A stretch of DNA of 37,155 nucleotides from a virus (IMGVR_UViG_3300021963_010582:1-37155); one strand, 5' to 3'. Shown: positions 1-37,155, counted from the first letter of the stretch. Notes: generated by a model not told the origin, from the letters alone. Program-made: numbers and translations.

Positions 1-857
1 GCGCGGGCCTCGAGGCGATCGACCTTGTCAGCCAACTCTTTCACGGCTTCGACCAGCATGCCAACCAGATTGCCATAGGCGACAGACAGCAGGCCATCGT
101 CGTGGGCCATCACCGCCTCGGGCACGATCGGCGCCAATTCCTGAGCCACTAGGCCAATCCCGCGGCTACCAGTGTCGCGCCGCGTAAAGATAACCCCTCG
201 CAGGCTTCGGACTTGGTCAAGCGCACCTGCGATGGTTGTAATGTCGGCTTTGAGCCGGGCATCGGAATAGGCTGTGATATCGCCGGTCGCGGTGATTGAG
301 CCCGACACGGAGATGCTGCCGGTGAAGCTGTCGCCCGCCTTGTTGGCAGGCGTAAATCCAAGCGCGCCGGTCACATCGCCGGAGGTCATGGACGAGCCAG
401 CGGTGACCCGGCCTTTCGCATCGACGGTGACCTTGAGATAGGTCCCGGCCGTCACGCCGGAGTTTGCCAGGGTCGCGGCGAACGACAGGTTTGCAGAGCC
501 GTCAAAGCTGCCGCTGGTGCCAGTGACATCGCCTGTGAGCGCAATGATCCGCCCGGTCGCCCACTTGGTCGCAGTGGCAGCATTGCCGGTGCAGGAGCCG
601 GATGAACCCGTGATCGATCCGCTGCTGGTGATGTAGCCGCTTGGATTGGTGGAATTGTAGGGCGTGAAGCCCAGCGCGGTCGTCACCATGGCCGAGGTCA
701 GATTGCCAAAGCCTACCTGGACGACGGTGCCGCCTGCGGTCTTCGAAAATAGCTTCTGGTCGGCCAGATTGACCGCGAGTTCGCCCGCCTGAAGCGAAGC
801 GGCCGCAGGGACGCTGGATGCGGTCGAGGACCGTTTAAGCAGGATGGTGCTCGGCAT
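1..857 (-). CDS. Fibre protein with Mtd_N-like N-terminus and C-terminal peptidase S74 intramolecular chaperone (3' end runs off window)
   Basis: Not in the ORF track. Manual translation from ATG 857: [37 protein letters not shown]...TAYSDARLKADI...GIGLVAQELAPIVPEAV...LSVAYGNLVGMLVEAVKEL, open to position 1. SDxRLK and GxxAQE are S74 signatures. Confidence 0.88.
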   Translation of the reverse strand, partial: MPSTILLKRSSTASSVPAAASLQAGELAVNLADQKLFSKTAGGTVVQVGFGNLTSAMVTTALGFTPYNSTNPSGYITSSGSITGSSGSCTGNAATATKWATGRIIALTGDVTGTSGSFDGSANLSFAATLANSGVTAGTYLKVTVDAKGRVTAGSSMTSGDVTGALGFTPANKAGDSFTGSISVSGSITATGDITAYSDARLKADITTIAGALDQVRSLRGVIFTRRDTGSRGIGLVAQELAPIVPEAVMAHDDGLLSVAYGNLVGMLVEAVKELADKVDRLEAR

Positions 858-2398
858 CAGAAAGTACCACCATCCAGTGTCACGCCATCAATCGAGCCAC
901 CGGTGATTGCGACGTTGCTCGCCGCCTGCGTCGACATGGTGCCAAGGCCAGAAATGTCGGTGTTGGGGATCGTGGCCGATGCGGTGAAGGCTGCGGTGCC
1001 GTTACCCTTGAGGTAGCCGGTAAGCGTGGTTGCCCCCGAACCGCCCTTCGCCACGCCGAGCGTACCGCCGATATTGCCCAGCGTCAGGTTCGCTTCGTTA
1101 ACATCGACTGTTGGGTTACCGGCCACACCATCGCCATTGGTGACTGCGATCTTGGTCGAGCCGGCCGCTAGGGTGCGTGCTGCCACAGTTCCTGCTGCTG
1201 TCCGGGCAATGATCCCATTGGTGGCAAGGTTATGGAGTGCGAGCGCCTGACCGGTCAGCCCAACGCTGTCAGCAGCTACGGTAATGCCTGTGCCGGCACC
1301 CACGTCGATCGTGTTGCCAGTCTTGGTGAGGCCATTGCCGGCGACGATCTGCCCTGCGCCATTGAACTGGACGAAGGTGATCGCTGTCGTGCCCAGAGTG
1401 CCGCCAACATCAACCGTGCAGAGATAGCCGACGTCGGCGTTCACCGAGCCTTGTTCGACAAAGAGGTAGGCCGAGACATGCTCGTCCCAGGTCGAGAGAT
1501 CGACGGCCCGGGACCAGGCGCCAGCGGCAACGACATAGACGCCATTTGCCGAAGTCGAGGTCTGGTCCTTCACCAGCACTCGGTCACCAACGGCAAGAGC
1601 TACCCCGTCGATGGTCATTGCCCCGGAAAGCGAGGCGATGTTCGCGGTCGATGCAGCTTTCACCGAAGCCTTGGGATCGAGCCCCTGAACGGTCAGATCA
1701 ACGTAGTTCTTGGTGGCTGCGTCCTGGGCAGCTGTCGGGTCAGCAAGACCAGTGATGCGCTGGCTATTGAAGTCCAGCGCAGCGGTAGGTGCAGCCAGCT
1801 GGTCGAGCCGGTTCGCCCGCACTCTGGCATCAGTGAAGTAGAGGTTGGTGCCTTCCGCAACATCGCTGCTCGAGAGCGTGATTGCGCCGGTCCGGCCAGC
1901 AACCGAGGTCACCGGGAAGGTGATCGCAACATTGCTGGCCGCCGTCACGCGCCCCTTGGCATCGACTGCGACCTGGCCAACCTGTGTAGCGGAGCCATAA
2001 GTCCCAGCGGTGGCGCCACTATTGGCGAGTGTCAGCGCAATCGAGGCGTTCGCAGAGCCATCAAAAGTCGCAGAGCCCGTGCCGTCACCCGTGATCGAAA
2101 AGGTCCTCGCAGTCGCAAGCTTGGTCGCGGTTCCTGCATTGCCGTCGATGGAGCCCGAAATTGTCGAGGTGAAGGTCTTGACCCCGGCGATGGTCTGGGC
2201 ACCGGTCGTCGCCACAAAAGCACCCGAGCCGCCGATCGCGATGACCGAGGTCGCCGTGCCGCCAGCGCCGCCCGTGCCGGTGCCGTAATAGAGGGTGTTG
2301 TCCTGTTCGTTGAACGCGAGCTCGGCATTGGCAAGCGAAGCCGGAGCCCCAGCCGCACCGCCTGCAGCCCGCCGCTTGATGCGCAGGGTATTGGCCAT
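857..2398 (-). CDS. Long Gly/Ala/Thr-rich fibre or virion decoration protein
   Basis: 513 aa. Mtd_N-like start (LRIKRR...[10 protein letters not shown]), fibre motifs [34 protein letters not shown] and TIDGV...[10 protein letters not shown]...NGVY. Ends LDGGTF. Confidence 0.85.
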
Positions 2399-2682
2399 CA
2401 GAAATTACCTCCGTCGACCAGTCTGGTCGCTTTCTCGTTGATCCATGTGTTGGTGGGGGATGAGTAAGTGAGGACGTCCCCGCCCTCGGGCGTGGCGAGA
2501 TCGACATCGCTGAGATCGGTCAGCGCGCTCAGCGGCCCGGGTGGGCCAGGAGGACCCTGTGGCCCGGTGAACCCGCGTGGGCCCGAGATCCCGGCACTCG
2601 AGACATCTAGGGTGATGCTCGTGCCGTCACTCTCGACAAGGATGGTCTGGACCGCCTCGACGATCTGAAGCGCTGCACTCAT
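2398..2682 (-). CDS. Short collagen-like fibre linker protein
   Basis: 94 aa with 7 Gly-X-Y triplets ([21 protein letters not shown]), an LTDLSDV...GDVLTY...W motif, and C-terminal VDGGNF. Overlaps both neighbours. Confidence 0.75.
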
Positions 2683-2990
2683 TCGACATCAAACGTGAGG
2701 GTCGGAAGAACCTCACGCTCCCCGCTGTCGTTCTCGAAGCCGAGGGTCAGCCAAACCCGACCAGCGCCGGGAGCCAATGGAGTGGTCTGCTCGTCGGTCC
2801 ATAGAACCTCGATCTGCCCGCCCGAAGCTGGGATCAGGATCGCAAGCGCGGGCGGTGCAATGTTCGGACTTTGATCGATGACCATGAGCGTGAGCCCGGA
2901 AAGATCCCGGGCCAGTCCTGCGCTTTGGTCGGCAAAAAAGGTGGCGCGCACGCGCTTAGTGCCGCCCCGGCGAATGGTCAGCCTGGTCAT
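2679..2990 (-). CDS. Small beta-rich fibre attachment/adaptor protein (BppU-N-like, tentative)
   Basis: Likely start MTRLTIRRG at 2990 with AGGTG upstream. The pattern IRRG...DLSG...GQIEVLWTDEQT..L..G resembles BppU-like adaptors. Confidence 0.5.
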   Translation of the reverse strand: MTRLTIRRGGTKRVRATFFADQSAGLARDLSGLTLMVIDQSPNIAPPALAILIPASGGQIEVLWTDEQTTPLAPGAGRVWLTLGFENDSGEREVLPTLTFDVE

Positions 2991-3006
2991 CGATGCACCT
3001 GATCGG

Positions 3007-3039
3007 AAAAGAGGGTGGCGGGAGCCGAAGCCCCCGCCA
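3007..3039 (-). terminator. Hairpin with UUCG loop, possible terminator/attenuator
   Basis: mRNA TGGCGGGGGC-TTCG-GCTCCCGCCA followed by CCCTCTTTT. Confidence 0.5.
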
Positions 3040-3046
3040 TTGAGCA

Positions 3047-3241
3047 TCAGCCGATGCGGGCCGTAGCCGTCTTGCGGAACAGGACGCCGCCGATACCGGT
3101 CAGTGCCAGCACCACGGTCAGGACGTCAGTCTGATCGAGCCCGGCGGGCAGAACGCCGAGCGTACCGGCAATGCCCCAGAGGCTGCCAATGACGCCGGTC
3201 CAGATGGCCTTCGAGGTCCACCAAGGTTTGAGGTCTTCCAT
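3047..3241 (-). CDS. Holin-like small membrane protein
   Basis: 64 aa, KPWWTSKAIW start, two hydrophobic segments, basic C-terminus, GGAG RBS, adjacent to the endolysin. Confidence 0.65.
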   Translation of the reverse strand: MEDLKPWWTSKAIWTGVIGSLWGIAGTLGVLPAGLDQTDVLTVVLALTGIGGVLFRKTATARIG

Positions 3242-3255
3242 GTCATTTCTCCAAT

Positions 3256-3277
3256 AAAAAACCCGCCAGAAGGCGGG
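3256..3277 (-). terminator. Rho-independent terminator within the late operon
   Basis: mRNA CCCGCC-TTCT-GGCGGG-TTTTTT. Confidence 0.8.
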
Positions 3278-3315
3278 CGGGATGATCCATCTGCAATGTG
3301 CAACGGATGGTTGGG

Positions 3316-3855
3316 TCAGGCTTCGTTGGTGGAGAGCGCACCGGTTGCTGCCAGTTCTACTGGCTTTGCTGTTGCGGGTGCAGCCTTGTAGACGGGACGG
3401 CGGACCGCGATGCAGCGATCCTTGGCAATGCGGGTGATGGTCACGCCATCGGACTGGTTTCCGCCAAGCACATGAAAGGCGCCATAGTCCTGGCCGATGT
3501 AGAGCCCGACATGGCCGGAGACCTCACCACGCCGGAACACGAGCACATCACCAAGCTGGGGCTTTGCGCTCCCGTCCTTGCCGAAGTTCACCCAGCTCCT
3601 CGCCCAAAGTGGCTGGCTTGGCAGCGCCTTACCTGCTCGTTTGGCGACAATGGCCGCGAAGAGCCCGCACCAGGGGATCTCGTCGCGGTTGTAGACCTTG
3701 GCGAGCCCCAATTCCTTGGCCCAGCCGAGGATTACCGGATTATCGGCGGAGCCCTGCGCTTCAACGGTGCCGAAGAGCTTCCGGGCTTCTGACACCATCT
3801 TTGGCAAAGGTTGCAAGTCATCGAGCCAGCGGTAAGCTGGCGGTAGCGGGTTCAT
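3316..3855 (-). CDS. TIGR02594-family NlpC/P60 (CHAP-like) peptidoglycan hydrolase, probable endolysin
   Basis: DEIPWCGLF (catalytic Cys), GHVGLY (His) and VLGGNQSD motifs. Start MNPLPP at 3855 with AAGGAG RBS. Confidence 0.85.
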   Translation of the reverse strand: MNPLPPAYRWLDDLQPLPKMVSEARKLFGTVEAQGSADNPVILGWAKELGLAKVYNRDEIPWCGLFAAIVAKRAGKALPSQPLWARSWVNFGKDGSAKPQLGDVLVFRRGEVSGHVGLYIGQDYGAFHVLGGNQSDGVTITRIAKDRCIAVRRPVYKAAPATAKPVELAATGALSTNEA

Positions 3856-3875
3856 GGGTTCTCTCCTTTTGGAGG

Positions 3876-4091
3876 TTAGCGGCCTGAGAAGCCTTTGAAG
3901 GCGGCAGTGATCACTGCGATCGCGGCAACCAGGGTCGATAGCCATTTGACGAAGCGCACAACGCCAGTGGCCGTGTTCCAGGCGTCAAGCAGGTCTTTCA
4001 GTTCCTTGCGCACGGCCTTGAGCTCTGCCTGGACGGCTTCGAGGTCAGCACGGATCAGGGCCATTTCCACTGCGGGGTCTTGTTCGGGCAT
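3876..4091 (-). CDS. Coiled-coil plus single-TM protein, holin/antiholin-like
   Basis: 71 aa, heptad-rich N-terminus then hydrophobic WLSTLVAAIAVITAAF, directly upstream of the endolysin. Confidence 0.6.
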   Translation of the reverse strand: MPEQDPAVEMALIRADLEAVQAELKAVRKELKDLLDAWNTATGVVRFVKWLSTLVAAIAVITAAFKGFSGR

Positions 4092-4099
4092 GGGAGGTC

Positions 4100-4681
4100 T
4101 CAGCGGATCGAGCAGATGATAGCGATGTCACCGGGCAAGAGATCGACAGAGTAGCCCGGCATCGGATTGAAGTCGGTCTCCCGCTGGCGTGAGCCGGTGG
4201 CGTAGTGGACGAACAGCGCGGGGTCGCTCAGCACGTGAGGCTCGGTCAGCACCTCCAAACGGTACTGAACACCCGGCGTCCGCTTCAATTTCTGTACCAC
4301 GCAGCACAGCGTAAAGTCGTCTTGGAAGTGGCGGGTGAACTCGCCAGCAGGCAGATAACCGCCGCCGTTCTCGACGTTGTGGCAGCCGGGCGTCCAGGCT
4401 TGCGTGATAGGGCCATCCGGCCCCTCGAAGACGTACTCGGCCGATCCGTTGATGCAGATGGACACATGCTCGCACAGGGTCCAACCGACACCAGCCTCGT
4501 GCATCTCGGCGATGGTGGCATTGAGACGGGGCGGCACAAAGTCCAGCATCGGCCAGAGCCTCCACGAGTTTGCTGGCCGGCGGAACGTGAAGTCGTTCTT
4601 GAACACCCCGTAGTTGATCTCGAGGTCGTCGTTGATCGCGATCACCTCGTCGGTGACCGTCGGCCTGCGCTCTGCCTGCAT
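4100..4681 (-). CDS. Hypothetical protein, possible cupin/double-stranded beta-helix fold
   Basis: Start MQAERR at 4681 with AGAGGA RBS. EHVSICINGSAEY...PG.H...YLPAGEFTRH resembles cupin motifs. Confidence 0.55.
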   Translation of the reverse strand: MQAERRPTVTDEVIAINDDLEINYGVFKNDFTFRRPANSWRLWPMLDFVPPRLNATIAEMHEAGVGWTLCEHVSICINGSAEYVFEGPDGPITQAWTPGCHNVENGGGYLPAGEFTRHFQDDFTLCCVVQKLKRTPGVQYRLEVLTEPHVLSDPALFVHYATGSRQRETDFNPMPGYSVDLLPGDIAIICSIR

Positions 4682-4694
4682 GTCCTGTTTTCCT

Positions 4695-5603
4695 CTAGCT
4701 AACCGTGACCGAGACAACCTCGCGCACAACGTGGGCGCCGGACTGGCCGCCCGATGTGCTGATCGCGGCGCCACCCTGGGTCGCGGAGAGGTTGAACGTG
4801 TCGGTCGCGGCGTTGACGACGAAGTAGGTTGTGTTGGCGAAGATTCCGGCCGGAAGCACTCCGGAGGTCGTGAACTGGACCCGCTTGCCGTTTGTCAGTC
4901 CGTGACCTGCTGAAGTGACCGTCGCCGGAGTTGCGATGGTGATCGTGGCGGTGCGCGGCAGCATGCAGGCAAAGACGTTGCCGCTCAGCGTGCCATTGGC
5001 CTGATAAGCTGTGATAGGGTCCTTGTAGCCATAGCGGGTGCCAGAGCCGGAGCCTGTGAAGCTGAGTGCCGCGCCGCCAAGCGTGGCCGCAATCTTGAAC
5101 GCGCTCGCACTGACCACCGACTGGACATAGTAGATGGTGAACGCAGTCAGTCCGCTGGGCATGCCGCCGCTGCAATAGAACTGGACCGGATCGCCGACGG
5201 CAAGCCCATGCGACGTCCAGTTGATGGTGTTGGTGGGCGATGGACTGAAGGTGATCCCAGTGACGTAGGTCGCCCAGGAAACCGAGCCCGCGCTCAAGAG
5301 ATAGACCGTGCCGTTGATGCGCAAACGGCTGGGCTCGGGCGTCAAACTGTATCCGTCGAGACCGATCAGCGTGCGCGACGTCGCAGCGTAGAAATCATAC
5401 TCATGGGCAATCGCGCGGATGTTGCGACCCTGCCAGTTTGCCGGCGTGAAGGCGCCGCTCACAAGTGATGTGAAATAGCCGCCATCAGCGCCGAACTGCT
5501 CGCCAGCGCTGTATTTGTCGCCCCACGAGTAGTAGCTGACGGGCAGATCTATCTGCCGCTCGTCGCCTCCTGATCCGAGTAAGACTCCAAGCACGCCGGA
5601 CAT
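4695..5603 (-). CDS. Putative receptor-binding/adhesin protein with two HGLxxG (FCCH-like) repeats
   Basis: 302 aa. Repeats SHGLAVGDPVQF...YYV...FKIAATLGGAA and GHGLTNGKRVQF...YFV...FNLSATQGGAA. Coupled to the upstream fibre gene. Confidence 0.7.
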   Translation of the reverse strand: MSGVLGVLLGSGGDERQIDLPVSYYSWGDKYSAGEQFGADGGYFTSLVSGAFTPANWQGRNIRAIAHEYDFYAATSRTLIGLDGYSLTPEPSRLRINGTVYLLSAGSVSWATYVTGITFSPSPTNTINWTSHGLAVGDPVQFYCSGGMPSGLTAFTIYYVQSVVSASAFKIAATLGGAALSFTGSGSGTRYGYKDPITAYQANGTLSGNVFACMLPRTATITIATPATVTSAGHGLTNGKRVQFTTSGVLPAGIFANTTYFVVNAATDTFNLSATQGGAAISTSGGQSGAHVVREVVSVTVS

Positions 5604-6691
5604 CAGCTAATCCCCGTGCCGGAAACGAACCAGACGTTGGCCTCGACCTTTATCAGCGTGGCAAGGCCGCGCACGGCGAGCGTCCGATTGCCAGTGCTGG
5701 TGGTGCCGGCCTGACAGAGTGTCACGCCTGAACCCTGCGCGATCGTGATGGCTGCGCCGCCGTTGTTGACGATGGTGATGGTTGTCCCGATCGGGAAGCC
5801 GACAGTGCCATTGGGGGGCACAGTGATGGTCTGGGCCGCTGAATTGAGCGAATAGATGTGCTTGCCATTGTCAGCCGCGACCAGCTGGTAGGAAGCGCTC
5901 TGGGCATTCTGAGGCACTTCGCGAAATCCGATCGCCCAGGCCGAACCGCCCGCATCATTGACTGAGGAGCCGCTGGCCGCACCCGAGATCGTCTTGTTGG
6001 AAAGCGTCTGGCTATCTGTCGTCCCAACGACTGCACCGGTCGGAACCGACCTGCCGGACCAGGAGGCGAGATTGGCGCTATAACCCTGGACATCACTGCC
6101 GATGACCAGCCCCAGATTGCTGCGAGCGGTTGGCGCATCGGGTGCGCCGGTTCCGCCATTGGCCATGGCTACCGTGCCCGTAATTTTGGCGCCGGACAGT
6201 GAGGTCAGCCAGGCGGGATCTGCATAGGAGCTGGTGGTAAGCACGGCATTGCCGGAAACCGAAGGTGCGGAGAGCGCCACCGTCCAGGAGGCAATCGTAC
6301 CGCTCCCTCCGACCATCGCCACATTGACGGCGAGCGCACCGGTGCCGCTCGTGTAGGCGGTGATTTGGCCATGCATCCAGTTTGCCGGGCTGGCCGTGCT
6401 GGTGATCGTCACCCATTGTCCGACGACAAAGACTTTGCCGGTCTGGACGGTCAGCGATTTGGAGCCGGTGCCGATAGCCAGCGAGGTCGTACTCGTGGCG
6501 CTGGTGCCGGGGGCATTGACGGCCGTAGCTGCGCTCGCGGCAGCATTGGTGGCGTAGCCATTGACCTCGACCGCCAGGGCATTGGCCTCCGTGCCGAAGG
6601 TTGGCAGGGCGCCAAGGAAAGCATCCGCGCGCGCAGAGAAGTTCGCCGCATCCGTCCGGGACGGCGGCGTGGGCAGTGCTGTGATAGGCAT
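5603..6691 (-). CDS. Tail fibre / tail tip protein
   Basis: 362 aa. N-terminal ITALPTPPSRTDAANFSARADAF anchor, GGTGA...ARSNLGL fibre motif, C-terminal beta-sandwich. Follows the distal tail gene. Confidence 0.8.
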   Translation of the reverse strand: MPITALPTPPSRTDAANFSARADAFLGALPTFGTEANALAVEVNGYATNAAASAATAVNAPGTSATSTTSLAIGTGSKSLTVQTGKVFVVGQWVTITSTASPANWMHGQITAYTSGTGALAVNVAMVGGSGTIASWTVALSAPSVSGNAVLTTSSYADPAWLTSLSGAKITGTVAMANGGTGAPDAPTARSNLGLVIGSDVQGYSANLASWSGRSVPTGAVVGTTDSQTLSNKTISGAASGSSVNDAGGSAWAIGFREVPQNAQSASYQLVAADNGKHIYSLNSAAQTITVPPNGTVGFPIGTTITIVNNGGAAITIAQGSGVTLCQAGTTSTGNRTLAVRGLATLIKVEANVWFVSGTGIS

Positions 6692-6712
6692 GAAATTACC
6701 CCTCGGGGTGGA

Positions 6713-7606
6713 TCAAGTGAGCCCTTCGATTGTCAGGCTGCAATAGCTGACGGTCGGGTAGGCAAGGTCGATCGAGAACTCTTTGTAGAAGCCGTAGACC
6801 GTGAGGCTCTCGAAGCTTTCGGAGCCGATCCAAAGGACCGGCGATGCGCGCAGAGCGGCGAGATTGCGGGCCACGTCATCAATGGCGCTGGTCGGCATAA
6901 CGACCCGGGCCGTCATCCTCTTGGCAAAGGCGCGCTCGACCACCGAGGTAACCCCGAACTGGTCGGTCTCTTTCCTCGAATAGTCGATGATCCCGATGTC
7001 GACGCCGTGCTCGGTCTCACCGATCGTAAACTGCCGGCCGAATATCAGCGCGCCGCAGGAAACAAGGTCAGCCGGATTGTCGCGCGTGACCGTGACGGTG
7101 ATAATGCCCGCCTCGTAGACCGGTACATCGAGAAACAGCAGGCTCGACTTGCGTCCAACCGGCTCGAAGAACCAGCTGAACCAGTTGTCGATGGCCGTGC
7201 CGCCGAGATTGAAGCTCTGGGTCTTGGTGTAAAGCGTGGAGCCCGACACTGTGAGCGATACCGTCGCGCTCTCTGCATCAGTGTCGATAAGCGCAACCCC
7301 GTCCGTGGCGCCTGGCGCCAGCACAACCTGCAAGCTTCCGGTCCGTGTCGTGGCGGTGCCAACCCTGTCATCGAACATGGCCCAGCGGTTGGTCGGCCCC
7401 AGATCGAGCCACTTGGTCGGATCGCTTGCCGGGTTGACCCCTGTCGAGGCTACCAGTGCTTCGTAGCGCCGATGGGTGGATGTCAGGATTACCCGGGCAC
7501 CCACCGCATAGGCTGTTCCGGCTGCCCAGACCGGGTGGTCATTCTCCGGGGCCGTGCTGCTGGTCAGCATGGCATCGGTCAGCGTGGTGGGGCGTATCAG
7601 CTTCAT
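6713..7606 (-). CDS. Minor tail (distal tail/tip) protein with CBM5/12-like insertion
   Basis: 297 aa directly after the tape measure gene. WAAGTAYAVGARV resembles a carbohydrate-binding module motif. Confidence 0.7.
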   Translation of the reverse strand: MKLIRPTTLTDAMLTSSTAPENDHPVWAAGTAYAVGARVILTSTHRRYEALVASTGVNPASDPTKWLDLGPTNRWAMFDDRVGTATTRTGSLQVVLAPGATDGVALIDTDAESATVSLTVSGSTLYTKTQSFNLGGTAIDNWFSWFFEPVGRKSSLLFLDVPVYEAGIITVTVTRDNPADLVSCGALIFGRQFTIGETEHGVDIGIIDYSRKETDQFGVTSVVERAFAKRMTARVVMPTSAIDDVARNLAALRASPVLWIGSESFESLTVYGFYKEFSIDLAYPTVSYCSLTIEGLT

Positions 7607-10600
7607 GCCGCTGTCCTCACCGCCAGGGCGTCGCCGTCCGGGGTAACTCGTTCCAGGATGCGGGCGGTCTTGCTGGTGCCCGAGGCAATCGTCGCTGAGG
7701 CAATTCGCTGCTCATCGCGCAGATCCGCCACTTCCTGCCGCAGCGCCTGCAGTTCTCCGATTAGGGCAGACTGACCGTCATTGGCCGGGATGGTCGCCAC
7801 GCCCATCTGGTTCGCCGCGAACTGGTCCCACCAACCGGGTGAAGAACTGTCGTCCGGCGCCACTTCGACCCCGACGGTGGCGCCGGACGCCTGATTGATG
7901 ATCGCCAGCGTCTGCTCAAGGCTGGCAGCCGTCAGACCCTGCAGGCGCGCCAGATCCTCGCCGGACCTGGCCGTATTTGCAGCGACCGACAGCAGTGCTT
8001 GGCTCAGAGCAGGCAGCGATTTGGCAGCCTCCTGGTCCCCGCCGCGCGCCAGCATCGAGGCATTGTTGAACTTTGCCAGTGCCTCGGCATAGCTGTTTGA
8101 CCTTGTGCCCGTAACACCCCGGATCCGCTCGATCTCGGCGATCAGGCCGTCGGTGATCGCTGCCCAGGCCGAGCGCAGTTTCTCCGCGGCATTCGCTGCA
8201 TCTTCGACCGCCTCCTTCTGATCTTCGAGGGCCCAGATCTGAAGCTGCAGGGCGCGGTTGCTTGCATCGATCTGGGCCAGATCAAGCGCCCGAAGCGCAG
8301 CGGTATTGCCTTGAACCTCCAGCAGCTGTCGCTCGAGCGACAGGCGTTCATCCGCAATGGCGGCCGCACTGGCTGCGTCTTGGGCTGCGCCGATGAGCTC
8401 CGCAAAGGCTGGCGCAAGCTGGATCAGTGTCACATAAGCCGCGCGGCCAGCCTCGGTGGTCAGATCCTGCGCTTCGACCAGCGAGCGGAAGCCTGCGATA
8501 CTTTGCGGCAGTTGAAGCCCGAGGCTCTCGAACACCAGAGCCATCTGCGCGGTCTGGGCCGAGGCTTGCTCGGCCTTGCTGTAGTAGAGCGCAAAATACT
8601 CGCCCGTCGCCGAAGTCATATCGCTGGCCGAGCCGAACAGGTCGAAGAGGTTCATCTTGGCCGCAAGGCTCAGATCCTCGACCGAGGTGCCGAGCAGGTT
8701 AAGCGAGGAACTCACCGCCTCGACACTGGAGGCAACACGGATCAGCGTCTCGAAATAGCCTTCGCCGACCTTCTGGAATTGCTCAAGCCCAGGCACGGCA
8801 TAGCGAGCCAAATTGTCGGCCGCTGCGCCAAAGACAGCGGTCAGCTTTTCCTGGATCTCGGCACCGGTCAGACCCTTCAGATCGATCTTGCCGATATTGA
8901 CCACGAAACCCTGTAGGCGGGACTGAACTTCGCCAAGCGACAAGCCCAGAGGGCTCGCTGCGGCCGAGATCGCATCATAGAAACCGGAGAAAATGAGCGC
9001 AAACTGGCGCTCAAGCTCAGCATCAGCCGCCGAATAGCGGGTCGAATAACTCGAGCCCATACTGATCCCGAGGAACTTCTTGGTCTTCTTGACGTCAGAG
9101 TAATAGCTCGCGTCAAACCCGTCGGAGAGGATCTCTGCCAGCGACTGGCCGCGACCGAAGATGCCCTGGCCGGTAATCGTGGTCTTGGTGCCAAACAGTG
9201 CGCCAAACGCCTTGCCGACGAGCCCGACCAGACCGCCCAAAATGCCGCCGATGATGGGGATCTTGTTCAGAACGGCCCCGACGCCTTCCAGTCCCCTGCC
9301 GATGAGGCCGGTCACGCCCGTGGACTGATAGCCGGTGTTTAAACCTGCAGCCGAGGCTTCAGCGCCATTGGTGCGGATGATGAGGTTGGTAAGCCCGCCG
9401 ATATTGGCTTCGATGTTGCGCAAGGAAGCCAGCATGGCAGCCGAATAGCGCATGGTCAGCGTGTCGACCTCGCGCAGGTGATCGATGGCTTTGGCAATAC
9501 TCTCCGACTTTGCGGTGCTGTCCCCAAACACTGTTCCGGTGCCATCATTGGCGGCAGACAGTTTTGGAGACCCGCCAAAGACGCCGCTGATCGCGAAACC
9601 GAGAGATGCAATGACACCGGCCGTGATTGCGCCAGCCGCAATGTTGAGCGGAAACGGCAGTGAGCGGATGGCGTTCACCACGGCCTCCACCGCCTTGATG
9701 CCGGTCGTAATGATCGAGTTGCCCTGTTCGACGCCAGCCCGAGCGGTGTCAGAGGCCGCCATGGCAGTGTCGCTCGTGACCTTGGCCGCCGTTTGCGCAC
9801 CGATCAGGCCGATTTTGACTGCGGCATTCTTGATCGCGACCGCCAGTTCAAAGGCGCGGAACACCTTCTCAGCGGCAAGCAGCGCCTTGTAGCCATCGGA
9901 GCCTTCCTTGAAGAAGCCCTTCGCGGCCGAGGCGAGATTGCCATAGTGATTAATCTCGGCCGATGCCTGGGCGGCACGCGCATCGGCATACTGGAATGAA
10001 GTGCGTCCATATTCGCGCTCGGCTTCAGCCACGCGCTGGGCTGCAGCCACCTGCGCCGAAGCAAAACGCGTGATCTCGACGCTGATCGCGCCAATAGCAC
10101 CGCCAACCGAGCCAAAGGCATCAGCCATGTTCTGTGCCGCAGCCTCAGTGGCAGAGACCATGTCCTCCAGGCTCTGCAGGAACTGCTCCTGTTCGCCCTG
10201 CGCAAAGTCCGCCTCCATCAGGCGGGTGCGGGCCGCGCGATATCGCTCCCAAGCTTCGACACCGCGTTCCAGAACGATCTGCTCGCGTTCGGCTTCGAGA
10301 TTGGCGAGTGCTTGAGCGCGGGCCGATTGGCCAAGCAGAGAGACCTGCTGTTCGAGCGGCGCAACTGTCTGGCGAAGGAACTCCGAGGTCGCGAAAGCCC
10401 GGGTTGCCTGCTCCCAAGCTTCGCCGGCTTCGAGAATGGCAATGCGCGCTTCGTCGGTTGGCGCCTTGAGTGCGGCCATCGCAACCTCCATCCGCTTGAT
10501 CTCGATCGGGGTCTTGCCAATCTTGGCGGTCTCTAGCGCGAGGTTGGCGGCAAAGTCCCGGGCGGCCTGGAGCGCGCGTTCGGCTTCCGTTTCCTTGGGG

Positions 10601-11733
10601 CCTTTTGCGCTGCTGGCACCGTCGCTGCCGTCGCCGCGGATCTCGTCCGCCTTTGCGGCAAGCCGGGCTTTGGCAGCAGCGATGCTGTTTTCCCGCCAGC
10701 GCGCTGAAAAGGCGTCCATCATGCCCATGGCATCGCCAAAGGCTGACGCGAATTCATCGCGGACCTGTGCACCCATGCGGGCGGTAGATCCGGCAAAACT
10801 GTTTTCCATACGCGGCAGAGCAACGCTCTCGATCCGGGTGATGGTCGAGAGGCCCACTCGGTCGAGTACCGGGTTCACCCATTCAGCGAGCCAATTGAGC
10901 GCTGCGATCGCCTTGTTGGCGAGATACTCGATCCCACTGATTGCCAGATTAGCGGCGCCCACGGCGGCCTCGCCGATAACGCCGGGCAGTGCGGCCCAGG
11001 TGATCCGGATCGCATTGAACCCGCCAACCCAGCCAGCGTAGAGAATGGCGACGGCGTATTTGCCAGCAGTCAGAACGGCCTCAAAGGCCGTGACCGCCCA
11101 ATCCTTGAGGGTCGAGAATACTGAGCCCAGGTCTAGCCCATCCGAGACGGTCTTCCATAGACCCTTCATGGTGTCGCCAACCGTGATCCCGACGGGGCCC
11201 AGCTTTTCCATTTCCTTCTTGGTGAGGCCGAGGCTTTGCGCATAGCGGTCTAGCTCGCCCGTCTGTTTGACGCTCGACTGGAACAGTTTGAATGCGCCGA
11301 ACGCGATGCCGGCGGCAGCAGCGGCTGCGAGAAGATAGGGGTTGGTCAGTGCAGCCGCGGCAGCACTGGCAGCAAGCCCCAGCAGCGCCCGGGCCATGCC
11401 GCCGATGCCGACGCCGGCCTGCATTGCGATCTGCCCGATCTGCGTGCCCTGCTGCATGAACACGGTCATGGGTTTCTGGCCGGAGAACAGGCCGACCACC
11501 ATGTCGTTGAGCTGAAAGACGAGGTTCTGGACATGATGCCCCGCAAGCTTCGCCGAACCACCCATGCGCGTGACACCGCCGCCACCGACCGCATTGAGCG
11601 CCCGGTCAGCACGCGAGGCGCTGTCCGCCATATCGCCCATCGCGCCTGCCACCGTGCGCTTCATGTCGGCCATCTCCTTTTGGAGCCGGGCGACGTTGGT
11701 GATCATTTCAATTTCGAGGGTGCCTGCTTTCAC
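7603..11733 (-). CDS. Tail tape measure protein
   Basis: 1376 aa, Ala-rich and helical, N-terminal NLVFQLNDMVVGLFSGQKPMTVFMQQGTQI (TMP_2-type motif), located after the tail chaperones. Confidence 0.95.
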   Translation of the reverse strand: MKAGTLEIEMITNVARLQKEMADMKRTVAGAMGDMADSASRADRALNAVGGGGVTRMGGSAKLAGHHVQNLVFQLNDMVVGLFSGQKPMTVFMQQGTQIGQIAMQAGVGIGGMARALLGLAASAAAAALTNPYLLAAAAAAGIAFGAFKLFQSSVKQTGELDRYAQSLGLTKKEMEKLGPVGITVGDTMKGLWKTVSDGLDLGSVFSTLKDWAVTAFEAVLTAGKYAVAILYAGWVGGFNAIRITWAALPGVIGEAAVGAANLAISGIEYLANKAIAALNWLAEWVNPVLDRVGLSTITRIESVALPRMENSFAGSTARMGAQVRDEFASAFGDAMGMMDAFSARWRENSIAAAKARLAAKADEIRGDGSDGASSAKGPKETEAERALQAARDFAANLALETAKIGKTPIEIKRMEVAMAALKAPTDEARIAILEAGEAWEQATRAFATSEFLRQTVAPLEQQVSLLGQSARAQALANLEAEREQIVLERGVEAWERYRAARTRLMEADFAQGEQEQFLQSLEDMVSATEAAAQNMADAFGSVGGAIGAISVEITRFASAQVAAAQRVAEAEREYGRTSFQYADARAAQASAEINHYGNLASAAKGFFKEGSDGYKALLAAEKVFRAFELAVAIKNAAVKIGLIGAQTAAKVTSDTAMAASDTARAGVEQGNSIITTGIKAVEAVVNAIRSLPFPLNIAAGAITAGVIASLGFAISGVFGGSPKLSAANDGTGTVFGDSTAKSESIAKAIDHLREVDTLTMRYSAAMLASLRNIEANIGGLTNLIIRTNGAEASAAGLNTGYQSTGVTGLIGRGLEGVGAVLNKIPIIGGILGGLVGLVGKAFGALFGTKTTITGQGIFGRGQSLAEILSDGFDASYYSDVKKTKKFLGISMGSSYSTRYSAADAELERQFALIFSGFYDAISAAASPLGLSLGEVQSRLQGFVVNIGKIDLKGLTGAEIQEKLTAVFGAAADNLARYAVPGLEQFQKVGEGYFETLIRVASSVEAVSSSLNLLGTSVEDLSLAAKMNLFDLFGSASDMTSATGEYFALYYSKAEQASAQTAQMALVFESLGLQLPQSIAGFRSLVEAQDLTTEAGRAAYVTLIQLAPAFAELIGAAQDAASAAAIADERLSLERQLLEVQGNTAALRALDLAQIDASNRALQLQIWALEDQKEAVEDAANAAEKLRSAWAAITDGLIAEIERIRGVTGTRSNSYAEALAKFNNASMLARGGDQEAAKSLPALSQALLSVAANTARSGEDLARLQGLTAASLEQTLAIINQASGATVGVEVAPDDSSSPGWWDQFAANQMGVATIPANDGQSALIGELQALRQEVADLRDEQRIASATIASGTSKTARILERVTPDGDALAVRTAA

Positions 11734-12188
11734 GTGCTGGGCTCCTTCGACATCATCAGCGCCCGGAAGGCGTTGGTCACTTTCCGGGAGACTTCATCTC
11801 GGTTGAGGACGGACGTGGCAGTCCATGGAGGCGGGCAATCAGGCTCGCGGGCGCGGACGGTTTCAGCGACGAATTCGATAGAAAGCCGTCGCAAGAGGCG
11901 GACCAGCCACGGAGGCAGATCGAGCCCCATGCAGTGCTGCCACTGGCCAATCGTGGCCCAGGAGATGGGCACTGCGCCCATCGCGCCGGGATCGGTGGGG
12001 CCGACTTCCATGAGCCAGTCGATCACCCAAGGGGTGCGAATTGGCGGAAAGTCGGGGGCAAGGTCGTCGATGGCCATTCGCTGCAGGCGGGTCAGCGGTT
12101 CAGCATCGGTGTCGGGTTTGATTTGTTTGGTAGTGCGCGCCTTGGGCGCGGTGCCCAGCCACGCCAGTTGGCGCACATAAAGGCTCAA
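11730..12188 (-). CDS. Tail assembly chaperone, gpT-like C-terminal part (probably expressed by -1 frameshift)
   Basis: Lies between the gpG-like gene and the tape measure gene, has only a TTG start, and is in the -1 frame relative to 12185..12601. Confidence 0.8.
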   Translation of the reverse strand: MSLYVRQLAWLGTAPKARTTKQIKPDTDAEPLTRLQRMAIDDLAPDFPPIRTPWVIDWLMEVGPTDPGAMGAVPISWATIGQWQHCMGLDLPPWLVRLLRRLSIEFVAETVRAREPDCPPPWTATSVLNRDEVSRKVTNAFRALMMSKEPST

Positions 12189-12601
12189 CTCTCGGCCGAG
12201 CTCTTCGTAAAATTTGCCCAGTCATTGATGTGGGCGGCAACCTGCGTGGCGATGAACCCGATCGACGGATCGGCGTAAGCCTTGCGGAACAGGTCCTGGC
12301 CTTCAAGCCCCTCAGCGGGCGGATAGGTGAAGCCATTGAAGCTAACCGTGCAGGCAGCCAGAAAATCAGCCTGTTCGGCGAGCTTTTCCTCGGCCGACTG
12401 GTCCATCTTCCCGCGCTTTTTGATCTTGTCCATCAGCTGGTTCTGCTGGCGAGCCTGGGCGCGCTGATAGACCTTGGAGCCTGGGCCGTAGACCGTGATC
12501 GAGAGGCGCTTGCCCTTCTCGTCGAAGAGCGGGGCATCGTCGCCGCCGACGAGTTCAACAGTCGAGGTGTCGGTGGCAGCGAGGGTCGTGATGTCAAACA
12601 T
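12185..12601 (-). CDS. Tail assembly chaperone, gpG-like
   Basis: 138 aa after the major tail gene. Ends ...WANFTKSSAES, with a slippery heptamer at the N-F codons. Confidence 0.85.
   Translation of the reverse strand: MFDITTLAATDTSTVELVGGDDAPLFDEKGKRLSITVYGPGSKVYQRAQARQQNQLMDKIKKRGKMDQSAEEKLAEQADFLAACTVSFNGFTYPPAEGLEGQDLFRKAYADPSIGFIATQVAAHINDWANFTKSSAES
12209..12215 (-). other. -1 programmed frameshift slippery site A-AAT-TTT
   Basis: mRNA GCA AAT TTT ACG. The -1 frame continues TAC GAA GAG CTC GGC CGA GAG TTG AGC CTT TAT into 11730..12188 with no stop. Confidence 0.85.
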
Positions 12602-12628
12602 GGAAAATCTCCGTCAGGGTGTCAGGAA

Positions 12629-13090
12629 TCAGGGCGCGAGGACTTCGACAATGCCCACACCGGCGGAGTTGGTGGTGAGTTCGAGGGTCACGGTGGCGGT
12701 GGTGATCTGATCGACCGAACCGACATTGACCTTGAAGCTCATGACTTGCGCCTGGAAGTAGTACTTGTCGCCGTTCTGGGTGGTGACGAGGAAGCTGTGA
12801 TCAGCGTCCGAGAGCGAGGCGGATTTGAGCAGGATCTGGCCGGCATCATCAGTGTCGAGACCGAGCTGGATCTGCATCGTACCCTGGTTGAAGCTGCCCT
12901 TCTTCTTGACGACGCCGCGGCTGCCGACGGGATTGAAGGTCACGAGATTGAACTCGCGGCCGAACTCGCCGAGGTCGGAGACTTCGCCGACCACGGTCAT
13001 GGTGAGCGCATTGTAGCCGGTGGCGTCAAAAGTCGCAGGGGTAGAGGCCGACACCTTCAAGGTGGTGCCGGCGGAAGTCCGAACGGTCAT
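12629..13090 (-). CDS. Major tail tube protein
   Basis: 153 aa, Thr/Gly-rich, VGEVSDLGEFG...KKKGSFNQG, canonical position. Confidence 0.85.
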   Translation of the reverse strand: MTVRTSAGTTLKVSASTPATFDATGYNALTMTVVGEVSDLGEFGREFNLVTFNPVGSRGVVKKKGSFNQGTMQIQLGLDTDDAGQILLKSASLSDADHSFLVTTQNGDKYYFQAQVMSFKVNVGSVDQITTATVTLELTTNSAGVGIVEVLAP

Positions 13091-13117
13091 GGCAATGGGT
13101 CCTTATGAAGGTGAGGC

Positions 13118-13522
13118 TCAACGCGCCTCGTTGAATGAGACGCGGAAGTCCTGCGTCTGCATGTGGATGCCGGTCTCCTCGTCGAGGAAATCAGGACCGG
13201 CGGAATCGGTGTGGACGGTGACGTCGGTCAGCCCGTCGATGGCGGGCATCTGGTCGGCAGCGGCATTGCGGACAGCTGCGATAATGGCTTTCACTTCAGG
13301 GTAGGTCCGGGCCAGAACGGCCACCTGCACGCGTTCGGTGACGCGGCGTTTCGCGCCCGGAGCCGGAACGTTGCGGTCGACACTGCTGACCGACATTAGC
13401 GATATCGCCGGCAAGTCCGTGTCCTGCGCCAGCATCCCAGCGGCGATCCGCGCAACGGGGACAAGCGACGTCACCCCGGTGTCAACCACCAGGAGCGAGC
13501 GGACCGCAATAACGCCGTTCAT
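13118..13522 (-). CDS. Tail terminator/completion protein (DUF3168-like)
   Basis: 134 aa between the gp10-like gene and the tail tube gene, LPAISL...RVQV pattern. Confidence 0.7.
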   Translation of the reverse strand: MNGVIAVRSLLVVDTGVTSLVPVARIAAGMLAQDTDLPAISLMSVSSVDRNVPAPGAKRRVTERVQVAVLARTYPEVKAIIAAVRNAAADQMPAIDGLTDVTVHTDSAGPDFLDEETGIHMQTQDFRVSFNEAR

Positions 13523-14082
13523 TCGTCATCGACCTCGAGGGTCGGTGCCTTCAGGTTCCCGATCTGGACGCGGTGGGCGATGTAGGAGCCCATAGCATTC
13601 ACCGCTTCCTCGGCTTTCTGGTCAAGCGCAGGGCGCAAGAAGGGTTTTGCGGCGTGGCCGGGGTGCATGACCGTGGGCCCGACGAAGTTCTCGCCGATCT
13701 TGAGGCTGCCGCGCTTCACCATCTTGTTGATAGTGCCGATGCCGACTTTTCGAGGCCCGTGCCGGGTTTCTCGCACCGGCTTGTCCGCCTCGGAAGCCGA
13801 GATCAGGTGCGGCGCGACGCCATATTCAATGAACAGCCCGAGATAGGAGCCGGACCCGCGCAGTTTGACGTAGGATGAGAGCTTGGCGCCCTCGGTCCGG
13901 GTGCCGATCCCGATCGCGCGCTTCAATTGTCCAGTCTTTACCGGGACATTGGCCTTGGCCTGCTGCTGGATCACCTTGGCACCGGCACGTAGGCCGCCCC
14001 GGATCACGTTGCGCTCAAGGTTCTTCGGCAGTTCATCGAGTAAACGCAGCAATTCAGGGCCACCCTTGAGCTGGATCGTCAT
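13519..14082 (-). CDS. HK97 gp10-family morphogenesis protein
   Basis: Start MTIQLKGG at 14082. PVKTGQLKRAI, FIEYG and HPG...PFLRPALD motifs. Confidence 0.88.
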   Translation of the reverse strand: MTIQLKGGPELLRLLDELPKNLERNVIRGGLRAGAKVIQQQAKANVPVKTGQLKRAIGIGTRTEGAKLSSYVKLRGSGSYLGLFIEYGVAPHLISASEADKPVRETRHGPRKVGIGTINKMVKRGSLKIGENFVGPTVMHPGHAAKPFLRPALDQKAEEAVNAMGSYIAHRVQIGNLKAPTLEVDDE

Positions 14083-14432
14083 GGTGCGGCTCCTTCGCTC
14101 GAATGTTCCTCGACCATGATTTCCATGGCCTCCCTGCGCCCCAGCGTTGCAGGGCCGGAAATGATCTGGTGGACACGGGTATCGATGATGACCCGCATGT
14201 CGGGCGTGATGCCAGCCAGATAACGGATGCGGATACGGGCCGGACGGCGACCAATCTGGATGCTGTCGGCCAGGCGCTCGGCCTTGGACGGGAGAATGTC
14301 CTTCACCTCGGCCCAAACGCAGGCGAACTCGGTCCAAGTGACCTGTTCGGTGCCATATTGGGGATCGTGCGTGACGACCTTGCGCTCAATCCGGATCCTT
14401 GTGTCGAGCTTCGAGGCTAGATCCAGCGACAT
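14079..14432 (-). CDS. Head closure / head-tail adaptor (SPP1 gp16-like)
   Basis: LDTRIRIE...YG...W...VWAEV...IRIRY..GITPDMRV pattern. Confidence 0.88.
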   Translation of the reverse strand: MSLDLASKLDTRIRIERKVVTHDPQYGTEQVTWTEFACVWAEVKDILPSKAERLADSIQIGRRPARIRIRYLAGITPDMRVIIDTRVHQIISGPATLGRREAMEIMVEEHSSEGAAP

Positions 14433-14959
14433 TTGAGCTGACCCACCAACGTGTCGAAGGCGAGACAGGCTGCACCTTCGCGGTTTTCGAACAGGGATGC
14501 AGTTTTGACCAGGACCGCAGCGCGCGCGATCGCCAGATCAGGGTCGTTCTCATCAAATCCTGCCGACAGTGTGATCCGGACCAGACCGTCCGGGCCCAGC
14601 TCGGGCCAAGATTTCCCAGATGCCGGGCGGATGCGGGTAAACCCGTGGCGCTTGCGGGCGACAAAGTCTGCCTCTGGCAGGGTAATCGTTGCCCCGTTGG
14701 GGGCAGTGTAGCGGATCTCTGCCACCGTGGAGGGCCGGATGGGCACGGTGATTTCGTCTTCCCAGCTTTCCAGCTGCAGTTCGATGGTCTGTTCGCAAAG
14801 CTTCAGGCCAGCCTGCTGCTCAAGTTCGGCTTGGGCCGCGTCCAGTTTAGCGCCGAGCAACAGGTCCTCGTCGCGGCCATCAAGCCGAAGCTGCTGGCGT
14901 GCTTCCTCGAGCGTCACGGCGCGATCCTGGGGTGGTTCGATCGAGACGATCTCAGACAT
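14417..14959 (-). CDS. Head-tail connector protein (HK97 gp6-like)
   Basis: VTLEEARQQLRLD...ED.LL and LFENRE motifs. Confidence 0.88.
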   Translation of the reverse strand: MSEIVSIEPPQDRAVTLEEARQQLRLDGRDEDLLLGAKLDAAQAELEQQAGLKLCEQTIELQLESWEDEITVPIRPSTVAEIRYTAPNGATITLPEADFVARKRHGFTRIRPASGKSWPELGPDGLVRITLSAGFDENDPDLAIARAAVLVKTASLFENREGAACLAFDTLVGQLKCRWI

Positions 14960-15159
14960 TATTCCGCCTTGGTGCGGTGCGTGGAGCCTGATTTGCGCGT
15001 GACAGCAGGGGCCGGTTCGCTCCCGCCGACTTCAACCGCAAGCCCGCGTTCGATCAGCTGCCGGCCAAAATGATCGTCGAGCTCGAAGCTCTGGCCAGCC
15101 AGGATGTTGTTGGAACTGACCGAGCTGATGTGCAAGGTATCAAGGGCTTTGAGGATCAT
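14959..15159 (-). CDS. Small capsid-adjacent hypothetical protein
   Basis: 66 aa, G..F.......LIERGLA with a basic tail, typical position after the capsid gene. Confidence 0.65.
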   Translation of the reverse strand: MILKALDTLHISSVSSNNILAGQSFELDDHFGRQLIERGLAVEVGGSEPAPAVTRKSGSTHRTKAE

Positions 15160-15183
15160 GGGTTATCCCTTCCGTTGGATGAG

Positions 15184-15207
15184 AGGGGCCGGAACGAGCC
15201 GGCCCCT
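15184..15207 (-). terminator. GC-rich hairpin after the capsid gene (attenuator or mRNA stabiliser)
   Basis: Perfect 9-bp inverted repeat AGGGGCCGG/CCGGCCCCT, no strong U tract. Confidence 0.5.
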
Positions 15208-15213
15208 GCATCA

Positions 15214-16446
15214 TCACGCAGCCGTTGCCGCGGTGGCAGCAGCAGCGAAGTCGCCCTTCACGAAAGCCTCCGGGCGGTAGACCGCGAGCGCGAGGCGCTC
15301 TTCGGCCAGGACCGTCACCAGGTTCTTGCGGAAGTTCTGGTCGTCCTCGGTCGAGATCTCGACCATGGCGTCCATGCGGTCGAAGATCTGCGCACCGAGC
15401 TGGAAGGCGCCGGTCAGGAACTTGCCCGTCGCCATCGACTGCGTTGCCACCACTGGCTGCCCCCATAGCGTCGGCGACAGGTTGCCCTGCGGATTGCCGA
15501 TAATGAACTGGCCAGTGGTGTCCTTGAGCAGTTCGATCGCCGCCCAGTCGGACGGATGCAGCACGACGCCAGTCGACATCAGCTCGGAAAGAGCCGTCTG
15601 CAGCATAGCGAGGCGCAGGACATCGATGCGGGTAACAGGCGCCGGGATGGTAATCGGCGGCGCAAAGGCGGTCGCCTGGGTGTAGACGCCGTGCAGATCG
15701 GTGCCGGTACCCCCGCCGTTCAGCAGCTGGTTCTCTTCAACAAGCGCCAGGCCATAGGTCAGGCGGCCGTCGATGTAGGACTGCAGCATCGGCACATCGT
15801 CGAGGATCTGGCGGGTGGCGAGAACCCAGTGGGCAATCGTGGTGACGCTGCTGGTCACGACATCGAACTTGATGTCGGTCTGCGGCTTGGTGGCGCCGGT
15901 CGTTTCCGAAACGGCGGCAGCCGCATTGGTGAAGCCTGTTTCCTTCACATACTGCACCGCATTGCTGTTGGTGCGCCCCGGGGTCAGCAGGTCGCGGACC
16001 GTGAGGCGCCGCTGGCCGGGGGTGACGATACCGGGCTGGCGGTCAGGAACGATCAGGTCGCCGGCCGAGCCATTGGCATCGGTCGTCAGAGCAGAGACGA
16101 TCGCCTTGACCTCGACGCTGGCGCGGCCACGCGCGGTCTTGCTGTTCAGGAAGGGCTTGATGGTGTCGGAAGAAACGACGCGTTCACCGATGGTCCGGTA
16201 GTCGGAGCGTTCGTCGTCCTGCTTCTTGCGGGCGAGCTTCTGCTCGACCTCGTCGAGGCGGGCCTTGGCTTCATTCAGCGCGGTGAGCGCCTCGTCGGCC
16301 AGCTGCTTGGTCGCGGCCGAGAGCTCTTCACCCTTGGCAGCCTTGCCCAGCGCCTCTTCGGCGATGGCTTTTACCTGGTCATGGCGCGTATCGAATGCAG
16401 CCTTCACTTCTTGCGCCAACTGATCGGCGCTCTTGGTCTCGGTCAT
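15214..16446 (-). CDS. Major capsid protein, HK97 fold
   Basis: 410 aa with a coiled-coil delta domain, TIAHW...QILDD, EENQLLNG.G and FRKNLVTVLAEERLALAVYRPEAFV. Confidence 0.97.
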   Translation of the reverse strand: MTETKSADQLAQEVKAAFDTRHDQVKAIAEEALGKAAKGEELSAATKQLADEALTALNEAKARLDEVEQKLARKKQDDERSDYRTIGERVVSSDTIKPFLNSKTARGRASVEVKAIVSALTTDANGSAGDLIVPDRQPGIVTPGQRRLTVRDLLTPGRTNSNAVQYVKETGFTNAAAAVSETTGATKPQTDIKFDVVTSSVTTIAHWVLATRQILDDVPMLQSYIDGRLTYGLALVEENQLLNGGGTGTDLHGVYTQATAFAPPITIPAPVTRIDVLRLAMLQTALSELMSTGVVLHPSDWAAIELLKDTTGQFIIGNPQGNLSPTLWGQPVVATQSMATGKFLTGAFQLGAQIFDRMDAMVEISTEDDQNFRKNLVTVLAEERLALAVYRPEAFVKGDFAAAATAATAA

Positions 16447-16470
16447 GGGATTGCTCCGTAGGAGGTGGGT

Positions 16471-17130
16471 TCAGCCGCGGACTTGCGCGGCGAGAGCCGA
16501 CAGAAAGTCGGTGTTGGACTCACTGCCGGACTCACTCCGGAGCAGCGATTTGAGGCCTTTGCCCGCGATTGCGGTGGCCTGGCTTTTCGAGAACCCTGCC
16601 TCGCGCAGGAAATTCTCAAAATCGGAGAGCGACGGCATCGTCTGTCCGTCGGTGACGGTCTTGACCGCCGTCACCTTCGCCTCGGTGTTCATGGGCATGG
16701 TGACGAGGCTGATCTCACGAAGATCGATCTTCTTTAGCCGCAGGACGCCGGCCTTGTAGGGGTCGGGAGCGGCACCGCCCTTGGGGATGGTGTAGCCGAT
16801 CGAGAGGCCCCCAAGCGCCCCGTGCTTCAGCTTGCCATAGGCGCGCTGGGCGACCGGATCTCCGTCGAGAATTAGCTGTCCGCGCACAAACAGGCCGCGA
16901 TCATCCTCGAAGATGTCACGCCACACGCCGATCGGTTCGCGCTGGTCGTGCTGCCAAAGCATCGGGATGCCCCAACCTTCGGCGCGTGCCTTGGCGACGC
17001 TCTCGCGGAATGCGCCCGGTTCGATGAGATCACCGCCCTGGTCGACATTGCCGAAGGTCGAAGCATAGCCTTCGAACTGGCCGGTGTCGTGCAGATCACT
17101 GGATTTGAGGGTCAGGGTGAGATGTTTCAT
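16471..17130 (-). CDS. Prohead protease, HK97 family
   Basis: FEGYASTFGNVD, MLWQHD, GLSIGY and LREISLVT.PMN motifs. Confidence 0.96.
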   Translation of the reverse strand: MKHLTLTLKSSDLHDTGQFEGYASTFGNVDQGGDLIEPGAFRESVAKARAEGWGIPMLWQHDQREPIGVWRDIFEDDRGLFVRGQLILDGDPVAQRAYGKLKHGALGGLSIGYTIPKGGAAPDPYKAGVLRLKKIDLREISLVTMPMNTEAKVTAVKTVTDGQTMPSLSDFENFLREAGFSKSQATAIAGKGLKSLLRSESGSESNTDFLSALAAQVRG

Positions 17131-18374
17131 TTAGGGGGCTCCGATGGGGCAATCGCTCCGGTGGGCGGCAGCAATCCTGCCTGGGTGATGGGCACGTTCT
17201 GCATCTGCATGCGGGGGACATCGCCGCCTTCGACGGGCGGCAGGTTCTCAAGGGCGCGAACCTCGTTGATGGTCATCACGCCATTGGAGAGCATCTGCTG
17301 GTAGAAGGAGGCCCGCGCGCTGCTATCGCCGCGCAGCAGGCCTTCGAGGTTGAATTCGATGACAAGCCCGGCCTGACGGTCAGCGGGCGACAGGAGCTGC
17401 TTGGCGAGCGCCTGTTCGATCCGCTTCAAACGTCGACGCAACGTGAACTTCTGGAACCCCAGCGTCTGCTGCTCGAGGCCGGTGCCCCAGCTGGTGGTCT
17501 TCTCGGTGTGCCCGACCATGAAAGGCGGCACGCCGAAAAAGCGGCAGACCTCCTCGACCGAGAAGGCCCGGCTCTGCAGCATCTGTGCATCTTCCGGGCT
17601 GATCGAGAGCTGGACCCAGTCCATCCCGCGATCGAGCAGCATGGGCCGCCCGGCATTGATCGCACCGGCAAACTTCTCCTGCAGCAGTTCCTCGGCCATT
17701 TTACGTTGGTCGAGGGTCAGGGTGTCGGCGGTCTTCAAGAGACCCGAGGGACGCACGCCGTTTCGGAAGGTGTCGCCCGAGGCCCGTTCGATCGCCTGTG
17801 CGAGCCCGAAGGTCTGGCGGCCGAACGACAGGGTAGAGAGGCCGCCGAGCGGATTGCCGCCAAAGCCCCGGATGTGAAGCATGTTGTCTTGGCCGACCAC
17901 CGACCGGATACCGTTGTCGGACCACTCATATTCCAGGCTACCGTCACGCAGACGGCGCACTGTCATCAGTTCCGGCGCAATCGGCACGCTGAGCGCTACG
18001 ACCCGGCCGTTGCTGCCCCGGATGATTTCGGCGTACGCATTGCCGTTCAGTTCAATGCAGGCGCAAATGAATTCCCAGAAGTCGACCGCGGTCTGGTCGG
18101 CATTCGGGCTGTCGTGCAGGATGCGGTAGAGTGGGTGATCACTCGCAACCGTCCGCGCGCCACCTCGGGTCCGGTAAACCATCAGCGGCAGCGAGGCGAT
18201 CGTACCGGCCAGCAGGTTGACGCAGGCCCAGGCCGAGGCGAGCCCCAGGACCGAGGTGGTCGAGACCAGTTCACCCGTCGTTGTGGTGCGCCCGCCGGCT
18301 GCCTGGACCAGTCGTGGATTGGTGAGGCCGATGGTGCGGGCAATGTAGCCGAGCGCCTTTTGAAACAGATTCAC
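17127..18374 (-). CDS. Portal protein, HK97 family
   Basis: ACVNLLAGTIASLPL, GNAYAEI, LHIRGF and EVCRFFGVPPFMVG motifs. Confidence 0.97.
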   Translation of the reverse strand: MNLFQKALGYIARTIGLTNPRLVQAAGGRTTTTGELVSTTSVLGLASAWACVNLLAGTIASLPLMVYRTRGGARTVASDHPLYRILHDSPNADQTAVDFWEFICACIELNGNAYAEIIRGSNGRVVALSVPIAPELMTVRRLRDGSLEYEWSDNGIRSVVGQDNMLHIRGFGGNPLGGLSTLSFGRQTFGLAQAIERASGDTFRNGVRPSGLLKTADTLTLDQRKMAEELLQEKFAGAINAGRPMLLDRGMDWVQLSISPEDAQMLQSRAFSVEEVCRFFGVPPFMVGHTEKTTSWGTGLEQQTLGFQKFTLRRRLKRIEQALAKQLLSPADRQAGLVIEFNLEGLLRGDSSARASFYQQMLSNGVMTINEVRALENLPPVEGGDVPRMQMQNVPITQAGLLPPTGAIAPSEPPK

Positions 18375-20194
18375 GGCGCCAGGCTCTTCAGCCAGTCGTC
18401 AATGGAGCCGCTGGTGTCGCCCGCCATTGCCGCCCCCACTGCCATGCACAGCGCGACGGCTGCGTCGATCTTGTTGATAGCCCGCTGCTTGGAGAGCCAC
18501 TTGTTGTCCCAACGGTCGGTCTCGGTGACCGCCGACATCATTGCGGAAATCAGGACTGGATTGCGCTTCAGGCGGATCCGGCCTTCAAGGATCAGTTCTT
18601 CCAGATGCCGAAGGGAGCCCGGCATCCATAGGCCTTCGGTCATCTCGCCCGCCGGCTTGGCCCGTTTGGTCCCGCCTTGCGGGTGCTCGACAAAGGTCAG
18701 GTCGAGGCCGAGTTCGGCGACTTCCTCTTCGAACCGGCGAAAGGCGTATCGGTCGTATGCGACCGCCTCGACCCGGTAGTCCGAAGCCATCTCGGCCAGA
18801 GCCTGCGCCACATGGCGAAAGCCGATGTTCTCGCCTTGCGGCGCATTCAGAAATCCATCGGCGACCCAGAGGTCGTAGGGCTGCTTGTCCCGAAGAACCC
18901 GCGCGCTAAGCGTATCGCCTGGCGTCCAGACTTCGACCCAGGCATCAAAACAGGGCTTCCCGTCCTTCTCGCCGTTCCTCTGGACTACCGCGAGTGCGGT
19001 CAGGTCCCGGTTCTGGCTGAGGTCTAGCCCGAGCCAGACCGGCTGGCCGGCCTTGGGTTCGAACTCTGCCAGGAGCGGCTCAAGCGTGGCCCGAGCCATC
19101 CAGGCAGTTTCGGCGTCGGTCCAGACGCAGAAGTGAAGCCTCAGAATTCCGTTCAGCTGTCCTGGGATCGCCTTGGCCTGGGCTACAACCTCGGTCAGGT
19201 ACTGCTCGGTGATGGTCACACCCAAGAGCGGGTTGGCCTTAATCCAGCAACTGGGGTCGGTCAGCGGGTCATCGCCATCATCGAGTGCGCAGACGTAGCT
19301 GAATGTCGTATCGTCGATGACCTGTCCCAGAAAGGTCGGGTCGGTCACCGCATCGGGGTTGCCAGCCGCCACCCGGACGGCGTGTTCATGTTCCTCCCAG
19401 GCAACCGAGTTACGGTCCGAGCCCGAATTGGTGATCATGAACAGCAGCGGATCGCGGCGGAACTTGAAGCCGCGTTCCAGCATCTCGATGATCGATCGGT
19501 CGGGTAGCTCGTGGATTTCGTCCGCCAGCACAAAGTATGGACGCGGGCCCGAGCCGGTTTTGCCGGTATCGCGCGAGACAGGACGGAAGAAGCTTCCGCT
19601 AGCCAGGTGCGCGATGTTGAACTCTCGCCCCGGGCCGCCCGAAAAGTTCAGCCGCTTGTCCAAGGCCGGTGATTGCCGGACCATGCGCACCGCGTCGCGA
19701 AACAGGATATTGGCCTGCTCCTTTTTGGCAGCCGCCGCGTATATCTGTGCGCCAGCCTCCTTGCAGGCGGTCATGCCGTAGATGCCGATGCCGCCAGCAA
19801 CCGGCGACTTCCCGTTACCTTTTCCTTGTTCGATGTATGCCCGGCGGAACCGGCGGCGGCCATCCTTGCGCTTCCAGCCGAAAAGGGAACCAATGATGAA
19901 TGCCTGGCTGGGCTGGAGCTCGAAGGGCTGGCCTTCGAACTGGCCTTCGGAGAGCTTCAGTACTTCCTCAAAGAAAGCGAAGGCGTGGTTGGCGGCCTCA
20001 AAGTCGAACCAGATGCCGTCTTTGCGCTTTAGGTCCGCGATGTGTCGTTTGCAGGCATTACGAACGTGCGGTCCTGCAACAATCTCGCCTGCGACCACGG
20101 CCCTGGCATAAGCTAGCGTTCGGTCAGGCGAAGAACCGGTCGGCGGGGTCGCCACCTTCTTCTGGCGGCTCGGCCGAGATCCTGCTCCTGGCAC
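18371..20194 (-). CDS. terL: Terminase large subunit (start uncertain)
   Basis: Walker A GKGNGKS, Walker B LADEIHE, nuclease GLDLS...D and KIDAAVA. Confidence 0.96.
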   Translation of the reverse strand: MPGAGSRPSRQKKVATPPTGSSPDRTLAYARAVVAGEIVAGPHVRNACKRHIADLKRKDGIWFDFEAANHAFAFFEEVLKLSEGQFEGQPFELQPSQAFIIGSLFGWKRKDGRRRFRRAYIEQGKGNGKSPVAGGIGIYGMTACKEAGAQIYAAAAKKEQANILFRDAVRMVRQSPALDKRLNFSGGPGREFNIAHLASGSFFRPVSRDTGKTGSGPRPYFVLADEIHELPDRSIIEMLERGFKFRRDPLLFMITNSGSDRNSVAWEEHEHAVRVAAGNPDAVTDPTFLGQVIDDTTFSYVCALDDGDDPLTDPSCWIKANPLLGVTITEQYLTEVVAQAKAIPGQLNGILRLHFCVWTDAETAWMARATLEPLLAEFEPKAGQPVWLGLDLSQNRDLTALAVVQRNGEKDGKPCFDAWVEVWTPGDTLSARVLRDKQPYDLWVADGFLNAPQGENIGFRHVAQALAEMASDYRVEAVAYDRYAFRRFEEEVAELGLDLTFVEHPQGGTKRAKPAGEMTEGLWMPGSLRHLEELILEGRIRLKRNPVLISAMMSAVTETDRWDNKWLSKQRAINKIDAAVALCMAVGAAMAGDTSGSIDDWLKSLAP

Positions 20195-20606
20195 TGGGCG
20201 TCATCCCGAATTCTGCGGCGTAACGCATCATGTCCGCCGCTGCCTTGTTGGCGGTGCCGACCAGTGGGTTCTGGATCGCGTTGCCGTTTGATGTCTTGAT
20301 CATCAGACCGCCGGTCAGCTGATCCTTCTCGGCCATCTTGGCGATTGCCCGTTCGGCCTGGACCCAGCGGCCATAGGCCATGGCGTAGGCAGCGAGCGCC
20401 GCCCGGTCGATCTCGGATAGGATACCGAGGTTGTAGAGCTCGGTTGCGACCCGGTTCCATTCCTCGACCGCATCGGCCGTCAGATGGTGGGGCGGCGCCG
20501 GTATGGCTGCCTTGGCTTTGGCTTCCTTCCGATTGACCTGCCTTTTGCCGGGATTGGAGGTCACAAGCTTGAGCTGCGTGGGCTTCGGCTTTCTGCCGGT
20601 AATCAT
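20124..20606 (-). CDS. terS: Terminase small subunit, P27 family
   Basis: GRKPKPT.LK...NPGKR, QNPLV and EFGMTPSARSRI motifs. Confidence 0.95.
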   Translation of the reverse strand: MITGRKPKPTQLKLVTSNPGKRQVNRKEAKAKAAIPAPPHHLTADAVEEWNRVATELYNLGILSEIDRAALAAYAMAYGRWVQAERAIAKMAEKDQLTGGLMIKTSNGNAIQNPLVGTANKAAADMMRYAAEFGMTPSARSRISAEPPEEGGDPADRFFA

Positions 20607-21856
20607 GCAGCCTCAGCTATTCTCCCGCCTGCGATTTCGTCGAAGGTGCGGCCATCACCCTCGAGGGTCGCAGCCTTGCCGGTAAAGTCCTGCCAGCGCT
20701 TCACGGCCACATCGATATATGCGGGATTGAGCTCGATGGCGTGGATGGCGCGGCCGGTCATTTCACCGGCGATGATCGTGGTGCCAGAGCCAGAGAACGG
20801 CTCGTAAACGGCCTGGCCAGGGCTGGAATTGTTCTCGATGGGGCGCTTCATACACTCGACCGGTTTCTGGGTCCCGTGACCCGTCTCGTTCTTCTTCGGC
20901 TTTGCGATGTGCCAGACGGTCGTCTGCTTGCGGTCGCCCGCCCAGTGGCCTTTCGCGCCCTTTTTCACAGCATACCAGCACGGCTCATGCTCCCAATGGT
21001 AGTCGCCGCGCGAGAGCACGAGCTGGCCCTTGTCCCAGATGATCTGGGAGCGAAGCATCAGATCGCAGGCCGCTAGGCTGTCACCCACAACCCCGGCATA
21101 GAGCCCAGCGTGCCAGACATAGGCGACGTCACCCGGGAACAGCGCCCAGGCTTCGCGCCAGTCGGCTTTATCGTCGTTCAGCACCTTGCCCTTGGCGGTG
21201 CCGGAAGCAGCGACCCCAGCCTTTTCGCGCCAAGCCGGGTCATACTCGACGCCGTAGGGAGGATCGGTGACCATCAGGTGGGGCGTGACGCCGTTAAGGA
21301 CCTTCGCGACGGTTTCCGCATCGGTGCTGTCGCCGCAGACCAGCCGGTGCTTGCCCAGCAACCAGACATCGCCTGGCTTGGCGACGGGATCGATCGGAGC
21401 CTCAGGGATCTCGTCCGGATCGGTGTTGCCCTCGGTCTTCTCGGCCAGCAGCTTCGACAACTCGTCATCCGAGAACCCGGTCAGCATCAGGTCGAAGTCG
21501 AAGCCCTGCAGATCGCCGAGTTCGACGGCCAGCAGTTCGAGATCCCAACCCGCGTTCAGCGCCAGCTTGTTATCCGCGATGACGTAGGCCTTCTTCTGGG
21601 CTTCACTCCAGCCCTTGGCGACCATGGTCGGGATCTGGGTCAAGCCCAGCTTTCGCGCAGCAAGCAGACGGCCATGACCAGCGATCAGGCCGCCATCTTC
21701 ATCGACGAGGATCGGATTGGTCCAGCCCCATTCGCGGATTGAGGCCGCGATCTGGGCGACCTGCTCGTCCGAGTGCGTGCGAGAGTTGCGCGCGTAGGGC
21801 GTGATCTTCTCTATCGGCCAGAGCTCGCTGCTCTGGGCCGGCCAGTTCTGATCCAT
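20603..21856 (-). CDS. ParB-N-terminal-domain DNA methyltransferase (N6A/N4C, beta class)
   Basis: N-terminal ParB-like PILVD...IAGHGR...ADNK, catalytic TDPPY, HGTQKP, SAM-binding EPFSGSGTT. Confidence 0.95.
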   Translation of the reverse strand: MDQNWPAQSSELWPIEKITPYARNSRTHSDEQVAQIAASIREWGWTNPILVDEDGGLIAGHGRLLAARKLGLTQIPTMVAKGWSEAQKKAYVIADNKLALNAGWDLELLAVELGDLQGFDFDLMLTGFSDDELSKLLAEKTEGNTDPDEIPEAPIDPVAKPGDVWLLGKHRLVCGDSTDAETVAKVLNGVTPHLMVTDPPYGVEYDPAWREKAGVAASGTAKGKVLNDDKADWREAWALFPGDVAYVWHAGLYAGVVGDSLAACDLMLRSQIIWDKGQLVLSRGDYHWEHEPCWYAVKKGAKGHWAGDRKQTTVWHIAKPKKNETGHGTQKPVECMKRPIENNSSPGQAVYEPFSGSGTTIIAGEMTGRAIHAIELNPAYIDVAVKRWQDFTGKAATLEGDGRTFDEIAGGRIAEAA

Positions 21857-21878
21857 AGATGTCCTTGAAACGGGTTCG

Positions 21879-21906
21879 GCCGCAGAAGCCCAGAAGGGCT
21901 TGCGGC
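21879..21906. repeat. Inverted repeat between the methyltransferase start and the tRNA
   Basis: GCCGCA(GA)AGCCC-AGAA-GGGCTTGCGGC, an 11-bp stem with a 2-nt bulge. Confidence 0.55.
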
Positions 21907-21949
21907 ACTTGTTTGCGATGTTGGTAAGCCGCTATGGGCGTTGGAGGTG

Positions 21950-22026
21950 GGGCCTGTAGCTCAGTTGGTTAGAGCTGGCCGCTCATAACGGCTAGGTCGC
22001 GGGTTCGAGTCCTGCCGGGCCCACCA
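21950..22026 (+). tRNA. tRNA with CAT anticodon, most likely tRNA-Ile2 (lysidine, reads AUA)
   Basis: Acceptor GGGCCTG/CGGGCCC-A-CCA, D arm TAGCTCAGTTGGTTAGAGC, anticodon arm GGCCG-CTCATAA-CGGCT, T loop GTTCGAGTC. C4:G69 and C5:G68 pairs as in TilS substrates. Lacks the initiator C1:A72 mismatch. Confidence 0.95.
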
Positions 22027-22027
22027 A

Positions 22028-22252
22028 TCAAATCAGTTCGAGCTCGTTCAGAACCTTCGCTGCGTCCAACAGCTGGTCGGTCTGCACGGAGATCTCGATC
22101 GTGAAACTATCGGCGGTTGCGCTGGCGCAGACGCCGCCCTCGTAGAGTTCCTGCTCGATCGTCTCGATCACCGTAATGATCCGGCTACGGTCAAAGTTCT
22201 CCGGCAGCGTGCGGATCGCGAGGCGGATCGTGCTGATGATGCCCACGCTCAT
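22028..22252 (-). CDS. Small hypothetical protein
   Basis: 74 aa, ATGA overlap with the upstream ORF, alternating helix/strand pattern. Confidence 0.7.
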   Translation of the reverse strand: MSVGIISTIRLAIRTLPENFDRSRIITVIETIEQELYEGGVCASATADSFTIEISVQTDQLLDAAKVLNELELI

Positions 22253-22617
22253 TCTGCGTCTGCCATGATCTCGTAAAGGCCGACAAAGCCGGTCAGGTAA
22301 GGCAGGCCCTTTGGAATGCCATGGTCCCGCGCGGTGGTGCGGTCGATCTTCCAGCCCATCCAGCGGGTGATGGCGGCGTCGATCGCCACCTCAAGGGTGA
22401 GGCCAGCGTGGATCCCGTTGTGCACATCGTCAGCAAAGTGCCGGCCGTGGCTGCTGTCGAGGAAATCCCGCACCCCTTCGGCGCTACCCATCGTGACCTT
22501 GGCAATCGCCGGGAAGGCGATCTCCCAAGCTTTGTCGGCATCTGTGAAGCCCGCTGCGGTTCCGAAGAAGCCCCAGTCTTCGTTGGTGGTCGGAAGGGTC
22601 GAGTTGGTCATTTGCAT
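22249..22617 (-). CDS. Hypothetical phage protein
   Basis: 122 aa, GGAG RBS, distinctive NEDWGFFGT and RDFLDSSHGRHFADDV segments. Confidence 0.8.
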   Translation of the reverse strand: MQMTNSTLPTTNEDWGFFGTAAGFTDADKAWEIAFPAIAKVTMGSAEGVRDFLDSSHGRHFADDVHNGIHAGLTLEVAIDAAITRWMGWKIDRTTARDHGIPKGLPYLTGFVGLYEIMADAE

Positions 22618-22699
22618 CGCTCCGTTTTCGTGAAGCGACTACCGCTCTTATCGCGGTGACTATCCAGTCAATTCGATGGAAAATATCGACTTTATGGAA

Positions 22700-22792
22700 G
22701 CTGACCCCCGGTCCGAGTTTCGCGGGTGCGAAAAGTTTGGACTAAGCGCGGTGTCCCCCGCCGAGGACCCAGACTTTCGAACCGCCCCCCGG
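22700..22792. other. Candidate cos packaging region
   Basis: Non-coding, immediately downstream of HNH and upstream of the terminase module. Dyad GGAC-N10-GTCC at 22739-22756, flanked by C runs. Confidence 0.5.
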
Positions 22793-22797
22793 CCTGG

Positions 22798-23064
22798 TCA
22801 CCCGATCGGCCACCCGTCCGGGCCCACGGAAACCGTCTTGCGTCGGCCGAATTGTTCAGCAGTCCGCTTGGCATGGCAGTCGGCGCAGAGGCAGCGAATG
22901 TTGCTGTCCTCGTCCGATCCGCCATGGGTCAGCGGCACAATGTGGTCAGGTACGGTCGCCTCGCGGACAATCCCGGCGGATGCGCAATCGCGGCAGAGTG
23001 GTTCGGCCTTTAATCGACGCAGGCGCTGCGCCATGCCTTGGCGTCCCCGAAGTCGTTCAGCCAT
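22798..23064 (-). CDS. HNH endonuclease (HK97 gp74-like terminase cofactor)
   Basis: Start MAERLRG at 23064. EPLCRDC...DHIVPL..GG....NIRCLCADCH.KRT, C-terminal DGWP. Confidence 0.93.
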   Translation of the reverse strand: MAERLRGRQGMAQRLRRLKAEPLCRDCASAGIVREATVPDHIVPLTHGGSDEDSNIRCLCADCHAKRTAEQFGRRKTVSVGPDGWPIG

Positions 23065-23081
23065 CGCACAACGCCTGCAAT

Positions 23082-23114
23082 GAGAAACGCCCGGAAGCTG
23101 GAAAGCCCCGGGCG
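23082..23114 (-). terminator. Intrinsic terminator upstream of HNH (tR'-like)
   Basis: mRNA CGCCCGG-GGCTTTCCAGCTT-CCGGGCG-TTTCTC. Confidence 0.65.
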
Positions 23115-23140
23115 CAACTCGCATCTCTACATTTCGGAAA

Positions 23141-23169
23141 CATCTACACCAAAGCAATGACCTCGTCAA
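23141..23169 (-). promoter_or_regulatory. Sigma70-type late promoter candidate
   Basis: -35 TTGACG (23169-23164), 17-bp spacer, -10 TAGATG (23146-23141), with AT-rich sequence upstream. Confidence 0.55.
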
Positions 23170-23235
23170 TGCATTTGTTGCTAATTATCCTTGAATCACA
23201 GTTTGTTATTTCAAGTGGTAGGCGGACGGAACTGA

Positions 23236-23817
23236 CTACAAACTGTCCTTCTTGATGTGGAACAGGGAAACCAGCGCTTCGAGCCCATGCCCCAGATTCC
23301 GAATGTCAGCATCGCCCCAAGCCGAAGCGTCGGCCTCGTAGCAGACCACAGCATGAACCAGGACACTCGGACGCCGACCCGTCGCAGCTACCGCATCGCT
23401 GTCGGCAGTCCGGAGTATCAGGATCGTCGCTGCCGCACGCTTTCGGATCTTCGCCACATAGTCCGGGTCGTACTCCATTATGCTGCGCCCGAAGATCCCT
23501 TCATCAAGCAGCAGACCTCCCGCTGAATGAGGGTGGAGTGGCGGCAGCCCCATGACCGCGCGGTTGCGGGCCATTAGGTCCCCATAGAGCTCGGCAGCTG
23601 CCAGCTGCTCTGGGGTGATCTTGCCGGCGAACGCCAGCCGCCCGATTGCGGAACCGAGGCGCTCGTCCTTCGCCTGCCGCGCGCTCACGCCATACTGGCG
23701 CTGGCGTGCTTCAAGCACGGTCGCGGTGACTTCGCGCTGGGTCTCGGCTTTGCCCGGCTGGACCAGCTTGCCGCATGGGTGGCGGCGGCCCGCCTTGCGC
23801 TTACGACCGCGAGCCAC
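23236..23817 (-). CDS. Hypothetical protein, putative late-gene regulator
   Basis: 193 aa, basic N-terminus MARGRKRKAGRRHPCGKL, occupies the Q position just upstream of the promoter-terminator pair. Confidence 0.6.
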   Translation of the reverse strand: MARGRKRKAGRRHPCGKLVQPGKAETQREVTATVLEARQRQYGVSARQAKDERLGSAIGRLAFAGKITPEQLAAAELYGDLMARNRAVMGLPPLHPHSAGGLLLDEGIFGRSIMEYDPDYVAKIRKRAAATILILRTADSDAVAATGRRPSVLVHAVVCYEADASAWGDADIRNLGHGLEALVSLFHIKKDSL

Positions 23818-24070
23818 GGATGATCTCCGGCATTAGCGCCGCATAGCCAATCACATCGATTGGGCCGTCGGCATAATTGGGGTCGTGGGCAAGCCGAGCG
23901 AGCTTCAGGTCGATCATGCAAAGCGCGACCTGCTGTGCCGTCACGGGCGTGCCAAGGGTGATTGACCAACGCTGAGCAATGGCCTCCATCTGAGCTTTGG
24001 GATCGCCGTAGGCCGCACCACGATCTTCAAGCACTTGCGCCACGCGCTTCAGGAAACCGACCGCGCTCAC
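23801..24070 (-). CDS. DUF6378-like protein
   Basis: DRGAAYGDP...IAQRWS...QVALCMIDLKLARL...D..IDVIGYAA. Confidence 0.8.
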   Translation of the reverse strand: MSAVGFLKRVAQVLEDRGAAYGDPKAQMEAIAQRWSITLGTPVTAQQVALCMIDLKLARLAHDPNYADGPIDVIGYAALMPEIIRGSRS

Positions 24071-24606
24071 CGGACACCTCCACGGGTCTGGATGGCCCAG
24101 AGCAGGATGGCGATGGCATCGGCTTCGTTATCGTCGGCGGGAGCAAATCCCTTGGCCTGAACGGCCGCGATGACAGCTGCCTTGTCGGCATTGCCCTTGC
24201 CTGTGGCGAAGCGCTTGATCGTGCCCACCGGCACGCCCTGGTAGGCGACCAGATGCTCTTCGCACCAAGAGGTCAGCATTCCCAGCAGGCCGCCATAGAC
24301 ATGCGCCGCATCGGTGCCGACGTGACGACGGACCTCTTCGAAGTAGACTGCCTCAACCGGACCGGCATCCATATCGAGCTGTTCGAGCCAACGCCGGAAG
24401 CGCAGGTAGCGCATGCCGCCACCATCGTAGCGAGTATGCTTCAGCGAGACTGTGCCGGTCGTGATCTGGTCATCTGGGGACTGGAGGGCCCAGCCAGCAC
24501 TGGTGCCGAGATCGAGGGCAAGAACGGCACCGCGAGTGATTGTGCCACTTTGCCGGTATTGGAAACTATCGGGGCAGGCTGCGGCCTGCAATTCTGGCAC
24601 GGTCAT
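24067..24606 (-). CDS. RuvC-like Holliday junction resolvase
   Basis: LALDLGT..GWA, YFEEV, IKRFATGKGNADK and DDNEADA motifs. GAGGAGG RBS. Confidence 0.85.
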   Translation of the reverse strand: MTVPELQAAACPDSFQYRQSGTITRGAVLALDLGTSAGWALQSPDDQITTGTVSLKHTRYDGGGMRYLRFRRWLEQLDMDAGPVEAVYFEEVRRHVGTDAAHVYGGLLGMLTSWCEEHLVAYQGVPVGTIKRFATGKGNADKAAVIAAVQAKGFAPADDNEADAIAILLWAIQTRGGVR

Positions 24607-24726
24607 GACGACCTCCTCTTCGTGTGGGGTGGTTGGGGCGAGGCAATGGGCCGGTGAAGGCTGGCAGCTCGCCCGAACCCGAAGTGGGTCTGGTCAGGTC
24701 GTCATCCGGACGGGGGGCGCCGTCCG
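24604..24726 (-). ncRNA. Candidate structured cis-regulatory leader of the resolvase operon
   Basis: A 10-bp stem 24605-24614/24696-24705 covers part of the RBS and AUG and encloses stems 24636-24642/24668-24674 and 24677-24680/24686-24689. A separate 7-bp hairpin lies at 24707-24726. Confidence 0.5.
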
Positions 24727-24753
24727 AGATCTTTCTAAGGCTTCAAGGGGGCG

Positions 24754-24904
24754 GATTGAAACATTGGCCACCCAAGCCCGCGGGATTCCTAGGTAATATA
24801 TAATCTTTCAATTATTCAATATTTCTAGGGGGTACCTCTCTAACTCTTAAAACGCGCGCGTACGCGAGGCTATATACAGGGCACCCCTTGAAAGATTGAA
24901 ACAT
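24754..24904. repeat. AT-rich repeat cluster, candidate replication origin
   Basis: GATTGAAACAT at 24754 and 24894, inverted pair AATCTTTCAA (24802)/TTGAAAGATT (24888), palindrome CGCGTACGCG (24857). Downstream of the primase-helicase gene. Confidence 0.6.
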
Positions 24905-25052
24905 CTCCGGATTTCGATTTTCTCCAGCTTCTCCATGGGGTCGGAGGGGTGAATTCTTCATTTTAAAGCATTTGGGCCGCTGAAGCATTAGCCAGCCGTG
25001 GCATATGCCACGCCGAGCTGCCTTGGGCCCGCTGTGGTTCGACGCTCTCCAT

Positions 25053-27317
25053 CTAGCGAGCCAACCGGTAAACCATGGCTTGGCGAGTTGCTGACCCACG
25101 CATGCTGGTGGTCACGTCACCGCTTTCGATCAGGGTCTGGATGATGTCGTCGCGGTCCCTGGATTTGAGCCACTGCGTGCCGCGCGTCAGCTCGGACTTG
25201 GTGATCCCTTTGGTGCCGGCAGCCCTGATCACCTCACGCAGCCGTTTCAGATGGGCCTCTGTTTCGGTGTCAGCGACATGGCGCTCGACGGCCTCCATGG
25301 CCCGTTTGGCATAGTGCCGCACAAAGGCGATGGCCCAGTCCGCATCGTCGATCGTGATAACCGGCGCGGCAGGATCGTGGCCCACGGCAACGATCAGCGC
25401 CAGCTTCAGCGCAATTTCGCCAATACGGGCCAGGATGGCGGTGAAGGCTGTGCCCGCAGCTGCCCGCAATTCGCCCGTAAGCTCCTCGCTCAGCGCCTTG
25501 AAGCGATCACGGGCCTCATCGGTCATCGGCACTGTGGTGAGCACCACAGTGGTTTGAGGCCCTGACGTAGCGCCCACAAGATTGCCGCGTTGCTGCCCGG
25601 GGCCCGAAGCCAGCAGCTGGAGGCCCGTGATCAGATCGGGCGGCGGGGTGCGAAGTCCGACGGCCACGTTCTCATCGGGGTAGTCTTCATCACTGGGCAG
25701 GATCAGAAAGCGGGCGAGCGAGCCGTCAACCACGTTGGCGCCCTGCAGTGCACCCCAGAAATGCAGCGGGGTCGTCGTACCGTAAACGCACAGGCAGGGC
25801 TGGACGATGTCGCGCCGCTCGTTGGTGCCATCGCGATTGGCATATTCCGCACCAAGGAAGATCCCGCCGGCCGAGGTGTAGAGCTCGGTCATGTTATCGA
25901 GGATCTCGGTGATATGGCGTGGGCTGCGTTTGCGATCTGCGGCCGCCGACAGGAACATCCCGAACTCGTCGATCTGGAACAGGATCGCCGGCTGACGGTG
26001 CAAGGCGGTCAGCAGCCCGGCCCCGGACGCGATTTTGTTGCCGCCGAGATGGTTGGCAAGGCCAGCCTCGAACAGCACCTCGTTGATGATCTCGCGCGAA
26101 TGGTTCTTGCCCGATCCGCTGTCCGCAATGCCTACAACATAGAGGTTGGAGCGCAGGTTGCTCTCCGTGCGGTAAAGCCGCCCCATAAGCGCGCCGATCG
26201 CGCAAAGGCTGGCGCCCAGCGACAACAGCGGCTGGGGACGACGAGCGGTCGACAGCATGTAATCGGTCAGCTTGCCGACGAGCCCGCCCGGGATCGTCAG
26301 ATTGAAGTTTGCCGGCGTAGTCACTGCTTCGGCCTCCGCCGTCACATCGAGCCGGGCTAGCAGGCCAGAGGCAGGATGGCACTCGTCGATAGGTTGGCTG
26401 CCATCCAGCACCATACCGGGATCGGGCTTCCAGCCGCGTTCCATCGCCAGATGGTAGATCGTGCCTGCGCCGATGCGTTCCGGACGGAAACTGCCCCAGG
26501 CCTTCTCAGTGATGGCCGGGTCGTTCTTCGATGCCTGATCAGACCAGTCCGTGAAGACGTCCTTGCCGGCTTCACCAAGGCTGCCCTTGATGGCCAGCCC
26601 GATCCTGACCCAGCTGTCATAGTCGAGATCGGTGTTGGGGATGTGGCCCAGCGCAGAGCACACAGCTTCGATCGTCCCGGTCTGGGCGTGACCCGAGACG
26701 GAAGCGCCCGCAACCGTGAGTTTGGCCAGACTTGCCGGTCGCAATTCTGTGGGAACCAGCTCAAGGGCTTCTTCCATAAAGGCCGCGGCCATGTCGGCAT
26801 CGATAACCGGCAGGCTTTCCAGGTCGAGTTCGGCCAGACCTTCTTCCGGCCACGCATAGGGCTGACCGGTATCGGGATGGTTGGCGTAAGCGACGAACTG
26901 CTGACCGAGACACAGCACTTCAAGCGGCGCCCGGCGAATACCCCGGAACGGCGCACGGGTGCGATAGACGAGCAGGCGCTTGGGTGCCCGCCCGATCCGT
27001 AGTGCCGGGGTATCGCCGAGCCTGGCGCGTGCCAGCTGCTCAATCTGCAGCGCAAGGTCGGGATCGGTAAGGATGTCGATATCAATCGCCGCAACTGCCC
27101 CGGCCACCACGCCAATGGCGCAGTCGGGCCATGTCGACCAGGTTGCGACTTCGACCTCCGTCGTCGGCCGTTCCGCGTGCCGGTTCCATTCCGGATAATC
27201 GACCCAACCGCCGCGCTGATAGCGGCCCGGCTTCTTATGGCCGGGCGCGATGGGCAGGATCGTATAACCATTGGCAAGGAGGCGCGAGCCAAGCTGCGCC
27301 ATGTAGGACTGGGACAT
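25053..27317 (-). CDS. Primase-polymerase (Prim-Pol + PriCT_2) fused to a DUF3987-like helicase
   Basis: Start MSQSYM at 27317. AIDID, HPDTG.PY.W, YDSWVRIGLAIK...WS, Walker A DSGSGKN, Walker B IDEFG. Confidence 0.9.
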   Translation of the reverse strand: MSQSYMAQLGSRLLANGYTILPIAPGHKKPGRYQRGGWVDYPEWNRHAERPTTEVEVATWSTWPDCAIGVVAGAVAAIDIDILTDPDLALQIEQLARARLGDTPALRIGRAPKRLLVYRTRAPFRGIRRAPLEVLCLGQQFVAYANHPDTGQPYAWPEEGLAELDLESLPVIDADMAAAFMEEALELVPTELRPASLAKLTVAGASVSGHAQTGTIEAVCSALGHIPNTDLDYDSWVRIGLAIKGSLGEAGKDVFTDWSDQASKNDPAITEKAWGSFRPERIGAGTIYHLAMERGWKPDPGMVLDGSQPIDECHPASGLLARLDVTAEAEAVTTPANFNLTIPGGLVGKLTDYMLSTARRPQPLLSLGASLCAIGALMGRLYRTESNLRSNLYVVGIADSGSGKNHSREIINEVLFEAGLANHLGGNKIASGAGLLTALHRQPAILFQIDEFGMFLSAAADRKRSPRHITEILDNMTELYTSAGGIFLGAEYANRDGTNERRDIVQPCLCVYGTTTPLHFWGALQGANVVDGSLARFLILPSDEDYPDENVAVGLRTPPPDLITGLQLLASGPGQQRGNLVGATSGPQTTVVLTTVPMTDEARDRFKALSEELTGELRAAAGTAFTAILARIGEIALKLALIVAVGHDPAAPVITIDDADWAIAFVRHYAKRAMEAVERHVADTETEAHLKRLREVIRAAGTKGITKSELTRGTQWLKSRDRDDIIQTLIESGDVTTSMRGSATRQAMVYRLAR

Positions 27318-27679
27318 CAGAACGGGCACTCCGACATGTCGGCAGCGAGCTCGCGCAGGTGGTCGCAGTAGCCCGTGATCAGATGCTCGACGAAACCTGC
27401 CCACTCGGCGTCGCTAAGGGTTGCAAGGTCGGTCTTGCCGATCTGCTCGAGGAAACGGCCACCAGCCTGGCCGCCTTTGACCATTGCGGCCTGTTCGTTG
27501 CGACTCGCGCTGATCATGCCCTGCCTCCGGTGACAGAGGTCCTGGCAGACGCGGCTGCAAAGATACTTCCGGCTTTCGTCCCGGCGGGGATCGGAGACCC
27601 GGTAGTACGGGATGAACCAGCCGAAGCCGCGGGGCTCGCGATGGCAGACCGAGCAGAGCCCGGGGTTGGCGTATGACAT
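27317..27679 (-). CDS. DUF6511-like protein with N-terminal Cys motif
   Basis: Start MSYANPG at 27679. CSVC...CSRVCQ then GGRFLEQIGKTDLATLS..EW. Confidence 0.7.
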   Translation of the reverse strand: MSYANPGLCSVCHREPRGFGWFIPYYRVSDPRRDESRKYLCSRVCQDLCHRRQGMISASRNEQAAMVKGGQAGGRFLEQIGKTDLATLSDAEWAGFVEHLITGYCDHLRELAADMSECPF

Positions 27680-29259
27680 GTGTCGAACCTGGCGTTGGTG
27701 ATTTCGGTGTAGTTGCCCGACGGGCGCACGGAGATGTGGCTGGGACGGCGCAGGCGGTTGGTCAGCGCCAAGGCCGCATCGACTGAACGGGGGACCGGAA
27801 CCCCGGGTGCGCGCTCGCGCCACCACATTTCAGCCTTCGAGCGGGGATAGCCCGTGTGCTCCAGGCAGATCCATTCGGTATGGCGAGCGAGGCCGCACTG
27901 GTAGGTCACCTTCAGAGAGGGACGGCCACCTTGCTTGTCATGCCGGTGGTAGGTCACATCGTTGACCTGTAGCCATTCCGGGCGCCGGGCCTTTGCCGAC
28001 GAAAGGACAGCCAGCGTAGACGCCGTGGGGGCCACCTTCACCTTGCGGGCCGGGAAGATGAAGCCGCAGTCGGGGCATTCGAGAGCGGCGGCCGCTACGA
28101 TGCTGTCGCAATCCGGACAGACCTTGACCGGCGCATCGCCATCACCCGAGCCCGGGCGTTTCGGTTTGACGAGGTCGATGGGGCCGTGACGTTTCACGTT
28201 GCCGGCGAAGTCCAGGACGAGACAATCCTGTTTGCCCGAGGCGAGCCGCGTTCCGCGACCTGCCATCTGGACGTAAAGGCCTGCCGACTTGGTCGGGCGC
28301 AGCATGGCGATCAGATCCACGGCCGGAGCATTGAAGCCCGTCGTCAGCACTCCCATCGACGCCAAGGCCCGGATCTTGCCGGCCTTGAAGTCGGCAATGA
28401 TGCGGTCGCGCTCGTCCTTGGGCGTGTCGCCGAAGATGGTGGCGCAGCTGATCCCGCGACGGCGGAACTCTTCGGCAACGTGGGTCGCGTGACTGACACC
28501 CGAACAAAAGGCGAGCCATGACTTCCGGTCCTTGCCGTAGGCGATGATCTCCTCAACGGCGGCGCTGGTGATTACGTCCTTGTCGACCGCCTTCTGCAGG
28601 TCACTGGCAATGAATTCACCGCCGCGCGAACCAACCCCGGTCACGTCAAGCTTGGTGTCGGGCTGCTTGGATACCAGCGGGCTAAGATACCCGTCCTCGA
28701 TGAGATCCCTGACTGATACCTCGTAAGCAATGTCGCTGAACAGGGCATTGTTACCTTCGTGAAGCATGCCGGAGTCCAGGCGGTAGGGAGTTGCCGTCAG
28801 CCCGATGACCTTCACCTTCGGGTTCATGCGCTGCATCTTGTCCAGGAAGCGGCGATACATCGTGTTTTCTTTGCCCGGGATGAGATGGGCCTCGTCGATC
28901 AGGATGAGATCGCAGTGGCCGATTTCAGCCGGCCGGCGGTGGATCGACTGGATGCCCGCGAACAGGATGCGCGCTTCAACATCGCGGCGCCCAAGCCCAG
29001 CTGAATAGATGCCGGCGGGTGCTTCGGGCCACAGACCCAGCATCTCAGCATGGTTCTGGGCGATCAGCTCGCGGACATGGGTGACGATCAGGATGCGCTG
29101 GTCGGGCCATGCCTTGAGCACCCCGTCGATGAACGAGGCCATGACCAGACTTTTGCCGCCAGCGGTCGGGATGACCACCAGGGGGTTGCCGTTCTTGTCT
29201 TCGAAATAGCTGTAGATCGCGGCGATTGCCGACTGCTGGTAGGGGCGGAGCTTAAGCAT
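27514..29259 (-). CDS. SF2 DEAH helicase (YejH/RadD-like) with zinc ribbon
   Basis: LRPYQ, PTAGGKS, DEAH, TATP, QMAGRGTR and CPDC...CPDC. Confidence 0.95.
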   Translation of the reverse strand: MLKLRPYQQSAIAAIYSYFEDKNGNPLVVIPTAGGKSLVMASFIDGVLKAWPDQRILIVTHVRELIAQNHAEMLGLWPEAPAGIYSAGLGRRDVEARILFAGIQSIHRRPAEIGHCDLILIDEAHLIPGKENTMYRRFLDKMQRMNPKVKVIGLTATPYRLDSGMLHEGNNALFSDIAYEVSVRDLIEDGYLSPLVSKQPDTKLDVTGVGSRGGEFIASDLQKAVDKDVITSAAVEEIIAYGKDRKSWLAFCSGVSHATHVAEEFRRRGISCATIFGDTPKDERDRIIADFKAGKIRALASMGVLTTGFNAPAVDLIAMLRPTKSAGLYVQMAGRGTRLASGKQDCLVLDFAGNVKRHGPIDLVKPKRPGSGDGDAPVKVCPDCDSIVAAAALECPDCGFIFPARKVKVAPTASTLAVLSSAKARRPEWLQVNDVTYHRHDKQGGRPSLKVTYQCGLARHTEWICLEHTGYPRSKAEMWWRERAPGVPVPRSVDAALALTNRLRRPSHISVRPSGNYTEITNARFDTCHTPTPGSARSAIASPAASAGSSRTTGSPIPAGTKAGSIFAAASARTSVTGGRA

Positions 29260-30196
29260 TTGCGTCCTCCTTCTGGCGGGCGTCGTTCAGCCAGTCGGAG
29301 CCGTCGGCCATGCGGTAGGCGACGAAGTCCTCACCGGCGTCGGTGACGGTTCCGGGCACGAGATCGGGGATGAAGAGGTGGCGGGCACAGGCGCGGCGCT
29401 GGTCCCGGGCATCGAGCTTGCGATCGTGGCGAGCACAGTGCCAACCACCATCCACGGGCGTCGAATGCAGACAGGTCCGGCAGTTCAGGGCCGCAGCTTC
29501 ACCGGTGTGACAGGCAGCATGATGGGAGCACATGCGGCACTCGAACCAGGTCGGATCGTCGCTGATCCGGGCGGGTGGATGCTGGCCCTCGATGATGCGC
29601 TGGGCCTTATCGAGTAGCCGGGTTGCCTCGGCAGGATCGGCCTCGATCCGCTCGATATGCAGGGCATCGGTATCCTTGCAGACCGCAACATACATGGCGC
29701 GGGTCAGCCCGATGAGATGCATGTAGATCTGCATCTGGGCGGCATGCTGGGGCTTCGATTTCTCGACGCCCTTGGCAACGAGGTCGGCAAAGCTCTTGAC
29801 CGAGTGGGTCTTGAACTCGACCACGTGCCAGGTATTCGGCGCTTCAAGCAGCCCAAGCGCAGCGCCATCAAGCGAACCGCCAAAGTGACCACCATGGGCT
29901 TCAACCCGGAACTGGCGGCCCGTCTCCGGGTCGACCTCCAATACGGTGGCGCCGGTCGCACGCAGATTGGCCACGATCCGGTCTTCCTCGCGCTGCCCCG
30001 TTTCGAACAGACGAAGCATGCGGCCGGAAAAGCGGGATACGGTGACCCAGCGAAAATCGAACCAGAGGGCCCGAGAACACGGCTTGCCGATCAGCGAAGC
30101 ACCAAGATGCTCGCGGAAGCCATCACCTTGGCGCCCTTCATAGGCCGCGTAGATTGCCGTCAGGGTAGGCGTTGGCGGGGTGGGAAGTTCTGCCAT
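29252..30196 (-). CDS. Cas4-like PD-(D/E)XK exonuclease
   Basis: HLGASLIG.PC.R.LW, GSLDG, VEFKT, QMQIYM and C-terminal CRMC...C...CRTC cysteines. Confidence 0.88.
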   Translation of the reverse strand: MAELPTPPTPTLTAIYAAYEGRQGDGFREHLGASLIGKPCSRALWFDFRWVTVSRFSGRMLRLFETGQREEDRIVANLRATGATVLEVDPETGRQFRVEAHGGHFGGSLDGAALGLLEAPNTWHVVEFKTHSVKSFADLVAKGVEKSKPQHAAQMQIYMHLIGLTRAMYVAVCKDTDALHIERIEADPAEATRLLDKAQRIIEGQHPPARISDDPTWFECRMCSHHAACHTGEAAALNCRTCLHSTPVDGGWHCARHDRKLDARDQRRACARHLFIPDLVPGTVTDAGEDFVAYRMADGSDWLNDARQKEDANA

Positions 30197-30558
30197 TACA
30201 GATCCTCCGCTTCGCTGCTGGCCCGCGCTTCTGCGACCAGCTCAGCCCAGACTTTGGGATCGTGACGGGCGCGCAGGATCTCGATCAGTGCGTCCTTCAT
30301 CTTGTTGCGGCGGTGCCAGCCACTGCCATCGGCGAGCAGTTCGGCACGCTCGCGGTAAAGGTGGCGCTGGGCGGTCCGGGCGCGGTTGAACCACACAGGG
30401 TCAATCGGTTTGCCCTGTGTCTGGCGGGTCAGATCGGCGGTCGCGATCTGGGTGCGGATCTTGGCGATCGCGTCGTCGAGTTCGATCAGGCGGCGCTGTT
30501 TTTCAGGCAAGCCGGGGGTGTCCGCGGCCGCAGGGGCCGCGTTGGTCATGTCAGTCAT
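30196..30558 (-). CDS. Hypothetical coiled-coil protein
   Basis: 120 aa helical protein, translationally coupled to the exonuclease. Confidence 0.75.
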   Translation of the reverse strand: MTDMTNAAPAAADTPGLPEKQRRLIELDDAIAKIRTQIATADLTRQTQGKPIDPVWFNRARTAQRHLYRERAELLADGSGWHRRNKMKDALIEILRARHDPKVWAELVAEARASSEAEDL

Positions 30559-30580
30559 GGTCAGTCTCTTGTCTGGCTGA

Positions 30581-30606
30581 GGCTGCCGCGACTTCCCGCG
30601 GCAGCC
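30581..30606. repeat. Perfect 10-bp hairpin after the DUF669 gene
   Basis: GGCTGCCGCG-ACTTCC-CGCGGCAGCC, no U tract. Confidence 0.65.
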
Positions 30607-30613
30607 CGCAGGA

Positions 30614-31099
30614 TCAGGTGTTACGGTTCCACGGAGCTGCGGCCGGCGGCGCTGCCGACTGCGGGGTCGCGGTTGCAGGCTGATGCGCAGCCGGCGCGGT
30701 CTTGTCCGGGACGAGGTAGCGGATAGTATTCTTCTCCGAATACCCGTCCTTGGGCGGCTTCACGCCGACCTGGATCGACATCGGCACCAGGTGCAGATCG
30801 ACGCTGTCATTGACCTGCAGCTTGCCAGTCGCATGGCAGATGGCCGACAGGGTGCGCTGCGCGATCTCGACCGTCTGCGGGTTCGAGTTCACGAGGTTCA
30901 GCTGGTCGAACAGCTTGCGGCCCTGGTACGGCCCTTCGATGATGTCGAGCATCAGCCAGAGAAACTGGCCCATGCCGTTGCGGGTCACGCGCATCTCGCT
31001 CTCGACGATCTGGGCGCGGTACTTGCCGGCGGGAACTACATCGTAGCCGGTCGTGGGATCGATGCCTGTTGCATCGAAGGCGGTGTCAAAACGTGCCAT
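30614..31099 (-). CDS. DUF669-family protein (SSB-like)
   Basis: PAGKY.A.I..SE...T.NG.G, GRKLFDQLNL, C-terminal PW tail, next to the AAA_24 ATPase. Confidence 0.85.
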   Translation of the reverse strand: MARFDTAFDATGIDPTTGYDVVPAGKYRAQIVESEMRVTRNGMGQFLWLMLDIIEGPYQGRKLFDQLNLVNSNPQTVEIAQRTLSAICHATGKLQVNDSVDLHLVPMSIQVGVKPPKDGYSEKNTIRYLVPDKTAPAAHQPATATPQSAAPPAAAPWNRNT

Positions 31100-31114
31100 T
31101 GGGAAAACTCCGGA

Positions 31115-31867
31115 TCAGGGCTGTTCGGGCTGAGGCATGGCCGCGACGAAGGCTTTCCAATCGAGCGGAAGCGTGTCGGGCAGGCCGTAGCGGTTCTTTG
31201 CGAGGAAGGCCGGGCGTTCGGCGGTGTGCAGGACGCGCTCACCGGAGCCGAGTGCCCGAGCTACCTTCTTGTTAAAGCCAACGTCGGCCTTCGCGATGGA
31301 CATGCGGTAGTTGGCAAAAAGCACGACATCGCAGTGCTCTTGCAGCAGGGCCGCAGCGCGGGCCTGAAGCTTGATGACGTAGCGGTCGTAGGGCTCATGC
31401 TCGGGGCTATCGAAGCGCTTGATGTCGGTATGCGCGATCTGGACGACAGCCATGCCGCGACGATCACGAAGCGTGTTCAGGCGATCGAGATATTCGCGCC
31501 AGACCGTAAGCGCCTCAGCATAGCCCTTACCGAAGCCAGGGGCTTCGATCGATGCCCAGCCGTTGCGGCGGCAGGTCTCAGCCCAGACCAGCGGTTCAAG
31601 CCAGTCCACACTGTCAATGACCACCGTGCTATAAGCGTGCTCTTCGTTGAGCAGAGCGTCGAGCGCGTCAACGACGTCGGCATAGCTGGTGGCAAGCGGG
31701 AAGTGCGGCACCTTCAGCATGCCAAGACCGTCCTCGGTCATGATCACGACGGGGGCATCGGCACCGGCAGCGAATGTCGTCTTACCGACGCCGTGCACGC
31801 CATGCATCAAAATGCGGGGCGGACGCAGCGTGCTCGACGTCTGCAGGGAGGCAAGCGAGATAGCCAT
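31115..31867 (-). CDS. AAA_24 / Sak4-like ATPase (single-strand annealing)
   Basis: HGVHGVGKTT, TVVIDSVDWLE, GFGKGY and AKNRYGLP motifs. Confidence 0.9.
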   Translation of the reverse strand: MAISLASLQTSSTLRPPRILMHGVHGVGKTTFAAGADAPVVIMTEDGLGMLKVPHFPLATSYADVVDALDALLNEEHAYSTVVIDSVDWLEPLVWAETCRRNGWASIEAPGFGKGYAEALTVWREYLDRLNTLRDRRGMAVVQIAHTDIKRFDSPEHEPYDRYVIKLQARAAALLQEHCDVVLFANYRMSIAKADVGFNKKVARALGSGERVLHTAERPAFLAKNRYGLPDTLPLDWKAFVAAMPQPEQP

Positions 31868-32175
31868 CAGCTCGCACTCTCCTTGAGGGCTGACTTCACA
31901 GCCGGGTCGATACCGATGGCGCCGGCTTCGCGGGCCATCTTATAAAGGCGCTTCAGTGCCGAGGCGCGGTTGGAGGCGGCGATGCTTTCCTGGTCGGCTG
32001 CGACTATGGCAAAGGCAATGTCGTCAACGGTTGCGTCTTCGAGCGGCAGCGGATCATCGCTTTCGCGTGCCGGGTGCTTCGGAAAGGTGACCGCATCAGG
32101 CAGGTCTTCAAGGGCGTAGTGGGCTTTGCGCAGACGCGCGATCGGGTTCGGGAACAACATGGCGAGACCTCTCAT
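31867..32175 (-). CDS. Hypothetical phage protein
   Basis: 102 aa with ATVDDIAFA segment, coupled to its neighbours. Confidence 0.7.
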   Translation of the reverse strand: MRGLAMLFPNPIARLRKAHYALEDLPDAVTFPKHPARESDDPLPLEDATVDDIAFAIVAADQESIAASNRASALKRLYKMAREAGAIGIDPAVKSALKESAS

Positions 32176-32375
32176 TCGGGGAATTCGCTGGCCTGATCAT
32201 CGACCTCAGGCTCGCTGGAATAGACAGCCAACAGCGGGGTGCCGTCGGCGTGGTTGCCGGCTTCTTCGATGTGATACCGGCGCTGGACCTCGAAGATTTC
32301 CGGCAACTCCCAGCGACGATAAAGGCCGGGGATCCGCTTCAGAGGCTCAGTCGGGATGGCAGTCGTATCGCTCAT
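32172..32375 (-). CDS. Small hypothetical phage protein
   Basis: Likely start MSDTT at 32375. IPGLYRRWELPEI...DGTPLLAVY. Confidence 0.65.
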   Translation of the reverse strand: MSDTTAIPTEPLKRIPGLYRRWELPEIFEVQRRYHIEEAGNHADGTPLLAVYSSEPEVDDQASEFPE

Positions 32376-32459
32376 CAACTGGGACTTCCTTGTTTTGGAA
32401 GACGCTCGGTGCGTCCGAAGTTGAAAAGCCAACCAGGCACACCGAGCGGGACAATGGGT

Positions 32460-33182
32460 TCAGGATTTTTCTTCGGCGTGTTCGCGAAGGCGCTTGAGGG
32501 CGCGCTGAAACCGCTTGCGGGCAGCCGGTTCCGAAAGGCCGATTTCCTTGCCGGCCTCGGCTTGCGTGTAGCCATCGATCACCACGCGCAGGACAAGTTC
32601 GGCATCCACCCCGATGAGGCTGGTCAGCTCCTCCAGCAGCCGTTCAGGCGACAGGTCAGGATCAACGAAGTCGGCGATGCCGCCGTGCAGATCAGGGTCG
32701 AACTCGTCCTGAACGAGTTGACGCCTGGTTTCGCGATTGTGCGCACGCAGCACATCGCGTTCGACGTTCTGAAGGATCGTCGCAGCAACCCAATTTACGC
32801 GATTGAGGTCCAGTTCACGGATCGCGGCCGTCGCGCGGGCCAGGATTTCAGACGCGATCTCGTCGGTGCGCCCAAGGCGGCGAGCCCGTGACCGACGAAA
32901 GACGCCGTCAAGCCCAGGCCACAGCGCAAGAAGCATCAGCGTAAGGGCACAATCCCCCGCGCGGTCTTTTGCCTTGGCGCTCTGGATCAGACCGCCAAGG
33001 AGCAGGTTCTTCTGGTCGGGGGAGCCATCGCCGCGATGCAGGTGGTCCAGCAACGCCGCTGGATCCGCAAAGCCAGTCAATCCGCGGTGACAGGTACGCA
33101 CCGTGGCGAAACCGCGCTGGAAATTGAGGGTGGAAGACGATTGAACGAGGTGTTGGTGAAATTCGTGCCACGACGAGGGCAT
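32460..33182 (-). CDS. Sigma-70 region-4 type (ECF-like) transcription factor
   Basis: C-terminal HTH DGYTQAEAGKEIGLSEPAARKRFQRALKRLR and a region-2-like central helical segment. Confidence 0.8.
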   Translation of the reverse strand: MPSSWHEFHQHLVQSSSTLNFQRGFATVRTCHRGLTGFADPAALLDHLHRGDGSPDQKNLLLGGLIQSAKAKDRAGDCALTLMLLALWPGLDGVFRRSRARRLGRTDEIASEILARATAAIRELDLNRVNWVAATILQNVERDVLRAHNRETRRQLVQDEFDPDLHGGIADFVDPDLSPERLLEELTSLIGVDAELVLRVVIDGYTQAEAGKEIGLSEPAARKRFQRALKRLREHAEEKS

Positions 33183-33249
33183 TTGACGCCAGCCTGACGG
33201 CCGGGCGTCGAGCGCCTCCTACTGGCCAGATCAGGGCGTCAAGCGCCTC
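33183..33249 (-). promoter_or_regulatory. Tandem-repeat/hairpin translational control element upstream of the sigma-like gene
   Basis: GAGGCGCTYGACGCCC twice (33249-33234 and 33218-33203), AGGAGG at 33220-33215, and a 25-nt hairpin ending 2 nt before the ATG. Confidence 0.7.
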
Positions 33250-33285
33250 TCGTTTCGGGGATGTTCGGGTAAGTCTGTTGCTACG

Positions 33286-33612
33286 CTAGCAAGCGGACTT
33301 CTTGTTCAGGGTGCCGCAACCGTGGCAGTTCGCGGTAACCGGGAACCCAACCAGATATTCGCGGTGCTTCTGAACGCGGATGTGCAGCTGGTTTCCGTTA
33401 GCAACACCGAGGAGCTTGCCGCACTCGGTGCAGCGCCATTCAGGCTCGCCACCGGTCAGGCCACCACTAGTGACGGGCGCATTATCGCCCCCATCGTTAG
33501 CGGCGGAAAGGCGCCGGATCTTCTTGAGCCGGTAAGCACTCGTGTGCGGCTTTCCAGGGGCCGAAATCAGGGAAGTATTAGAAGGGTCAACATTCATAGT
33601 CGGGGACTCCAT
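33286..33612 (-). CDS. Com-like zinc-ribbon protein
   Basis: WRCTECGKLLG...CHGCGTLN matches the RCxxCxKLL...CxxC pattern of Mu Com-family proteins. Alternative start at 33597. Confidence 0.75.
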   Translation of the reverse strand: MESPTMNVDPSNTSLISAPGKPHTSAYRLKKIRRLSAANDGGDNAPVTSGGLTGGEPEWRCTECGKLLGVANGNQLHIRVQKHREYLVGFPVTANCHGCGTLNKKSAC

Positions 33613-33703
33613 TTGGGGGTTTTGAAGGGACGAGAACGGTGGTTCGGAAAAGCGCGTGCTTTCCCGTTGAGGCAGTTTTTAAAATGTGAGATTTCAGCGT
33701 GTG

Positions 33704-34222
33704 TTAGGAGGCTTCGCCGGCCTCAGCTTCCGCTCCGCGCCGTTTGAAGCCAAGACTGGCAGCCTTCTGACGGCTCTGGCGTGCTTGGTTACGGGCTTCG
33801 CGAAAGTCCGGTTCAAGTTCGGTGAGCTTGTCGACCAAGCCCTGCAAATCGTACATGTTCGACATGCGGCCCTTGTGGTCTGCATAGCGCGGAATGCGCT
33901 TGATCAGGCCTTCGTCCTCAAGATCCGTCAGGTAACGCTGGATTTGGCGTTCGCCGATGCCGAGCCGCTGAGACAACTCCTTTTTGCTCGGATAGGGCTT
34001 GCGTCCAGCATCCCACCAGTGATCCACGATCTGGATCAGCACCGCCAACTGTGTCGGGTTCAGGTGCAGACGGCGCTGCGCTCGCAGCAACAGGGACGGC
34101 AACATACAAAACCCACTATCCATGACCTTCGCGCCCCATTTCTGGCTAGCGGGGGACTTCCGGGACTTCTTCTCCGGTGCTACCTTCTCGGTCGTTATTT
34201 CGTCTTGATTCGTGTCAGTCAT
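33704..34222 (-). CDS. Winged helix-turn-helix DNA-binding protein (HTH_36/DnaD-N-like)
   Basis: Start MTDTNQ at 34222 with GGAG RBS. PYPSKKELSQRLGIGERQIQRYLTDLEDEGLIKR...SNMYDL. Confidence 0.8.
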   Translation of the reverse strand: MTDTNQDEITTEKVAPEKKSRKSPASQKWGAKVMDSGFCMLPSLLLRAQRRLHLNPTQLAVLIQIVDHWWDAGRKPYPSKKELSQRLGIGERQIQRYLTDLEDEGLIKRIPRYADHKGRMSNMYDLQGLVDKLTELEPDFREARNQARQSRQKAASLGFKRRGAEAEAGEAS

Positions 34223-34282
34223 TCGCAATCTCCATGCCCGATAAATGGGCTCGTTGAGTCGAATGCACAAGTGTCGACCCGG

Positions 34283-34429
34283 GGACATATTTAACTCCAG
34301 GGCTACGGTCATTACTGCCTCTACCGGAGAGGCAAGAGTGTCTCCTGAATCAGGACGTATGTAACCATGATGAACGTTAAGTCGTATAAGGAGCATAAGG
34401 TGCCCCGGTCAAAAATGACCTAGGGTCAT
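34283..34429. promoter_or_regulatory. Divergent control region with degenerate GGTCA-N4-TGACC palindromes
   Basis: Copies at 34283, 34307, 34353 and 34407 (perfect). Other dyads at 34316-34334, 34343-34355 and 34415-34429. Confidence 0.5.
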
Positions 34430-34555
34430 GCCCGAACTTTTTCTCCGATTGCGGTTCTCTCGGTTTCCATCGTTGTCCCGTTGCCTTCGGGCATCTGGCT
34501 TTTCCGTCTCAGCACCATCGTTCGGCACAGCCGGGCGAGAGACGGAGACCCACAA

Positions 34556-34762
34556 GTGAAGACCCCCAACCCGTTCCATCCGGACCAGATGAGCGCCGAA
34601 GCTCGGCTCGCCGAGTTGGGCCGCATCCTTGCCGCGGGCATTCAGCGCCTGCGCGAACAGTCCAGTTCTATATCTGCCGACAGCGGAGATAGTTCGCTCG
34701 CTATCCCAGCCAGCAAGAGCGTCAGTCGTCCTGGGCACAAGGCCCGCAAAGGAGGACGATAA
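34556..34762 (+). CDS. Small protein preceding DUF2924
   Basis: GTG start with GGAG RBS. NPFHPDQMSAEARLAELGRILAAGIQRL. Stop overlaps the DUF2924 start. Confidence 0.65.
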   Translation: MKTPNPFHPDQMSAEARLAELGRILAAGIQRLREQSSSISADSGDSSLAIPASKSVSRPGHKARKGGR

Positions 34763-35223
34763 TGCAACACCAGGACGACGGGCCGGTGCTGGCGAGGCTG
34801 GCAAGCCTCAAGGCCATGACGGTCAATGAGCTGAAAGCCGAATGGCAGACGCTTATGGGATCCACGCCGCCCAACAACAGCCGGACATTTCTCGAGCAAC
34901 GACTGGCCTACAGGATCCAGGAGCTGACCTATGGCGGCCTGCCGCAACCGGTCAGCCGACTGCTGGATGCCCTGGCTGACGAGGTCGAGGGGAAGAAGGT
35001 CCGTAAATCGGTGATCAGCGATCCGCGCAATCCGGTTATCGGCACACGGCTGGTCAGGGAATGGGACGGCGTCGAGCACGTAGTCACGGTCCTGCAAGGC
35101 GGCTTCGATTGGCAGGGGCGCCGATACAAGTCGCTGTCCGCCATCGCCCGCGACATCACCGGAACGCAGTGGAACGGCTACCGCTTCTTCGGCCTGCGCG
35201 AGAACAAGAGGGCTGCAGCATGA
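34762..35223 (+). CDS. DUF2924 family protein
   Basis: LAYRIQELTYGGL, GTRLVREWDG and YKSLSAIARDITGTQWNGYRFFGL. GGAGG RBS. Confidence 0.92.
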   Translation: MQHQDDGPVLARLASLKAMTVNELKAEWQTLMGSTPPNNSRTFLEQRLAYRIQELTYGGLPQPVSRLLDALADEVEGKKVRKSVISDPRNPVIGTRLVREWDGVEHVVTVLQGGFDWQGRRYKSLSAIARDITGTQWNGYRFFGLRENKRAAA

Positions 35224-36539
35224 AGGAAACAGCACCTACGAGCCGCCTGCGCTGCGCCGTCTACACGCGCAAATCCAGCGAGGAAGGGTTGGACATGGAG
35301 TTCAACAGCCTCGATGCCCAGCGGGAATCCTGCGAAGCGTATGTCGCCAGCCAACGCGCCGAAGGCTGGGTCTGCATGCGCGAACGCTATGACGACGGCG
35401 GATACTCGGGTGGCACCCTTGATCGTCCCGGCCTTAAGGCCCTGCTGGAAGATGTGGAGGCCGGGCTGGTCGACGTTATCGTCGTCTACAAGATCGACCG
35501 CCTGTCGCGCTCGCTGATGGACTTCGCCAAGCTGGTCGAGGTGTTCGACCGCAACAACGTGACGTTCGTTTCCGTGACGCAGGCGTTCAACACCACGACG
35601 TCGATGGGGCGGCTAACGCTGAACATCCTGCTCTCGTTCGCCCAGTTCGAGCGCGAGGTCACCGGCGAACGCATCCGCGACAAGTTCGCTGCCAGCCGCG
35701 CCAAGGGGATGTGGATGGGCGGGTTCGTGCCGATGGGGTACGACGTGGTCGACCGCAAGCTGGTGATCAACGAGGCCGAGGCAGCGACGGTCCGGCACAT
35801 GTTCCAGCGGTTTGTCGAGCTGGGATCGGCGACGCTGCTGACCCGCGAGCTGGTGGCAAAGGGCACCCTGAACAAGCGGGGCAAGCCGATCGACAAGGGG
35901 TTCCTCTACAAGCTGTTCCGCAACCGACTCTATATCGGCGAAGCCGTCCACAAGGGTACCAGCTATCCCGGCGAGCATCGGGCGATCATTGACCAGCCGC
36001 TGTGGGATGCGGTCCATGCCATCCTGCAGGAAAGCCCGCGCCAGCGGGCGGCCAACACCCGCACCCAGACCCCGGCGATGCTCAAGGGCCTGATCTTCAC
36101 GGATCGCGGCATCGCCATGACGCCGACCGTCACCAAGAAGGGCAGCCGGCATTACCGTTACTACACCTCGATGGATGCGATCCGGAACCGGGCGTGCGAA
36201 GGCCGCGACGGCTTTGTCCGGCTGAATGCCGGCATGGTGGAAACGGCCGTGGTCCAGCACATCCGGTCGCTGCTGCGCACGCCGGAAATCACGGTGCGGG
36301 CGGTGGAGAATGCGCGCCGCACGGATCCGGACATGGACGAGCAGGACGTGGTTTCCGCGCTGGCCGGGTTCGATAGCCTCTGGGAATCCCTGTTCCCGGC
36401 CGAACAGGCGCGCATCGCCCGGCTGCTGATCGAGCGGGTCACGGTCAGCGCCGATGGCCTTGCGGTCGACCTGCGCACCGAGGGCCTCGGATCAGTCATC
36501 CGCGAAATGGTCACCCCGAAACAGGAGCTGGCAGCATGA
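35220..36539 (+). CDS. Large serine recombinase (integrase)
   Basis: Start MKETAP at 35220. Catalytic AVYTRKS, YKIDRLSR, FAQFERE, recombinase domain, YRYY. Confidence 0.95.
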   Translation: MKETAPTSRLRCAVYTRKSSEEGLDMEFNSLDAQRESCEAYVASQRAEGWVCMRERYDDGGYSGGTLDRPGLKALLEDVEAGLVDVIVVYKIDRLSRSLMDFAKLVEVFDRNNVTFVSVTQAFNTTTSMGRLTLNILLSFAQFEREVTGERIRDKFAASRAKGMWMGGFVPMGYDVVDRKLVINEAEAATVRHMFQRFVELGSATLLTRELVAKGTLNKRGKPIDKGFLYKLFRNRLYIGEAVHKGTSYPGEHRAIIDQPLWDAVHAILQESPRQRAANTRTQTPAMLKGLIFTDRGIAMTPTVTKKGSRHYRYYTSMDAIRNRACEGRDGFVRLNAGMVETAVVQHIRSLLRTPEITVRAVENARRTDPDMDEQDVVSALAGFDSLWESLFPAEQARIARLLIERVTVSADGLAVDLRTEGLGSVIREMVTPKQELAA

Positions 36540-36913
36540 GCGCGCCTAGCACCATGCGGGTGTTCATCCCGCTCACCATCCGCAAGCGCAACGGGCGGCC
36601 GAAGATCGTGCCGCCTGCCGATCTGGTGCCGGACACCGGCGGCGTGGACCCGCATGTGCTGAAGGCGGTCGCCAAGGCGTGGAGCTGGAGGCGGAAACTG
36701 GAGAGCGGGGCGGCAGCGACCCTTGCCGACATCGCCAAGGAGGAAGACGTTACGCCCGCCTATGCCGGCCGCATCATGAAACTGGCTTATCTCGCACCAG
36801 CAACACTGGAGAAGCTGCTGATTGCTCGCGTCTCGCCGACGGTGTCAGTGAAGGAGTTGGCGCATGCAGCGGAGATGCCTTGGGCAAATCAGGAGGCGTC
36901 GGTATTTGGCTGA
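36536..36913 (+). CDS. Recombinase-associated HTH-like protein
   Basis: 125 aa, ATGA overlap with the recombinase. LKAVAKAWSW...LESG...ADIAKEE...Y..RIMKLAYLAP. Confidence 0.8.
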   Translation: MSAPSTMRVFIPLTIRKRNGRPKIVPPADLVPDTGGVDPHVLKAVAKAWSWRRKLESGAAATLADIAKEEDVTPAYAGRIMKLAYLAPATLEKLLIARVSPTVSVKELAHAAEMPWANQEASVFG

Positions 36914-37155
36914 ACAAGAGGTCCGCTTCGCGCCTCATCTTCGCCATTCAGGGCGGTGGTCCGACAACCTCCAACCCAGCCGTTCCTCCGGCTTATCTCG
37001 GCACAGGCGCCCAGCGCCGACCATTCGACACCCCTTCGTCTGGCAACTGGGCAGATGAACGGATCACTCTGATTTCGGGCATGAAGGAAATAATATTTGC
37101 CCACATATTGACATCTCAGCTCTATGGTATATTTAGGGTGCATCAGATTTCCTAA

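What the first reader, a model, noticed from the sequence alone, without database searches (positions are those of the whole stretch)
32460..33612. Com-like zinc ribbon + tandem repeats + split ribosome-binding site gating a phage sigma-like factor
Seen on the mRNA: GAGGCGCTTGACGCCC-N15-GAGGCGCTCGACGCCC (16-nt repeats, one mismatch). A perfect AGGAGG lies 32 nt upstream of the AUG. The intervening hairpin GACGCC-C-GGCC-GTCA-GGCT-GGCGTC is 25 nt, so folding it leaves an effective 7-nt spacing. The upstream repeat's TTGACGCC can instead pair 8 bp with GGCGTCAA next to the AUG, a mutually exclusive fold. The gene immediately upstream encodes a CxxC..KLL..CxxC protein. Established: Mu Com binds mRNA and remodels structure to activate mom translation, and T4 gene 38 uses a hairpin to bring a distant SD to the start codon. 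Inference: a protein-gated RNA switch controlling the sigma-like activator of the replication operon, i.e. a translational lysis-lysogeny control in a prophage with no visible CI. This is the best candidate for an undescribed system here.
Basis: partly seen in the sequence, partly recalled or inferred. Interest (0 to 1): 0.85.

Follow-up and report, generated by a model that had tools for sequence, protein, structure and literature searches.

The report
Double RNA lock on prophage sigma
In a widespread family of prophages, a conserved stretch of messenger RNA is predicted to fold over the start codon of a sigma-factor-like gene, and two small hairpins in it, shaped like the target of phage Mu's Com protein, likely let the zinc-finger protein encoded just upstream switch translation on, which would give the dormant phage an RNA-level wake-up switch.

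Summary
The 'split ribosome-binding site' is poorly supported: AGGAGG occurs in 30 of 155 distinct leaders, pairs with the first codons, and the needed fold costs 16 kcal/mol. Instead, each repeat is a mini-hairpin with a C-N2-3-GA loop (both present in 147 of 155 leaders, with compensatory changes), the shape of Mu Com's target and of hairpins beside 20 of 21 canonical com genes. The upstream zinc ribbon looks like a divergent Com (HHalign 97.9%, 16-residue insertion; below the Pfam cut-off). Two alternative folds bury the AUG; only holding both hairpins lowers the opening cost (about 22 to 9.5 kcal/mol). That state is too costly at equilibrium, so capture would have to happen during transcription. 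The ECF-like protein likely drives a bipartite motif before the replication and recombinase operons. Binding, sign of control and the lysis role are untested. This scan reported the same system four times on other DNA; I found no paper or Rfam family for it. Verdict: new variant of Com-mom control; interest 0.62.

The parts
33286..33597 (-). Com-like CCCC zinc-ribbon gene (likely 103 aa; conserved 51-aa core at 33289-33441; alternative ATG at 33612)
   Evidence: HHalign of family profile against canonical Com profile 97.9%, E 6.4e-13, about 16-residue insertion; Pfam PF10122 only 14.6-14.9 bits, cut-off 22.9; AlphaFold pLDDT 88, all-beta; present upstream of the sigma gene in 451 of 455 loci, duplicates included
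33278..33292 (-). Small hairpin at the zinc-ribbon stop codon, followed by a C/A-rich linker
   Evidence: Predicted fold; a hairpin of different sequence at the same place in relatives, seen by eye only
33235..33249 (-). Mini-hairpin 1 (repeat 1): GA, 4-bp stem, C-N2-GA loop; predicted Com-type site. Its 3' half is also the 5' arm of the long-range lock (fold B)
   Evidence: 151 of 155 distinct leaders, 3.7% of shuffles; pair G-C to A-U in 14 of 64 aligned rows, G-C to U-A in 1
33224..33227 (-). Conserved GGCC spacer that pairs with the Trp5 codon region (fold A) or with the GGCC after repeat 2 (fold B)
   Evidence: 92.7% of cells paired in the fold-B helix, with one-sided (wobble) changes only; 86.5% in fold A
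33215..33220 (-). AGGAGG: overlaps the start of mini-hairpin 2; better read as a pairing arm than as a conserved SD
   Evidence: 30 of 155 leaders; median probability unpaired 0.20 in the 28 scored; flank-to-codon pairing better than permuted, -8.6 against -7.7 kcal/mol
33204..33218 (-). Mini-hairpin 2 (repeat 2); predicted Com-type site. Its loop and 3' strand are the 5' arm of the start-proximal lock (fold A)
   Evidence: 150 of 155 leaders, 2.3% of shuffles; single compensatory changes in L401 and L408
33168..33209 (-). Translation-inhibition stem: core 33185-33209 with a GNNA-type loop, extending over the AUG and the first five codons; 3' arm 33183-33190 pairs with either repeat
   Evidence: G of the start codon paired with p>0.9 in 145 of 155 leaders; fold A dominant in 135 and fold B in 12 of 147; fold B 99% in the window; folding z-score -2.4
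32460..33182 (-). ECF-like sigma factor gene, 240 aa, with an extra N-terminal region of about 75-100 aa
   Evidence: Pfam Sigma70_r4_2 over cut-off; PHROG 1740 E 1.3e-12 over residues 103-239; TIGR02937 30 bits, under its cut-off of 42.9; profile hits to solved SigL and RpoE over profile positions 104-238
32423..32453 (-). Bipartite DNA motif TGTCCC-N17-GGCTTTT right after the sigma gene, before the replication/recombination operon; predicted promoter of the phage sigma
   Evidence: 139 of 143 leaders' loci have it (GGCTTTT or CGCGTTT type), 0 in an equal stretch inside the gene
34474..34504 (+). Second copy of the motif, before the DUF2924 - serine recombinase operon
   Evidence: 92 of 122 long loci have a copy on the opposite strand upstream
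33704..34396 (-). Winged-HTH gene (HTH_36 / DnaD_N-like) just upstream of and co-directional with the zinc-ribbon gene; a variable slot in the family, possible input to the switch
   Evidence: this type in 35 of 313 loci, a large protein without Pfam match in 231 of 313

Best explanation
The leader before the sigma-like gene is a conserved RNA predicted to keep the start codon buried, and the Com-like zinc ribbon encoded upstream likely activates translation by binding both of its mini-hairpins, so that the sigma-like protein would be made only above a threshold of the zinc ribbon and would then turn on the replication and recombinase operons. Shown by sequence and comparison: two C-N2-3-GA-loop hairpins at about -61 and -30, compensatory changes, constant linkage to the zinc-ribbon gene, and a bipartite DNA motif before both operons. 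Predicted by folding: the unbound RNA takes fold A (hairpin 1 plus a long stem from repeat 2 over the AUG) or fold B (repeat 1 pairs with the same arm and the AUG, hairpin 2 on top); each shows one site and keeps the start shut, so one bound protein only shifts the RNA to the other lock. Inferred: two proteins must catch both hairpins on the nascent RNA, in the short interval before the 3' arm leaves the polymerase, which frees the start-proximal AAGG-like site and the AUG. Inferred and untested: binding itself, activation rather than repression, sigma activity, and a role in prophage induction.
For: (1) Both hairpins in 147 of 155 distinct leaders against 0.06% of 3100 shuffles; 120 of the 127 not first reached through a leader pattern. 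Six further loci from genome samples all have both. (2) Same shape as Mu's site: short stem, loop opening with C and ending in GA, motif CC(N)2-3GAG (PMC6483171). 20 of 21 parsed canonical com loci have such a hairpin within 90 nt of the zinc finger and 8 have two or more; shuffles 4.7% and 0.05%. (3) Protein profile match to Com; Com is the Pfam family hit by most members, 11 of 25 and 14 of 61. (4) Covariation: 4 of 8 hairpin pairs change on both sides. L408 changes three linked bases and keeps both hairpin 2 and the lock. L487/L498 change the 3' arm so that it fits repeat 1 better, and fold B takes over. One-sided stem changes are G-U in 9 cells and A-C in 2, as expected for RNA on the mRNA strand. 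(5) Median cost to open -14..+6: 21.8 kcal/mol free, 21.9 with hairpin 1 held, 15.9 with hairpin 2 held, 9.5 with both (n=147). Window: 24.0, 21.6, 24.5, 12.3, against a median 9.1 (max 16.9) for 35 other putative starts. (6) Two zinc-ribbon subtypes track stem type: all 17 of subtype II have a 3-bp hairpin 1, none of 153 of subtype I has a 3-bp stem, and the pair swaps together at about five places on the sigma tree. (7) On nascent RNA ending at -12 or -10 both hairpins are favoured in 89 of 147 leaders, and in 0 of 147 from -4 on. (8) No terminator-like site on the minus strand between the two genes.
Against: No binding, probing, reporter or expression data exist. Holding both hairpins costs 12.4 kcal/mol in the window (median 13.6), which needs about 5e8 times the Kd at equilibrium, so the model rests on kinetics I could not test. 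In the window itself both hairpins are favoured only when the RNA ends at -12, partly at -10; a third fold wins at -20 and -8. With both held the window's start (12.3) is still above the median of other starts. The same method does not reproduce Mu's switch (opening 9.8 to 9.3). The protein is under the Pfam cut-off, scores only 36% against Mu Com alone, and I ran no profile control against other zinc-ribbon families. The loop-closing pair here is G-C, against C-G in 25 of 29 canonical hairpins. Compensatory changes come from few independent events; most stem bases are simply invariant, and for folds A and B a slid control reached a similar or higher covariation score. Holding hairpin 2 alone is nearly enough in 17 of 147 leaders. 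Gene and hairpins are adjacent, so co-transfer can explain their matching. The window's clade lacks the proximal AAGG (14 of 155).
Confidence: 0.6

Rival explanations
1. Split ribosome-binding site: the 25-nt hairpin brings the distal AGGAGG to 7 nt from the AUG; the protein would activate by holding hairpin 1 (blocking fold B) and repress at hairpin 2. Possibly true only in the window's clade.
For: Geometry is right in the window; precedent in T4 genes 38 and 25 (PMC3014915, passage). 12 of the 14 leaders without a proximal AAGG/GAGG have a strong distal duplex, against 36 of 141 others.
Against: AGGAGG in 30 of 155, no SD-like 4-mer in 20 of 155. The state costs 16.3 kcal/mol in the window and 13.4 with hairpin 1 held; median 15.0, range 7.8-19.5, in 28 AGGAGG leaders. 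GAGG is part of the repeated motif in both copies. The 13 of those 14 leaders that are on the tree fall in about four places, 9 in one clade whose sister clade has both elements.
Confidence: 0.1
2. The protein binds the hairpins but holds the RNA off (stabilising fold A or B, each of which shows one site), or the lock is opened by something else (pausing, RNase cut, a second promoter, temperature).
For: Each lock presents one ready-made hairpin at almost no cost (3.0 and 0.1 kcal/mol in the window), so equilibrium binding stabilises closed folds. Translational repression at a leader motif is known for Aca2 (PMC13551039, passage).
Against: The unbound leader is already shut (21.8 kcal/mol), so a repressor adds little; the known Com is an activator; two tandem sites also occur at 8 of 21 canonical com loci.
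Confidence: 0.13
3. The repeats are DNA operators, 31 bp apart (three turns), for the zinc ribbon or another regulator (NCBI-style 'Com family DNA-binding regulator' is a recalled label), controlling transcription of the sigma gene.
For: Spacing is nearly fixed at 30-32 nt; each repeat is an imperfect palindrome; most positions are invariant.
Against: G-U-type changes on the mRNA strand outnumber A-C 9 to 2; loop length varies 5-6 nt; conservation includes the 3' arm and first codons that pair with the repeats; Com's characterised ligand is RNA (PMC6483171).
Confidence: 0.07
4. The zinc ribbon is a protein partner of the sigma factor (anti-sigma or co-activator) and the RNA structure is an unrelated constitutive damper.
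For: Small zinc proteins beside ECF genes are often anti-sigma factors (own knowledge); the 16-residue insertion has no known role.
Against: Protein subtype tracks hairpin type rather than sigma clade; the profile match is to Com.
Confidence: 0.05

Closest known systems
Phage Mu com-mom translational activation (Com, Pfam PF10122; PMC6483171, parts 1-4 of 6 read; PMC3299994, passages)
   Same: Small CCCC zinc ribbon gene directly upstream of its target; short hairpin with a loop from C to GA beside a structure that buries the start codon; related com genes also precede DNA methylases.
   Different: About 16-residue insertion between the cysteine pairs; closing pair G-C instead of C-G; sites lie in a 100-nt intergenic leader, not inside com; two equal sites whose strands are the arms of two alternative locks; lock predicted at 22-24 against about 10 kcal/mol; target is a sigma-like regulator of early genes, not a late DNA-modifying enzyme.
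T4 genes 38 and 25 split ribosome-binding site (PMC3014915, passage)
   Same: In the window a hairpin lies between a strong SD-like sequence and the AUG.
   Different: The distal SD is not conserved here and is predicted to be paired; the stem runs over the AUG.
Mobile-element sigma factors such as SigN of pBS32 (PMC6751061, abstract and section headings only; lead from e1-6182074)
   Same: A sigma factor on a mobile element that, by analogy, switches on the element's genes.
   Different: SigN is repressed by LexA and activates its own expression (section headings). Here no LexA-type box was found (0 of 234) and control is predicted at translation.
Aca2 RNA-motif control of anti-CRISPR operons (PMC13551039, passage)
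   Same: A small phage protein binds a conserved structured leader to set translation.
   Different: HTH protein, repressor; here a zinc ribbon predicted to activate.

Membership tests
Com family (PF10122) | Four cysteines as two CxxC pairs with K/R-L-L after the first | tested here: met
   C4, C7, L10, L11, C39, C42 invariant in 25 rows
Com family (PF10122) | Score over the Pfam gathering cut-off (22.9 bits) | tested here: not met
   14.6-14.9 bits for the window protein; so filed as Com-like, not as a PF10122 member
Com family (PF10122) | Profile-level homology across both cysteine pairs | tested here: met
   HHalign 97.9%, 40 columns, one gap of 16; no control against other zinc-ribbon profiles was run
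Com family (PF10122) | Same fold as Com | tested here: inconclusive
   Model pLDDT 88; best Z 3.0, nothing meaningful
Com-mom translational switch | Hairpin with a C-N2-3-GA loop just upstream of the target start | tested here: met
   Two copies in 147 of 155 leaders
Com-mom translational switch | Exact selected motif CC(N)2-3GAG (C-G closing pair) | tested here: not met
   Closing pair is G-C in this family; C-G in 25 of 29 canonical hairpins
Com-mom translational switch | Adjacent inhibitory structure burying the start codon | tested here: met
   Prediction only: start-codon G paired in 145 of 155
Com-mom translational switch | Protein binds the RNA and activates translation | not testable with these tools
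   Needs EMSA and reporter
Com-mom translational switch | Target is mom or a DNA methylase | tested here: not met
   Target is a sigma-like gene in all 119 pattern matches as far as readable; no second leader copy in the window
ECF sigma factor | Sigma-4 domain | tested here: met
   PF08281 27.7 bits over 25.7
ECF sigma factor | Sigma-2 domain | tested here: inconclusive
   No Pfam Sigma70_r2 hit; weak matches extend into it (TIGR02937 under cut-off; SigL and RpoE); Foldseek's top rows are sigma factors but E>0.1 on a pTM 0.52 model
ECF sigma factor | Directs RNA polymerase to a bipartite promoter | not testable with these tools
   Candidate motif found; activity untested
T4-type split ribosome-binding site | Conserved distal SD | tested here: not met
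   30 of 155
T4-type split ribosome-binding site | SD and AUG single-stranded beside the bridging hairpin | tested here: not met
   State costs 16.3 kcal/mol; prediction only
Any Rfam 15 family | Covariance-model match | tested here: not met
   Two chance rows far below cut-off, none on the leader; only tRNAs in 20 related loci

The most novel reading that the evidence does not exclude
A large family of prophages decides between dormancy and lysis with no CI-type repressor: a two-site RNA AND-gate, read during transcription by a Com-like zinc ribbon, sets a sharp threshold for translating the phage's own sigma factor, and protein and hairpin subtypes form swappable specificity modules.
Probability: 0.3. 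Interest if true: 0.8.

Novelty: new variant of a known kind. Interest (0 to 1): 0.62.

Why it matters
Com has been studied only as the switch for late DNA-modifying genes. Here a divergent Com clade (430 clusters at 50% identity) is tied to a likely master regulator in prophages of Sphingomonadales, Rhodobacterales, Hyphomicrobiales and unnamed metagenome lineages. If right, it gives a testable answer to how prophages without a recognisable CI stay silent and wake up, adds a natural two-input RNA gate, and offers protein-hairpin pairs of different specificity for synthetic translational control. The same comparison shows that C-N2-3-GA hairpins, often in tandem, mark canonical Com targets too.

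Tried and rejected
Split-RBS as the family mechanism: rejected. Leader conserved as coding sequence: rejected, since the linked changes are non-synonymous in the one long open frame and an in-frame stop precedes the AUG. Other start codon: rejected. Positive feedback through the sigma motif upstream of the zinc-ribbon gene: not found in 42 loci with the GGCTTTT-type pattern; that pattern does not test the CGCGTTT-type clade. LexA-type boxes (recalled alphaproteobacterial pattern): 0 of 234 upstream regions. Sigma-70 consensus promoters: none in 32300-34800. CI-type repressor: no HTH_3 or S24 match in the record; beyond the recombinase operon in G001:C84 lie host-type genes; the record is incomplete, so absence is not shown. 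Fold searches gave nothing decisive; the ESM Atlas gave unnamed clusters. Complex prediction of zinc ribbon with sigma: no answer, not evidence either way. RNA runs: only assembled contigs with small shares; one contig of X8 spans 32976-34204 at about 94% identity but cannot show a single transcript, ends or level. The Mu benchmark used the annotated ATG and was redone at the GUG. Of the 35 control starts some are unverified, and one (32399) is not a start codon. RNA-model search of 151 alphaproteobacterial genomes: two strong hits, both before this sigma; two weak hits (29 bits) without the two-hairpin pattern, not pursued. A link between the -10 type and one sigma residue (Trp in 76 of 104 GGCT-type, 0 of 35 CGCG-type) is confounded by clade and not counted. 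Literature searches listed no description of this system; the main text of PMC5737381 has no hit for Com, sigma or zinc.

Full report
Setting. The window is a provirus record (CheckV 68% complete) of an HK97-type siphophage: tail, head and terminase genes, a ParB-methylase, then primase, helicase, Cas4-like nuclease, DUF669 and Sak4-like ATPase genes, all on the minus strand, headed by the sigma-like gene and the zinc-ribbon gene; a DUF2924 - serine recombinase operon faces away. An identical sigma protein lies in L030, titled a Caenibius MAG.

Observation. The start codon is fixed by an in-frame stop 13 codons upstream and by invariance of M1.

Data set. Relatives came from seven scans: 29 loci; best 80 of 284; 80 of 268; 119 pattern matches; 80 of 241; 80 of 310; 80 of 268; many contigs were fetched more than once. 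A profile search found the sigma gene in 517 loci; 487 had a start codon with at least 85 nt before it, 17 were dropped for a shorter flank and 13 lacked the N-terminus; they collapse to 155 distinct leaders. 28 of these were first reached by a DNA pattern that contains hairpin 2. Sigma identity to the window runs down to about 36%. The leader is far better kept than neighbouring intergenic DNA or four-fold sites (76% against 35% and 38%). The zinc-ribbon gene precedes it in 451 of 455 loci.

What the repeats are. Each is a small hairpin: GA, a 3-4-bp stem, and a loop of C, two or three free bases, GA. Hairpin 1 is found in 151, hairpin 2 in 150 and both in 147 of 155 leaders, against 0.06% of shuffles; the 8 misses have a broken pair, a longer loop or a lost hairpin 1. 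On an alignment of 64 hand-picked diverse leaders, 4 of the 8 stem pairs change on both sides, though from few independent events on the tree. Mu's Com binds a hairpin of the same build, motif CC(N)2-3GAG with the loop GA protected, next to a structure holding the start codon (PMC6483171, parts 1-4 of 6 read). As an independent check I drew canonical com genes from 301 genomes (26 matches in 21 genomes): 20 of them plus Mu could be parsed, 6 could not; 20 of the 21 have such a hairpin and 8 have two or more, mostly before DNA methylase-like or mom-like genes as read by eye. Their closing pair is usually C-G; here it is G-C.

The protein. It misses the Pfam Com cut-off and matches Mu Com alone weakly, but a profile of 61 family members (the window's protein plus 60 of the 150 listed) aligns to a profile of 19 canonical Coms at 97.9% with one 16-residue insertion, and Com is the family most members hit. 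Short cysteine-rich profiles attract each other and I ran no control for that. Two subtypes exist. Reading by its tree rather than by my rough pattern labels, all 17 subtype II proteins go with a 3-bp hairpin 1 (hairpin 2 is 3-bp in 14, 4-bp in 2, uncalled in 1), while 150 of 153 subtype I proteins go with two 4-bp stems and none with a 3-bp stem. Subtype I with 4-bp stems turns up at about five places inside the subtype II sigma clade. This fits specificity but also plain linkage.

The lock. Unbound, the leader is predicted to bury the start codon (145 of 155) in one of two ways: repeat 2 pairs with the 3' arm and the first codons (fold A, dominant in 135 of 147), or repeat 1 does (fold B, 12 of 147, including the window at 99%). 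Pair counts support both modestly: 83% of cells paired against at most 53% for slid partners, but with covariation scores that a slid control matched or beat. Two cases are telling: L408 changes three linked bases and keeps hairpin 2 and fold A; L487/L498 change the arm towards repeat 1. Opening the region -14..+6 costs a median 21.8 kcal/mol, 21.9 with hairpin 1 held, 15.9 with hairpin 2 held and 9.5 with both; both-held is more than 2 kcal/mol below hairpin-2-only in 130 of 147. The catch is the cost of the both-held state, 12-14 kcal/mol, out of reach at equilibrium. Folding of truncated RNAs offers a way: both hairpins are favoured in 89 of 147 leaders when the RNA ends at -12 or -10 and in none from -4 on; in the window that interval is narrow. 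The method does not reproduce Mu's own switch, so the energies are a guide only.

The split RBS. T4 genes 38 and 25 are real precedents (PMC3014915, passage). Here the distal hexamer is patchy (30 of 155), absent as any SD-like 4-mer in 20, and tends to pair with its own first codons (108 distinct combinations, mean -8.6 against -7.7 kcal/mol permuted, none of 2000 permutations as low; only 61 of 108 beat their row mean; relatedness not controlled). An AAGG or GAGG sits 7-11 nt before the start in 141 of 155, inside the lock.

Output and input. The target has a sigma-4 domain and weak ECF matches reaching into sigma-2. Following a lead from an earlier scan note, I found a bipartite motif directly after the gene in 139 of 143 loci and before the recombinase operon in 92 of 122, the pattern expected if the sigma turns on replication and excision. 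No copy, LexA-type box or sigma-70 promoter was found before the zinc-ribbon gene. The gene upstream varies, and many relatives have three short direct repeats there, so the trigger probably acts on transcription of the zinc-ribbon gene; this is a guess. No CI-type gene is in the record.

Novelty. Rfam has no match. Eight literature searches listed no description; Com homologues before methylases are in print (PMC3299994, passages). The supplement of PMC5737381 could not be read, and most subscription papers are not in the library. This scan has noted the system at least four times on other DNA; those notes are not independent evidence. My two-site reading was written down before I saw them. 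It works like Com-mom, fails strict membership on Pfam score, closing pair and target, and is best filed as a new variant of a known kind. Interest 0.62; everything mechanistic awaits experiment.

Noticed in passing
L055, L117, L142, L397 and others, about 60-130 nt before the zinc-ribbon start: Three short direct repeats (types GTCTAAC, CTCCGAT, ATACAGAC) follow the upstream gene, a large protein (over 850 aa in L051) with no Pfam match; they may be binding sites for it and the input of the switch.
   Followed up: partly
L008, L049, L062, L107 and others, just before the zinc-ribbon start: The zinc-ribbon gene's own SD appears to sit in a small hairpin in many relatives; seen by eye.
   Followed up: no
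L362-L387, within 90 nt after the second cysteine pair: Canonical com genes carry one to three C-N2-3-GA hairpins before their targets, mostly methylase-like or mom-like genes; in L363 three hairpins precede an unrelated repeat-like protein. No Rfam family covers them.
   Followed up: partly
L085, L098, L183, L210, L263: Mosaic loci: a different subtype I zinc ribbon sits before an unchanged leader and sigma, so crossovers occur between gene and leader.
   Followed up: partly
window 33168-33170 (Trp5 codon): The invariant Trp5 codon pairs with the conserved GGCC spacer in fold A; its conservation may be RNA-driven.
   Followed up: partly
L299, L448: Two leaders have lost hairpin 1 and keep hairpin 2 and the lock: natural single-site variants useful as controls.
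   Followed up: no
window 20603-21856: ParB-fused DNA methylase gene before the terminase; it carries no copy of the leader.
   Followed up: partly
window 32433-32400 and the same place in relatives: A short conserved hairpin-like stretch follows the predicted promoter, before the first replication-operon gene.
   Followed up: no
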